DNA from: an uncultured delta proteobacterium
Lineage (GTDB): Bacteria > Desulfobacterota > Binatia > UBA9968
Length of the DNA: 64,000 nucleotides
Reading direction: 5' to 3'
Assembly: GCA_963728565.1 (NCBI GenBank)
Contig: CAVSLC010000011.1
Coordinates: 1-64,000 of the forward strand
The notes below the pieces were generated by a model that was given only the letters and a program-made list of their open reading frames with translations, made no database searches and had not been told where the DNA came from. This document shows, in pieces, positions 1 through 64,000 of this stretch (positions are counted from its first letter, which is position 1; every line of letters starts with the position of its first letter). The translations under genes were made by a program, and so were the position numbers.

Positions 1-2
1 GT

Positions 3-1505
3 TTTCTCTGGCAGAGACCGCTCCTCTGGTTGTATATAGCGTCGGATTCTTTGATCGCAATTTCTTACTACATTATACCTGTCGCTCTGGTTATCTTCGT
101 GCGTAAGCGACAAGATCTTGCGTTTAACTGGATGTTTCTGATGTTCAGCGCGTTCATCTTTGCGTGCGGCACCACACACCTGATGGGAATATGGAAGCTC
201 TGGGAACCGGTTTATTGGTTGGACGGAAGTATCAAGGCGATCACCGCCGGTCTTTCGGTGGCAACTGCCGCGACCCTTTGGCCTCTGATTCCGCAGGCGC
301 TGGCGCTTCCTAGCCCGCGGTCGCTCGAGATGGTCAATCAGGAACTGCAACAACAAATCGCCGAGCGCGAACTTGCCGTGCAGAAATTAAGAGAAACCGA
401 GACGCTTTTCCGTTCCTTACTCGAGTCGGCGCCTGACGCTATGGTCATCGTCGATGCGCAAGGAATGATTACCTTGATAAATTCACAAACAGAAAGACTG
501 TTCGGCTATGATCGAAAAGAACTTCTGGGAAAGCCTGTGGAACGGCTTGTTCCCGCACGATTCCGTGAGCGACATCAGGATCACCGCGGCTTGTTTGCAA
601 AAAATCCGCACGTTCGGCCGATGGGAACGGGCATGGAGCTATTTGCCGTTCGCCGCGACGGCAGCGAGTTCCCGGTTGAAATCAGCTTAAGTCCGATTGC
701 AACGGGGCGGGAAGTTTTGATGAGCGCGGCGATTCGCGACATCACGGAACGCAAGCAGGCGGAGAGATTGCTTCAGGAGAAAGAGCGACTAGCCACGTTG
801 GGCACAACCGCCGCGGTATTTGCCCATGAGATCGGTAATCCGCTCAACGGCATTTCCACCTCGTTACAAATTGTCAAATCGATTCTCGAAACGGCTCACA
901 AGATCGATCCGGCTTTGCAGGAAACGCTCGAGATCGCATTTCAAGAAGTCCAGCGGCTGGCAACTTTGCTTTCCGACTATCGCACGTTTGCGCGACCTCA
1001 GAGGCTCAACCTGCGGCCGACTGATTTGACGCAGATTATCGAGGAGGTGCTGAGCGCCCAATTGCCTATGTATCGGGCGACAAAAATCGCCCTCCACACT
1101 CAGTTGGAAAACGTTCCAGGCATGATTGTCGATCGCGAAAAAATAAAGCAGGTGATTTTGAACCTCTGCAAGAACGCCGTCGAAGCGATGCCCAACGGCG
1201 GAAGCTTGATCGTCAAGGCCACTGGTTCAGAGGGAGGGGTTATTCTGGAAGTGACGGACACGGGTGAGGGAATAGCCCATGGCGTTGATATCTTCCAGTT
1301 ATTTAGAACCACCAAACCCGAGGGCACGGGTTTGGGGCTTCCGATTGTGCAGCAGATCATTAGCGATCATAAGGGAACGATCACATACCGGAGCGAAACC
1401 GGCAAAGGCACAACGTTCACTATCGTGTTGCCGGTCGGGATTTTGAATGAGAGTGACGCCAAGACGGAGCCCTCCAATAATTCTTCACTACCAAGGAATT
1501 TGTAG
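3..1505 (+). CDS. PAS-domain sensor histidine kinase with N-terminal ethylene-receptor-like transmembrane domain (5' end lies before the window)
   Basis: Frame is open from base 3 (FLWQRPLLWLYIASD). TM region ASDSLIAISYYIIP...FIFACGTTH; PAS (LLESAPDAMV...RRDGSEFPVEISL); H-box FAHEIGNPL; N/G boxes NLCKNA, DTGEGI, GTGLGL. Confidence 0.9.
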   Translation, partial: FLWQRPLLWLYIASDSLIAISYYIIPVALVIFVRKRQDLAFNWMFLMFSAFIFACGTTHLMGIWKLWEPVYWLDGSIKAITAGLSVATAATLWPLIPQALALPSPRSLEMVNQELQQQIAERELAVQKLRETETLFRSLLESAPDAMVIVDAQGMITLINSQTERLFGYDRKELLGKPVERLVPARFRERHQDHRGLFAKNPHVRPMGTGMELFAVRRDGSEFPVEISLSPIATGREVLMSAAIRDITERKQAERLLQEKERLATLGTTAAVFAHEIGNPLNGISTSLQIVKSILETAHKIDPALQETLEIAFQEVQRLATLLSDYRTFARPQRLNLRPTDLTQIIEEVLSAQLPMYRATKIALHTQLENVPGMIVDREKIKQVILNLCKNAVEAMPNGGSLIVKATGSEGGVILEVTDTGEGIAHGVDIFQLFRTTKPEGTGLGLPIVQQIISDHKGTITYRSETGKGTTFTIVLPVGILNESDAKTEPSNNSSLPRNL

Positions 1506-1552
1506 CCCCAGGAATTCTTTGCCGGCAAATTGGTATATGATTGTTGGCAAGC

Positions 1553-2578
1553 TTACGAATGTAAGGCCGGAAGAACCTCTTCCAAGTAGATACGAAGCTG
1601 CTCACTTAGATCGTTGCCGATCGGGCGAATGGTAACGTGGTCGACTCCTGCCTCGATAAATCCCTCTACAGATTTAATGCAGTGTCTCACAGGCCCGCAG
1701 GCGTTCCAAATTTCGACGCCCTGGCGCGTAAAGTCCTTTTGATAATAGGCATCGAGAAAAGTTTTTGCTTCGCGAAACGCCTGATCGCGGTCGGCATTGA
1801 CGGAGATGCCGTAATACAAAACGGTCTTGAAGGCATTCGGGTCGCGTCCCTCTTCCAACAACATACTACGCAATCGCCCGACGTAATCTCTAAACCTTTC
1901 GAGCTCGATCTGATTGGTCATCCAGCCATCGGCGAAACGGGCGATTCTTCGCAACGAACGCTCCACTCCACCATCGCCGATCTGATTGGATCGCGGTGTG
2001 CCGGCGATGTAGATCGGGCAAGGCTGTTGCGCCGGTTTGGGCAGGAGATTTACATCTTGGAACGAATAGTACTTACCCTTGAAGCTGGCATGTTCGTCGG
2101 ACCAGAGCACTCGCAGGGCTTGGATCATTTCTTCCAATCGCGCCGGCCGCTCCTTGCTCTCGATGCCCATTACCTCAAGTTCCTTGGCCGCCGTCGGATG
2201 CTGACTCGCCGGGTATCCCATGCAGGCGGCGAGCCATGTGCGCCCGCCCGATAAGACATCCAGACTCGCCCACTGCAACGCAAGCAGCACGGGATTACGC
2301 TGCGCGATCGTGGCCATGCACGCTACGCCAAGTTTAACAGTTGAAGTCTGCGCGGCTATCGCGCCTAGCAGTGGAATACATTCCAAACGAGGCTTGCTAA
2401 GAATGCTGTCGCCGACCCAGATAGCATCGATCGCGCCGCTGTTCTCGGCCTGCACCGCCATGTCGATCAGGTCCTTGGGTTGTGTTCCCCTGGTAACTAG
2501 CGCGCGGTTGGACAAGGTGAGTCCGAACGTTGTTTTTTTCTCCGCCATGCCCGTGAGCATAGGACGAGGCGGCGCCAT
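1553..2578 (-). CDS. LLM-class flavin/F420-dependent oxidoreductase (likely start 2548)
   Basis: AENSGAIDAIWVGDSIL, RNPVLLALQWASLDVLSGGR, PKPAQQPCPIYIAG, RIARFADGW motifs. Confidence 0.9.
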   Translation of the reverse strand: MAPPRPMLTGMAEKKTTFGLTLSNRALVTRGTQPKDLIDMAVQAENSGAIDAIWVGDSILSKPRLECIPLLGAIAAQTSTVKLGVACMATIAQRNPVLLALQWASLDVLSGGRTWLAACMGYPASQHPTAAKELEVMGIESKERPARLEEMIQALRVLWSDEHASFKGKYYSFQDVNLLPKPAQQPCPIYIAGTPRSNQIGDGGVERSLRRIARFADGWMTNQIELERFRDYVGRLRSMLLEEGRDPNAFKTVLYYGISVNADRDQAFREAKTFLDAYYQKDFTRQGVEIWNACGPVRHCIKSVEGFIEAGVDHVTIRPIGNDLSEQLRIYLEEVLPALHS

Positions 2579-2747
2579 CTTTCAAGCAGGATGTTTCAAG
2601 GAGAATGTATTGATGCTCCTCCGTTCGTCCTGAGTTTCTCGAAGGATGAGCCGAGGGTTTTCAGCAGATTTCATTAGAGTGTTGCGTTTGACGAGCTCGC
2701 TTATTTGCCGGTTAGCGCCGAGTTTGATATCTGGTCGATGACAGCCA

Positions 2748-3633
2748 ATGAAACCGGCCCCTTTTGAATACTATGCGCCGTTGGAGTTGCCAGAGGCCTT
2801 GGATCTCCTCGAGCGCTATGGCGACGAGGCGAAGATCCTTGCCGGCGGGCAGAGTCTCATGCCGCTAATCAATCTACGCCTGGCGCGGCCACGCGTGATC
2901 ATCGATATCAACCGTTTGCGCAATCTCGACGCGATCTCGACTTCGCTCGACGGCGGCCTGACTATCGGCGCGCTGGCGCGTCAGCGGACCCTGGAGCGCT
3001 CCACGATTATTCAGGAGCAAAATCCGATGCTCGCCGCGGCGATGCCGCTTATCGGCCACTTTCAGATTCGCAACCGGGGAACCATTGGCGGTAGTTTGGT
3101 TCATGCAGATCCAGCGGCCGAGCTGCCGGCGGTGAGCCTGCTACTCGGCGGCGAGTTCTTATTGAAGAGCAAATCGGGCGCGCGTCTGGTTGCGGCCGCG
3201 GATTTTTTTCTCGGGTACTTGGCTACCGACTGCCGGCCAGGGGAGTTGCTCACGGAAGTCCGTTTCCGCAAATGGCGCGCAGGCGACGCCTGGGCCGTCC
3301 TTGAGATCGCGCGGCGGAAGGGGGATTTCGCCCTCGCCGGAGTCGCCTTCCGGACAGCATTGGACGGGGCAGGTACTTTACAAAATGCGCGCATCGTTAT
3401 GTTCGGCGTGGGCGGCAAACCCCAAAGGATGGAACGCGGCGAAGCGCTCTTGAACGGACGCCGCATCGACGAGGCGCTTTTAGGCGGAGCTGAGCAGAGT
3501 CGTCACCGAAGAACTTGACCCAGATTCGGATGTTCACGCTTCCGCTGTTTACCGCAAGGAAGTTGGTGGGGTGCTGGTTCGCCGCGCATTGCTGTCGGCG
3601 TTGGCCAAAGCAAAGGAGACGGTGAGCCATTGA
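2748..3633 (+). CDS. Xanthine dehydrogenase/CoxM-family FAD-binding subunit (one frameshift near 3483)
   Basis: MKPAPFEY, AGGQSL, RNRGTIGGS, DPAAELP. The C-terminus (DPDSDVHASAVYRKEV...) continues in another frame to TGA 3631-3633, overlapping the next start. Confidence 0.9.
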
Positions 3634-4127
3634 GCGCAAAGCAACTCATCAAAGTTACGGCCAACGGACGAACCTATGAACGTCTGGTCGAAGTAAGGAT
3701 GACGTTGGCGGATTTCATCCGACAGGAGCTGGATCTCACCGGCACTCATCTCGGCTGCGAGCATGGCGTATGCGGCGCCTGCACGATCCTCATGAACGGC
3801 GAAGCAGTGCGCTCCTGCCTCATGCTCGCGGTGCAAGCCGGCGGCGCCGAGTTACGCACTGTCGAGAGCCTCGCCGCAGGTGATGAGCTGCATCCTCTAC
3901 AACGAGCCTTCCAGAACCGGCACGCGCTTCAATGCGGCTTCTGCACACCCGGTTTTCTGATGACGGCATCGGCTTTTTTGAAAGACAATCCGATGCCGAC
4001 CCGGGAAGAGGTTCGCGACGCCATTTCAGGCAACATCTGCCGCTGCACAGGCTATCAACCGATAATCGATGCGATTCTGGAGGCGTCCTCGGAATTGCAG
4101 ACAAAATCGAAGGAGCCGCCGCGATAG
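3630..4127 (+). CDS. (2Fe-2S)-binding small subunit, CoxS/CutS family
   Basis: GCEHGVCGAC, QCGFCTPG, GNICRCTGY. Confidence 0.95.
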   Translation: MSAKQLIKVTANGRTYERLVEVRMTLADFIRQELDLTGTHLGCEHGVCGACTILMNGEAVRSCLMLAVQAGGAELRTVESLAAGDELHPLQRAFQNRHALQCGFCTPGFLMTASAFLKDNPMPTREEVRDAISGNICRCTGYQPIIDAILEASSELQTKSKEPPR

Positions 4128-6464
4128 ATGGAACCGATCGGCAAGAGCGGTCACAGTTATGTGGGTATGCCGATCAAGCGGCGCGAAGACGTTCGCTTCA
4201 TCACCGGGCGGGCGACTTACGTCGACGATATCAAGCTCTCCAATATGCTCCACGCGGCCATCCTGCGCAGTCCCCGGGCCCACGCGAGAATCCGTTCTAT
4301 GGACACGTCGAAGGCTTTGCAGCTTCCCGGGGTGATTAGAGTGTTCACGTTCCAAGATCTCGGCGATCTGGCGGTCCCCGTGCCTATTCGGATGTATCAG
4401 CTTGCCGGGCTGGAACGCCACCTGCAGCCACTTCTCGCGCACGATAAGGTCCGCTATGTCGGCGAGCCGCTGGCCCTGGCTATCGCGGAGAGCCGATACG
4501 TTGCCGAGGATGCCCTCGATGTCATCGAAGTTGAGTACGAAGACTTGCCCGCGGTGGTTGATGTTTACGAAGCCCTTAAAGATGAAGTCCTAGTTAACGA
4601 CGAAGCCCGAACGAATCTTGCCGCTGTCCATGAATTTACCATTGGCGATGTGGAGCGCGCGTTCCGGGAGGCTCCATACACTCGTCGGGAGGAGTTTCGA
4701 GTTCATCGCTTCACCGGCAATCCGATGGAAACCAGGGGGTTCGTTGCCGCCTTCGATCGAGGCAAAGGGGAGCTGACCGTTTGGGGCGTCACCAAGTTGC
4801 CGCATCTCAACCGGCAGACCATCGCCGCGTTTCTTAAACTTCCCGAACGTAAACTGCACTTCATTGAAAACGATGTCGGCGGCGGCTTCGGCATCCGCGG
4901 AGAGCTTTATCCGGAAGATTTTTTAATTCCGTTTGCCGCTGTAAAGCTGGGACAGCCGGTCAAATGGATTGAAGATCGCCGCGAGCATCTGATGGCGGCG
5001 AATCACTCGCGCGAGAATCGTTGCAAGCTCGAGGTCGCCGCGCGCGAGGACGGCACGATCCTGGGCTTTCGAGCGATCGTTTACGGCGACATGGGCGCCT
5101 ATGTGCGGACCCATGGCGGATTGGTGCCATGTTCGACGGCGGCATTATTAACCGGACCTTATCGAATACCAAATTATCACGCCAAGATCCATTTAGTGGT
5201 CACCAACAAGACCGGCCTGGGAACCTTTCGCGCTCCGGGCCGCTACGAATCCTGTTTCTACCGGGAACGCATACTCGATTTGATGGCAAAAGATTTGGGA
5301 ATCGATCCGGTGGAGCTTCGCTTCAAGAACCTCATCCGGCCAGAGGAGATACCTTACGAAGTAGGGGTTACCCGGCCGGGCTCCGGTCCCACGGTTCTTG
5401 ATAGCGGCGATTATCCGAGCGCGCTCAAGCGCGGCCTCGCTGAATTCGGCTATGAAAAATTGCAGCCGCTTCAAGGTCGTCTTGAAAATGGCAGATATCA
5501 CGGCACCGGCATCGCCTGCTTCGTCAAGAACACCGGCGGCCTGGAACCTTATGAGGGCGCGCGCATCGTCATCGGCGATCGCAACGATGTCGCCGTCTAT
5601 CTCAGCATCTCGGTTTTGGGTCAGGGTCACGAAACCGGCATGGCACAGATCTGCGCCGATGCGTTGGGTGTGCCGATGGACTGGATCACTGTTTATCACG
5701 GCGATACGGACACATGTCCCTTCGGTTGGGGCACCTTCGCCAGCCGGGGAACCGTCATGTGCGGCAGCGCGGTTCATCTCGCGGGGCAGAAGCTCAAGCA
5801 GAAGCTTCTCGGAGTTGCGGCGGAACAACTCGGCGACGAAGCGAGCACACTGGAATTGCGCGATGGAAAAATCTACCGCACGAGCACCGAAGCGCCGGCA
5901 GTAGATCTGAACGAGATTGCCACCCAAGTACGCCACTCCGGAACCCTCAATCAGGGATTTCCCGAATTGGAAGAGACCGCCTATTTCCACTCGAGCCAGA
6001 TGACCTACTCCTATGGGGTTCATCTGGCCCATGTGGCGGTGGATGCCGAGACCGGCTTGATGGAAGTTCTCAAGTATCTCGTCGTTGAGGATGTCGGGCG
6101 CTGCATCAATCCGCTATTGGTTCACGGCCAGACCGTCGGCTCGGCGGTCCAGGGCATCGGCGGCACGATGTTGGAAGAACTGATTTATGATGACAATGGC
6201 CAGCTCTTGACCGGTAGTCTGATGGATTATCTACTGCCCACGAGCACGGACGTGCCCAACATCGGCAGCGTGATACTCGAAGAGGCGCCCTCGCCGCTAA
6301 ACCCGCTCGGCGTCAAAGGCGCCGGGGAGGGCGGAATCGTAGGCACCGGCGCAGCGCTCGCCAACGCGCTTTCTCACGCTCTCAATGATTTTGGAGTTCA
6401 GGTGAAAGCTCTCCCCCTCACGCCTGACCGCATTCGCGCCTGGATCGCTGGCCGCTCCCGCTAA
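4128..6464 (+). CDS. Xanthine dehydrogenase-family molybdopterin-binding large subunit (CoxL-like, not form I CODH)
   Basis: DVGGGFG, GQGHETG, KGAGEGG. Active-site loop reads TFRAPGR. Confidence 0.93.
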   Translation: MEPIGKSGHSYVGMPIKRREDVRFITGRATYVDDIKLSNMLHAAILRSPRAHARIRSMDTSKALQLPGVIRVFTFQDLGDLAVPVPIRMYQLAGLERHLQPLLAHDKVRYVGEPLALAIAESRYVAEDALDVIEVEYEDLPAVVDVYEALKDEVLVNDEARTNLAAVHEFTIGDVERAFREAPYTRREEFRVHRFTGNPMETRGFVAAFDRGKGELTVWGVTKLPHLNRQTIAAFLKLPERKLHFIENDVGGGFGIRGELYPEDFLIPFAAVKLGQPVKWIEDRREHLMAANHSRENRCKLEVAAREDGTILGFRAIVYGDMGAYVRTHGGLVPCSTAALLTGPYRIPNYHAKIHLVVTNKTGLGTFRAPGRYESCFYRERILDLMAKDLGIDPVELRFKNLIRPEEIPYEVGVTRPGSGPTVLDSGDYPSALKRGLAEFGYEKLQPLQGRLENGRYHGTGIACFVKNTGGLEPYEGARIVIGDRNDVAVYLSISVLGQGHETGMAQICADALGVPMDWITVYHGDTDTCPFGWGTFASRGTVMCGSAVHLAGQKLKQKLLGVAAEQLGDEASTLELRDGKIYRTSTEAPAVDLNEIATQVRHSGTLNQGFPELEETAYFHSSQMTYSYGVHLAHVAVDAETGLMEVLKYLVVEDVGRCINPLLVHGQTVGSAVQGIGGTMLEELIYDDNGQLLTGSLMDYLLPTSTDVPNIGSVILEEAPSPLNPLGVKGAGEGGIVGTGAALANALSHALNDFGVQVKALPLTPDRIRAWIAGRSR

Positions 6465-6822
6465 TCGACCCGCTTGACTGATGCTCCGAGTAGAAGCCAC
6501 GACACGGGGACTGATCCACGGGTGAGCTTCGATGAGGAAGGGGCGAACCTGGAGGCCGCAGGCGTGAGATCGTGCGGTGATGCCAGGCCCTGACTGTTGG
6601 AATGAGCACCCTTGTGGGGGTGCGGACGGCCTTGCAGCCAGAGGCCCATCGCCTGGGGCCGGAAGGATTGCCTCTTCGCTCTACTTTGCGCAATCCGCGT
6701 TCAAAACGTTTTGCACGACTTGTACGAATTCAACCCGGATTTCCTTAGTTCAAAGCGACGCAGCATCAAGGGACGAGCCTTCCGGAACGCAGGCAATGAG
6801 TCAAGTCCTCGCTGCGCTCGGA

Positions 6823-6880
6823 ATCTCAGATTTCAGATCTCAGATTTCAACTTTGTCATTTGAGATTTGCGATTTGAGAT
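6823..6880. repeat. Heptamer-periodic imperfect hairpin (ATCTCAG/ATTTCAG x4, then ATTTGAG-type x3)
   Basis: The right arm is approximately the reverse complement of the left arm; lies in an intergenic region between convergent operons. Confidence 0.6.
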
Positions 6881-6965
6881 GCCGCAGAGCGGCCCGCCCC
6901 TCCAGGTTCACCCCTTGATGAGCAGACGATGTCAATCTCTATTGCGGAATCCAATTCAAAACGTG

Positions 6966-6997
6966 TTGAACATTTGAACTACTTGAACGAATTGAAC
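6966..6997. repeat. TTGAAC x4 micro-repeat (8-9 nt period)
   Basis: ttgaac at 6966, 6974, 6983 and 6992. Confidence 0.6.
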
Positions 6998-7025
6998 TCT
7001 GCAGGCGTCCGCCGCTCCTTCCGAA

Positions 7026-7784
7026 TCATTGCACGCCGAGACGCTCGCGGATTTTTCTCACATAACCGATGAATTTTTGATCGTCGCGCAAAGACGTGGT
7101 GCGGGGGCGCGGCAAGTCGATAGTCATAATGTCAGCGACTTTGCCCGGGCGCGGCGTCATTACCACTACGCGATCCCCCAGAAAGACGGCTTCGGGAATG
7201 CTGTGCGTTATAAAAAGCACGGTCTTCTTTGACTCGCTCCAGATCCTCAGCAGTTCCAGATTCATCTCGTCACGAGTGATGGCGTCGAGCGCGCCGAACG
7301 GTTCGTCCATCAGAAGCAACGGCGGCTCGTGGATGAGAGCGCGGCTGATGGAGACCCGCTGCTGCATGCCGCCTGACAGCTCATTGGGATATTTGTTTTC
7401 GAAACCGCGCAATCCGGTAAGCTCCAAAAGCTCGAGAGCTCTTTGTCTGTAGGCAGCAACGTCCAAGCCCCGCGCTTCAATTTGCAGCAGCACGTTATCG
7501 AGGGCTTTGCGCCAGGCCAAGAGAACCGGCGATTGGAAGACGACGCCGATGTTGGTCAGAGGACTTTTGACGGCAATGCCGGCGACGCGAACCTCTCCGC
7601 CGGTTGCGGGTAAAAGTCCTGCGGTGATCTTAAGCAGTGTGCTTTTACCACACCCGCTGCGCCCAACCACTGTAACGAATTCTTCCGGCTCCACGCCAAA
7701 GGAAACTTCTTCAAGCGCGATCACCTCATCGTTGCCTGAGTTGTAAATTTTGCGGACTCGCTCGTATTGGATGAGGCTGGCCAA
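7026..7784 (-). CDS. NitT/TauT-family ABC transporter ATP-binding protein
   Basis: Walker A GRSGCGKST, LSGGMQQR, LLLMDEPFGALD, ITH. Confidence 0.95.
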   Translation of the reverse strand: MASLIQYERVRKIYNSGNDEVIALEEVSFGVEPEEFVTVVGRSGCGKSTLLKITAGLLPATGGEVRVAGIAVKSPLTNIGVVFQSPVLLAWRKALDNVLLQIEARGLDVAAYRQRALELLELTGLRGFENKYPNELSGGMQQRVSISRALIHEPPLLLMDEPFGALDAITRDEMNLELLRIWSESKKTVLFITHSIPEAVFLGDRVVVMTPRPGKVADIMTIDLPRPRTTSLRDDQKFIGYVRKIRERLGVQ

Positions 7785-7792
7785 TCCGGTTC

Positions 7793-8806
7793 CTACATGC
7801 CGGGATTTTTTCCAATGAATTGATTCGTGTACGTCGATTTGTAGTCAACCGCCGGTGATAACTCAAAGTATTTGTTTGCGATATCGACCGACTTTTTCAT
7901 CATCGCCTCTTTCATGAAGCCAAGCCCACGCTCTTTGGTTTCCGGGTCGACGACGTCATCGAGTCCGGCTTCCATTTGGGCCAAGCTGATATCCCGATCA
8001 TTTTGCGGGTTGGCCTTCATGAAGATTTCAAAGGCTTCTTTGCGATTTTTAAGCGACCATGCCCAGGCGTCGAAAACCGCCGAGACAAACCTTTTGACCT
8101 GATCCGGATTTTTTTTGATGCGATCCTCATGCGCCTGCAGCACATGGCCGTAAGTCTCCAGCCCCAGGTCTTTAAAGAACAGGTACTTGACTTGTTTTCC
8201 CTGCTTCTTTCCCAGAATCGCCATCCTTTGAATACTCGAACCATTGGTCCCTGACATGAAATCTATTTTTCCTTCGAATAAGGCGGGCGTGCGTACAGCG
8301 GGTTCCATAGTCTTGATAACGACTTTACCAGCATCAAATTTCGCGGCGCCGGCCACGGCGGGCAGCAGCACATAGGCGAAATCGCTCGGGTTAGTGCCGA
8401 AACTTTTGCCTTCGAGATCTTTGGCGGTCTTGATCTTCGAGCTTTCCAAGAAAATCAACCCGCCTCCGTTAAACGCCATGCCGATGCCGAGGGCGCGATT
8501 CTTCGCGCCCTTGGACATGACTTGGACCGCCGTCAGAAGGTCGCCGTAACTGTAGTCGGCCTGACCCACGTCGACAAAGGTGGCCGAGTTGGCCGAGCCT
8601 TTGCCCTCAAGCAGGGTCGCCTCGAGATTATTCTTTTTAAAAAAACCCCTGTCGCGCGCCACATAGAAAGGCACGTGCTTTCCTTCGATGATCCAATCCA
8701 GCTGAACCTTTATCGTGTCTGCCGCGATCGCCCTGGAACCATTGCCGAAAACAATACTCCCGCTGAGCAGAAGCACCGCTCCGAGGGTTATCATTTTTGT
8801 TTTCAT
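7793..8806 (-). CDS. NMT1/THI5-like ABC substrate-binding protein
   Basis: Signal peptide; QLDWIIEGKHVPFYVARDRGFF; sits between permease and ATPase. Confidence 0.9.
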   Translation of the reverse strand: MKTKMITLGAVLLLSGSIVFGNGSRAIAADTIKVQLDWIIEGKHVPFYVARDRGFFKKNNLEATLLEGKGSANSATFVDVGQADYSYGDLLTAVQVMSKGAKNRALGIGMAFNGGGLIFLESSKIKTAKDLEGKSFGTNPSDFAYVLLPAVAGAAKFDAGKVVIKTMEPAVRTPALFEGKIDFMSGTNGSSIQRMAILGKKQGKQVKYLFFKDLGLETYGHVLQAHEDRIKKNPDQVKRFVSAVFDAWAWSLKNRKEAFEIFMKANPQNDRDISLAQMEAGLDDVVDPETKERGLGFMKEAMMKKSVDIANKYFELSPAVDYKSTYTNQFIGKNPGM

Positions 8807-8848
8807 GATTGTCCTCCGTGTTCAGGTTCTACTTCGATTGAGAGCCGC

Positions 8849-9634
8849 TCAAAGTTCTGTCGGATAGATGCCGCGACGCCAGGGCATGAGCACTTTTTCC
8901 AGACCGACGATGATTCCGAAGAGGCCCAGAGACATGATCGAAAGGAGCGTGATCGCCGCGAATATGAGCGCGGCATTGAGGTTGTTGTTGCCGATGATAA
9001 TCACATAGCCGAGACCTTGTTGGCCGGAGACGAACTCGGCGACGACGGCGCCGATGACCGCGAGAGCGATAGAAGCTTTGAAGCCGGCAAATAGATACGG
9101 AATCGAGTTTGGCAGACGGATCTTCCTGAACTCAGTCCAAGGTTTCATTCCCATGGTCTTAGCGAGGTCCAACATATCACCTTCGATCTGTGAAAATCCC
9201 ACGACGGAATTGACCACCATGGGGAAAAAGGCCACGAGAAAAGCAATGGTGACCTTGGACCAAATGGAGTCGATGCCGAGCCAAATCAAAATGAGCGGAG
9301 CGATGGCAATTCGCGGCACGGACCCAATAACGACCAGCGATGGATAGATCGTGATCCAGAGTATTCTCGAGTAGACTATCCCCAGGGCGGAGCCGACTCC
9401 GACCAATGCGCCGATCAAAAAACCTAGCATGGTCTCGTAAAAAGTTGGTAGAAAGTGCCCGAAAATAAAACCGCCGCGCTTTTGAAATTCGGCGAAAATT
9501 TCCAATGGTGTTGGAAGTAGATACGACGGGATGTTCAGCAGCGGCAGAATTAACTGCCAGAGAACTAGAATAGAGAGGAAAAATAGCGCCGACCATTTGA
9601 TGGAAGGCGTGCCGTTAGACGGACGGTTCTCCAT
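8849..9634 (-). CDS. NitT/TauT-family ABC permease
   Basis: Hydrophobic; PRIAIAPLILIWLG, AVVAEFVSGQQGLG. Confidence 0.93.
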   Translation of the reverse strand: MENRPSNGTPSIKWSALFFLSILVLWQLILPLLNIPSYLLPTPLEIFAEFQKRGGFIFGHFLPTFYETMLGFLIGALVGVGSALGIVYSRILWITIYPSLVVIGSVPRIAIAPLILIWLGIDSIWSKVTIAFLVAFFPMVVNSVVGFSQIEGDMLDLAKTMGMKPWTEFRKIRLPNSIPYLFAGFKASIALAVIGAVVAEFVSGQQGLGYVIIIGNNNLNAALIFAAITLLSIMSLGLFGIIVGLEKVLMPWRRGIYPTEL

Positions 9635-10050
9635 TTTTACCGCTAAGCGACTTCAGGAGCCGGCGGAAAGATCGTTACAACCGTTTGCCTTTTGCTGTGC
9701 GCCCGGCCGACGACCGGTCTCGCACGGATACGGACCTACGCTGGGTTTTTGATTATCGAAAGGTACTAACTGTGTCAAGGATAAAGCGGATTGCCGCAAC
9801 GTCGAGTTTTTCACAGAAGAGCGCCCGAGGAGCGATCCTCTCCAGTCGCGAGCATTGGCTTTGGCTTGAGGAGGCCTGCAAACCTAAGTGGTAACGTGTA
9901 CAGTAGGAGTAAACGAAGCTTGTTGCCAAGTCATTACACCTCGGCGCAGCTTTACGTTCATGTAGCCGCTCGATCCGAGGCGCACTCTGGGGCAACACTG
10001 TGTCTTTGTTTTTCTGGAAGCATGAAGAACCGGGAATTGAAACGCGATTT

Positions 10051-10180
10051 GCAGGTTGCTCAAAAAGATCCAGAGGTGAGGCGCGCGAAAAATCGACGAG
10101 CGACGGCGTACTCTTCAGTACGTCAAAGCGAGGCGATCAAGCGGAACGAAGCATTTGGATCTTTTTCAGCAACCTGTTAG
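10051..10180 (+). mobile_element. MITE-like/REP-like dispersed element, copy 1
   Basis: Inverted ends CAGGTTGCTCAAAAAGATCCA / TGGATCTTTTTCAGCAACCTG; central GTAC...GTAC; homologous to copies at 49378 and 51121. Confidence 0.75.
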
Positions 10181-10195
10181 AGGACGGAGGATTCA

Positions 10196-11134
10196 ATGGC
10201 AGGATTGGACCATCTGCGACTGCTTCAGTTTCGCGCCGGCTATAATCTGCCGGTTCACGCGGCGGTAGAGCACGGCATCTTCGCCAAGCATGATCTTGAA
10301 GTTGAGGTCGCCTACACTCCTGGTTCCGATTATCTCATCGAGGCGCTCCAGACCGGCAAGTGCGAAATAGCCCACCCGGCAGCCGATGATCTTGTGGCAG
10401 CGGTGGAAAGCGAGCCTCATAAGCACGATAGCGAAATCGATCTATTTCTCTTTATGGGACTCCATAGCGGTCTCTTAAGCCTGATTGCTGCGCCGGAATA
10501 TCCCGACGGCGAGTCTCTTCGAGGCAAATTACTTGGCGTGGATTCGAGACGCACGGGTTTCGTCTTCCTGTTGGAAAAGTTTCTTCGATTTAAGGGATTC
10601 GGACTCGCGGATTACAGCCTGGTCGAGATCGGTGGTTGGGAGTTCCGCTACCGCGCTCTGCTGGATAAGCAAATCGCAGCGACTTTGCTGACCGCGCCTT
10701 TTGTGGCGGATGCTTTGGCATCCGGCTGTCATCTCTTGGCCCGCGGCGACGAGATTCTACCTGTGTATCAAGCGACCTGCGGCGCCGCGAGAAAGGCTTG
10801 GGCAAGAGATCACAATGAGGTCTTAGTGCGATATATCAGAGCCTATCTGGCAGCAACGCGCTGGTGTTTCAATCCGTCGAATCGCCGTGCTTGTTTGGAT
10901 CTGCTCAAAAAACATAGCGGCCTCGACGAGAAGCGCGCGGAAAATACATTAGCCACGCTTTTAGAGCCTGACCGAGGTCTCTATCCCGATGCTAAGCTCA
11001 ATATTCCCGGGCTCGCCGCTGTCCTGACGTTACGGGCTGAGATGGGCTATCTGCAGCCGCCTTTACCGCCGGCGGAAAAATACATCGATCTCTCTTATTA
11101 TCGGCGCGCGGCCGGCGTCGCGGAAGCGATTTGA
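10196..11134 (+). CDS. NMT1/THI5/SsuA-like solute-binding-fold protein with no obvious signal peptide
   Basis: NLPVHAAVEHGIFAKHDLEV, LRGKLLGVDS, YIDLSYY. Confidence 0.8.
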   Translation: MAGLDHLRLLQFRAGYNLPVHAAVEHGIFAKHDLEVEVAYTPGSDYLIEALQTGKCEIAHPAADDLVAAVESEPHKHDSEIDLFLFMGLHSGLLSLIAAPEYPDGESLRGKLLGVDSRRTGFVFLLEKFLRFKGFGLADYSLVEIGGWEFRYRALLDKQIAATLLTAPFVADALASGCHLLARGDEILPVYQATCGAARKAWARDHNEVLVRYIRAYLAATRWCFNPSNRRACLDLLKKHSGLDEKRAENTLATLLEPDRGLYPDAKLNIPGLAAVLTLRAEMGYLQPPLPPAEKYIDLSYYRRAAGVAEAI

Positions 11135-11163
11135 TCGCGACGCGGGCATGGCGCTGCGCGTGC

Positions 11164-11461
11164 TTACTTTCCGATAAACTGATTACTGTAAACTCCGGCG
11201 GTTGCGACCTTTCCCGGCGCCGGGCATATTCTGAACGACGACCTGCGGATTTCCGGGAATCTGTTTTGGCAGGTGACGAGCCACCAGCCTGGCCAGCAGA
11301 TCGCTGCCGCCCCCAGCCGTTCCATAATCAACGATGCGAATGGTCTTGTCTTCGTAAAACGGACGGGCTTGAGCCCGGGCGTCGCTGGTTTCCAAAATCC
11401 CCCAGATGGCGACACAGCAAAGGGGTAGCATCCACTTGCGCGCTCCTTTGATTTTCGCCAT
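11164..11461 (-). pseudogene. Truncated TctC/Bug tripartite-tricarboxylate-transporter binding protein fragment
   Basis: Signal peptide then FYEDKTIRIV...GGGSDLLARLVARHLPKQIPGNPQVVVQNMPGAG; ends after about 90 aa. Confidence 0.75.
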
Positions 11462-11634
11462 GAGCGTTGACTCCACATTTTCCATGCGCTGATTTCTGAC
11501 ACAAACCCTTAAGAATTGAAAGTTTCGACGATCCGCGCGCATGCCGCTTGCGCCGGACCTACGGGTCGGAATAGGCTCGATCAATAATCCATCTTTGAAG
11601 GAAGAAACCGTTCCATCAAATTCGGAGGAACGCC

Positions 11635-13551
11635 ATGACAGATAGCTATGACGCCGTCTATACTCGCTGGCTGAACGATCCTGAGAATTTCTGGGCGGAG
11701 GCGGCCGCAGCGGTGCATTGGGATAAAATGTGGGACAGGGTGCTCGACGATTCGCGGCCGCCGTTCTATCGATGGTTTCCCGGCGGATTCGTCAATACTT
11801 GCTACAACGCGCTCGATCGCCACGTCGAAAGCGGCCGGGCGGATCAGTCGGCGCTGATTTACGACAGTCCGGTCACGGAAACCGTTCAGACGTTCACCTA
11901 TCGCGAGTTGCTCGATCAAGTAGCGCGCTTTGCCGGAGTGCTTAGCGCGCAAGGAGTTCAGAAAGGCGATCGGGTCATTATTTACATGCCGATGGTGCCG
12001 GAGGCGATCGTCGCGATGCTCGCCTGCGCGCGCATCGGCGCGATTCATTCCGTCGTCTTCGGAGGCTTTGCTTCCCACGAGCTCGCCAATCGCATCACCG
12101 ATGCGCGACCGAAGGTGATCATATCGGCTTCGTGTGGCATCGAAGTTGGCCGGATCGTTCCGTACAAACCTTTGCTCGACAAGGCGATCGAATTTGCGGC
12201 AGTCAAGCCGGAGCGCTGCATCATCGTTCAACGTCCGCAGGAAAAGGCGTCGATGATCGCGGGCCGCGATCTCGATTGGTTGGAAGAAATGGCGCGAGCA
12301 AAACCCGCCGGCTGCATTCCCGTCCGAGCCACCGATCCGCTTTACATCCTTTACACCTCCGGCACGACCGGCATGCCCAAGGGGATCGTGCGCGACAACG
12401 GCGGGCATCTGGTCGCGCTCCAATGGAGCATGCAGCACATCTATGGCGTGGAGCCGGGTGAAGTGTATTGGGCGGCATCGGACGTGGGCTGGGTGGTCGG
12501 GCACTCGTACATCGTTTACGCGCCGCTGTTCAACGGCAATACCACGGTGCTCTACGAGGGCAAACCGGTCGGCACTCCCGACGCCGGCGCGTTCTGGCGG
12601 GTGGTCTCACAACACGGCGTGAAGGTTTTGTTCACGGCGCCCACGGCATTTCGCGCGATCAAGCGCGAAGATCCCAACGGCGAATGCATGCTCAAGTACG
12701 ACTTGAGCGGCTTTCGCACGCTCTTTCTCGCCGGCGAGCGTTGCGATCCGGACACGCTCTTGTGGGCGCAAAAGCAGCTTGGCGTGCCGGTGATCGATCA
12801 CTGGTGGCAGACCGAAACCGGCTGGCCGATCGGCGCCAATTGTCTCGGACTGGGGATGCTGCCGGTGAAACCGGGTTCGTGCACCAAAGCCGTGCCCGGT
12901 TATGATGTCCGGGTGTTGGCCGATGACGGCGGGGAAGTGCCGCCGACGCAGATCGGCAGCATCGCGATCAAGCTGCCGCTGCCGCCAGGTTGTCTGCCGA
13001 CTCTCTGGAACAATGACGAAGGCTACCGCAAGGCCTACCTCGCAAGGTTTCCCGGCTACTATCTCACTGGCGACGCCGGCTACGAAGACGAGGACGGCTA
13101 TCTTTGGGTGATGACCCGCACCGACGACATCATCAACGTTGCCGGTCATCGGCTCTCCACCGGCGCGCTGGAAGAGGTGCTGTCGTCTCATCCCGACGTC
13201 GCCGAGTGCGCGGTCCTGGGAGTCGCCGACGAGATCAAAGGGGAAATTCCCCTGGGCCTGATCGTGCTCAAGGCCGGCGCGCGACGCTCAGACGGCGAGA
13301 TCGTCGGCGAAACGGTCCAGATGGTGCGCGAACGGATCGGCGCCGTGGCTTCTTTCAAAATCGCGACCGTGGTCAAGCGGCTACCCAAGACGCGCTCGGG
13401 CAAGATTCTGCGCGGTACCATCAAGAAGATCGCCGACGGCGTCGATTATCAAGTTCCGCCTACCATCGACGATCCGCTGATCCTCGATGAAATTACCGCC
13501 GATTTGTCGATGTTGGGCTATCCCACCGGTCCGGCAAGAAACTCGGTCTGA
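11635..13551 (+). CDS. prpE: Propionyl-CoA synthetase (acetate/propionate-CoA ligase)
   Basis: YTSGTTGMPKG, RDNGGH, DHWWQTETGWP, LPKTRSGKILR; RBS GGAGG. Confidence 0.9.
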   Translation: MTDSYDAVYTRWLNDPENFWAEAAAAVHWDKMWDRVLDDSRPPFYRWFPGGFVNTCYNALDRHVESGRADQSALIYDSPVTETVQTFTYRELLDQVARFAGVLSAQGVQKGDRVIIYMPMVPEAIVAMLACARIGAIHSVVFGGFASHELANRITDARPKVIISASCGIEVGRIVPYKPLLDKAIEFAAVKPERCIIVQRPQEKASMIAGRDLDWLEEMARAKPAGCIPVRATDPLYILYTSGTTGMPKGIVRDNGGHLVALQWSMQHIYGVEPGEVYWAASDVGWVVGHSYIVYAPLFNGNTTVLYEGKPVGTPDAGAFWRVVSQHGVKVLFTAPTAFRAIKREDPNGECMLKYDLSGFRTLFLAGERCDPDTLLWAQKQLGVPVIDHWWQTETGWPIGANCLGLGMLPVKPGSCTKAVPGYDVRVLADDGGEVPPTQIGSIAIKLPLPPGCLPTLWNNDEGYRKAYLARFPGYYLTGDAGYEDEDGYLWVMTRTDDIINVAGHRLSTGALEEVLSSHPDVAECAVLGVADEIKGEIPLGLIVLKAGARRSDGEIVGETVQMVRERIGAVASFKIATVVKRLPKTRSGKILRGTIKKIADGVDYQVPPTIDDPLILDEITADLSMLGYPTGPARNSV

Positions 13552-13886
13552 TCAACTTGTTGGGGTGAAGTTGCAAGAAAAGGATTGCGGCGGTCAGTTC
13601 TTACTGATTGAGCTTTCTCCAATCTTCTGCCGTTCACGGAGAATTGTTTGCGCCATCCTGCGTGAATTCCCTGTCGATCTGGCATAGCTTATGAAGATCG
13701 CGCCGGTTGCTCTCATATGTTCAATCTTTGCTGCGTTGTTTTTGGTTAGTTTCCACCTGGGTTCGCGGTCGTGCCGAACGAGACGGCGGCCACTCCCTCC
13801 GCTCCCTTTCGACGGTCCAACTCTTGACCGCAGCGTACGCTCATAATAGAAAATGGTTGGACAACTATGAAAGGCCCTTCCATATT

Positions 13887-14726
13887 ATGGAATCAAAGCC
13901 GCTTGGGGCTCGGGTTTTAGAAAAATCCATCGATCTGCTCTATTCGTTTGAATCGCACCGTCCTGAGCAGTCGCTGTTTCAGATTAGTCGAAGCTTAGGA
14001 TTTCCCCCGAGCACGGTGCGTCGGCTCTTGAAAGTGATGATATCGCGGCGGTTGATCCAGCAGGATGCGGCGACCAAGCTCTATCGCCTCGGGCCTGGGC
14101 TCTTCTATCTGGCCTCGGTGGCGCGCGAGGGACTGGAGATCAGGAAGATTGCTCTGCCGTTGATGGAGCGCCTGCGCGATCTCACCGGAGAAAATGCGAT
14201 ATTGCACGAATTGCGTGACTGCAAACGCGTCTGTATCGAGAAAGTCGAGAGCAGGGAAGTGCTGCGAGATTCTCTGCGGGTGGGCGATCAGTTTCCGGCG
14301 CACGCGGGCGCGAGCGGCAAGATCCTCTTGGCCTATCTCCCTCCGCGGGAGCTCAAGGAGTTTTTGAAATCGGCGCGCGGCCTGAAAGCGCTGACCCCGC
14401 GCACGATCACCGATCCGAAAAAACTCGCGGCGGATCTGGCTCGCACAAAGAGACAGGGATATTCCTATAGTTGCGGCGAGCGCGTCATGGACGGACTATG
14501 CGCCATCAGCGCGCCGATCTTCGATAGCGAAGGCCGAGCACCCTATTCCCTGACGATTACCTTGACGCCGTTCAGACTGCAGGCGAAGGGAAAAAGCAAG
14601 CTGGTGGAGGCCGTCAAGCGATTCGCCGCCGAGATTTCTCGCAAGCTGGGGAGCGATAGCGCCGGCGATGCCAGCGCGTTGCCGACGGCTCGCGCGGCAA
14701 ATGGGACCAAACGACTGCGGCCATGA
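13887..14726 (+). CDS. IclR-family transcriptional regulator
   Basis: N-terminal HTH (ISRSLGFPPSTVRRLL...YRLGP); HAGASGKILLA; LTPRTITD; AISAPIFD. Start set at MESKPL. Confidence 0.92.
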   Translation: MESKPLGARVLEKSIDLLYSFESHRPEQSLFQISRSLGFPPSTVRRLLKVMISRRLIQQDAATKLYRLGPGLFYLASVAREGLEIRKIALPLMERLRDLTGENAILHELRDCKRVCIEKVESREVLRDSLRVGDQFPAHAGASGKILLAYLPPRELKEFLKSARGLKALTPRTITDPKKLAADLARTKRQGYSYSCGERVMDGLCAISAPIFDSEGRAPYSLTITLTPFRLQAKGKSKLVEAVKRFAAEISRKLGSDSAGDASALPTARAANGTKRLRP

Positions 14727-16114
14727 CTTACCCTACGAGTTCGCAACCCACCGCGGCGCAAAGCCTCGCCGGTTTCATCTGTGAGCTGAGTTATCGGCAC
14801 GTCCCGGCTGACGCCGTATCGCGCTGCCGGGAGCTATTGTTGGATCAATTGGGTTGCCAGCTGATCGGCGCCAGCGTGCCGTGGAATCAGCCGGTCTATC
14901 GGTTTGTAAAAAGCGCGAAAAGTGGCGGCCCGGCGCGGATCGTAAAATATGGCGATGAAGTTCCGCTTGACGACGCGGTGCTCGTCAATGGAACATTCGC
15001 CCAGGGTTGCGAGCTCGATGACTACTACGATCAGGGCGGCGGCCATCCCGGCGCGGCAACAGTGCCCGTGATTCTCGCGCTCGCGCAGCAGCAGACGGTC
15101 AGCGGGAAGGAGCTCATCACCGGTATGGTCGCCGGCTATGAAGTCGGCTGGCGCATCGGTCGAGCGCTCTTGCCGGAATTGATGAAGCGCGGCTATCACG
15201 CGCAAAGCGCGGTGGGCGTTTTCATCGCCGCCGCCGCCGCAGGCAAAATTCTTCGCCTCGATCCGGAGCAGATGACTCACGCCCTGGCGATCGCCGGCAG
15301 CCATTCCGGCGGTACCATGGAGTACGACCAGAGCGGCGGTGAAGTGAAACGGTTACACAACGGGATGGCCTGCTGCGGCGGGCTCCGCTCCGCGCTGCTG
15401 GCGCAGATCGGCCTTACCGGACCACCGACGATCTTCGAAGGCGAGCGCGGCATTCTGAAAGTCATGTCGGGGACCCGTAATGTCGAGCCGATCGTCAAGA
15501 ACCTCGACGCCGGCAATGAAGATCTCGCGCTCTATCACGCGGCGATGAAACGTTTCCCGGTGAATGCCAGCCAGCATTCGCCGATCGAGCTGCTCGACAG
15601 TCTTGTCCGCGAGCACGACATAGACCCGCGCCAGGTTACGAAGATCACTGTCGAGCTCAATGAAGGAATCCTGCTGCACGGCGGCACCATCTATCAACCC
15701 AAGGAAGTCATCGAAGCCCAATTCAGCCTACGCTTTTCTCTCGCGCTGAGATTCCTTACAGGCAATAACGATCTGCAGCATTATCTCGACCCGGCCATGT
15801 GGAGCGATCCGGCGATGCTGGAGATCGGCAGGAAAATAGACCTGCTTGCCGACCCTACGGCAACCGGTCCGCGCCGTTTCGCTTGCCGGATGACTATTTT
15901 GCTTTTGGACGGATGTGAAATGAGCGGTTCGTTGGCGGCGCCCAAGGGCAGTTATAAGAACCCTCTGGCTCGGGGCGAATTGCAGGACAAATTCTACCGG
16001 CTAGGCAGGACGGTTCTGGATGACGAAAGACTCGGTGCGATCGTCGCTGCCGTGGAACGGATTGAAAACGCGTCAAACGTCGCGGCGCTGAGCACGCTCA
16101 TGACGGCGGCGTGA
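14723..16114 (+). CDS. MmgE/PrpD family protein
   Basis: LLDQLGCQLIG, NGTFAQGCELDD...GGHPG, GYEVG, FEGERG. Confidence 0.92.
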   Translation: MTYPTSSQPTAAQSLAGFICELSYRHVPADAVSRCRELLLDQLGCQLIGASVPWNQPVYRFVKSAKSGGPARIVKYGDEVPLDDAVLVNGTFAQGCELDDYYDQGGGHPGAATVPVILALAQQQTVSGKELITGMVAGYEVGWRIGRALLPELMKRGYHAQSAVGVFIAAAAAGKILRLDPEQMTHALAIAGSHSGGTMEYDQSGGEVKRLHNGMACCGGLRSALLAQIGLTGPPTIFEGERGILKVMSGTRNVEPIVKNLDAGNEDLALYHAAMKRFPVNASQHSPIELLDSLVREHDIDPRQVTKITVELNEGILLHGGTIYQPKEVIEAQFSLRFSLALRFLTGNNDLQHYLDPAMWSDPAMLEIGRKIDLLADPTATGPRRFACRMTILLLDGCEMSGSLAAPKGSYKNPLARGELQDKFYRLGRTVLDDERLGAIVAAVERIENASNVAALSTLMTAA

Positions 16115-16164
16115 TGCCGACGATTTCCCGCACTCGGAATATCTTGAGAATGGAGGATGAGTTG

Positions 16165-17175
16165 ATGAGCGGCAAAATCCGAATGTTGATCATAACCATG
16201 GTTGTGCCCGTCATCGGCATCTTTTGCTTGCCGGCGAGCGCGCAGACGATCGAGGAGCTTTACCGCAAGGCCGCCCAGGAAAAAACCATCAACTTCTACG
16301 GCACCCTGGCGCAGGTCAACGCCCAGAAGATCCTGCCGGTGTTCGAGAAGCGCTATCCCGGGGTTCAGCTGAATCACGTGGACATCACTTCGGACAGCCT
16401 GGTTGCCCGGGCTACGGCGGAAGCGCGCGGCGGCAAAACCCTCGGCGATATTTTTCAGGCGCCGCTGGAAACCGCGATCCAAATGAACGATCAAAAGCTG
16501 CTGCTCGAAGTGACGCTGCCGGAGTACTCCGCCTACCCGGCAATCATGAAAGGGCCGTATTGGGTGGCCTCGAACCTGCAGTTTATCGTCGTCGCCTGGA
16601 ACACCAACCTGCTCAAGAAAGCGGACGAGCCGAAATGGATCGACGACCTGGCGGACGCGAAGTACAAAGGGTCGCTGGTGGCCGAGCCGCGGGATTTCGA
16701 ATTTCTCATGGGCATCGCCAAGCACAAGTTCAAAAACGACGACAAGGCGATCGCTTTGCTGCGCGCCATCGCTGCCAACGGCGTAGAGTTTCATAAAGGT
16801 CATTCGCAGTTGACCGAGCTTCTGACCGGCGGTCAGGCCAAGCTCTGTGTGACCTGCTTCGCGCATCAATTCCCCGGTCGGATGAAGAAAGGCGCGCCGG
16901 TAAATTTCTTGTTGAGCGAAGGCATCGGATCGATGAACGCGACGGCGATCTTCAAAGACGCGCCGCATCCGAACGCGGCGCTGCTCTTCGCCCGCTGGGC
17001 CGCCAGCGAAGAAGGGCAAAAAGTTTACGCCGAAGGCGGCCGGGCGCCCGCGCATCCCAAGGTCAAGCCGATCGATCCGATCCGGCCGGAGCGGCTCTAC
17101 CCGTTGGGCGTCGACGATATCAAAGAGTATCCCAAGTACGAAAAAATCTGGAAAGAAGTTTTCAAACTGCGCTAG
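16165..17175 (+). CDS. ABC-type extracellular solute-binding protein (Fe3+/polyamine-like fold)
   Basis: RBS GGAGG, signal peptide, WNTNLL, APHPNAALLF...SEEGQ. Confidence 0.85.
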   Translation: MSGKIRMLIITMVVPVIGIFCLPASAQTIEELYRKAAQEKTINFYGTLAQVNAQKILPVFEKRYPGVQLNHVDITSDSLVARATAEARGGKTLGDIFQAPLETAIQMNDQKLLLEVTLPEYSAYPAIMKGPYWVASNLQFIVVAWNTNLLKKADEPKWIDDLADAKYKGSLVAEPRDFEFLMGIAKHKFKNDDKAIALLRAIAANGVEFHKGHSQLTELLTGGQAKLCVTCFAHQFPGRMKKGAPVNFLLSEGIGSMNATAIFKDAPHPNAALLFARWAASEEGQKVYAEGGRAPAHPKVKPIDPIRPERLYPLGVDDIKEYPKYEKIWKEVFKLR

Positions 17176-17191
17176 AGATACAAGCTTACCG

Positions 17192-18544
17192 ATGGACGCG
17201 GTCGAAGAAAAATTGGTTCGCTTTGCCGACTCGTTCGCTTTTGCCGATATCGAGGCACCGGTCCTGCACGCGATCAAGCTTCGCTTCATCGATACGATCG
17301 GCTGCGCTCTGGCGGGCTACGATGAAGCGCCGGCGAAGATCGCGCGGCGCCTCGCGGCGCAAGTGCGCAGCTCCGAGGAAGCCGGCATGATCGGGGCCAC
17401 CGCCAAAACTTCGGCGGAGCTGGCGGCGTTCGCCAACACGACCATGATCCGCTGCCTCGACTTGAACGACGACTATTTCGGCAAGGACGGCCCCCACCCC
17501 AGCGATCTGATCGGCGCGTTGCTGCCGGCATCGGAGATCGCGCATGGAAACGGCTCGTCCTTCGTCGCCGCAGTCGCGGTTGCGTATGAGGTTCTTTGCA
17601 CTCTCGTCGACTCGGTCGGCATCCGTGAGCGTGGCTGGGATTACGTCACCTACACCGCATTGGCCGCGGCGCTCGGCTCCGGCAAGGCGATGGGACTGTC
17701 TCAGGGATCGTTGCGCGATTCTTTGAGCCTGGCGGCGACGGCGAATTGTTCGTTGGGACAAACCCGACTGGGCGAGCTTTCGATGTGGAAAGGTATGGCG
17801 TCGGCCAACGCCTGTCGCAATGGCCTCTTCGCGGCTCTGCTCGCACGCGCCGGGGTAAGCGGGCCATTTTTGCCCTTTGAAGGGAAGGGCGGCTTTCTTC
17901 GGCAGGTCTGCGGCTCTTTGGATCTCTCCCGCCTGGGCGCGACGCCTTTGCGCGCGGGAATCGTTTATCTGAAGAACTGGCCGGTCTTCTACAGCGCGCA
18001 GGGAGCCGTCGATGCAGCGATCGAACTGCGCGAGAAAGTCAGACCTGACGAAATCAAGACGCTGGTCGTGGAATCCTATCAGCGCTTGATCGGGCGCGGC
18101 GCCACGGACCCGGAAAAATGGACGCCGCAATCACGCGAGACCGCCGATCACAGCGTGCCCTTCTGCGTAGCGGCAGCGCTGCTCGACGGCGGCGTGACGG
18201 CGCAAACCTTCGATGCGGCGCGGTTTCTCGACCGAGACGCGATCGGGCTGATGGCGAAAATCACTCTGCGGGAGGATCCGGAGTTCACGAAACAGTATCC
18301 GGAAAAGTGGAACTGCCGCGTCGTCGCCGAAACATTTTCCGGCGCGCGGCACCAAGTCCATGTCGCCTATCCGAAAGGACATCCGGAGAATCCATTCTCG
18401 GACGCCGAAGTCGAGGACAAATTTCTGCGGCTGGCGGAGTCGTCTCTCGGAAGAAGTCGCTGTCAAAAGTTCATCGATTGGGCTTGGCGGCTGGAGCAAG
18501 CGGAAGAGATCCGTGAGCTCTTTCCGCTGCTGGCAATTTCATGA
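17192..18544 (+). CDS. MmgE/PrpD family protein (closest to the 2-methylcitrate dehydratase type)
   Basis: DTIGCALAG, IRCLDLNDDY...HPSD, RLGELSMWKG, SRETADHS, PKGHPENP. Confidence 0.92.
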   Translation: MDAVEEKLVRFADSFAFADIEAPVLHAIKLRFIDTIGCALAGYDEAPAKIARRLAAQVRSSEEAGMIGATAKTSAELAAFANTTMIRCLDLNDDYFGKDGPHPSDLIGALLPASEIAHGNGSSFVAAVAVAYEVLCTLVDSVGIRERGWDYVTYTALAAALGSGKAMGLSQGSLRDSLSLAATANCSLGQTRLGELSMWKGMASANACRNGLFAALLARAGVSGPFLPFEGKGGFLRQVCGSLDLSRLGATPLRAGIVYLKNWPVFYSAQGAVDAAIELREKVRPDEIKTLVVESYQRLIGRGATDPEKWTPQSRETADHSVPFCVAAALLDGGVTAQTFDAARFLDRDAIGLMAKITLREDPEFTKQYPEKWNCRVVAETFSGARHQVHVAYPKGHPENPFSDAEVEDKFLRLAESSLGRSRCQKFIDWAWRLEQAEEIRELFPLLAIS

Positions 18545-18591
18545 ACGAATCGGACGAAACTGCGCAAGCCGCAGGATACAAAGCCGGAGAT

Positions 18592-18665
18592 GTCACCCCC
18601 AATGTGTTTATCAGGGTCCAGTTTCTTCCCATCCTGGAGTCCCGCTAAAGCATGGTGGCAATGAC
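18592..18665. repeat. Degenerate REP-like double hairpin (GTCA...TGAC)
   Basis: gtcacccccaatgtgtttatcagggtccag...ctggagtcccgctaaagcatggtggcaatgac, intergenic. Confidence 0.4.
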
Positions 18666-18750
18666 GGATTGGCAATTTGCTTCATGCCGGAAGTTCTGAA
18701 AGGAGCCGGCAAGACTTTCGGGGCGAAAAATGAGGAGGTCTTGAAATTCC

Positions 18751-20229
18751 ATGGCGGTAAAAAATTATGACGTGATCGTGATCGGCGCAGGCAACGCGGG
18801 ATTGACCGCGGCTCTGGCGGCACGAGAACAACAAACGCGCGTGCTGCTCTTGGACAAATGTCCCAAAACATCGCGCGGCGGAAATACACGATTTTCCGGC
18901 GGTGGGTTTCGGTTTACTTACAACAATCTGGACGACATGCGTCCGATGCTGCCGGAGTTGACCGACGAAGAGGCCGCGAGGATGGAAGTCGGCACCTACT
19001 CCAACGCGGAATTTTTCGAAGACGTCATGCAGGTGACCGAGTATGCCGCCGACAAAAAGCTCACCAACATTCTCGTCGATCGATCTTACGACACCGCGCG
19101 TTGGCTGACCGACATGAACGTCAAATGGATACTTTCCACCAGCACCCATGCAGTGAAGATGGGCGGCAAAATCAAGTTCCCCTCGGGCCGGGTAATATCG
19201 GTGAACGACGGCGGCCTTGGCCTGGTCGAGATGCTGTTTCCGACGGCGGAAAAAAACGGCATCGAAATCATTTACGAGGCGAAAGCGACGGCTTTGATCG
19301 TCGATCCCAGGGGAAGGGTTTCCGGTGTGCGGGTGCAAACGGCAGAGGGGCTGATGGATTTCCAGAGCCGCGCGGTGGTGCTGGCTGCCGGCGGGTTCGA
19401 GGCCAATCCGGAAATGCGCGCGCGCTATCTTGGCACCGGTTGGGACTTGGTGAAAGTCCGCGGCTCGCGCTACAACACCGGCGAGGTGCTCAGTTTGGCG
19501 CTGAGTTTCGGCGCACAGGCAGTCGGCCATTGGAGCGGCTGTCACGCCGTGCTGGTCGACGCCGAAGCGCCCGACGTCGAATGCGCCTACGAGCACCGCT
19601 ACTCCTACCCGTACGGCATCATGGTCGACATCAACGGCAGGCGCTTCGTCGACGAAGGCGAGGATTTTTTCAGCTACACCTACGCCAAGTGCGGCCGCGA
19701 AGTGCTGCGCCTGCCTTGGCGGACGGCCTATCAAATTTTCGACAGCAAGACCCGCCCGCTGCTCCGCTCCGAGTACAACCGCGGCTTTCATGTCAGCGCC
19801 GATACGATCGAAGCGTTGGCGAAGAAGTTGCCGGGTTTGGATTGGGAGAACGTCGTGAAAACGGTCAACGCGTTCAACGACGCGGTCAACGACGCGCCGT
19901 TCGACCCGTCGAAGCACGATGGCAAATCCACGAGCGGCATCAGTCCGGTGAAGTCCAATTGGGCGCAGCGCCTGGACATCCCACCCTACTATGCGTTCCC
20001 GGTGACCTGCGGCATCACGTTCACGTTCGGCGGCGTCGGCATCACCGAGAACGGCGAGGTCAAGGACACGAGCGGTAATGTGATTGGCGGCCTGTTCGCC
20101 GCGGGGGAAATTACCGGCGGCTCGTTTTTCAACAATTACCCCGGCGGTTCCGGCTTGATGAAGGGCGCCGTGTTCGGCCGCCTGGCGGGCACCAGCGCTG
20201 CTGCCTTTGCCAAGGCGAACCGTGCCTAG
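18751..20229 (+). CDS. tcuA: FAD-dependent tricarballylate dehydrogenase TcuA/CobZ-like flavoprotein
   Basis: GAGNAG, RGGNTRFSGG, GGFEAN, KVRGSRYNTG, GHWSGCHA, GITFTFGG, NYPGGSGL. Confidence 0.85.
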   Translation: MAVKNYDVIVIGAGNAGLTAALAAREQQTRVLLLDKCPKTSRGGNTRFSGGGFRFTYNNLDDMRPMLPELTDEEAARMEVGTYSNAEFFEDVMQVTEYAADKKLTNILVDRSYDTARWLTDMNVKWILSTSTHAVKMGGKIKFPSGRVISVNDGGLGLVEMLFPTAEKNGIEIIYEAKATALIVDPRGRVSGVRVQTAEGLMDFQSRAVVLAAGGFEANPEMRARYLGTGWDLVKVRGSRYNTGEVLSLALSFGAQAVGHWSGCHAVLVDAEAPDVECAYEHRYSYPYGIMVDINGRRFVDEGEDFFSYTYAKCGREVLRLPWRTAYQIFDSKTRPLLRSEYNRGFHVSADTIEALAKKLPGLDWENVVKTVNAFNDAVNDAPFDPSKHDGKSTSGISPVKSNWAQRLDIPPYYAFPVTCGITFTFGGVGITENGEVKDTSGNVIGGLFAAGEITGGSFFNNYPGGSGLMKGAVFGRLAGTSAAAFAKANRA

Positions 20230-20244
20230 AGCGCCGGCTGGCGC

Positions 20245-20272
20245 GTTCAACGTTCAAGGATCAAAGTTCAAC
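20245..20272. repeat. GTTCAA-type 7-nt micro-repeat x4
   Basis: gttcaac gttcaag gatcaaa gttcaac, just after the tcuA stop. Confidence 0.55.
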
Positions 20273-20308
20273 GTCATCGCTCGGTTTAAAGTTGAGGGAG
20301 AAGCGCAC

Positions 20309-21326
20309 GTGAATCGGCTACGAAAATATTTCATTTTTTCCTTTTGTCATCGTTTCGATGTCTTTACTCGCGGATCAGCTCGGGGCGCAGGATCGCGATG
20401 CGATCATCGCCAGGGCCAAGGAAGAAAAAGTGTTCGTGTATTACAGCACTACGGACATCCGCGACGGCACGGCGATGATCCATGCGTTTCAAAAGAAATA
20501 TCCGTTCGTCGAGCCCAAGCTGCTGCGTCTCGGCAGCACGCAGGTCGTCGTCAAGGTGCTGCAGGAGCACCGCGGCGGCGTCCACTTGTTCGACGTCATC
20601 TCCGCGACCAGTTTTCAGTTCTACGAGATCTTCAAAGAAGGCCTGTTTCAAATGTACGACTCGCCGGAGCGGCGGGCATTTGCCGAGGATTTCAAAGACA
20701 AGGAAGGCTACTGGGTCAGCGCTTACCACAATGCCAGCGTGGTGTCGTACAACACCAATCTGGTGAAGCCGCAGGAACTCCCCAAAAGCTACGACGATCT
20801 GCTCGATCCCAAGTGGAAAGGCAAAATGCTCATGGACAGCCGCGAGACCGAGTGGTACGCGAGCATGCTGCAAATTCTCGGCAGAGAAAAAGGCCTGCGC
20901 CTGATGCGCGGTCTGGCCAAGCAAGAGTTGAGCTTTCGCCCGGGACGCACGCTGATCACCCAGGTATTGGCTTCGGGCGAGGCGCCGCTGGCGGTCAATA
21001 ATTACGACCATCTCGTGCAGTCGGCCAAGAAGCGCGGCGCACCGGTGGAGTCTTTGCCGCTGACGCCGGTGGTCAGCCGGGTTACCCCGATCGCGCTCGG
21101 GCGCTACGCGCCGCATCCCAACATCGGCAAGCTGTTTATCGACTTTTCCCTTTCCGAGGAAGGCCAAAGAATTCTCCGCGGCTTCGGCCGCAGCTCGGCG
21201 CGCAAAGGCATCGAGCCGGACGACCTGCAGAGAAAAGGCATCAAGCTCCATGTCAGCGACATCGGCCTGGCGAAGGATTACGCGCGCTACGACAAAGAGT
21301 TCAAGGAAATTTTCGATTTAAAATGA
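20309..21326 (+). CDS. ABC-type extracellular solute-binding protein (frameshift in signal-peptide T-run near 20342)
   Basis: GTG start after GGGAG; YNTNLV, DLLDPKWKGK, APHPNIGKLFIDF. Confidence 0.85.
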
Positions 21327-21405
21327 TCAAAGATTGCGGCGTCACCACGCAGCGATTCACTCGACTATCCCAGTAGAATCATCCGGCATGACAGGAGAGG
21401 GAAAA

Positions 21406-22767
21406 ATGGCAAGCGGCATTACCGAACAACTGGCGATCCATACGGCAAAAGTGCGCTACGAAGACATTCCTCCCGAGGCAATCGAAAAAGCCAAAGATTG
21501 CATCCTCGACCAGATCGGGGTCGAGCTGATCGGTTCCACCCTGGAGTGGAATAAGATTGCCTACCGCTACGTCGCCGACATGGGAGGGCGCGGCGAAAGC
21601 ACGGTGGTCAACTACGGCGACAGAGTGCCGACTCTGGATGCGGCGTTCGTCAATGCGACCTTCGGTCAGGGCTGCGAGCTCGATGACGTCGGCTTTGCCG
21701 CGGGCGGCCACCCGAGCGCCGCTACCGTGCCGGTGGCGCTGGCCCTAGGTGAAAAGCAACGCAGCACGGGCAAAGATTTTCTCGCCGCCGTGGTCGTCGG
21801 CTGCGACGTCATGTACCGGCTGCTGGCGGCGGTGCGGCCTTCGTCGGGCAAGCGCGGGTTTCACAGCCACGGCATCGGCGCACCCTTCGGCGCGATGGCA
21901 ACGGCAGGGAGACTGCTTGGATTGAAAGAGGGGCAGATGCTGCATGCCTTCGGCATCGCCGGCATGCATTCGAGCGGCACCATGGAATACGATCAAACCG
22001 GCGGCGAGGTGAAGCGCGTGATTGCCGGTGTCGGCGCGCGCAGCGGCATCCAGTCGGCGATGCTAGCCCAACTCGGGCTCACCGGTCCGCCGACCATCAT
22101 CGAGGGCAAACGCGGATTTCTTAAAGTCTTCGCCGATCTGGTGGAGCCGGAGGAAATCACCCGCGATCTCGGCAGTGAGTTCAAGATCATGCGCATCTGG
22201 TTCAAGCTTTATCCGTGCGTCGCCACCGTCCAGGGAGTGATCTACACGCTCAGCAAATTGATCGAAGAGCATCGCTTCGGGGCGGACGACGTCGAAGAAA
22301 TCCGCGTCGGCATCTCCGAGACTTCGCTGTCGCACGGCGGCGCGATTTACGAGCCGCACGATACCGCGAGCGCGCAGTTCAGCCTGCCGTTCTCGTTGGC
22401 CATCCGCCTGTTGAAGAACGACAACGATCTGAGCTTTTACATGGATCCCAAGCTGTGGACCGATCCGAAAGTTCTGGCGCTAGCCAAGAAAGTGAAGAGC
22501 TACGCCGACCCGGACGCGAAGAAGGACCAGAATTACAACACGACGATGGAAGTGAAGCTCACCAATGGCAAGACTTACAAAGCGTTCGAGCCCTACCCCC
22601 CTGGCTCGCCGCTCAACATGGTCAGCCGTGACGTGTTGCGCGCCAAGTTTCGCAAGATGGCCCGCGCGGTATTACCCGAAGATCGGATCGACAGATTGAT
22701 CGATGCCGTGGACCGGCTGGAAACCTGCAATGATACCGGCGAATTGCTACCGCTGGTCGTGAAGTGA
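21406..22767 (+). CDS. MmgE/PrpD family protein, paralogue of 14723..16114
   Basis: GCELDD...GGHPS, GTMEYDQTGGEVKR and AQFSL shared with the 14723 copy. Confidence 0.92.
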   Translation: MASGITEQLAIHTAKVRYEDIPPEAIEKAKDCILDQIGVELIGSTLEWNKIAYRYVADMGGRGESTVVNYGDRVPTLDAAFVNATFGQGCELDDVGFAAGGHPSAATVPVALALGEKQRSTGKDFLAAVVVGCDVMYRLLAAVRPSSGKRGFHSHGIGAPFGAMATAGRLLGLKEGQMLHAFGIAGMHSSGTMEYDQTGGEVKRVIAGVGARSGIQSAMLAQLGLTGPPTIIEGKRGFLKVFADLVEPEEITRDLGSEFKIMRIWFKLYPCVATVQGVIYTLSKLIEEHRFGADDVEEIRVGISETSLSHGGAIYEPHDTASAQFSLPFSLAIRLLKNDNDLSFYMDPKLWTDPKVLALAKKVKSYADPDAKKDQNYNTTMEVKLTNGKTYKAFEPYPPGSPLNMVSRDVLRAKFRKMARAVLPEDRIDRLIDAVDRLETCNDTGELLPLVVK

Positions 22768-23429
22768 TCGCCGGGATAACTGCGCGCTCCGGAGCGTCTT
22801 TTAAGAGATACTCCCTCGTTTCCTCCGTTCATCTGTTCGCGATCGTCGCGATCACGTCGACAATAGATCGTCCGTGAACCGTAAGAGCTAGGTGGAACCT
22901 TGAGAAACGTAGGGTATTTCAAACATTACCGGTGACTTAGTTTTCAGTCGGACGGGCGTAAATCACAGATCTAACATGCTGGCTCCATTCGCTGCTCAAA
23001 AAAAATTATTTCGGTTGAATCAGCTCGTCGGAGCAAGAATTCGTTATTCAATCCGTCAGAGAGATTTCATAATCACTCATTCGATGATCGAGCTTGTCAC
23101 GAAGTTGGTTTTGAAGTTTTTAGCTGCCGGCGTAGTCGATGAAAGTTACCCCGGTATTTGAAGAGATCTCTCGTTTTCACGTGCCATGGTATGGGTATTG
23201 CTCGATACGCCAGGCGCGGCTCTGCTAGAAAAATTCCATTTGAGAGAACAGCAATTGAATTCTGCGCAGGCGCTTGATTCTCGGCGCGAGTTTCTCGATG
23301 TGCCGAGTCCGGGCAACAGCCGCGTCAAAAACAACGGATGAATAAATACCCGGTCCGAAATCCGTGGGAGTGATAATGCGAATTGAAGATTATCAAGATC
23401 GCGCAACAAGTTACCGAAACATAGCTCGC

Positions 23430-24932
23430 ATGAAAGGTGCGATACTATGCGTTTCTGCCGGTGTGTTGTTACTGCTGTTGAATGGATCTGCCATGGCGCA
23501 AGACGTGCCGGCTCTACAAGAACTCGGCAAGCATATTTTCTTCGACAATATTTCTAATCCGCCGCGTCAGTCGTGTTCCACCTGCCACGTACCGGAAAAT
23601 GGTTGGACCGCTGGCGTTGCCGGCATTAACAAGAAAGGCGTGGCCGTAACTGGCGCCAATCCTCACACCGTCGGAGGACGTAAGCCGCCGAGCAACGCCT
23701 ACGCAACCTTCAGTCCGCCGTTTGGTGGCCGGCCTGCGACCAATCCCAATCCCTTTCCTAATCCGCCGCCTGCTACGGATTCCTTTTTCTGTGGCGAAGG
23801 TTCACCATTTCTCTGTTTCGGGGGCGTTTTCTGGGATGGCCGCGCGGAAGGCAACGCCACGCCCTTGGTTGCTCCGCCGAATGTGACGGGAAAAGGAGCC
23901 ATCCCGCATGTTGGTGTCGAGATTTTCGATACCGATGCGCAAAAGGTGGCTTACGGTGGTTTCATCGGGCCGGTAGCCGACCAAGCGCTCGGTCCATTCC
24001 CGAATGACGTCGAGCAGAATGTGCCTGATGGCAACGATGGTGGATTGCCCGGTGCCGGAGCTGTCTGTCGGCACGTCCAGTCGGCGAAGTATGCCGAGTT
24101 TTTCATGAAGGCTTGGAACGAAGCGATCGACTGCAACACTGCCAACGTGGTGATCAGCTTCAAGCGCATCGCTCTGGCGATCGCAGCCTGGCAGCATTCC
24201 GGTGAGGTCAACTCGTTCAGCTCCAAGCGCGATCAGGGAATCAGGACCGGCGGGTCTTTCCCTCTGCCCAACTTGACGAACCAGGAGAATCTGGGGCGTG
24301 ACCTATTTCATGGACTCAATGATTCAGGGCTGAATAGACTCGTCGATGATGGTAAGGGTGGCCTTATCCCAAAGAACGCAGGGTGCGCAGCCTGCCACAA
24401 CAGCCATGGCGCCGCTTCTGTTGGCAATGAACTAAACCAGATCTACTCGGATTTTGCTTATCACCACATCGGGTTGCCGGCAAATTTCGAAATAGAGAAC
24501 TTCGATCCGAACAATTTAGACGCAGGAATGCTCGGTCATACTGATCCAAGCGCTGTATTCAACTCCGCCAACCCTAACGCAACCCCGTTTGCCGGTCACG
24601 TTAAAACCCCGACCTTGCGAAATGTAGACAAGCGCCGTGGCAACGGCTTTCCCAAGGCTTACATGCATAACGGCTACTTCAAGTCACTCGAGCAAGTCGT
24701 TCATTTTTATAATACGGCAACCTTGTTACGGGATCCCTTGGCTTGCCCGGCCGGTACGACGGCAGACCAGGCAATAGCGAAAAACTGCTGGCCGGCTCCG
24801 GAATTCGATACACCAAATCAAGCTGGGAATTTCGGCGTGCTGGGAAACCTCGGGCTGACAGCGGCCGAAGAGGCGGCGCTGGTCGCGTACTTAAAAACGC
24901 TGACCGATACGGTGACGCCCAAGCAGCCATAG
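23430..24932 (+). CDS. Periplasmic di-haem cytochrome c peroxidase/MauG-superfamily protein
   Basis: Signal peptide; LGKHIFFD; CSTCH and CAACH; FWDGRA; KTPTLRNV; YMHNGYFKSLEQVVHFYN. Confidence 0.9.
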   Translation: MKGAILCVSAGVLLLLLNGSAMAQDVPALQELGKHIFFDNISNPPRQSCSTCHVPENGWTAGVAGINKKGVAVTGANPHTVGGRKPPSNAYATFSPPFGGRPATNPNPFPNPPPATDSFFCGEGSPFLCFGGVFWDGRAEGNATPLVAPPNVTGKGAIPHVGVEIFDTDAQKVAYGGFIGPVADQALGPFPNDVEQNVPDGNDGGLPGAGAVCRHVQSAKYAEFFMKAWNEAIDCNTANVVISFKRIALAIAAWQHSGEVNSFSSKRDQGIRTGGSFPLPNLTNQENLGRDLFHGLNDSGLNRLVDDGKGGLIPKNAGCAACHNSHGAASVGNELNQIYSDFAYHHIGLPANFEIENFDPNNLDAGMLGHTDPSAVFNSANPNATPFAGHVKTPTLRNVDKRRGNGFPKAYMHNGYFKSLEQVVHFYNTATLLRDPLACPAGTTADQAIAKNCWPAPEFDTPNQAGNFGVLGNLGLTAAEEAALVAYLKTLTDTVTPKQP

Positions 24933-25112
24933 CCCTACCTCGGAGCAAGCACCCTCCACAACATTGTAATTGGTCGGTTCTGTGCCTTCGCTCCTCTGGG
25001 CTCGCGCCCCATAGTCCGTACGCGTGTTAATCTCTACTGCGGAATCCGGGTTGAATCGAATCCTTTTCTGCCTGTCGGACGTTTAAGATGATAGACGATA
25101 ATTGTTGTTATC

Positions 25113-26198
25113 TCAGTTGGTTTTCCGAGCAGCCTGGGCCGCGGTTCGATGATCTAGCCGGAAATATTCCTTGCCGTTGTGGTAAGCGATCTTCTCTTTG
25201 GTCGAACGTGAAAGATCGGGATGGTTCCACAGGTATTTGAGATTTTTGGGAAACTCGCCGTCCCAGTGGGGAACGTCCGACGCGTAGAGAAAGTGATGAT
25301 CGCCGACATACTCGATAGTCTGCGCTAGGAGCCGCTCCTCGGATTCGAGACTGAAGTAGACTCCGGATTCGCGCACCACCTCACTGGGTTTTTTCTTCAG
25401 ATGCGGCGCCTCGAATTCGCCGCGCAACTCCCAATGCTCATCCATGCGATCGAGCCAGTACGGCAGCCAGGTCGCGCCGATCTCAAGAAAAGCCAGGCGG
25501 AGCTTGGGAAAGCGCACCGGCACTCCCTGGAAAATGATGCTGGTGAAGTGGAGAAAGATGCCGACCGGAAAAGTGTAGGTGTGCACCTCGGCGAACGTTC
25601 TGAGTGCGCCGGCGCCGACCTCCGCCGAAGAGCTGCGGTTACCGTGCACCGAGAGCGGAACGTCGAGCCGCTGCGCCTCTTCATAAAGCGGATCATACAT
25701 CGGATCGCCGAGCGCCGTGGGTAATCCCATGGAAAGCAACTCGAAGCTCACCAGCCCCAGTTCGGTGACGGCCCGGCGCAGCTCCTTGGCGGCTTCCTCC
25801 GGCCATTTGAGCGGTAGCACACCGACGCAATGAATGCGCTCGGAGAGCGCGTTGTATTCCTTGGCGAAATGATCGTTGGCAGCGCGGCAAGCGGCGAGGC
25901 AGAACTCGGGTTCCCGCAGTTTCGGAATGTTGCCGGAGCCCGTAGGAAAGAGCACCGCCTGTTCGATGTTGTACTCGTCCATGATCTTGAGCCATGTCTC
26001 GACCTGCTGGGCCGGGCTCATATTGCGACCGTAACCTGGATAGCCGAGCGTATCGAATAGATCGGTGTCGAACGGCTGATCGCTGGGCCAGAGGCCAGTG
26101 TTACGTCGGTTCCACGGCGGTTCCAAATATTTGCGGATGTCGCTTTGGCGTTCCAATACATGTCCATCGGCGTCGATTACCGGCGGCCAGTCAGCCAT
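25113..26198 (-). CDS. Amidohydrolase_2 family protein (metal-dependent decarboxylase/hydratase type)
   Basis: IDADGHV, FPKLRLAFLEIGATW, YASDVPHWD. Confidence 0.9.
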   Translation of the reverse strand: MADWPPVIDADGHVLERQSDIRKYLEPPWNRRNTGLWPSDQPFDTDLFDTLGYPGYGRNMSPAQQVETWLKIMDEYNIEQAVLFPTGSGNIPKLREPEFCLAACRAANDHFAKEYNALSERIHCVGVLPLKWPEEAAKELRRAVTELGLVSFELLSMGLPTALGDPMYDPLYEEAQRLDVPLSVHGNRSSSAEVGAGALRTFAEVHTYTFPVGIFLHFTSIIFQGVPVRFPKLRLAFLEIGATWLPYWLDRMDEHWELRGEFEAPHLKKKPSEVVRESGVYFSLESEERLLAQTIEYVGDHHFLYASDVPHWDGEFPKNLKYLWNHPDLSRSTKEKIAYHNGKEYFRLDHRTAAQAARKTN

Positions 26199-26405
26199 GA
26201 TTCGCCTCCTTAATTATTTCTTGAGCTCACGGCCCGGATGGTATCACCACCGGGCCAGCATGTGTCAACCGTTTTTCCAACCAAGGTGAGCTTAGGTTAC
26301 TTTCAGGCTTATTCAAGAAGTCGGCCGTTACGCAAACGCCAGACGAAAGTTTACCGTCCGAGACACGTGAATAAATCCAACACAGCGGCGAAAGATCGTT
26401 GCTAG

Positions 26406-27389
26406 TTATCGACCGTACAGTTGATTCAAAAAGCCGCTTTTCTCGATCTCACTGAGAACGGAGTTGTCAATGAATTGCTCCGGCTTGGCGGCCTTTGCTC
26501 CCGGGTGCCGCGTGAAATTCAGCACGGATTGCACGCCGGCGGTGGAGACATACGGAATGCGCTCCCAGACTTTGATGAAGGTCTGGTACGTTTCCTCAAG
26601 GTCTTCCTGATTGTTCGTTTTCGTGAACGTACCGATGATCTGTTTGGTTTCTTTCGGGTTGGTTGCGGCATAGCGAACTGCTTCCATATATCCCTGCAGG
26701 AAGCCGCGAACCCGGTCGCGATTCTCTTTGACGAAGTCTCGGGTCGTTGCCAGGCCCGCATGGATCATCGGAATATTTCGCTCCGGAACGTTGACGATTT
26801 CTTTGAATCCCGCCTGCCGCGCCTTGAGAGTCACGGGCGCCGAAATGACGCCAGCATCGATTACACCGCTTGTCAGCGCCGCAAGAATCTCGGGGCCGGT
26901 TTTCAAATAGAGCATCTTGACGTCCTGCCCCGGAACCAATCCGGCCTCCTGGCAGAGAATGCGCACCAAATGATCGCTGATGGAGCCGGGAGACAGGGCC
27001 GAGACCACTTTGCCGCGCAGATCGGCGAGCGACTGAATCTCGGGCTTGGCAAAAATCGAAAGCACCACGCGGTTGGCGATGCCGGCGATATAGACGACTC
27101 GTTCTCCGTTCAGTCCGGCCTCGAGCAATTCGCCGCCCGGCGTAATGATGTCGACGTTCTTGGTGAGCAGCGCCTGGGTGCCGGTGGTCAGCGGCAGAAA
27201 TTTCAAATCCACCGAAATGCCGTACTTGTTGAATAGCTTGTTTTCATAAGCTACCCAGAGAGGCGTGAACACCCCGCCGATGGCATTGTAGCTCGCGCGC
27301 ACCACCGGCAAATCGGCGGCAAGCGAACGATCGATGAGAAAGAGCCCGTTAAAGAGGAGTAACCCGGCAAGAATTTTTGTCAGATTCAC
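26406..27389 (-). CDS. NMT1/THI5-like ABC substrate-binding protein
   Basis: GTG start, signal peptide, PLWVAYENKLFNKYG, LADLRGK, FIDNS. Confidence 0.85.
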   Translation of the reverse strand: MNLTKILAGLLLFNGLFLIDRSLAADLPVVRASYNAIGGVFTPLWVAYENKLFNKYGISVDLKFLPLTTGTQALLTKNVDIITPGGELLEAGLNGERVVYIAGIANRVVLSIFAKPEIQSLADLRGKVVSALSPGSISDHLVRILCQEAGLVPGQDVKMLYLKTGPEILAALTSGVIDAGVISAPVTLKARQAGFKEIVNVPERNIPMIHAGLATTRDFVKENRDRVRGFLQGYMEAVRYAATNPKETKQIIGTFTKTNNQEDLEETYQTFIKVWERIPYVSTAGVQSVLNFTRHPGAKAAKPEQFIDNSVLSEIEKSGFLNQLYGR

Positions 27390-27393
27390 GCGC

Positions 27394-28266
27394 CTATTCC
27401 TTTCCAAATTCTCCGGACTGCTTTGCCCAGCGAGCCAATTCGTCATGGCCGGTAAAGACCACGCCATCGAATTGTTTGGCGTAGGAGAGAAATTCATCGA
27501 GCACTTTCGAGCGAAACGGCCGGCCGGTGATGAAGTCATGAACGACGAGCGGCATCATGACGGCGCGTTCCGCGCCGCGCTCGTATAGCGCATCGAAGGC
27601 GGACTTGAGGCCGCGCAACATAAAATCCGGCGGATTGGCATTCCAGGTGGAGAACCGGGAGGGTGGAAACGCGGGATTGGTGATGTCGACGCCGAGCGCC
27701 GTGTCGCTGTAGGTCGCAAACGGAATTTCGAGCATCTCCCGGCCATGGCCCTCGATCAACGAAGGCAGATCGTCGTTCCACATGCTGCCATCCCATTCGA
27801 GATCGGAATGCTCCAGCAGCAGATCAAGCGTATTGTGGCTCGCAAAACAGGTGCGCCAGCCGCGAATGTGTTCGCCCAACAAGTCTTCGAAAACGGCGAC
27901 GGTTTTTTTGATCAGCGCGACTTCGGTATCGGGCGGCATATTGCACATCATTTCGTGGGCGTACGTGTGGCCGGCGATACAATGCCCGGCTTTCTGAACG
28001 GCGCGCGAGACTTCGGGATATTTTTCCAAAGTCGCGCCGCAGATCAGCCATGTGCCGCGGACACCGTGCTCGCTCATGATGTCGAGTAGACGCCAAGCGC
28101 CGCGCCGGGCTCCGTATTGCCGCTCGCTGTAGTCGAAAGGATCGGGTTGGCCGTCGGGCATCGGGCAGGTGGCTTCCTCCGACTGATGATGCACGCTGAT
28201 CGCGATCGGCAGGCGCACGCCGTCGGGCCAACGAAAACTTTTCTTATAACCTTTCTCGCTCCACAT
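27394..28266 (-). CDS. Polysaccharide deacetylase/PuuE allantoinase-like protein
   Basis: RWPDGVRLPIAI, YGARRGAWRLLD, GHCIAGHTYAH, NDDLP, H..ITGRP. Confidence 0.85.
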   Translation of the reverse strand: MWSEKGYKKSFRWPDGVRLPIAISVHHQSEEATCPMPDGQPDPFDYSERQYGARRGAWRLLDIMSEHGVRGTWLICGATLEKYPEVSRAVQKAGHCIAGHTYAHEMMCNMPPDTEVALIKKTVAVFEDLLGEHIRGWRTCFASHNTLDLLLEHSDLEWDGSMWNDDLPSLIEGHGREMLEIPFATYSDTALGVDITNPAFPPSRFSTWNANPPDFMLRGLKSAFDALYERGAERAVMMPLVVHDFITGRPFRSKVLDEFLSYAKQFDGVVFTGHDELARWAKQSGEFGKE

Positions 28267-28287
28267 GAAAGACCTCCTTCGAAGGGT

Positions 28288-29127
28288 TCACCGGGCATCC
28301 GGGTTTAGCCGCCAAGCGGCGACCTCGCTGCATTGCGCGAAGCGGAATTCTTCGTGGCCCACCAGACGGTCGAGAAGACGCCCAAGCACCCGCAGAGTTG
28401 CGGGGCGTCCCGTGGCCCAGGTCTGGAGGCTCAGATTCATCAGGCGCGGACCCTTTTCGCTTTCTTTGTAAAGCACGTCGAGCTCGTTATTCCACACGCT
28501 CGCAAGACCATCCGGACCGCCTCGTTGCGGATAAGGATAGCCGACGTAAGTTTTATCCGCGGTGCTCGTCGTAAACGGAATCTCGACTATCTTCTGAGCT
28601 CGCGTTTGAAACAAATACGGCAGATCGTCGTTCAAGAGACTGCTGTCCCACAGCAGCTCTTCCTCCGCGAGAATGTCGAGTGTATTCGGGCTCACGCGAT
28701 AATCGGGACAACGCCAGCCGCGGATCTTCACGCCGGCGATGTCCTCCAAGATTTTGGCAGAGCGGCGCACGTTGGCGCGTTCCTGCTCTTCACTCGCGGT
28801 CCGGATCGAACCGAAGCTGTAGCCCATGCCGGCAATCTCATGCCCGGCTTTGGCCGCCGCCTGCACGGTGTCGGGATATTTCTCCGCCGTCGTACCGAGC
28901 ACGAAGAAAGTCGCTTTGACCCGATATTTTTCCAGCAACTCGAGGATATTCCAGATGCCGCGGCGGGCGCCGTACTGCATCGCTCCGCCGACCATGTAGT
29001 TGGGCCGCTCTCCGGCGAATAACGGCGCTCCTTCACCGGCCTGGTGCTCGAAAGTCAGCATGACAGGAAGTCGAATTCCCGCGGGCCAGCGGATAGCCTC
29101 CGTGTTTGATTTGATTTCTGCAGCCAT
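28288..29127 (-). CDS. Polysaccharide deacetylase/PuuE-like paralogue lacking the HxxxH motif
   Basis: RWPAGIRLP, YGARRGIWNILE, GHEIAGMGYSF, DSSLLNDDLPY. Confidence 0.85.
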   Translation of the reverse strand: MAAEIKSNTEAIRWPAGIRLPVMLTFEHQAGEGAPLFAGERPNYMVGGAMQYGARRGIWNILELLEKYRVKATFFVLGTTAEKYPDTVQAAAKAGHEIAGMGYSFGSIRTASEEQERANVRRSAKILEDIAGVKIRGWRCPDYRVSPNTLDILAEEELLWDSSLLNDDLPYLFQTRAQKIVEIPFTTSTADKTYVGYPYPQRGGPDGLASVWNNELDVLYKESEKGPRLMNLSLQTWATGRPATLRVLGRLLDRLVGHEEFRFAQCSEVAAWRLNPDAR

Positions 29128-29365
29128 CGTCCACCTTTCACATTCGGAATCAAAGCAGATGCGTTGTGTTTTTATATTTCCGTTTCTTTTCTCCATACGT
29201 AAGGCAAGCCACCGCGTCAAGCGGCATAGCGGGTTAATACGGTTTTAGTTGGTTGGCGTATTTTTTCCTACTTCTTCGATGCCGTATCTGCGATTTAGGA
29301 TTTCCGAACTGTTCCCCAACCATACGTGTTTTCCGGGGGCGTGGAGCAATTGTTTTTGATTCATG

Positions 29366-29394
29366 TTGACATGTCAGATTGTGATGAATAATCT
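29366..29394 (+). promoter_or_regulatory. Sigma70-like promoter TTGACA-N17-TAATCT with overlapping palindrome TGACATGTCA
   Basis: Perfect -35 box and 17-nt spacer, upstream of the DUF1989 gene. Confidence 0.5.
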
Positions 29395-29527
29395 CGGGCC
29401 TCGGAATCGCATCGGGAGAACTCGTTTGATTTAATGGACTCCGTCCTGCGTTATGGGTGGGTGGTTCGGCTGTGGCTGATGGCGCAGATTTTCAACTGAC
29501 TATAGGGCAGTTAGAAAGGACATCGGA

Positions 29528-30157
29528 ATGAACAAACTTAAAGAGGCTCACGTACCTTATAATACCGGCTGGGCCGGAGACTTGAAAAAAGGCCAGGTGA
29601 TTCGGATTACCGCGACAACCACGGTCGACTTCGTGTGCATGAGACGGGAAAATTTGAAAGAGCGATTCGATCAGGCGCGCACCAAAGTCTATAACATGAA
29701 AATCTTTCTCACGACCGGCGACAAACTGATGGGGCGGAATAATCAGCACATGATGACCATCGTCGAAAACACCAACCGGGAGGGGACTCACGATTTGCAG
29801 AAAGGCATGTGCAGCGGCTACCGCTTTCAACTCGCAAAAAATGAGGGAAAGCTGCGGGACTATTACCACCGAGACTATAAAGACGAAGAGATTCCGGATC
29901 ATGGCTGCTACGAAAATCTTTCGCGAGCTTTGGCGCCGTACGGGATCGATCCGGAAGACGTCCCCAATCCTTTTAACCTCAATCAGCATATGAAAATCGA
30001 CGGCGCCACCGGCCGTATGGATCATACGACAGTCCGGCCCAAACCGGGCAGCTACGTAGATCTTAAAGCAGAGATGGATCTGCTCGTTGCCTTCAGCGCC
30101 TGTCCCGATATGCCGGTTGGCGGAAAGCCGGTCGACCTTATGATTTACGAGCCGTGA
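29528..30157 (+). CDS. Urea carboxylase-associated family protein (DUF1989)
   Basis: LKKGQVIRI, HDLQKGMC, HGCYENL, VPNPFNL, AEMDLLVAFSACP. Confidence 0.88.
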   Translation: MNKLKEAHVPYNTGWAGDLKKGQVIRITATTTVDFVCMRRENLKERFDQARTKVYNMKIFLTTGDKLMGRNNQHMMTIVENTNREGTHDLQKGMCSGYRFQLAKNEGKLRDYYHRDYKDEEIPDHGCYENLSRALAPYGIDPEDVPNPFNLNQHMKIDGATGRMDHTTVRPKPGSYVDLKAEMDLLVAFSACPDMPVGGKPVDLMIYEP

Positions 30158-30322
30158 AATAGTTTTGAGATTCTGCGGCTTGAATGCGCCTTGGAGAAGC
30201 GATCGCTCCAGCCTGATATCAGCAAAGCCATTGCGTCTAGTAAGCGCGCGGCGGCCAACAATTCAGGGCGACGTAGCTACTAATCGGCTCGCCATAAGAT
30301 TTCTTTCACACACGAGATCAAG

Positions 30323-31345
30323 ATGAACACCGTGAAGCACCGCTACAGCGCGGAGATCCAGCGGAGCAGGGGACTGCTGGAGCTGGCCGCAGCTCTCTAT
30401 GACACCTCACTTTCTTTTCAAACCGAGCGCGCCGCCGAACAGGCGATCCAGACAGAATCGCGCGTCGGCTATTCGCTCACGCTTGCACTTACGGCGACCC
30501 GTGAAAAAGGGGTTTCTTTGTCGTTCGCGGCGGATGGATTTCGCGAACTCCTGGCCGTGAGTCAAGGCAAGCTCTCGCTCGGCTGGATCAATCCCTCGGT
30601 CGCCGCGACCATGGCTTTCAGGGGCAAAGGGCTGTTCTCCAAGCGCCAGCCGATCAGGACCATCGCGGTTTTTCCTTCATACGACGTCATGGGATTTGCC
30701 GTGCACGAGTCTATCGGGATTACTTCGTTGGAGCAGATCAGGAAGGAGCGCACCCCGCTTCGACTCTCGACCGGAACCATCTCCCCAGCGTGGGTCAAGT
30801 ACAGCCCGACGATGTACACGGTGAGCGCGGTCATGAAAGCCGCGGGATTCACCTTTGCGAACCTGAAACAGTGGGGTGGCAAAATTCAATCGGTTACACG
30901 TCCCAGCCATCCCGACCGGCGCGAGGCTCTTCAGAAGGGAATGATCAATGCGGTGTTCGATGAAGGAATAAAGAGTTGGGGTCAGACCGCCATCGATGCC
31001 GGATTTCGCTACTTGCCGGTGGAGGGATCCATTCTGAAAAAACTGACCGCGATAGGTTATCGCGCGTCGGTTCTGCCCAAATCCCGGTTTCCGGCGCTGC
31101 CCTCGGACGTGCCCACCGTGGATTTCAGCGGCTGGCCGATGGTGGTCAACGCAGCCATGCCCGAGGATGTCGCCTACGCTCTTTGCGAAGCGATCGAGGC
31201 GCGTAAAGCGCTCATGCCGACGGACAACTTCAAGCCACTGGATATGGCCCAGCTCTGCGCGAACGATCCGGAGGCGCCGTACGATGTGCCTCTGCATAGG
31301 GGCGCGAAGCGCTTCTATCTGGAAAGGGGCTATCTCCGAAGCTAG
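30323..31345 (+). CDS. TAXI-family TRAP solute-receptor-like protein without signal peptide
   Basis: AVHESIGITSLEQI, MPEDVAYALCEAI, VPLHRGAKRFYLERGYL C-terminus. Confidence 0.75.
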   Translation: MNTVKHRYSAEIQRSRGLLELAAALYDTSLSFQTERAAEQAIQTESRVGYSLTLALTATREKGVSLSFAADGFRELLAVSQGKLSLGWINPSVAATMAFRGKGLFSKRQPIRTIAVFPSYDVMGFAVHESIGITSLEQIRKERTPLRLSTGTISPAWVKYSPTMYTVSAVMKAAGFTFANLKQWGGKIQSVTRPSHPDRREALQKGMINAVFDEGIKSWGQTAIDAGFRYLPVEGSILKKLTAIGYRASVLPKSRFPALPSDVPTVDFSGWPMVVNAAMPEDVAYALCEAIEARKALMPTDNFKPLDMAQLCANDPEAPYDVPLHRGAKRFYLERGYLRS

Positions 31346-31679
31346 ACATACCTGCGGGTCGAACCGGTGCGCGTGATAAGATTGGCTGCGAATGTTTGCT
31401 GCAGCGATCGAACGAGAGTAGGAGCTCGATGCGAGTCCTAGTTGATTTCACCGGTGCACGCTACGCGAACAGAGCAGGCGACATCAACGTCGCGGCAAAC
31501 TTTTCGTTTAGTCCTTCGAATATCATAGTTGAGTGCTTGAGTTTCTCAGACGTCGAGCTCAGCGAACGGCGCTGTTGTGGGAGTTGAGGTGCAGGAGCAC
31601 GCCGGCAGGCTGGAGTTCATCCCGAGCCATAAACAAGCGGGAGGCGATCAACGTCATGGTGGAACCTGGAGGTACTACG

Positions 31680-31900
31680 AAGCCGACGACGCCGACTTTC
31701 TTTGCCTTTGGGATGCCCCGGTGACGCATCGGCGACTATGTTGTGAACTCCGCGCAGACGAGAGGCGCGGCTCGGGCAACATCGCAGGTTGGCCGGAAAA
31801 CCGTAGCATGAGGCGATCGTCGGCGACGATGCTGTCGGAATAACCGCCATGGGTGACGCCGCCGAGGTGCTTGTCCGAGCGTTGAAGGTGAGAATCTGCT
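31680..31900 (-). pseudogene. Middle remnant of a Zn-dependent (cinnamyl-type) alcohol dehydrogenase
   Basis: ILTFN / DKHLGGVTHGGYSDSIVADDRL ... KKVGVVG across frameshifts. Confidence 0.6.
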
Positions 31901-32139
31901 TCCGGCATCCACAGGTCATCAAATGACGGGCCGCTGGGTGTACTGCACGACTCACGGAGCGACGGTAGCGACGCTTTGCTCGACGAGACCGCGCGCCGCG
32001 CCTCGGACACTTGATCAATGGGAAGAAGGGGACTTCGCAGGAAAAAAGCTTATCGACGCCGATGCCACGGGCGCGAAATACATCTTTCGCAACCGCCACA
32101 TCTCATTCGCCCAGCCGGAGTAAAACGCGAGATGCGTGA

Positions 32140-32611
32140 TGACTTCAGAAATCTTGCTTGCTGGGCGTCGTCGTCGAGCGACAGATTGAAAATTTTACGG
32201 CAATTCCGGCGTCTGATTGCGCGCGATCAGACCGCCAGGTAACGAGGCTGCGCTCGATAGCTCAGGGCATTTCCAGAGATCGCCAAGAGCGCCTGGCGTG
32301 TACCTATCGAGCGCCGGTGCGACGATCCGAACGCCATGAAGCGTCAGCTTGGCCGGGAGAGTATCCGATGTGCCTGTCCGGTGCGTTTCACCGTGGCTGC
32401 CACCTGAGATTCGTCCGACACGTCGCACAACACACTCAATCGCACTGCCGTCGGCGGACTTGATCTCGTCCACCGCTTCTGCAGGGCCCTCCTCTCTGAT
32501 GTCCGCCAAAGTGACAGCCGCCCCTGGATGGGCGAAAGCCCGTGCCGTGGCAAGCCCGATGCGCTGGTAACCAACGCAACTTATCCCCTAGAAGTTGTAG
32601 GTATTGCTCAT
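32140..32611 (-). pseudogene. Decayed SDR-family oxidoreductase
   Basis: MSNTYNF*...IGLATARAFAHPGAAVTLADIREE...CDVSDESQVAATVKRT, with stops and frameshifts. Confidence 0.65.
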
Positions 32612-32791
32612 GAGTTTCTCCAAATGTAGCCAAGAAGCAGCGCCGCTATTGCGGCCGCCTACGCCTACTCGCTCCTCTACGCGTACCGGACGTGCATTAG
32701 GTCCAGTCAAGTTGACCGCAGTGATGGAAGCGTCCCGCGTGTCGCTCCAGTCGCGTTCCACTGGATTCCGCTGCCCCGGATGATTTCCTTC

Positions 32792-33966
<1,175 letters not shown>

Positions 33967-33984
33967 CTATCTTCATTCCGGCCA

Positions 33985-34201
33985 ACGATCTCGTGGCCGG
34001 GGACGAGCGGGTAGGTAGTACGGCATGACACTGCTCCAACTCGTTCCGCACCTGGTGGACGTCGGAGCATGCGGCAGATGCCGCAAAAAAGTATTTCGAT
34101 CTGTACATCGTGTATCGTTCGGATCGCGCCGCGCGATTGTGGTAAATGACCAGCGGCGATGCCGCACTAAGGCAGCGCGAATATGCTTTTGTCTTGTACA
34201 T
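33985..34201 (-). pseudogene. N-terminal remnant of a Zn-dependent alcohol dehydrogenase
   Basis: MYKTKAYS...TTIARRDP...DVQIEILFCGIC..SDVHQVRNE..PGHEIVG across frameshifts. Confidence 0.65.
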
Positions 34202-34379
34202 TCATCCACGGGAAGATCCGTCGCTATTTTTGAATCACCTTCGCTTTGCACGTCTAGCTCGATCATCCCGAATCGTGAGAGTGAAGCATGGCTTTGCCAT
34301 GCGGCGACCGCCGGGTTCTCATAGAGTGTGGCAGTGAAAGTCGCACCGATCGTATTTCTTTTTGTTCATTGTGCGACGA

Positions 34380-34500
34380 ACCTTCGCCGTACGATCGGGT
34401 GCCTCGAACAGGGGATCGATACGTACAGTGCCGGTAAAATATTCCGCCGGTCCTTTGCTGGAAGGGCTGATGAACGCGTTTCTAATGTTATGATATCCAT
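34380..34500 (-). pseudogene. N-terminal remnant of a cupin-domain protein
   Basis: PSSKGPAEYFTGTVRIDPLFEAPD motif, then degenerates. Confidence 0.6.
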
Positions 34501-34643
34501 TTCCGTATTCCGTGTTTTGCCGACTCATCGTTTATCATTAACGCCGTCGCTCGTCTCTTTTCTCCATGACGCAGAATGTAACAGTTGCGGCGGCAGGCGA
34601 TTAGAGGGTAGATTTCGCATGGACTTATGAGAAGTTTTCATCA

Positions 34644-35539
<896 letters not shown>

Positions 35540-35902
35540 CAGCGGCTAGCTTGTCGAGTGAGCGCGCTGACAGCTGTTCTAGTCGAGGCCTTTGTTAAAA
35601 ATTATGGCCCGAGTGCTCACGGTCTACGTGAATACGAGCGATCACTTTCATACCATCGGCTTGATCTTTCTCTCTGCGTCGGCCAGTTGCTGGGCTCATG
35701 CGCCGAAGCCGCGCACGGTCACCAATCTGCGGCACTGGCACTTCTCGAGCGGCGGATTGCTAGTGTTCAACGGTCTGTGCCCACAGTAGGCGATTCCGCT
35801 CCGAAGCTCTTCCCACTGTCAATGGCGATTGAGGTGTTGTCCCCAATCGTTAGACGTATTAGAAAAATGCGCTCAAAGTGTCAGGAGAAAATGAGGTGAT
35901 CC

Positions 35903-36877
35903 TTGGGCTTACCTGCGGTTAAACGTTCTGCTGAATCCGCCGTACGATTATTTGTTCTGTGGGTGTTTCTGGCAGCGCTCGCGGCATTGATTTGGCCGGG
36001 CGGTTTCACGTGGTTCCAGCCGCTGATTATACCCGGTCTTGGCGTGATCATGTTCGGCATGGGAACGGCTTTAACAGTAGCCGACTTCAGGCGGGTGGCG
36101 GAACAGCCATATCCTGTAGCCGTAGGATTGGTCGCGCAGTTTCTCATTATGCCGTTTATGGCCGCGGCTATCGCAAAACTCTTTGAGCTTCCGCCCGCGA
36201 TTGCGGCAGGATTGATCCTCGTGGGTTCGTGTCCGGGCGGCACCGCGTCCAATGTCATGACCTATCTCGCCAAAGGCGACGTCGCATTATCAGTAACCAT
36301 GACCTCCTGTTCGACGATTGCTTCGGTGGTCGCAACACCGTATCTGATGTTGTGGCTCGCTGGCACGTATGTATCGGTGCATCCGCAGGAACTCTTGTTA
36401 TCCATCCTCACGGTTGTGATCTTTCCGGTGGTCGCCGGGCTGATCGTTCGGCAATTTTTCGGAGACCGCGTGAGCCAACTCGATGCGCTGTTGCCAGTTG
36501 TCTCGGTGGCTCTCATTGTGATGGTTGTTGCCTGCATCGTCGCATTGTCCAGAGAGCAGCTGTTGGATACCGGCGCGCTGGTTTTTGTCACGGTAGCTGC
36601 GCACAACAGCTCCGGCTTGGTGTTGGGCTATTCCATGGCGAAGCTGGCAGGCCTTGACGCAGTGCGTTGCCGGACGATTGCCATCGAAGTCGGCATGCAA
36701 AACTCGGGTTTGGGAGTAGCGCTGGCGCGCAAGCATTTTGCAGACGTGTTAGTTGCGTTGCCGGCGGCAATTTTTAGCGTAGTGCAGAATATCACCGGCC
36801 CGGCCGTAGCCAACTTATGGTCGCGCAACTCACCGAGTCCATCGTCGCGGAGTGTAGCGGCGCGTCAGATCCAATAA
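35903..36877 (+). CDS. Bile acid:sodium symporter family transporter
   Basis: MFGMG, AQFLIMP, CPGGTASNV, IEVGMQNSGLG. Confidence 0.92.
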   Translation: MGLPAVKRSAESAVRLFVLWVFLAALAALIWPGGFTWFQPLIIPGLGVIMFGMGTALTVADFRRVAEQPYPVAVGLVAQFLIMPFMAAAIAKLFELPPAIAAGLILVGSCPGGTASNVMTYLAKGDVALSVTMTSCSTIASVVATPYLMLWLAGTYVSVHPQELLLSILTVVIFPVVAGLIVRQFFGDRVSQLDALLPVVSVALIVMVVACIVALSREQLLDTGALVFVTVAAHNSSGLVLGYSMAKLAGLDAVRCRTIAIEVGMQNSGLGVALARKHFADVLVALPAAIFSVVQNITGPAVANLWSRNSPSPSSRSVAARQIQ

Positions 36878-37039
36878 AGGTTTAGGTCCCCGGCGATCTT
36901 TCTTGGTGTTCATGTGGATTCGTTGAGGCCAAGATCATAGCGCGGTTGACGAACATCTACTCGTTGACTAGTCTCAATAAGCAACGGTTGAGTGACAAAC
37001 CGGTTGTCCCTCGGCAGAATAAGCGGGATCCGTATCACG

Positions 37040-37402
37040 ATGACTAAGATTCTGCTTGTCGAAGATCATCCCGAATTGCGGGAGGTCCTCCAGCGCCAAA
37101 TCGAGTGGCTGGGGTTTACTACCATCATTGCTAAGAACGGCAAGGAGGGCGTTGATACAGCTATCGCGGAGAAACCAGACTTGATTCTGATGAATTCCTT
37201 GATGCCAGAGATGGATGGTTGGGAAGCGACCAAGATATTGCGCTCAAATCCTCAGACTAAGGACATTCCGATCTTGGCCGCGACGGCAATGTTCCGGCCC
37301 GCCGATCTAAGAGCTTGGTTAGACGTGGGATGCAACGACTACATTGTCAAACCATTTACATTGGATGAACTCTCAAGGAAGATTAGGGCTCTTATTTCGT
37401 GA
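37040..37402 (+). CDS. Single-domain response regulator (CheY/DivK-like) with Asn at the phosphoacceptor position
   Basis: KILLVED, PDLILMNSLMPEMDG, GCNDYIVKPF. Confidence 0.85.
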   Translation: MTKILLVEDHPELREVLQRQIEWLGFTTIIAKNGKEGVDTAIAEKPDLILMNSLMPEMDGWEATKILRSNPQTKDIPILAATAMFRPADLRAWLDVGCNDYIVKPFTLDELSRKIRALIS

Positions 37403-37840
37403 GGCGTTGGCGAGTCGGCGGCGACATCTTAGTTCGTCATAATGACTTTCGTACATAAGGGGTCATTCAAAGCTTACCGACGTTTTGGCCGTTGAAAACG
37501 ATGTTCCCAGGGACTCCGCATTACAACGTGTGACCGCTTATTATCGGTCGATGCGGTTTTGTGGTTCCAGAGTTTCATCGGTTTGAAGAGAGCCTTTTCG
37601 GTCCATCGGTGTTCAGCTACATGGTCAGTTGCAAATCACATTTGTCTTTAAGCCAATCACACTCTCGTCACTTCCGTAGCAACCACTTCAGCCGCTTCGC
37701 TTCCTATGTAAAAAGGACTCCGCGCTTCATGGACCATCGAACGTCTTGCGTAAGTAAGATCCGAGAAGCGGCGCATCTTGACTAGAAAAGCAGAGCTTGA
37801 CAGCCATTCTTTTGCCGCAGTAGGGTCGACCAGAGTAACA

Positions 37841-38191
37841 GTGAATACGCTAAAGAAAATCCGACTGCTGCTGGTTTCCGTTTTTTTGGCCTCGCCGGCG
37901 ATCTTGTCTGGTGCAGAACGTCACATCCATACTAGCGCTGGGTTAGGCGGTTCAGGTTTGCCTCTTTACGTTGCGAAGAGCGCCGGCATCTTCGAAAAAT
38001 ATGGACTCGACGTCGATTTGCTCGTTATTCCCGGCGGACCCCTTGGGATGCAGACCCTTGTCAGCGGCAACACTCAGTCCGCCAATATTGCGGCCATGAC
38101 TCCAATCAGGACAGTTCTGGCGGGCGGGGACATCGTGATGGTGGGCGGACATCTTAACCGTCAGATGTTCAACGACGTTGCAGAGCATTGA
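37841..38191 (+). pseudogene. Truncated NMT1-like solute-binding protein (N-terminal third)
   Basis: Signal peptide, LPLYVAKSAGIFEKYGLDVDL; stops after about 116 aa. Confidence 0.65.
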
Positions 38192-38274
38192 AATAACTCG
38201 TCCCGAGTCGCTTAGAAGTCGATTTGCGAGAGTCACGCGGTAGGAGCGTTGCTCGATCTTGTGATTGCTGCGCA

Positions 38275-39258
38275 TTATTTTTTGGTCGGTTTAGCAATGA
38301 TGTCGAAAAAAACGTTCTGGTCATCGAAGGCAAAGCCGGCTAATTCCCCATTATCGTTTAGGGCGTTTACACTTTGCCAGGTGTAGCCGTCAGGGCTGTT
38401 AATGCGAAGGTAATTCCCATCATTGTATAAATAGTAAGCTGCGACACCGTCCACGGTAGCAAACATCAGTGCCTGATCGTTGTTGTTGAGTTGCCGAACA
38501 TCACTGTTACCAGTAGCACCGGGAACTCTCAGTTCAGTAAACTGTCCGTTGTCCCATAAAAATGCATGTCGACCGTTAGTGTCCGAGTAGTGACCGACCA
38601 CCTTTAAACTGTTATTGATCGCAATAGCCTCTACCAGCGCCTCTATCGTTGGCGGCGAAATGTTTTGGTACTGCCCGTCGCTGCTGCGAATGAAACTGAA
38701 ATTGCCGGAAGTACCCGACGACCGCCCGACGATCTCCCCAAAATCATTGACGCCATACGCGACCGTTGATGTAGCACCCGACGCAGTAAAGTGAAACAGA
38801 TTGCCATTTTTACTGCGCAGGAAACCGGTTTCTATCTGAAGCAAATCATCATGACAGAATCCAACAATGTCGCCGCGATTATTCATTCCCAAAGGCGTTG
38901 TAAAGCGTTGAGTCGCGCCATCGGAGAACACTGCGCATTCAAAGTCTGTGACCTTGCGCTTCCTATCGACAAAAGAACCGGCAAAATCACCGATGAGCGC
39001 CAATTCTCGAGATCGATTAACCGCCGCTATGAATTTACCCTGTAGAGGGAAGACCTCCGTGACGGTGTAGTTGATCTCGGCGGGCGGCGCTGGCTTCTTG
39101 TCTGCGTTCTCAGGATTTGCGGCAGTCTTAACAGGTTGTGCCTGTCCAATGCCGGGAACCATCAATGCTAGGACGAAAAGAGCTACAGCCAAGACTTTTC
39201 TTTGCCCCTTTTCGTTGTTGCCAGGGGATACGCAAGCAGAAGCAAGTAGCAGTCTCAT
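38275..39258 (-). CDS. Secreted beta-repeat protein with HAF-type extracellular repeats
   Basis: RBS GGAGG; signal peptide; repeats GMNNRGDIVG, GVNDFGEIVG, AINNSLKVVG..HAFLW, ALNDNGELAG. Confidence 0.75.
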   Translation of the reverse strand: MRLLLASACVSPGNNEKGQRKVLAVALFVLALMVPGIGQAQPVKTAANPENADKKPAPPAEINYTVTEVFPLQGKFIAAVNRSRELALIGDFAGSFVDRKRKVTDFECAVFSDGATQRFTTPLGMNNRGDIVGFCHDDLLQIETGFLRSKNGNLFHFTASGATSTVAYGVNDFGEIVGRSSGTSGNFSFIRSSDGQYQNISPPTIEALVEAIAINNSLKVVGHYSDTNGRHAFLWDNGQFTELRVPGATGNSDVRQLNNNDQALMFATVDGVAAYYLYNDGNYLRINSPDGYTWQSVNALNDNGELAGFAFDDQNVFFDIIAKPTKK

Positions 39259-39670
39259 TTAGACCTCCAGACCCGAGATTGGTTTTGGTCTAACACATTA
39301 GCGCGCAACGCAATTTCATGACTCTGCCGGTATAGGGACTAGGTTCGCCTGAACCCGGAATCACATTGTAGCCAAGAACTTCCAAAAGCTACCAACGATT
39401 GCCTAGAACCGCATAGCATCGCAAGGATGCTCGGGTCAATAGAATTCCGCAATCGTGCAGCTAGTTAGAAGGAAAGGGGGGTTTTGGATTGTGTGCTGTC
39501 GCCGTGGCGTGAGACGTCAGGCGCAGCAACGGACGTCTGCTTTCAACCCCGGCCGGTTACTTAGATACCTACGTGAGGGGTAAAAAAAATTTTCAGAGAA
39601 CCTTCTTTTCGGCGCATCGGTCGGCTATGCCGAGATGGCAGCAGTATTCCGGACGAGAGCAAACGACAAC

Positions 39671-40759
39671 TCAGGTCCAGTAAAGGATTCGAGCATTTGG
39701 CAAATGTTCGGCAATCGCCTGGTCGAAAAACTTACGCATCTCCTTCATCGACTCCGCCGGATACACGTATTTCAACGAGCCGAACTTCGTACGTTTCTTG
39801 GCTCTGGTATTCTCGTCCATATCGAGGGTAGAGGCGTTATACCACTCGTTCAAAACGGTCTTCGATTTTGGCGTGAACCGGTGGGTGATAAGTTCGATTG
39901 TCAGATCGACGTTGGCTAAACCTGCGAGCGCCGCCGCAGCCTGCCGCAACAACCGCCCATAAGCTTCCCGCCAATTACCTTCGGGCATGATCGGCGCGAT
40001 CGTAAGCCCAACCGGATAACCCGCGAGCGCCGCGCGCCGCATGCCGTCGAGGCGTGCGGGCATGCCGGCGGTGCCGCCTTCAAAGCGCGCCACCGGAGCG
40101 CTATTGACTGAGAAGCGGATGCGCGTGTGATTGTTGTGCGGAATGGTGAGCAGTGAATCGAGATTGTCGTACTTCGTCGTACAGCGTAGCTGCACCGGTG
40201 CCTGCCATGCGCCGAAATGAGAGATGGCCTTGGCGAGCGAGCCCGTGAGATGTTCGATACCCAGTGGATCGGTGTAGCACGAGCCTTCATAGGTTGTGCC
40301 TTCATCGGCGCGGGCCTGTGAAGCGGAGGTGATATGGCCGCGTCCGACATACTCGGCGAGCCCGTCTAGAATTTCTTCTATATTGGCATAAACACGGGTT
40401 ACGGGCGGGCCGCTAAGCGAACCGGCGAGATAACAGTATTGGCAATGGGCCGGGCAGCCTTCAGCCAAATCGAACCGCCAATCGGCGCTGGGCGGAATCG
40501 GCTGGAGCTTCCGTTTCGAAGCCGGCGACATGACGATGGCGAGTGTGGACTTCGCGTTCATATACGCTCGTCGCGGATCGTCGCTCACAAGCCCGCTCAA
40601 ACGATTGGAATCTAGCTCGACCACTTCCGCGCCCAAAGCAGCAGCTTTCTCGGCAATGTTCCGGCCATGGGCTAATTCACGAGCTGCAGGTGTGATCAGT
40701 ACCCGCTTGGGACGCCAGAGTTTCACCTGGCTATGCGTATGTGCAGATTCAGAGGACAT
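39671..40759 (-). CDS. splB: Spore photoproduct lyase-like radical SAM protein (canonical SplB type)
   Basis: CPAHCQYCYL; YEGSCYTDPLGIEHLT matches the SplB Cys141 region; TRIRFSVN; ELITHRFT. Confidence 0.8.
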   Translation of the reverse strand: MSSESAHTHSQVKLWRPKRVLITPAARELAHGRNIAEKAAALGAEVVELDSNRLSGLVSDDPRRAYMNAKSTLAIVMSPASKRKLQPIPPSADWRFDLAEGCPAHCQYCYLAGSLSGPPVTRVYANIEEILDGLAEYVGRGHITSASQARADEGTTYEGSCYTDPLGIEHLTGSLAKAISHFGAWQAPVQLRCTTKYDNLDSLLTIPHNNHTRIRFSVNSAPVARFEGGTAGMPARLDGMRRAALAGYPVGLTIAPIMPEGNWREAYGRLLRQAAAALAGLANVDLTIELITHRFTPKSKTVLNEWYNASTLDMDENTRAKKRTKFGSLKYVYPAESMKEMRKFFDQAIAEHLPNARILYWT

Positions 40760-40786
40760 GAAGATCCTGAGACTCACAACTGGAGC

Positions 40787-41854
40787 TTAGAAGGCGTACC
40801 GCACTTCGCAGCCGGGTAAGGTGCGTTTTAAAGCGCCGAGAAAAGATTCGAGGTAGCGGCGCTTCTCGTGCACCTTGTAGCGCAGGTTCCACATGCCGTT
40901 TTGGCTGAGCTTTTTCTGCTGCAGCTCAGGGCGCCACAGCCAGTCCTCTGCTCGGGGATGCCAGCGTAAGTTGACTTCGTGCAGTGCCGCATTGTGCGTC
41001 AGGAAAATGACTTCGGCCTTGAGCTGCTCTTTCGCGGCGGAGGACAGCGTCGCATCCAATTTCTCGAAGAGCTCGAGATAATCCGTCAGCCAGGCGTCAT
41101 AGACGATCACTGGGGAAAAATTGATGTGGACCTCGTAGCCCGCGTCTACGAAATCGTTGATCACCGCGATGCGTTCGCGCACCGGCGAAGTGCGCACGTC
41201 GACAACTTGTGCGACCCGCTCGGGCATCAAAGAAAAGCGAATGCGGGTCTTCTTTTGAGGATCGTAGCCGAGCAGATCGCGATTGACGTACTTGGTCGCG
41301 AAGCTCCCCTTGGCATTGGGAATGTCGCGAAAAGTGGCGATGAGATCGCGCACATTGTCGGAAACCATGGCATCAACTGATAAATCGCCGTTCTCGCCGA
41401 GATCGTAAACCCACAGCCTGGGATCCACCTGATCCGCTGCCGGCTTGACGCCCTGCCGCTCTGCGTGTCGCATCAGCGCGGCGCAGATCTGCTCGACATT
41501 GACGAAAACAGTGATCGGATTGGCGTAACCCTTACGCCGCGGCACATAGCAGTAGCCACATGCCATAGCGCAGCCGTTTGACGTTGACGGTGCGATAAAG
41601 TTGGAGCTGCGTTCATTGGGCCTCATGCTCATGCTCTTCTTCACGCCGAGTACCAGGGTATGTTGCTTGATGCGCAGCCAGTCTTCCGCGTTGCCTTGGT
41701 TGCCATAAAGAGTGGGAATTTGATTGTGCGACGGAACCATGATGCGCCGCGCGTCCGGATAGCGCTCGAGCACCTGTCGGCCGCGATCATAGGTTTCGAC
41801 CGCCTGCTCCATGTAGATCGTTTGAATGTCGAGAATATCCCGGGGAAGTGCCAT
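40787..41854 (-). CDS. Spore photoproduct lyase family radical SAM protein (divergent type)
   Basis: CAMACGYCYV, YDLGENGD, SFATKYVN, TRIRFSLMP, GYEVHINFSPVI. Confidence 0.85.
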   Translation of the reverse strand: MALPRDILDIQTIYMEQAVETYDRGRQVLERYPDARRIMVPSHNQIPTLYGNQGNAEDWLRIKQHTLVLGVKKSMSMRPNERSSNFIAPSTSNGCAMACGYCYVPRRKGYANPITVFVNVEQICAALMRHAERQGVKPAADQVDPRLWVYDLGENGDLSVDAMVSDNVRDLIATFRDIPNAKGSFATKYVNRDLLGYDPQKKTRIRFSLMPERVAQVVDVRTSPVRERIAVINDFVDAGYEVHINFSPVIVYDAWLTDYLELFEKLDATLSSAAKEQLKAEVIFLTHNAALHEVNLRWHPRAEDWLWRPELQQKKLSQNGMWNLRYKVHEKRRYLESFLGALKRTLPGCEVRYAF

Positions 41855-42133
41855 GCGTCTTATGTCAGTATTGCTGACGGCGGCTTCACCTTCAACAGTG
41901 TAGGTCGTCGACCTCCGGACGACATCGCGACGTTCTCCTCACGGCCACGCCAGAGTAAAGTGCCTTCCAAGAAATGGAGCTTTAGGGTGGGATCTGGCAG
42001 CATAATGCATTAGACCAGAGCTTCTCAGATCTGGATTTTTATTTCAGTGCGGTAAAGCATTGAGGGAGATGTTAATGGGAGCGATCTCCAGGAGCTGGAT
42101 TCAAACCTTCCATATAGTCAGGATATCAAGCCG

Positions 42134-42625
42134 ATGAATATCATCGATCAATTGCTCGGCAACGAGGCAGGCAATTTCATCCAGTTTGTGAAGTATGCCA
42201 TCAGTGGAGGGATCGCGACGATCACCCACATCCTGATATTTCACCTTGTCGCCTGGAAATTATTCTACGCCTTGCAGGCAAATGACTGGTTCGTAAAAAT
42301 CCTTAAGCTGCCCATTCATCAGATCAGCCACAGCGTTCGGGCACGCAATTCCATGAAGGCGAATGGCGTTGCCTTTGTCATCTCAAATTTGGTCGCCTAC
42401 ATTATCAACATCTATTGGGTTTTTGTTCCGGGCCGGCATCATTGGATCGTGCAAATTGGCCTGTTTTATGTGGTTTCAGGTGTTGCCATAGTGGTTGGTA
42501 CCGCGCTGATGGTGTCCTTGATTCGGCGGTTCGGGATGTTAACGACTCATGCTTTTGGCGCGAACATTTTCGCTGGTTTGATGATCAATTATGCAATGCG
42601 CAAGTTTTTTATCTTCAGTGGCTGA
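42134..42625 (+). CDS. GtrA-family membrane protein
   Basis: QFVKYAISGGIAT, AYIINIYWVF, INYAMRKFFIF; about 4 TM segments. Confidence 0.8.
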   Translation: MNIIDQLLGNEAGNFIQFVKYAISGGIATITHILIFHLVAWKLFYALQANDWFVKILKLPIHQISHSVRARNSMKANGVAFVISNLVAYIINIYWVFVPGRHHWIVQIGLFYVVSGVAIVVGTALMVSLIRRFGMLTTHAFGANIFAGLMINYAMRKFFIFSG

Positions 42626-42855
42626 GTCGGTCATTTCGGGCGAACTATAACCGGTTCGAATTCAGGCCGGCTTCCGCGCTGGTTATGTTTGGCGGCGATT
42701 TGATCGATGGCAGCCTCGAAATATAGTGATGCGAGGCAGCTTCGAGAACCCCTGCTTGCCGTGACTCGTCTGCAGGCTGTTCCGCTTTCGTTTCGATTGC
42801 GCTTGACCGGTTTTCGCCGTTTAGGCTAGCGTGCTCACAAAGATCGGAGGTCCCG

Positions 42856-42966
42856 ATGCCTGTCATTCCGCTCAAGCCTGTCGATCGGGTCGACGTGTTG
42901 AGTGTCATGGACAATTCCATCGACGTGCTCCTGGGAAACACGCCGGTGGCGCGCCGGGTCAAGTGA
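42856..42966 (+). pseudogene. 36-aa N-terminal stub of an MBL-fold hydrolase
   Basis: RBS GGAGG, then MPVIPLKPVDRVDVLSVMDNSIDVLLGNTPVARRVK*. Confidence 0.5.
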
Positions 42967-43388
42967 TCGCGCGACTCGCACAGCCGCCCGCGGCTGGCGC
43001 GTAACCCACATTACGGTGCGAGATTTTCCCGGATGCTTACGGCCGGTCCGGCCGATAAGGAAAACTAATGGCAGCCATTTGAAAAAAATATTGGCTAAGT
43101 TGCTGAGCTTTATTATAGAAGCTCCTATTGGCCATTGGCATAGATTTCCCTTGCTTATTCGGAACAAACAGATGCCACGAAATGAACCACTGCCGGTAAG
43201 CCGCTGACGATACTGACATGGCCGGCTCGGTCCCGGCAGCCTGCACTGGGGAGGTAAGCCTGGACAGAGCATCCAAGGGCTACGAGGTGAAGATGCAAAG
43301 ATCGCAGGCGGGCAAATTCCCGCCACACCAACTTTCTTATTGGCTCGGTAGATCTCTACCCGCAACCGGTCGCTTTGAAGGAGCAGTT

Positions 43389-44722
43389 ATGCAGAAACGT
43401 ATTAAAGTGTTGTTTTGGCTGTGCGCTTCCCTAGTTGTTCTGGGAACTTCGTCAGCATTGGCGCAGCCCACGCCGATGATGAAGCAGTTCTGCAGTTCCC
43501 CGGTGGAGGTCAGGGTCTCTACTGGGCGCCAAGCAGCGGTTCGATTTCTCACATTGCATTTCTAGCTATACACAGAACGGGCGATTACCTTGCGCACGTC
43601 TCCACGCAAGAGTTGCCGCGCCGCGGCTTCAGTGTTCTCGGTATGAACTCACGGTTCAAAAATAACGAGGCAGACGTTGAGTGGGAACTCATCGCTTTAG
43701 ATGTACGGGCTGGAGTCCGGTTTCTGCGACAGCAACCGGGCATTACGAGGGTGATACTCATCGGGCATAGCGACGGCGGACCGACTACGTCGTATTATCA
43801 GGCGGTTGCGGAAAACGGCCCGGCTTATTGTCAAGGTGCGAACAAACTCAGCCCTTGTTCTGATCAGCAGTTAGCTGGTTTCACGGCGGCTGATAGAGCT
43901 GACGGGATAGTCTTTTTAGACGCGCATCCCAGCAACACGATCACCACGTTGCGAGCGCTGAATGGTGCTGTTCAGAACGAGAAAAACCCCAAGAACCTCA
44001 GGGACAACCTGGATCCCTTCAGCGAAAAAAATGGCTTTAATCCCAACGGGGACTCGGTCTATTCGAGCAATTTTGTGGATCGATACTCCCGGGCACAGTC
44101 GCGCCGGATGAACGACCTGATCAAGCAAGCGCTCGACATAAAACAGGATATCGAGGCTGACAAACACTTCCCAAGCAGATGACGACGCTTTCATCTTTTA
44201 CCGTAATAAAGCGCGGCTTTCAAATTTCAGTACCGGCGTCCATGGGAGTACTGTCAATCCTGCCGACCTGCTAAAGAACGACGGCACAATTGAATCAGGT
44301 AAGATCGTCAAAACTGTACGTGCCCCCGACCCCAGCCGGCGCGAAGCAGACGCGAGCTTTGGCGGAATCGCATTTTCGACGATAACTGCCTTCCTGAGCG
44401 CCAATGCAATTCTCAGCACGCACTCTTTAAATGAAACTGAAATAGATTGGTGCAGCAGCGACAATTCCGTTCCATGCGCCGTTCGGAGCATTTCGGTACC
44501 ATCCTGGTCGTTGCAATGCAGGGTCACTACTTCATTCGGGATGGCGAGTACATCTATGAAACATCAGCCAGCGATGACAAAGAATTTATCGTACTCGAGG
44601 GAGCAAATCACGGGCTGGGACCCTGCGCTCCTTGTGCCGCGCTGCACAACAACGCCGACTACAGTAATGCCCGAATCAATTTATTCAATCATATAAGAGA
44701 TTGGGTAGGCGAGAGCTTCTAA
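43389..44722 (+). CDS. Secreted alpha/beta-hydrolase-fold protein (about 3 frameshifts)
   Basis: Signal MQKRIKVLFWLCASLVV; LIGHSDGG nucleophile elbow; FLDAHP; EGANHG..PC. Pieces lie in different frames. Confidence 0.7.
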
Positions 44723-45558
44723 AAAGACTCCGTTCTGTCTAAGGCGGTGAGGGCCGGCGTTCAAAAGCGCTGGTCATCATGTGTGGCGGAGGATTGAGCC
44801 TCGGGTCAACCGGAGCAGGAACCCCAGCAAGCTAGGTTGAATTTGGCGTCCCCTGTTATTGACCGGTCCGCCGCCGCATGATTTCCAACTTTCATACCTC
44901 TTATACTTTGAGGCGCACTCTAGCGCTTCGTTTCAGCCACCTCTTCTCCGGAGAACACATGCGGCTGTACAGGGAAGGTTGAGCTTGAGTTCCAAAGCTT
45001 CCAACCGAGCTATATGGGCAAAACGCGCTTGCTTGGACGTTATCTCCGCGGTCTGCATCTGAGACGGTCCAACTCGGCAACCTTCGGCCGCAGCTCGCCA
45101 TCTCTGCATCCTTCTCTTTCAGCTCTGCAGTCCGTTTTTCCAGCTTGGATGGCGATTATTATGGAGGTTTACCTGCTCGCTTGTCTCCATCGACTATTTT
45201 CTTAGTCCCATGCTCGATCACATTGGCTGTGTAGCGATCGATATTGTCGGGATCGAGGCCGCGGCTGGATTGTTCAGTTGCGGCGGTCGCTCTGGTGTAC
45301 GGGCCTTTCAAGAATTGCCGAGCTATCCTAGCCGATTCCGAGCAGATACTCGCGTATTGAGGCAGGAATGGGTTTCCTTTGGCGAAAGAGAAGATAAAGT
45401 TATCCGATGAAGTGAAAGCTACGAAGTCGAACCGGGCGGACAGCTGTTCATAAGGTTTTAACATGAAGTGATAATGGATTGGCCATTCACCCGCTGAAGG
45501 CCAGAATACTGCGCGCGATCGCAACACGTGATCGCGCTGATGAAAGGAAAACTTCACG

Positions 45559-47241
45559 ATGAGCAACGGCGCGCGACGCCCATCAATTGATGACCTCTGG
45601 TACAAGAACGCGATCATCTACTGTCTCGATGTCGAAAAATATGTCGACTCAAACGGCGACGGTATTGGAGACTTCGGCGGTCTGACACGGCGGCTGGACT
45701 ATCTCGCCGGCATGGGCATTACCTGCGTCTGGCTCCAGCCGTTTTATCCGTCACCGAATCGCGACAATGGTTACGACGTTAGCGATTACTACGGAGTGCA
45801 CCCAAAGCACGGCACGCTTGGCGAGTTCGTCGAGTTTATGAATCACGCGCAGCAGATCGGCTTACGGGTGATCGTCGATCTGGTGATTAATCACACGTCG
45901 AACCGTCATCCCTGGTTTGAATCCGCGCGCAAGGATCCAGCTTCGCCTTACCGGAACTGGTATGTCTGGTCGAAGACGCGACCGCCTGAGTGGAATAAAG
46001 GGATGGTGTTTCCGGGCGTGCAGAAAGCGACGTGGACCCGTGATCCGGTCGCAGACGAGTACTACTTCCACCGTTTCTACGAATTTCAGCCAGACCTGAA
46101 CACGTTAAATCCCGCCGTGCAACGCGAAATGATGCGCATCATGGGTTTTTGGCTGCAGCTTGGCGTCTCCGGCTTCCGGATGGACGCCGTTCCATTCATG
46201 ATCGAGCAGAAAGGCGCGGGGGTTACGCCGCGGAAGGATTATGAGATGCTCCATCTGCTGCGAAATTTTCTGCAGTGGCGCCGGCGCGATGCGATTTTCC
46301 TTGCTGAAGCGAACGTGCCGCCCAATGAGAGCATGGACTACTTCGGTGAGAACGGCGAGCGCATTCAAATGATGCTGAACTTCGCCGTCAATCAGCGACT
46401 GTTTTACGCGCTGGCGACAGGGGACATCAAACCGCTGGTCCGATCGCTGGAAGCTACTTACAACCGGCCGCCCGCCGCGCAATGGGTGAACTTCCTTCGC
46501 AGCCATGATGAGCTCGATCTCGGCCGGCTGACCGACACGCAACGCGAGCGAGTGTTCCAGGCCTTCGCGCCGGCAAAGGAGATGCAGCTTTACAATCGCG
46601 GCATCCGGCGCCGCCTTGCGCCGATGCTCGACAACGATCGCCGCAAGCTCGAACTGGCATTTAGCCTGGTGTTTACCTTGCCCGGGACACCGATGCTGCA
46701 GTTCGGCGACGAGATTGGGCTTGGCGATGATCTGTCTCTTCCAGAACGTGAGTGCGCTCGAACGCCGATGCAGTGGTCCAGCGACCCGCACGGCGGCTTT
46801 ACGACCGGGAAGCGGCCGGTGTTACCGGTGATCTCGGACCCGATCTATGGCTATCAACGAGTCAATGTCGAAGCGCAGCGTCGCGATCCGCATTCAATGC
46901 TTAACTGGATGGAACGCAAGATTCGGATGCGGCGGGAGTGTCCGGAGATTAGCTGGGGTGATTGGAAAATTCTCAAGACCGACCAGCCCGGTGTGCTCGT
47001 CATGCGCTACGAGTGGGACGACCACACGCTGGTCACCTTGCACAACTTCACCGGCAAACCGCGCGCCGTCGTGCTCGACCGCGGAGCCGTTGGCGGTGAT
47101 ACCGGCACCGGCGAACTTGTCGATCTACTTGCGACCAACGACAGCCGCGCCGACGACAACGGCCGTTACATCGTCGAGCTGCAGCCCTACGACTATAGAT
47201 GGCTCCGCGCCGGAGGCATCGATCGCAATGTGCCGAGATGA
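45559..47241 (+). CDS. treS: GH13 trehalose synthase (TreS)-like alpha-amylase family protein
   Basis: WYKNAIIY, DSNGDGIGDF, YFHRFYEFQPDLN, GFRMDAVP, LAEAN, FLRSHDEL, RGIRRRLAPML. Confidence 0.8.
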   Translation: MSNGARRPSIDDLWYKNAIIYCLDVEKYVDSNGDGIGDFGGLTRRLDYLAGMGITCVWLQPFYPSPNRDNGYDVSDYYGVHPKHGTLGEFVEFMNHAQQIGLRVIVDLVINHTSNRHPWFESARKDPASPYRNWYVWSKTRPPEWNKGMVFPGVQKATWTRDPVADEYYFHRFYEFQPDLNTLNPAVQREMMRIMGFWLQLGVSGFRMDAVPFMIEQKGAGVTPRKDYEMLHLLRNFLQWRRRDAIFLAEANVPPNESMDYFGENGERIQMMLNFAVNQRLFYALATGDIKPLVRSLEATYNRPPAAQWVNFLRSHDELDLGRLTDTQRERVFQAFAPAKEMQLYNRGIRRRLAPMLDNDRRKLELAFSLVFTLPGTPMLQFGDEIGLGDDLSLPERECARTPMQWSSDPHGGFTTGKRPVLPVISDPIYGYQRVNVEAQRRDPHSMLNWMERKIRMRRECPEISWGDWKILKTDQPGVLVMRYEWDDHTLVTLHNFTGKPRAVVLDRGAVGGDTGTGELVDLLATNDSRADDNGRYIVELQPYDYRWLRAGGIDRNVPR

Positions 47242-47561
47242 GAGTTCAGCTGTTGCATCATCAAATCGCTCCACACACCGGATTACGTTTGGCTACCGAG
47301 TTCAATGTGAATAGAGCAACCGCATTCACTGATTTTCAATTGCACGATTTTACCGAGATGAGCGGGCTAAGACGTCCCTTATGAAATAAATGAGAACAGC
47401 GTTCCAGCTGCACGGCGATACACCATCCGCCTATCTGATGCCGATTACTTAGTTAGGCGCATAAACTAAGCGCCGGGCTGGCGCGCAGCGGCGACACTTC
47501 CGCAGGCGCGCGAGTATGACTGCGCTCCCTGTAAGCTGCACGCGCCCTGAAAGGGACGTTC

Positions 47562-48557
47562 TCACGTCGCTTCGCCGGCCAGGGAGAAATCGAAGATTTT
47601 CTCCATGGCTATCGGTTCCTTTATCCGCAGGGCTTCCCTGCCGATATCGATGATCTCCTTGGCCGCATCCGCACTCAGCGTGCCCTTGGAGAGGATAAAT
47701 GGCGCATCATCATCGTACATTCTCTTCGCCATTGATGCGTCTTTGACGCCGAGCCGTTTTTGAATGTAGGGAATCATGAGCTCCGGGTTGTCCTGGTAAA
47801 ATTTTAGCGCCCTATTCCACGCGCTCAGAAAGCGCGTCAACCGTTCGCGCTTCTGCTTTATGTGTAAGTCGGTGGCGACGACGCCGGTTTGCAGGTAACG
47901 CATGTAGTCGCGGCCGCGGCCGAACACCTTGAACCCTTGGTCCAAGGCGAGATAAGTCGACGGCGGCGTCATCATGGCGCCCGCGACTTTACCGGTCAGT
48001 AGCGATTGCAGCCGCGCCGGCGTATCCATGCTCAACAGCGTGACATCTTTTTGTGCATCAAGACCTTTTGCCTGCAAGATGCGCCGAGTCATGATAGCGG
48101 CAGTGCCCTCTAACGAACCGACAGCAATCGATTTTCCTTTGAGCTCTGTCGGTGAAGCAGATGAGCCGATGACAAGTTCATGAATCGGCCGATCGCGCGT
48201 CACCGAAATAATTTTTAACGGCAAACCGCGCAATGCCGCGGAAAAGCCGCTACCTGCATGACAGGTGACGTCAATCTCACCGGACATGAGACTGCTGACG
48301 CCGACAATGCCGCGCACCACCAGGATCTGCAGGTCCAGGCCGTCCCGCGAGAAAAATCCTTTTTCTTGTCCGTAATAAAGTGGAACATAGCTCAAAGTCG
48401 GCCCCGGGATACTGATATAAAAGGTCTCCGCGGCCGGCGCTTTCAGCGCTACGAGCGGAAGGAAAAGAAGAATGAAAAAAGCCGCTCGCTTCAAAACGCG
48501 ATGACAAAGTCGTAGCGCTGAAGAGCTCTTGCCGTAGGACACGACTGGTGGATACAT
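47562..48557 (-). CDS. NMT1/THI5-like ABC substrate-binding protein
   Basis: PLYYGQEKGFFSRDGLD, ELKGKSIAVGS, IFDFSL. Confidence 0.85.
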   Translation of the reverse strand: MYPPVVSYGKSSSALRLCHRVLKRAAFFILLFLPLVALKAPAAETFYISIPGPTLSYVPLYYGQEKGFFSRDGLDLQILVVRGIVGVSSLMSGEIDVTCHAGSGFSAALRGLPLKIISVTRDRPIHELVIGSSASPTELKGKSIAVGSLEGTAAIMTRRILQAKGLDAQKDVTLLSMDTPARLQSLLTGKVAGAMMTPPSTYLALDQGFKVFGRGRDYMRYLQTGVVATDLHIKQKRERLTRFLSAWNRALKFYQDNPELMIPYIQKRLGVKDASMAKRMYDDDAPFILSKGTLSADAAKEIIDIGREALRIKEPIAMEKIFDFSLAGEAT

Positions 48558-49039
48558 GCCTCTCTCCTCCCTATCTCTTGGTTTCTATCTCTTGGTTTCT
48601 AACCCGCCGGACAATAACACGGACGTCTGCTCGAGTAGTAGCCGCGCCATTAGGTCCGTAGGCAGATGAGAAGCGTTAATGAGATGAATCGCAGATAAGC
48701 AAATTCCCAGCGAAGACCGTTTTTGATCAACTACTGCCGGAAGCCGTAATAATCAGTCTAAAGCAGACCATCAACTCTCTACTGTGGCGCTTTAGAAAAG
48801 ATTTCGGCTCACCGGCGAGAACTCGCTGAAAAGTCGAGATGGGACTCTGGTATTTAGATCCCGACACCGCGGGAAGCGCTGCTTCGCTGTATCAGTTCTG
48901 AATACCCTGTCCGAGTTTCGGCACAAAATCAGCTTCTCGCCCAATCCGCGGCAGCGGCGTCTCACTTTGGAGATTTACTTAGATACTCTGAAACGAAAAA
49001 TCATCGCTGGATCAGCGGGATTATCAACCAAGCTCCATG

Positions 49040-49054
49040 TGGCATGGAAGCTGC
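49040..49054 (+). promoter_or_regulatory. Sigma54 -24/-12 promoter candidate (TGGCATGGAAGCTGC)
   Basis: GG-N10-GC spacing, about 85 nt upstream of the small lipoprotein start. Confidence 0.5.
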
Positions 49055-49137
49055 GGTTATTATCGCCAGCGGTTGACTCATGCCGCAGTCAAATCGGTAT
49101 TGGCTGCCGCTAAAAACATCACAGAGGAGGACATCTC

Positions 49138-49302
49138 ATGGTAAGTTTCAAAAAATTAGCAATACCGGTATTTGCGGGTATGCTATCGCTTGGCGGCCTA
49201 GCGGCTTGCGATCGAGAGGGGCCGATGGAGCGAGCCGGGGAAAAAGTCGACAGGTCGGTTGAGCGAGCCGGTGACAAGGTGGAAAGGGCGACGGATAAGT
49301 AG
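49138..49302 (+). CDS. 54-aa small lipoprotein (absent from the ORF track)
   Basis: RBS GAGGAGG; MVSFKKLAIPVFAGMLSLGGLAAC lipobox; repeat ERAGEKVDRSV / ERAGDKVERAT. Confidence 0.85.
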   Translation: MVSFKKLAIPVFAGMLSLGGLAACDREGPMERAGEKVDRSVERAGDKVERATDK

Positions 49303-49317
49303 GACCGCGCGAAGAGA

Positions 49318-49352
49318 CCATCTGTGCGGCGCGAATCGCGGCGCACAGATGG
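49318..49352 (+). terminator. Stem-loop after the lipoprotein gene
   Basis: CCATCTGTGCG...CGCACAGATGG 11-bp stem; no clear U tract. Confidence 0.5.
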
Positions 49353-49377
49353 GTAAGCCTGCGACCCACCGCTGCAA

Positions 49378-49529
49378 CTAGCAGCGTGCTGAAAAGACTC
49401 ATATCTTCGTTACCGCTCAATCGCCTCGCTGCAACGTACTATAAGTACGACCGCGCTCGTCGATTTTCGCGCGTCTTGCATCTGGATCTTTTTGAGCAGC
49501 CTGCAAGAGGTTTTTTTCAGCACCGCTAG
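49378..49529 (-). mobile_element. MITE-like/REP-like element, copy 2 (longest; CTAG at both ends)
   Basis: Reverse complement reads CTAGCGGTGCTGAAAAAAACCTCTTGCAGGCTGCTCAAAAAGATCCAG...GAGTCTTTTCAGCACGCTGCTAG. Confidence 0.75.
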
Positions 49530-50011
49530 GTGCTGATTTCCTCCCTCGGTTCTCTTCCCTGCGTTTCATAGAGCGTTTGATGCCGTCTTTTTAATTGTAG
49601 ATACTTTTTATCCTCTCTGGCCTTCTTCCATTTGTGATAAAACATCTTAGCCGATTGTGCTTTCTCATGGTCTTCTTCATGAGGCAGTAGTTCTCTAGTG
49701 CCCGGGGCGTACTTACGGCCTGACTTATGATTGGCGTACCTTCGTGCCCTGGTGTAACCCATCTGGAGAAATTTGCGCGCCATGTCCATTCCCACGAAGT
49801 CGTCGTCGGCTCGATAGTCAAGAAATATCTGATAGATCCTTCTGGCTGAGTTGCGCGCTTCACGAGCCGTTTTGAATTTCCAGTGAGGCAGTATCTCACT
49901 TTTGTAGGGTTCGACCAGGAGTACTCCCTGCTCGCCCTTACCGATGCAGTAGAGTCCAGGTCGCTTTCTGAAGTCAATTGTGGAGAAATCCAGCGAGTAA
50001 TCGAATTTCGT
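49526..50011 (-). CDS. DUF4385-family protein (apparent ACG start)
   Basis: KFDYSLDF..DFRKRPGLYCIGKGEQGVLLVEPYKSEILPHWKFKT...DFVGMDMARKFLQMGYTRARRYANHKSGRKY. Confidence 0.8.
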   Translation of the reverse strand, partial: TKFDYSLDFSTIDFRKRPGLYCIGKGEQGVLLVEPYKSEILPHWKFKTAREARNSARRIYQIFLDYRADDDFVGMDMARKFLQMGYTRARRYANHKSGRKYAPGTRELLPHEEDHEKAQSAKMFYHKWKKAREDKKYLQLKRRHQTLYETQGREPREEIST

Positions 50012-50092
50012 AGAGCTTGGGATAAATCACCGCGGCTTTGCGCCTTCGCCCCCAGCGGGTCCGAACAGCGTTTGTCAAATGACAATCAACTC

Positions 50093-51085
50093 TTATTGAA
50101 GAAATAGTTTGTGAAATTCTTTACGCTTCTCAGCGTACACCTTCTCACCTAAGTCATCCATTTCGACGAATTGAATCTTGTCCGCATCGGGAACCGGCGG
50201 GTAAATACCCTTGCGGTTTACGAACTCGCCTGCTTTGGCCATGATGCTCATGCTCTCTTCGTCGAGAAAAAAATCGATGAAAGCTTTGGCGGCGTTGGGA
50301 TGCGGGGCCTTGCGCGATAAGGTCAAGTAGCTCGCGTCGCCGAGAAACTTACCCGTTCGCACGTAATCGATGGGCGCTCCTTTGATGCCGTTGAGATAGA
50401 CGTAATAAACGTAAGTTATCCCGATGGGAAACTCTCCTGAGGTGATCCGGTCTGCGGCGGGGTTGAAGGATTCGACAAAGGTCGGCTTCATCGCGGCCAG
50501 CTCGCGAATGAACTTTTCGGACTTCTCTTTACCGATCAGTTTGTGCACATTGGCGAGCCATTGGGCGGTGGTCGTGTGTAGTGTCGGGTCGGCCATAACC
50601 AGTCTGCCACGGTATTGGGGCTTGACAAGATCTTCCACTGTCTTCGGCGCATCGCCGGGTTTGATGATGTTCTTGTTGTAGAGAATGCCGATGATATGGT
50701 TGCGCGCCCGCGGGCCCAACTCGGGATCTATCGCGTCATTGGGGAAATCCTTGCTCATCGGCGAATCGTATTTCGCCAGGATACCTTCCTTGAGCATGAT
50801 CCGGGTCGTGTCCTCGGTAGACATGACGAGGTCGAACAACGCTTTGCCGGCGCGCGCTTCGCTAAGCGCCCGCTCCGTGACCCTGGTCGCCGAAGTGCGC
50901 CAGTAGTCGATGGTAATCCCGGTTTTCTTCTGGAAAGCTTTGTGCAGCAACTCAAAAATATCGGTTTGCATGGTGCCGTAAAGCACCAGCCGGCCATCCT
51001 TCTTGGCGGCCTCGATCAGCTTCGCATCCTGAGCGAAAGCGGTGGTCGCAACGCTCCAGAGAAGCAGCAACGTTATGACTGTCAT
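50093..51085 (-). CDS. ABC-type extracellular solute-binding protein
   Basis: Signal peptide, LIEAAKKDGRLVLYG, APHPNAAKAFIDF. Confidence 0.87.
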   Translation of the reverse strand: MTVITLLLLWSVATTAFAQDAKLIEAAKKDGRLVLYGTMQTDIFELLHKAFQKKTGITIDYWRTSATRVTERALSEARAGKALFDLVMSTEDTTRIMLKEGILAKYDSPMSKDFPNDAIDPELGPRARNHIIGILYNKNIIKPGDAPKTVEDLVKPQYRGRLVMADPTLHTTTAQWLANVHKLIGKEKSEKFIRELAAMKPTFVESFNPAADRITSGEFPIGITYVYYVYLNGIKGAPIDYVRTGKFLGDASYLTLSRKAPHPNAAKAFIDFFLDEESMSIMAKAGEFVNRKGIYPPVPDADKIQFVEMDDLGEKVYAEKRKEFHKLFLQ

Positions 51086-51120
51086 GGTCTCTCCTAGGCA
51101 ATTGATGAAAATTTCTGTAT

Positions 51121-51249
51121 GCAGGCTGCTCAAAAAGATTCAGAGGCTAGGCGCGCGAAGTTCGGTGAGCTGAGGCGTACGCCTCAGTACGTTGAAGCGA
51201 GGCGGGCGAGCGCAACGAAGCATATGAGTCTTTTTCAGCAGCGTGCTAG
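51121..51249 (+). mobile_element. MITE-like/REP-like element, copy 3
   Basis: GCAGGCTGCTCAAAAAGATTCAG...GCGTAC..GTACG...GAGTCTTTTTCAGCAGCGTGCTAG. A degenerate outer end (CTAGGCAATTGATGAAAA) lies at about 51094. Confidence 0.75.
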
Positions 51250-52286
51250 ATGCGGTAAAACTCCTTGGCATTGTCATAAAGAATCTTCTGCTTGGTTGAA
51301 TCGCTTAACTCTGGCCGGGCGAGCAATTCGGGAATGTCTTTAAGGAATTCTCCGTAAACACGCTCGTGCGGATAATCGGACGGAAACATCAGCCGGGCAT
51401 CACCGATTACTTGAGTCACGTAGGCCAGCGAAGTTTCTTCCGGTTCGCAAGTGACATAGACGGCGCAATCCTTCACGTACTCGCTCGGTTTTCTTTTGAT
51501 ATTGGGGAAGGAGCGGCCGCCGCGGGTTTCATATTCGTAATCCAAACGGTCCATCATGTAAGGGAGCCAACCGCAGCCCGCTTCGAGAAAGGCGAGTTTG
51601 AGACGCGGGAATTTTTCCAGTACGCCATCACAGATAATACTGGTGAACTGAATCATCAGTGGAAAAGGGTGTTCAAGAGCGTGGACCTGGCCCTGGTCTT
51701 CGAAGTAATCGAAGCCGTAGCCGCGGCTCGGCGCGCCATGAATTCCCAGCGGCACGCCGAGCTCTTCGGCGGCGCGAAAGATCGGATTGAAATCCGGGTG
51801 GCCGAAGGCCTTGTTCATGACTGTTGCCGACGGTAAGAATGCGCCCACCATATCGAGCTTTTCCACTGCGTGACGCAGTTCTTGAACCGCACCCTGCGGG
51901 GCTTGAACCGGAAGCACAGCGACGCCCTTTAGGCGTGAATCTGATTTACTGTAGCGAGCGTGAAACCAGTTGTTATACGCGCGCGATATCGAACACGCCC
52001 AATTTGGATCTTGCACCAAACCAATGGCGAGCGCCGCCGTTGGATAGAGTACGGTGCTTTCCAGCCCCATGTTCTCGACGAATTGGACAACGTCTTGCGG
52101 CCGGGTTTCGAGCACTTTATCGGGACGTCCGGCGCCCAGACCGCGCGGCCAACCGTCGAGAGATGGGAAAAGGGAATAGGCGCGCGCCCGGCGCGTGCCG
52201 CGATATTTACCTTCGAAATGCTCTTCGATCTCTTCGTGATTTTCGTAGATGTGGCCGTCGGCATCGATGACCTTGGGATGTGTCAT
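51246..52286 (-). CDS. Amidohydrolase_2 family protein
   Basis: IDADGHI, FPRLKLAFLEAGCGW, FPSDYPHE. Confidence 0.9.
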   Translation of the reverse strand: MTHPKVIDADGHIYENHEEIEEHFEGKYRGTRRARAYSLFPSLDGWPRGLGAGRPDKVLETRPQDVVQFVENMGLESTVLYPTAALAIGLVQDPNWACSISRAYNNWFHARYSKSDSRLKGVAVLPVQAPQGAVQELRHAVEKLDMVGAFLPSATVMNKAFGHPDFNPIFRAAEELGVPLGIHGAPSRGYGFDYFEDQGQVHALEHPFPLMIQFTSIICDGVLEKFPRLKLAFLEAGCGWLPYMMDRLDYEYETRGGRSFPNIKRKPSEYVKDCAVYVTCEPEETSLAYVTQVIGDARLMFPSDYPHERVYGEFLKDIPELLARPELSDSTKQKILYDNAKEFYRI

Positions 52287-52395
52287 GACAGTCCTCTCAA
52301 TTCGGATTATCTTGGCTGACCGTAGACTGTGAAAATTGGGGTGTCAAGGAACAGGTGAGCGCCCGTTCAGGGTTTACACCTTGAAGATCGCAGCC

Positions 52396-52424
52396 GTTCA
52401 AAGTTCAAGGTTCAACGGTTCAAG
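52396..52424. repeat. GTTCAA-type micro-repeat x4
   Basis: gttcaaa gttcaag gttcaacg gttcaag. Confidence 0.55.
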
Positions 52425-52540
52425 AAAAAAGGATTCTTGGAGTTTTCGATTTCAAGAAGTACGGTCCGGATGGTAGATCCAAGGTCCGGCCACAATCGAG
52501 ACATCTCTCTTGGCAAACGATCAAGGCCTACTTTTTGTCT

Positions 52541-53530
52541 TCACTTCGAAATTCCGCCTTCGCGCATGACTTCATCGAGCAGCGTTTCGTCGATGAGCTG
52601 TGCTGCGTTGATCGGCCGGTCGATTTTTTGCGCGGCACGGGCAAAGTCGACGAGCAATTGATATCCGCTCACCCGGTTTCTCCCATCCGGGCTGAGCAAA
52701 TCCAGGAGCTGCTTGTAAGCCAAAGCCGCGAGTTCCTGGTCCATGTTGAATTCCCGAGCGAGAAGCTGCGTAGTATCGGCGCGGTTATCTCGGATATAAT
52801 TCATCGAGCGCAGTGAAGCGCGGATGAACCGTTTTACCGTGTTGGGCTGCTTCTTGACCTTCTCGGCATTCACGACCACAGCCGTGCCCGGAACATCAAC
52901 ATAATCTCGGGTCGTGGCGAGCTTCGAAAAGCCCTCTTTGTCAGCAAGGAAATTGAAGGGCGAGCTCAACATCGTCGCGGCGATGGCGCCGGCTCTCAGC
53001 GCCGCAAACCGTTCCGGCGTTCCGCCCATGGCAAGGAGATTGACGTCGCGCTCCGGCTGCACGCCATTTTTGACAAGGATGCGGCGCACCATGGTATCGA
53101 CGAGTCCGCCGGGATTGAGCGAACCGATGGGCTGGCCTTTGAGGTCGGCAATGCGGCGATATTTGGCCTGCGCGTATAATCCCTGATCGACGTGAGCGTT
53201 GTAGCTCAAGACAATGCGCAACGGCGCGCCCGCTACGAAGGCGGTTACCGCGGTGGTACTGCCCATCGCAAAGTCGGCGTCGTTGGTGAGCAACGTCTGG
53301 ATATCCAAGCCGCCGCGAATATAAACCAGGCTCACATGAAGTCCTTCTCTTTGAAAGAAGCCCTTCTGCCGCGCGGTCTCCAAAATAGGGAAGTTGGTGA
53401 TGGATTTGCTGGGATAACTGACGACAATCTTCTCGGCGGGCGCGAAGCTCTGACCCTGTGCGTGCGTTGCAACGACGGCAGCGACAATAGCGCTTAACAC
53501 AAACATGCAGATGTTGAATGAGGCCGCCAT
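52541..53530 (-). CDS. NMT1/THI5-like ABC substrate-binding protein
   Basis: Signal peptide, ARQKGFFQREGL, DLKGQPIG, GGTPERFAAL. Confidence 0.85.
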   Translation of the reverse strand: MAASFNICMFVLSAIVAAVVATHAQGQSFAPAEKIVVSYPSKSITNFPILETARQKGFFQREGLHVSLVYIRGGLDIQTLLTNDADFAMGSTTAVTAFVAGAPLRIVLSYNAHVDQGLYAQAKYRRIADLKGQPIGSLNPGGLVDTMVRRILVKNGVQPERDVNLLAMGGTPERFAALRAGAIAATMLSSPFNFLADKEGFSKLATTRDYVDVPGTAVVVNAEKVKKQPNTVKRFIRASLRSMNYIRDNRADTTQLLAREFNMDQELAALAYKQLLDLLSPDGRNRVSGYQLLVDFARAAQKIDRPINAAQLIDETLLDEVMREGGISK

Positions 53531-53892
53531 GCTTCCTCTCCCCATTGCGAATCGGATCGATTCGAGCGCTTTCCCTCGTGAGATCCTCAATAATCGATGA
53601 CGTCTCAAAATGTCAACGACAATCAGCCTGACTCGGATTGAGCGAAAAGTCCAAAAGATGAAGATTGCTCAGACTGTTCTCAAACGATAAAGTTCAATTG
53701 CGCGCCATTGGATTGATCAACAAAAGCCCCGAGTCCGCAGTGTCAAAGATACTGGAACTTACTGGTCGCTCACTCCAATACGGCGACGCACTAATCACTC
53801 GTCTTCGAGCGATCACTCGCGAAGAACATAAAGAACTTTGAGACAGTCGCACAACCTGCATCTTGCGACACCGGAATCGGGAGTAAAGAACG

Positions 53893-54258
53893 ATGCCTCT
53901 TCCTATTGAGCAAATAAAAACGATCCGGCGTTGGCTCGGGTGGATCTTTGTCGCGTCCTTGCTGGTGACGTTCTTAGTAGGATTTATCGCGGCATGGAGG
54001 AACCCCTGGCATGGCATACTGCGAAGCGAAGAAATGGTGGTTTTCGCGTCATTGGTAACATCTGTTACGACTTTTCTTGGATTTCTGGTTACGACCGGGA
54101 TGACATGGCGAAAAGAACGTCGCGAGACTGATCACGCCAGTGTTGAACTGGAGAAAAACAAACTAGAGCTTGAGAAGCTCCGCCGTGAGATTGGCGACAA
54201 AAACGTCGCAGCGCAAGCCAAAAGGAATAAGATGAGCAAGCGGAAGCGCGTCGGTTAA
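53893..54258 (+). CDS. Hypothetical 2-TM membrane protein with coiled-coil tail
   Basis: Two hydrophobic helices followed by ELEKNKLELEKLRRE. Confidence 0.55.
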   Translation: MPLPIEQIKTIRRWLGWIFVASLLVTFLVGFIAAWRNPWHGILRSEEMVVFASLVTSVTTFLGFLVTTGMTWRKERRETDHASVELEKNKLELEKLRREIGDKNVAAQAKRNKMSKRKRVG

Positions 54259-54405
54259 GACGCATTCTCCCGACCTGCTTCAACATTTCTTCTGTTTCCT
54301 TTTAAGCTCTTTTAGGCTACCATCCGGGCGTAATTTTCACTCCGCCTTTCGGTTGCATTTCGACCGACCGGGCCAGCCACGGCCGGGACTTAAGGGGACC
54401 TTTCC

Positions 54406-54651
54406 ATGGCTCTCCTAGTTTATCACCACCATACAATCGTCAGTACGCCTATCTACGATGACGAGACCGGAAAATGGAAATGCGTTGCTTCGATTAGCTG
54501 GGCGCAAAGTAAAGGGCTCCCTCGCCAGCTGCATTCCATCCAGAATTGCTTTGAACCATTCTCGCGCTATGAGGACGCCGAAAACGCCGGACTGGAAGCG
54601 GCAAAAAACTGGGTTGAGAGCAGGGGCAGCAAACAGTTGCAAGTTAGTTGA
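54406..54651 (+). CDS. Small hypothetical protein
   Basis: RBS AAGGGGA; protein-like 81-aa sequence ending AENAGLEAAKNWVE. Confidence 0.55.
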   Translation: MALLVYHHHTIVSTPIYDDETGKWKCVASISWAQSKGLPRQLHSIQNCFEPFSRYEDAENAGLEAAKNWVESRGSKQLQVS

Positions 54652-55323
54652 CGGGTCCGTTCAGGGAGCGGCGCGAATTTGGCGAAACCACTCGGCATTT
54701 CTACTGCCCTCTAATTCTTCTCCGACTTCACAAAATTTCAAACAGCCGGGTTGTTGTAGCCGAGTCCCATGGTCGTTGGGTTTTGGTTTTGCGTTTCAAC
54801 CATCCAAAAGGAACGGTCGCGAAGCGCGTTTCTTTCGCATCGATGGAGAGATCGATCTCGGGGAAAGTTCCTGTAAGGTCATTCACTTTTACCCGGCGAC
54901 GTGGGCCAGTTTGCGCTTACTAAAATCAATAAATTTGGCTGCATCCTATAGACCCGGATTCCGCAGTTAAAACGGTCGAGCGTTCACGCCGGGCGGAATC
55001 CTGGAGTAACGAAGGCGTCCGACACTTAAATTTCAAAGTCATTCTACGCCGTGAACTTCATCGCTATCAGGCTGCAACACGCTCGCAATCATTGTCTGCT
55101 TAGAGGCACTAACCCATCGACTTCGTTACGGAAGGATTTCGCCTCGCGTTCTCTGTCAAACTCAACTGCGGAATCCGGGATAAACAACGATGCTAATTCT
55201 AGTAAAAAACTTTCATGTCGACTTGTTCTTTTGAAAGCTTGACGCTCTTTTCGTCTAACAAAACATCGAATAAGATCGGCTCTTAAGGTGGAGTGTAGTC
55301 CGATTATTTCTAGAGGAGTTGCG

Positions 55324-57018
55324 ATGAGCTTCAATTCATCGACCTACGTAAATTTCGTTTCCGCAGCGAGTGCCGCACAGGAGAGGCTTTTTCTGCAGTA
55401 TCTGGGACATCGATCCGACTTCGACATCATTATCATCGGTTCGGGAATCGGCGGTGGCGTGCTGGGCGACGACCTTGCAGAGCGCTTGGGCAAGCAGAAG
55501 CGAATCCTGGTCCTGGAAGCCGGATCGTTTCTGTATCCAACCCACGTCTATAACGTCTGTCGTTTTCCCAACGCGAGTCTAGCCAAGCATTTCGGCTGCG
55601 GTACCTTCTGGCAGGCCGGGAACGAACAATCACAAAACTACATCGGCGAGCAACCGCAACTCAATTTCGGTGGCCGTTCGATTTTCTGGTCCGGCCTGAT
55701 CCCGTCGATTCAGGGATGGGAGCTCGAATTCTTTCCTGATCGCGTAAGACAGGATCTACAGAGCGGACTGCTTGCGAGAGCAGGCGAGACGATGAACGAA
55801 TCGCGATCGATGGGGGCCACGGCGCAGGCGGTCGTCAGCAAGCTGCGCCAGAGTCCGTTGGCGCAGGACTTTTCGATTCAGGAAACGCCGCGCGCCCTGC
55901 ACCAGCCTTATCTGACGGCGGAGGGCGTTCCCAGCGATCAGTTTTTTACCGAACCGACCGGTGTATTCAACACCGCCGAGCTGCTCATCAATCAGGCGGG
56001 GCTGACACCGGGTGTAAACCATGGCGATGGTCCGGGACTCCAGCTTCTACTGAATCATTTCGTCGAGGATGTGCAGAATGCCGATGGCAATCGTTTCGAG
56101 CTTGTGACGCGCAATACCCTGACCGGCCAGATACGAAATTTCAACGCCGGCACAGTGGTGCTGGCCGGTGGCTCCATCGAGAGTCCGAAGCTGTTGCGCC
56201 GCTCGAGCCTGTTTCCCTGGCTGCCCGATGGCGTGAAAAGTCTGGTTGGGCGCGGCCTCACAGACCACCCGACCAGCAATGAGATTACCACGTTCGTGAC
56301 TAACATCGGCAACGTGCCGATACCGAAGGATTCGCATGCCAAAATTGTCTTCTACTCGCGCGGTTTGCGCGATTCGCAGAACCAGATTCGGTATCCGTTC
56401 AATGTCGAGATGAACATCAACCACGAATACTGGCATCTCCGCGAGAATGATCCGAAGGAGAGGGATTCAGGCGGTGCGACGTCCAACGGTAACAGCGGCG
56501 CCTCCAGAGTCGATATCAAGTTCAGCTTCGGCAACTGTCTCGATAACATCAACGAGGTTCTACCGGCTCCTCCGTTCGGGTATGTGCCCCAAGTGAATTT
56601 CCGAAACTTGAAATGGATGGATCATCTGGCGCAATCGCGCTTCCCGGCGGTTGCGGGTTGGCAGAAAAGCTATGATGAAATTTTTGCGGTGCTCAATCAG
56701 GTGACGTACCAGATTTTCTCGCAATTTCAGCAAGACGGGCATGAAGCCCGGCCGCTTAACGAGAGCTGGTATGGCATGGACGGCAAAGGCTTCGGGTGGG
56801 GCACGGTGCACCACGCGGCCGGTAGCCTCCGCATGCCGCACCGGACGAGGTATGACGGGCCCATCGAGTCGCAATCAGTTGTGGATGAGGATTTGCGAGT
56901 TGTCGGCACACAGCATCTTTATGTCTGCGATATGTCGGTGATGCCGTTCAGTTCGGCAGCGAATCCGGTGCGAACACTGGTTGCGCTCGCTCTGCGGTTA
57001 TCCAATCATTTTGGATAG
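55324..57018 (+). CDS. GMC-family FAD oxidoreductase
   Basis: RBS AGAGGAG; DIIIIGSGIGG, LVLEAG, LAGGSIESPKLL, TVHHAAG, YVCDMS..AANP. Confidence 0.88.
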   Translation: MSFNSSTYVNFVSAASAAQERLFLQYLGHRSDFDIIIIGSGIGGGVLGDDLAERLGKQKRILVLEAGSFLYPTHVYNVCRFPNASLAKHFGCGTFWQAGNEQSQNYIGEQPQLNFGGRSIFWSGLIPSIQGWELEFFPDRVRQDLQSGLLARAGETMNESRSMGATAQAVVSKLRQSPLAQDFSIQETPRALHQPYLTAEGVPSDQFFTEPTGVFNTAELLINQAGLTPGVNHGDGPGLQLLLNHFVEDVQNADGNRFELVTRNTLTGQIRNFNAGTVVLAGGSIESPKLLRRSSLFPWLPDGVKSLVGRGLTDHPTSNEITTFVTNIGNVPIPKDSHAKIVFYSRGLRDSQNQIRYPFNVEMNINHEYWHLRENDPKERDSGGATSNGNSGASRVDIKFSFGNCLDNINEVLPAPPFGYVPQVNFRNLKWMDHLAQSRFPAVAGWQKSYDEIFAVLNQVTYQIFSQFQQDGHEARPLNESWYGMDGKGFGWGTVHHAAGSLRMPHRTRYDGPIESQSVVDEDLRVVGTQHLYVCDMSVMPFSSAANPVRTLVALALRLSNHFG

Positions 57019-57090
57019 TGAGTCTCACGTTAAGGTCTGGTGAGAATTCATCCTTACTGAATTGGTTTGGTAAGGTGAATTGGATGAATA

Positions 57091-58138
57091 CTATGTTGCT
57101 AGCAATAGATATCGATTGTCGTCGTGACTTAACTTTGTGCCGAACGTGGAAGACAGCCGAGCGACGTTGTCCATAATTGCCGCTGATCCTGGTTGGTCAG
57201 GTCCTAATAAAGCAGGCTGCTCTTTTTCGTTGAGCGCGCTTGGAATGGCAGCAACTGTCGATATCTTATGATTGCGTAACTCTGCGACGACGACCAGACC
57301 ATTTCGATATCCCCGAGCCGGTTTAAAATCCGATCCGAAGATAAAATTACCCAAACTATAAAAGATCGGTTTCCCTTTGTAAATTTCGACGGCTTGGATG
57401 ACGTGCGGGTGGCTTCCGACCACCAGATCGGCGCCGGCGTCGACAGCCGACCGTCCCAAGGTGGTCTGATACTGGCAGACTTCGTACTGCCCTGAAACTC
57501 CCCAATGGAAATAGACGATCACGACGTCCACTTTTTTGCGGAGTTCGATGATGTCGTTCCTGACTTCCTGGAGCTGCTTTTCATCGGGATGGGTCAGCGT
57601 CGTCGCAGGCGCGCCGGGCATCTCAAAAAGTCGCCGATGGGGCTCATACGAAGTATAAACTTTCACACTCGCAACGCCTGCTTTGCTTTCAGTCGCCGCC
57701 TGTCCGACCGGCCAAAATACCGACGTATAGGAAAGCAGACCGAACGTTGTATCCTTCGCTCCGAATATCGCGGGGCGCCGCGCTTCCCGTACGTTCATCC
57801 CGGCGCCGGCATGGCCGATGTTGTATTTCTCGAGTAAAGACAGAGACTGTTTGATTGCATCGTCTCCGAAATGAACGTTGTTGGCGCAAGCGGCGGCGTT
57901 GATTTTGAGTTCAGCGAGCACCTTAACAAAGTCTCGATTGCAATGGCGCCAACCCGGCTTATGCTGAAGCAATACGTCGGGATCGAAAAGACAGCCTTCC
58001 AGATTGCAGATTTTCACATCGAAAGCGTCGAAATCTTCCCTCACTCAGATCCAGCACGTTCGCTGGTTCGATTGGGCTGCCGAGATTAATGTCTCCCACT
58101 AATGCCAGCGACAAATCGCGCCGCGTGTCACTCGCCAT
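57091..58138 (-). CDS. CapA-family metallophosphatase (frameshift near 58045)
   Basis: LVGDINL / CNLEG, ANNVH, YFHWG, GADLVVGSHPHVIQ, YSLGNFIF. Confidence 0.85.
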
Positions 58139-58358
58139 TTCTTTGCTCCTCGTTGGTACGTTTAACTTAGTGTTAAGCAAATGTCTATTTAGCTTGGCGC
58201 GAACGGGAGTTGTCGCACTCCGCCGCTTCATGTGAGCCGCTATTGTGAGCGCCGCCCGGTTAGGATTGTGAGCACCCTGAAAATGGGATATGAGTTTTCT
58301 GCGTTTATCACTTGCCCGCCGATTCGATACCAGCATTCAATATAGAGGAGAGCGCTTT

Positions 58359-59738
58359 ATGAACGAGACGAGCGACCTGGCCAAATGGATGGTGGGGTTG
58401 AAATGGGTAGACATTCCCCGCGAAGTCATCGACTATTCGAAAATTCTTGTTCTCGATACCATGGGCTGCATGTTAGGCGGATCGATTCAGGATAGTAACA
58501 AAGCTGCGCTTCGTTATACTCGCGCCATGGGTGGCTCGCCCGATTCAACGGTGGTCAATTATGGAGACCGAACCAACCCTTTTAACGCCGCCTTTATAAA
58601 TGCTTCCTTCGGCCACGGTTGGGACTTCGACGACATGATCAATGCCGGCGCGGGGCATGCCGTGAGCGCTTGTACGGCCGCGACGATGGCGTTGGCGGAA
58701 AAAGAAATCATTAGCGGGAGAGAGTTTCTCGAGGCTTGGATCACGGGTTACGAAGTCTCCAATCGTATCGGCGCCGCCACAAAGCCGGGGCACTTGAAAC
58801 GGGGTTTTCACGAGGTCGGGACGATCGGTCCCTTCGCTGGAAGCGCTGCCGCAAGTAAAATTTTGCGGTTGAACAAATGGCAAAGCGAGAATGCGATTGG
58901 GATTACCGTGAGCCAGGCGGCTGGAACCTTCCAGCACAGCCAGACCACCGGCGGCGCGATCAAGAGGTGTCATGCCGGCTTTGCGGCGGCGAGCGGAGTT
59001 CGATCGGCGTTGTTAGCAAAGGAAGGAATGACGGCTGCAAGGGAAGCTCTTGAAGGCAAGAAGGGCTTTGTCTTGTGCCACTCCGGGGACGAGAATGACA
59101 TGGATGCGATTACGCGAGACCTGGGTAAGGAGTGGTATACGACCAAAGCGGCTATGAAACCATACTCGTGTTGCGCGGGGCAGTACGGCATGCTCGACAT
59201 TATCTATAAGATGAAGGGGAAATACGATCTCAAGCCGGAAAATATTGAACGCATCAAGCTCTGGGGCAGCATCCGAAATATGTGGATGGTAGGCACGATC
59301 AAAGGTGAAGAGGTCAAGGATATCTTCGGCGCGCAGTTCAGCGCCAGATTCGGCGTGGGTCTGGCGTTGGTCGTGGGAGAAAACCGGATCAAAGCTTATC
59401 ACCAGAATATTCCGCCTTTTGGCAAATGGGCAGAAGTTGTCGAACTGGCTAAAAAAGTGGACGTGTACAACGACGACGAGATTCCGGAACGCGGCCCCAT
59501 CTTCGGTTATGCGAAATGCGAAATCCAATTAAAAGACGGTCGCACGTTGAAGGGCGAGTCGGGATCGCCCATGGGTTTTCCGGGTAACCCGATGCAACGG
59601 GAAGAGCGCCTGGAAAAGTTTTACGGTCAGGCGTTGCTAGTCCAGACTAAAGAAAAGGCCGACAGGATTGTCGAACTGGTTGAGAATCTCGAAAACCTAG
59701 AGGATATCCGGCCGATCGTCAGAAATATGATTTGCTAG
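58359..59738 (+). CDS. MmgE/PrpD family protein
   Basis: RBS AGAGGAG; LDTMGCMLGG, GHGWDFDD...GH, GYEV, LEGKKGF, AQFS. Confidence 0.92.
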   Translation: MNETSDLAKWMVGLKWVDIPREVIDYSKILVLDTMGCMLGGSIQDSNKAALRYTRAMGGSPDSTVVNYGDRTNPFNAAFINASFGHGWDFDDMINAGAGHAVSACTAATMALAEKEIISGREFLEAWITGYEVSNRIGAATKPGHLKRGFHEVGTIGPFAGSAAASKILRLNKWQSENAIGITVSQAAGTFQHSQTTGGAIKRCHAGFAAASGVRSALLAKEGMTAAREALEGKKGFVLCHSGDENDMDAITRDLGKEWYTTKAAMKPYSCCAGQYGMLDIIYKMKGKYDLKPENIERIKLWGSIRNMWMVGTIKGEEVKDIFGAQFSARFGVGLALVVGENRIKAYHQNIPPFGKWAEVVELAKKVDVYNDDEIPERGPIFGYAKCEIQLKDGRTLKGESGSPMGFPGNPMQREERLEKFYGQALLVQTKEKADRIVELVENLENLEDIRPIVRNMIC

Positions 59739-59760
59739 ATTGGTTACGGTCGAGAGCGAC

Positions 59761-60701
59761 ATGAGCGAAGGATCCGAGTTCGACATTGTTATCATCGGCG
59801 GAGGAGTCGCTGGTCTTAGCGCTGCATTGTTCGCGGCGCGCTTCGGACATTCGACAATGGTCATTGAGCGCTTTTCGCCCGGCGGTCATTTGGTGAACGT
59901 CGAGAGCATCGAGGACTTTCCGGGTTTCCGAACGGCGTGCCGGGGTATGAGCTCGTTCCACTAATGCAAGAGCAAGCCGCTAAATATGGTGCTGAGTTTC
60001 AAATGGCCGAGGTCGAAAGCATTGAGGCGGTGGAATCGTACTGGCAAGTGAACACCGCTGAAGGCATCTGTCACGCCAAAGCGGTGATCGTCGCAACCGG
60101 GTCTCATCCAAAGGATCTGGGCGTGCCGCGTGAGAGCGCACTGCGTGGGCAAGGGGTTTCTAATTGCGCCAGTTGCGACGGACCTCTGTTTACCGATCAA
60201 GTGGTCGGAGTTGTCGGCGGAGGGAGCTACGCCCTGCAGGAAGCGTTAACCTTGGTAAACCACGCCTCTCAAGTGATCTTGTTTCACGATCAAAGAACGC
60301 TCTCCGCTCCGCAGACTCTCCAGCAAAGAGTGCTCAGCCATCCTAAAGTAGCCGCGCGCTACAATACGACGGTGGAAGAGATCCAGGGAGATGATGCAGT
60401 TACGGGTGCCGCGGTTCGCGATACCCTCACCGGAGAAAAATCTCAGGTTCAGCTCGCTGGTATGTTCATATATGCAGGCTTGGAGCCAAACACGGACTTT
60501 TTGAAAAACCTTCTGCGGCTGGATCACGATAATCGGGTGCCAACTGATGGCTGGATGCGGACTGAACTCCCCGGTCTGTTCGCGGCAGGAGATTTACGAA
60601 CGGACTCCGCGGGGCTGGCGATTACCTCAGCTGGTGATGGTGCAGCCGCGGCTATAGGAGCTCACGGATACCTCAAAGACCGGGTATGGAGACAAAAGTA
60701 G
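59761..60701 (+). CDS. trxB: Thioredoxin-disulfide reductase-like FAD oxidoreductase (frameshift near 59930)
   Basis: IIGGGVAGLSAA, IEDFPGF, VIVATG, GVSNCASCDG, VVGGG, GLFAAGD. Confidence 0.85.
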
Positions 60702-60814
60702 CACCTGGGGACTGCGGCACGACGCACGATATCTCCATGTAAATTTCGTCTAAAAATGAGATAGATGTATCATGCTTTTTAGCAGAGCGTATAAAAAAGG
60801 GAGGGCAGCAACCT

Positions 60815-61390
60815 ATGAATGGCTTCATTGTATTAGATCCTGTGGGCATTCCTCAGAAGGGTACCAGGAAGCCGCTGAAAGGCGTGGGAAATCTTGAGGG
60901 CAAGAGGATTGGTTTTATTTGGGGGATGCATGAGCTCTCCACTAAGTTTTGGCCAGTTTTAGAAGAGGAGATAGTTGGCGCGCTCAAGCCCCGCGAGGTT
61001 CACCGAGTGCATAAGAATGACAAAACTGATGGAAGAGCTAAGGGCAATACCTGGATCCCGGCGCCATTGCGAATAATCGAGGAAGCCGCATCAAAGGTCG
61101 ACTATGCGGTTCTAGGTGTCGGGGCTTGAGGGTCCTGCACATCTGCCGCCGTGCGTGACACGGTAAATATGGTAAAGCTCGGGATTCCATCAGTTGTATT
61201 TGTCCACGAACCTTTCGAGAGACTCGCCAGAGCTCAGATGAGACAACTCGGAATAGAAGATTCAAAACCCTTTGTGATCGTCTATCCAGTCGATCGACCG
61301 TCCGCCGATTCCCAGGAGACAGTGCGTAAAAAAGCAAAAGAACAACTCCAGCGCATACCTGATTTGCTCAAGGTCCAACAGTGGCGGTGA
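60815..61390 (+). CDS. UGSC-family selenoprotein (Sec at TGA 61127-61129; 191 aa)
   Basis: ORFs 60815..61129 and 61151..61390 share a frame and join as ...DYAVLGVGA-U-GSCTSAAVRD...GIPSV. Confidence 0.85.
61130..61171 (+). promoter_or_regulatory. Bacterial SECIS-like hairpin
   Basis: CCGTG-CGTGA-CACGG (61149-61163); the apical loop starts 25 nt after the UGA with G at position 2. Confidence 0.6.
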
Positions 61391-61502
61391 CTGGTAACCG
61401 CTGTCGATGGCGACGAAGCTGCTCATGTAGTGAACGAATTGGATCGACAGAGAGGCTTCATCGGTGCTGAGCGCCGGGGTCGCATGACAAAGGAGTAGAA
61501 TC

Positions 61503-62596
61503 ATGAGCCTGCAAAATTACAAATTGACTTCGCAGCAGTACCAAGTCGAGGATATTGATGCGTTCGCAGATCTGGCCTATGAGAAGGGCTGGACCAATGG
61601 ATGCCCGTGTTCCCTCCGACACTCAAGAAAGTGACGGCGATCATCGACTATTTGAAACGGCCACCTGACGAGGCGCTCGGCATCGTTTCTCCTGGCGAAG
61701 GAGTCGCGACGATCGAGAAGATCGCAATCAATTGTGCGATGGCCGGCTGCAAGCCGGAATATGTTCCGGTGGTGCTTGCCGCCATGGAAGCGATACTGGA
61801 CCCGAATTTTCATATTTTGAGTGCCCAATGCAGTACATTCGGTGGTCTCGCCCCTGGCTATTATTAGCGGACCTGTGGTCAAGAAGCTTGGCTTTAACCA
61901 TTCCGAGGGAGCCCTCGGTGGTTCGGGTCATCGGGTAAACGCCACCATTGGCCGGGCGATCCGCTTGATCCTGTGGAACATCGGTCAGGGCAAGCCGGGA
62001 GAACTTTCGAAAACGGTGTACGGTGGACCGGCGCGCTGGCATTCATTGATCGCCGAGCGGCCGAGAGAAGAAGGGAATCCCTGGGACGAGTTCCACGTCG
62101 ATTACGCCGGGCTAAATGCTCAGGATAGCGCTGTGTCGATGCTAGGCGCCAATGGCAAGGTTGTATCGTGCGGCTTTGCAGCCTCATCGATCGACAATAA
62201 CATCTCGACAATAGCAAACGACATCAAGGGAGACGGCGTAGCGGCCGCTCCGCATGTCTTCGTGCTGAATCCGCAGGGAGCTAAAATTTTAGCGGATGCG
62301 GGCTGGAGCAAGGAGCGTTTCCGGGATGCAGTTTATGAGCAATGCTATGTTCAGGTGAGAGATATCAAAAAAGTAGCTAGCCAGGCTTCACCGACTAGCG
62401 TCTACTACTGGATGAAGAGGATCAGTCCGGATAATGACGATGCGAAACTCTTTCCATCGCCGAGCCCAGCCATTTGAAAATCTTGGTATCGGGAGGCTTT
62501 GGCGGCAGTCATGTGTGCTATCATTTCAGAGGCAGTACGCATTCGCTAACCGGCTCGGGCTTAGTTACAAAAAAGATCAACTGGAATTGGGACTAA
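61503..62596 (+). CDS. Conserved UGSC-associated hypothetical protein (several frameshifts)
   Basis: RBS AAGGAG; YEKGWTNG.PVFPPT, TIEKIAINCAMAGCKPEY.PVVLAA, GHRVNATIGRAIRL, LADAGWSK. Confidence 0.75.
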
Positions 62597-62651
62597 TGCA
62601 GAGAGCTTGAGTTACAGAAACAAAATCTTTATTGCATCGCAGGGGATTACA

Positions 62652-63700
62652 ATGGAAAAAGTTTCATTCTCAACGGCTTGTGTCGTTGGGTCCTGTTTCG
62701 GTATGCTTCCTTGGCTTTAATACTTCCCTTCACGCTCAAACAGACTCTTACTACAAAGGCAAAACTGTCACGATCGTAGTGGGCGTCTCTCCCGGCGGCG
62801 CCTATGATGTGTGGGCGCGGCTAATCGCGCCGCACCTAAGCAAACACATCCCGGCAATCGCAGGTCATCGTTCAAAATATGCCGGCGCCGGGAGTCAGTC
62901 GCCGCCAACTACGTTCACAACGTTGCCAAGCCTGATGGTTTGACCATGGTGATGCCGGCCAACCGATTGTATATCAATCAAATCGTCGGCCGCCCAGAGG
63001 TCAAGTACGATGTGCGAAAATTCGCATGGATCGGCAACCCGCAGAGATATTACACGGTGATCTATATGCGCGCCGACGCGCCATATAAGTCCATAGCGGA
63101 CATCATCAGCGCAAAAGACCAGCCAAATGCGGTGCGCCTGGGACAAACAGCGCCGGCTACACTCTTTCGCAACTCCTCGAAGAAGCTATAGGAGCCAAGT
63201 TCGAATTTGTGTTGGGGTATCCCGGCGCTAGTGAAATCGACTTGGCAGTTGAAAGAGGAGAAGTCATTTGCCGCGGTCACGATATCATCAATCACTTCAG
63301 TGGAAGCACTTATAGGGCTTGGCACGAAAGAGGGTTTGACCGCCACATCGTTCAAGACTCACCAAAAGAGACCCAAAACTGCCGGATACACCGACCATTT
63401 ATGAGCTCATGGATAAATACAAAACATCTCAGATCGCTCGCAATGTCACCGAGTTCATTTCAGCAAGCGCTGAATTTGGCCGGCCGATGCTGACCTCGCC
63501 AGGAACTCCGGTGGACCGAGTAAAAACATTACGCGAAGCTTACGCTAAGACGATGCAAGATCCGGGATTCATCGCGCAGACGAATAAATCAAAGTTGGTA
63601 TTGCAACTCTACCGGAGAAGAGTTACAGGCGTTGGTAGAACGGATCATGAACCAACCCACGGAGGTCATTGAGCGCGTAAAGAAAATATTAAACGAATAG
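62652..63700 (+). CDS. TctC/Bug tripartite tricarboxylate transporter substrate-binding protein (multiple frameshifts)
   Basis: YYKGKTVTIVVGVSPGGAYDVWARL, AKPDGLT, GYPGASEIDLAVERGEV, FGRPML..PGTP. Confidence 0.85.
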
Positions 63701-63931
63701 AGCTGCTGAATGACCGATTGGTTATTTCCACTTCACCCCGGCGCTGCGCCCTTAACGCGTAAATGCAATTCTGCTTACGAAGTGGTCTGGTTCCGTACCA
63801 TTTACGCCCCGCCGTCATACAGGTTAGGGCAATCAACGCAGCGGTGAAGATTGGATCCTAAGACTCGCAGCAAGCTGAAGCGGGCACTCCCGCTGGTCGA
63901 CTTCGCAAAAGGACTCACTCCGACTTAGGCG

Positions 63932-63950
63932 CAGGTGCTTTCTGCACCTG
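63932..63950. terminator. GC-rich hairpin, possible terminator
   Basis: CAGGTGC-TTTCT-GCACCTG. Confidence 0.3.
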
Positions 63951-64000
63951 AAGGTCGTTGATTATTTTCTCTACCCCTTCGACTAACGAAGCGATGTCTT

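Follow-up and report, generated by a model that had tools for sequence, protein, structure and literature searches.

A predicted, divergent UGSC-family selenoprotein with a shifted SECIS element in a conserved five-gene array of an uncultured Binatia bacterium

UGSC proteins and selenoprotein B

UGSC proteins have been without a function for about 20 years. In the passages that deal with them, PMC2398784 and PMC1976440 present the 'UGSC-containing protein' as a predicted selenoprotein of unknown function, as the first-pass annotation of the locus studied here had stated, and UGSC also appears in the selenoprotein lists of PMC13188914 and PMC9312934. The section on UGSC in the GOS selenoproteome of Zhang and Gladyshev (PMC2398784) counts 255 sequences with Sec and 21 with Cys in the GOS data set, gives the fold as 'likely Trx-like' and records a fusion to a domain named Unknown_1. 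UGSC proteins and their fusion to an unknown domain are thus already in the literature. All four of these papers (PMC2398784, PMC13188914, PMC9312934 and PMC1976440) mention both UGSC and GrdB, and their UGSC passages draw no link between the two.

A second point of comparison is selenoprotein B of glycine and proline reductase, which includes GrdB, GrdF, GrdH and PrdB. GrdB genes have a thioredoxin-system gene nearby. For the signal that recodes UGA within a coding sequence, E. coli fdhF is the archetype of the bacterial SECIS. Its consensus, as given in the Fig. 2 legend of PMC13188914, comprises a loop of 3–9 nt, a stem of 4–16 bp, a spacing of 16–37 nt, a G in the first two loop positions and a folding energy of −7.5 kcal/mol or lower.

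Here we describe a UGSC gene in the genome of an uncultured delta proteobacterium (Desulfobacterota; Binatia; UBA9968). The window, the whole stretch of DNA that was analysed, comprises positions 1–64,000 of contig CAVSLC010000011.1 (assembly GCA_963728565.1). The explanation that best fits the observations as a whole is that 60815–61390 is one gene for a 191-residue UGSC-family selenoprotein, decoded with SelB, which would serve as a redox subunit together with a partner protein and a thioredoxin reductase (TrxR)-like flavoprotein; we put the probability of this reading at roughly 0.85. The gene is a divergent member of a known family and not a new selenoprotein. What is new is the branch to which it belongs, which has a shifted SECIS frozen at the nucleotide level and lies in a conserved five-gene array; a controlled profile test that backs kinship of UGSC with the Sec centre of GrdB/PrdB rather than with a generic thioredoxin-like protein; and the demonstration that its broken neighbours are assembly artefacts and only apparent pseudogenes.

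One reading frame with an internal TGA

The features of the gene itself are as follows.

60815..61390, + strand: predicted UGSC-family selenoprotein gene, 191 codons and a terminal TGA stop (read-through translation, Pfam match)
61127..61129, + strand: in-frame TGA, predicted Sec residue 105 of the U-G-S-C motif (family alignment, orthologues)
60800..60804, + strand: Shine-Dalgarno-like GGAGG, 10 nt 5′ of the UGSC-gene ATG at 60815 (direct reading)

Two open reading frames, 60815..61129 and 61151..61390, share one frame (their starts are offset by 336 nt, or 112 codons), and the TGA at 61127–61129 is the sole stop between them. The first-pass annotation, which had listed two in-frame entries, was correct in this respect, since they make up one 191-codon frame broken by that TGA alone. 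Its further statement that only TGA GGG TCC TGC separates the entries holds for the shared frame and the lack of another stop but not for the distance, as the gap from the TGA to the GTG at 61151 is 21 nt long (GGG TCC TGC ACA TCT GCC GCC). When read through, the frame yields a product of 191 residues (21 kDa) that contains ...DYAVLGVGA-U-GSCTSAAVRDTVNMVKLGIPSVVFV..., with ...LGVGA-U-GSCTSAAVRDTVNMVKLGIPSV... as the context around Sec, and ends at a second TGA (61388–61390). Direct reading upstream of GTG 61151 finds no purine-rich Shine-Dalgarno sequence and GGAGG stands before the ATG, so the second piece indeed lacks a ribosome-binding site of its own, as had been noted. Promoter and terminator scans return fewer sites than in shuffled sequence.

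Comparison of the window with six orthologues (dS about 1–2) gives dN/dS values of 0.05–0.13 both before and after the TGA, the N-half comparison with one of them (L146) being too saturated for a value. Constraint of this strength after the TGA argues that the downstream part is translated in the same frame. Judged from the sequence comparisons in this and the following sections, 60815–61390 is almost certainly a real Sec gene. RNA-library contigs (X15) cover 61148–61376, and one of them spans the TGA; such libraries can contain DNA, and expression is not inferred from them.

Membership in the UGSC family

The read-through product matches the Pfam model PF24696 ('UGSC family') at 96.3 bits against a cut-off of 25, with residues 6–185 aligned to profile positions 2–170 of 172. 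On the NCBIfam equivalog NF041046 it scores 74.1 bits, under the curated cut-off of 125, as do the two paralogues in the same genome (112.3 and 56.1 bits). The protein is therefore a member of the wider Pfam family and lies outside NCBI's equivalog. Since the gene is split at the TGA and its NCBIfam score falls below the cut-off, annotation pipelines will miss it; close relatives are likewise split at the TGA by gene callers, and the earlier description of the selenoprotein as 'hidden' is a fair one.

Like other UGSC proteins, the product has the family's whole-length domain and a U-G-S-C sequence at the conserved position of the U/C-G-S-C (U/C-x-x-C) motif, in which U/C105 and C108 are the only columns that never vary across an alignment of 48 family members. 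As elsewhere in the family, where Sec and Cys forms coexist, it is paired or fused with a partner domain (see below). It differs from them in standing on a long branch (1.49 changes per column) in a clade composed mostly of actinobacterial Cys fusions, and in carrying a 9-residue insertion, TDGRAKGNT, at residues 71–79. A search of PDB sequences with the UGSC profile gave nothing credible; its best match, to a segment of succinate dehydrogenase flavoprotein with C-G-x-C, has an E value of 0.068. No Pfam thioredoxin-type family matches the UGSC protein at E up to 1.

The TGA column in relatives

The TGA stays in frame in all orthologues that can be read at the site. Two further UGSC copies in the same genome, on contigs C6 and C5, contain one TGA each, at the same column. 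Among 31 related genomes (G000 included), 25 have UGSC, and 64 of their 67 UGSC matches contain exactly one TGA; the remaining three are partial and do not span the site, and two of the 67 come from the unpublished genome G162. The TGA is kept in a relative, L023, at 96.7% nucleotide identity, and in all 24 of the orthologous metagenome loci that reach the site (25 loci with 70–98% protein identity, of which L155 stops short of it). Farther out, we classed the codon at this column in 84 copies from 80 loci, taking one genome per species: 37 have TGA, 46 TGC and one TGT, while TAA and TAG are each found in none. The prospect that homologues might be split by other stop codons, which would have told against Sec, is thus not borne out, and the proposed Cys homologues exist, since 47 of the 84 copies have Cys aligned with the TGA, in CGSC or CSTC. 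Cultivable species that carry a Cys-form UGSC-partner pair include Neorhizobium galegae, Sphingomonas sp. MMS24-J13 and Nocardioides sediminis KCTC 19271. In the protein databases, P0013 and P0017 are full-length proteins with Cys, in CGSC. The close relatives there are N-terminal pieces that end at ...GVGA (P0010, P0011, P0012 and P0016) and C-terminal pieces (P0020 and P0021). One database relative, P0007, has Ser at the Sec site.

The TGA was also compared with independently assembled contigs, which come from three runs on DNA and one on an RNA library. Over 59700–61184, the contig of run X1 differs from the window at 11 positions, none of them within 61127–61129; one of these differences, 61132 G>A, is synonymous. 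The concern that reads might show TGC or TGT finds no support in X1, the run on whose contig this check is made, differences for X2 and X3 being listed in part.

Selenocysteine machinery of the genome

The genome encodes complete Sec insertion machinery. Contig C28 carries selA (607.5 bits), selB (395.7 bits) and selD (382.3 bits) next to one another, and a tRNA-Sec with anticodon tca (74.2 bits) is found on contig C25, so that the full set named in the first-pass annotation as a check (selA, selB, selC and selD) is present in an assembly that is 80.55% complete. selD carries an in-frame TGA of its own. A global reassignment of TGA was considered and rejected because TGA is the commonest stop codon, ending 910 of the 2168 open frames that are 300 codons or longer.

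A SECIS hairpin displaced downstream

A candidate recoding element follows the TGA.

61148..61164, + strand: predicted SECIS hairpin, 6-bp stem GCCGUG/CACGGU and 5-nt loop CGUGA (folding, consensus fit, invariance)

The stem pairs CCGTG (61149–61153) with CACGG (61159–61163), extended by a G61148·U61164 pair, and closes the loop CGUGA (61154–61158), which has G and then U at its positions 2–3. The spacing between UGA and loop is 24 nt, the first nucleotide of the loop being the 25th after the TGA, and the coordinates agree with the CCGTG/CACGG hairpin, with G at loop position 2 and 25 nt downstream, that had been described at first reading. Its energy is −7.4 kcal/mol as a bare 17-mer and −8.2 kcal/mol in a 21-nt context. 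It satisfies the constraints set out in the legend of PMC13188914 (spacing 24 nt, stem 6 bp, loop 5 nt), with an energy that is borderline (−7.4 bare, −8.2 in context). It resembles bacterial SECIS elements in being a stem-loop within the coding sequence just after the UGA, with G-U early in the loop, and departs from them in being short and weak; its binding by SelB is predicted. An Rfam search of 60700–61600 at E up to 10 returned no SECIS family and only a chance CRISPR-repeat match (E 4.1). Under the same geometric rules, a hairpin as good is found at 66 of the 1014 other + strand TGA triplets of the window (6.5%), and the 81-nt region after the TGA folds no better than its shuffles (z = 0.05). 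Taken alone, the hairpin of the window is weak evidence for Sec.

Comparison with relatives provides strong evidence that the UGA and its hairpin are more than a chance arrangement. We examined codon variation in 21 full-length orthologues (the window, L023 and 19 metagenome loci, amounting to 19 distinct sequences), leaving out L143, L144, L148, L153, L154 and L155 as partial or containing an indel. Across the 19 distinct sequences, 159 of 181 degenerate codons vary synonymously. Nowhere in the gene do two or more fully invariant codons stand together except at codons 112–116 (nt 61148–61162), which encode the hairpin, and the hairpin nucleotides are invariant in all orthologues, five synonymous sites included. 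This pattern shows selection on the RNA. Among 16 sequences, a seventh pair at 61147–61165 occurs as C-G in 12, has undergone a compensatory change to G-C in one (L133) and is broken in three, among them the window; the 7-bp form held by most orthologues has an energy of −10.8 kcal/mol.

The wider family gives similar indications. The mean fold z-score is −1.39 in the region after TGA (n = 36) and +0.21 after Cys codons (n = 47), with a Mann-Whitney p of 4 × 10−9 that overstates the difference because the sequences are related. The canonical hairpin of the family, as represented by 25 of the 28 distinct copies of the C6 type (L059, L062 and L074 were omitted because they carry a different type of sequence downstream), shows compensatory changes in five of its nine pairs, and none of 500 shuffles matches its covariation score. 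The C6 copy, which is of this canonical type, has a UGA-to-loop spacing of 19 nt, and the GRDB-family gene on contig C13 has one of 18 nt, compared with 24 nt in the window. The window's loop thus lies ∼6 nt farther from the UGA than those of the C6, C5 and C13 genes, the selenoprotein genes folded in this genome, which suggests that its branch uses a shifted SECIS.

A conserved array with apparently broken genes

The UGSC gene is the third of five genes on the same strand, in the order MmgE/PrpD, TrxR-like, UGSC, partner and TctC receptor. Its neighbours are as follows.

58290..59738, + strand: MmgE/PrpD-family gene, first of the array (Pfam MmgE_PrpD_N 202.2 bits, MmgE_PrpD_C 69.2 bits)
59740..60701, + strand: TrxR-like flavoprotein gene with a CASC redox motif, in pieces 59740..59964 and 59937..60701 (NCBIfam TRX_reduct)
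61503..62596, + strand: partner gene of a large unnamed family, about 364 aa (profile matches 61515–61613, 61586–61846, 61845–62453 and 62447–62593)
62607..63700, + strand: gene for a TctC-type periplasmic receptor of a tripartite tricarboxylate transporter (via the L023 relative, Pfam TctC)

The array order is kept in the orthologous contigs, where PrpD is found in 17 of 25, the TrxR-like gene in 23, the partner in 23 and TctC in 17, the misses falling at contig ends. The metagenomes from which the conserved array comes are from soil and sediment.

Three of these neighbours, the TrxR-like, partner and TctC genes, are fragmented in the window and intact in L023, where they encode 320, 364 and 367 aa. 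The independent contigs add letters at 59921, 61600, 62453, 62849, 62858, 62881, 62896, 63117, 63361 and 63607 and drop one at 61848. The T that they insert behind 59921 undoes a 1-nt deletion in the TrxR-like gene; indels near 61600, 61848 and 62453 split the partner, which is intact in the orthologous contigs, into four frame pieces; and the seven insertions from 62849 to 63607 fall in the TctC gene. Within the UGSC gene, no indel is listed for the independent contigs. As the genes are whole in L023 and the independent contigs restore their frames, the breaks in the neighbours are assembly indels and not decay. A pseudogenised operon was rejected on the same grounds, every frame being restored between the L023 relative and the independent contigs.

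On TRX_reduct, the larger piece of the TrxR-like gene scores 239.7 bits and the intact 320-aa copy in L023 scores 307.8; the cut-off for true TrxB is 343.45, and the flavoprotein is therefore a paralogue. A TrxR-like gene lies within 4 kb of UGSC in 33 of 80 genome loci. The intact 367-aa TctC relative in L023 scores 56.3 bits with Pfam TctC; the start of the window's TctC gene is taken from the TTG of L023 and could actually be a few codons farther downstream.

A homologue of the partner adjoins UGSC in 76 of 80 genome loci, this genome has three copies, one beside each UGSC gene, and UGSC-partner fusions are represented by many ORFs of 550–600 aa, including the genome's own C5 copy. The partner belongs to a large family, with 2700 clusters at E up to 1 × 10−5 among the 8000 candidates scored, and the named clusters are all 'hypothetical'. 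The atlas neighbours of a partner homologue belong to the same family only, and fusions to UGSC, Trx, TlpA or AhpC-TSA-type domains occur in some clusters. Single-protein Pfam and NCBIfam scans of the partner found no family, a 45-member scan found scattered weak matches (best E 0.017–0.3), none to a glycine-reductase family, and a profile search of PDB sequences found nothing credible (best E 1.2). Invariant residues of the partner include D32, R151, E185 and W194 (numbering of the L023 partner) and do not include any Cys or Ser able to give a pyruvoyl group. Relationship of the partner to the GRDB family was considered and rejected at a profile probability of 0.1%. Going by the text on UGSC in PMC2398784, Unknown_1 would be this partner family. 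UGSC and the partner probably form a complex.

Probable relationship to the selenocysteine centre of GrdB and PrdB

The first-pass annotation drew a parallel between the Sec context of this protein and that of selenoprotein B, and profile-profile comparison supports it with probabilities of 94–97%, as opposed to 0.6–2.5% in reversed controls. For this comparison we used an alignment (A4) of 25 GRDB-family sequences, the C13 gene of this genome and loci from a 151-genome phylum sample, all with TGA at the site. In hhalign, A4 matches the 48-sequence UGSC alignment with a probability of 96.6% (E 4.8 × 10−10, 68 columns) and an independent 73-sequence UGSC alignment of database proteins with 93.9% (E 1.6 × 10−7, 92 columns). 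The Sec columns are matched to each other in both alignments, and the controls are reversed alignments that keep composition and CxxC spacing. The similarity spans the Sec centre and continues to the ...PHP... segment. Greedy extension aligns the whole of UGSC with about the C-terminal half of GRDB (profile columns 175–419 of 454) at low confidence.

Pfam GRDB (PF07355) itself does not match the UGSC protein at E up to 1, because the model stops one residue short of the Sec. In a search of the window's own genome, PF07355 finds only the C13 gene, which is itself a selenoprotein (...VLFVAT-U-GTCSRSGAVMSKELEKAGLPVA...).

UGSC and GrdB/GrdF/GrdH/PrdB share a strand-U-G-[ST]-C-helix arrangement followed by ...E-K-x-G-[IL]-P... 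and ...PHP..., and the Sec-bearing centre of the window's protein, with U-x-x-C after a strand and then a G-[IL]-P strand, has this form. From the profile comparisons we infer homology between the U-x-x-C centre of UGSC and the Sec centre of GrdB/PrdB. A thioredoxin-system gene is found near both. The two also differ. With its 191 aa, UGSC can match no more than the C-terminal half of GrdB, which has roughly 440 aa, and the profile similarity extends over only about 70–90 columns. It has no GRDB model match and no counterpart of the GrdB N-terminal half of about 215 residues; its locus contains no pyruvoyl proprotein partner (GrdE/PrdA) and no GrdA, GrdE or PrdA-type neighbour. GrdB-like reductive chemistry of UGSC is a tentative suggestion, somewhat short of even odds.

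A proposed reductase and alternative explanations

We propose the following mechanism. SelB carrying Sec-tRNA would bind the hairpin at 61148–61164 and insert Sec at the UGA at 61127–61129, and the second TGA (61388–61390), which has no such element, would terminate translation. Gene order, fusions and profile homology suggest that UGSC may be the redox subunit of a two-part reductase, with the unnamed protein encoded directly downstream as its putative catalytic or substrate-binding half. The U-x-x-C motif would cycle between selenol/thiol and selenenyl-sulfide forms while the partner binds the substrate, and the TrxR-like flavoprotein encoded directly upstream would re-reduce the selenenyl-sulfide with NAD(P)H at each turnover. 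The MmgE/PrpD-family and TctC neighbours lead us to guess that the substrate is a carboxylate. Extending these steps, it is possible, if somewhat doubtful, that UGSC is a minimal stand-alone form of the GrdB/PrdB Sec domain, which with its partner and a dedicated TrxR-like protein makes up an undescribed class of Se-dependent reductase, acts on a carboxylate handled through TctC and MmgE/PrpD, and has its own SECIS variant two codons farther downstream than the canonical one. The obligate partner, the TrxR-like gene and the GrdB link together yield a specific hypothesis that is open to laboratory testing.

Two alternatives deny Sec altogether, and both draw on the state of the assembly. If translation really ended at the TGA, the gene at this locus would be split or decaying and would give two small peptides or none; gene callers do report two pieces, database relatives do end at ...GVGA, and the neighbouring genes look broken in the window assembly. 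The last point loses its force with the finding that these breaks are assembly indels, absent from L023 and the independent contigs. A second piece without a ribosome-binding site, an in-frame arrangement preserved in 24 of 24 orthologues with dN/dS of about 0.05–0.13 past the TGA, a column in which 84 copies show TGA as the only stop codon, never TAA or TAG, and the presence of the Sec machinery make a true stop very improbable. A base-calling error for TGC or TGT is less probable still, to the point of being hardly credible. The assembly is certainly noisy, with twelve indel differences listed by the independent contigs in 59.9–63.7 kb and 37 gap positions in 27 gaps between L023 and the window over 7.1 kb, but the errors observed are indels and not substitutions, and the same TGA occurs in L023, 24 metagenome contigs, the X1 contig, both paralogues and 64 of the 67 matches in relatives.

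A third alternative accepts the selenoprotein and disputes its role. UGSC could be a self-contained Trx-fold thiol/selenol oxidoreductase engaged in redox buffering or disulfide exchange, with the partner as a mere client and no GrdB-like chemistry. The UGSC passages of PMC2398784 and PMC13188914 group it with Trx-fold UxxC proteins, a UxxC motif beside a TrxR-like gene would suit any thiol-disulfide relay, and a partner that is also fused to Trx, TlpA or AhpC-TSA-type domains could be the client of different redox donors. We nevertheless consider this explanation unlikely. Thioredoxin-type Pfam families give no match at E up to 1, whereas the GRDB profile matches at 94–97% over the Sec centre and further, as far as ...PHP.... 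UGSC is also paired one-to-one and frequently fused with one partner family, unlike a general redoxin.

Selenocysteine machinery and GRDB-family selenoproteins

The genome carrying the window (G000) encodes selenocysteine (Sec) machinery and a further selenoprotein on two other contigs, C13 and C28:

C28:34981-39495, selA, selB and selD, adjacent
C13:266674-267726 (-), GRDB-family (PF07355, the selenoprotein B family) selenoprotein, locus L103, with Sec in VAT-U-GTC

The selD gene itself contains an in-frame TGA. In the L103 protein, the Pfam GRDB model ends one residue short of Sec, and the search output therefore reported no stops inside the match.

Genomes of the same phylum encode 18 short GRDB-like proteins (loci L108-L126), which are 244–340 aa long with a single exception of 562 aa. 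Their TGA sits in ...LL[VT]P[VAG]-U-[PG]-x-C..., and the GRDB model is matched only at positions ∼200–345. They appear to form a distinct family of their own, short and resembling selenoprotein B.

UGSC copies and their genomic context

One database relative of the UGSC protein (P0007, 77% identical) has serine at the U position (GVGA-S-GSC), neither Sec nor Cys; this single sequence represents either a real variant or an error. A genome from the same family as G000 (G165) contains 12 UGSC matches, 11 of which carry one TGA, and is a large expansion of the UGSC module. Among the three modules in G000, the window's is the only one with TrxR-like and MmgE/PrpD genes adjacent (within 12 kb). A tblastn search with the TctC-type receptor returned 69 similar segments across the whole G000 genome, which suggests a large Bug/TctC receptor family.

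Assembly indels

Comparison with a 96.7% identical relative and independent contigs places indels in the window at 58045, 59921, 61474, 61600, 61848, 62453, 62849-62896, 63117, 63361 and 63607. Each is one base long, or two bases in two cases, and several fall within short runs of C or A. In this assembly, indels break the PGA_cap, TrxR-like, partner (the unnamed family beside UGSC) and TctC genes. Split ORFs also occur at 64–70 kb of the same contig, past the window's end.
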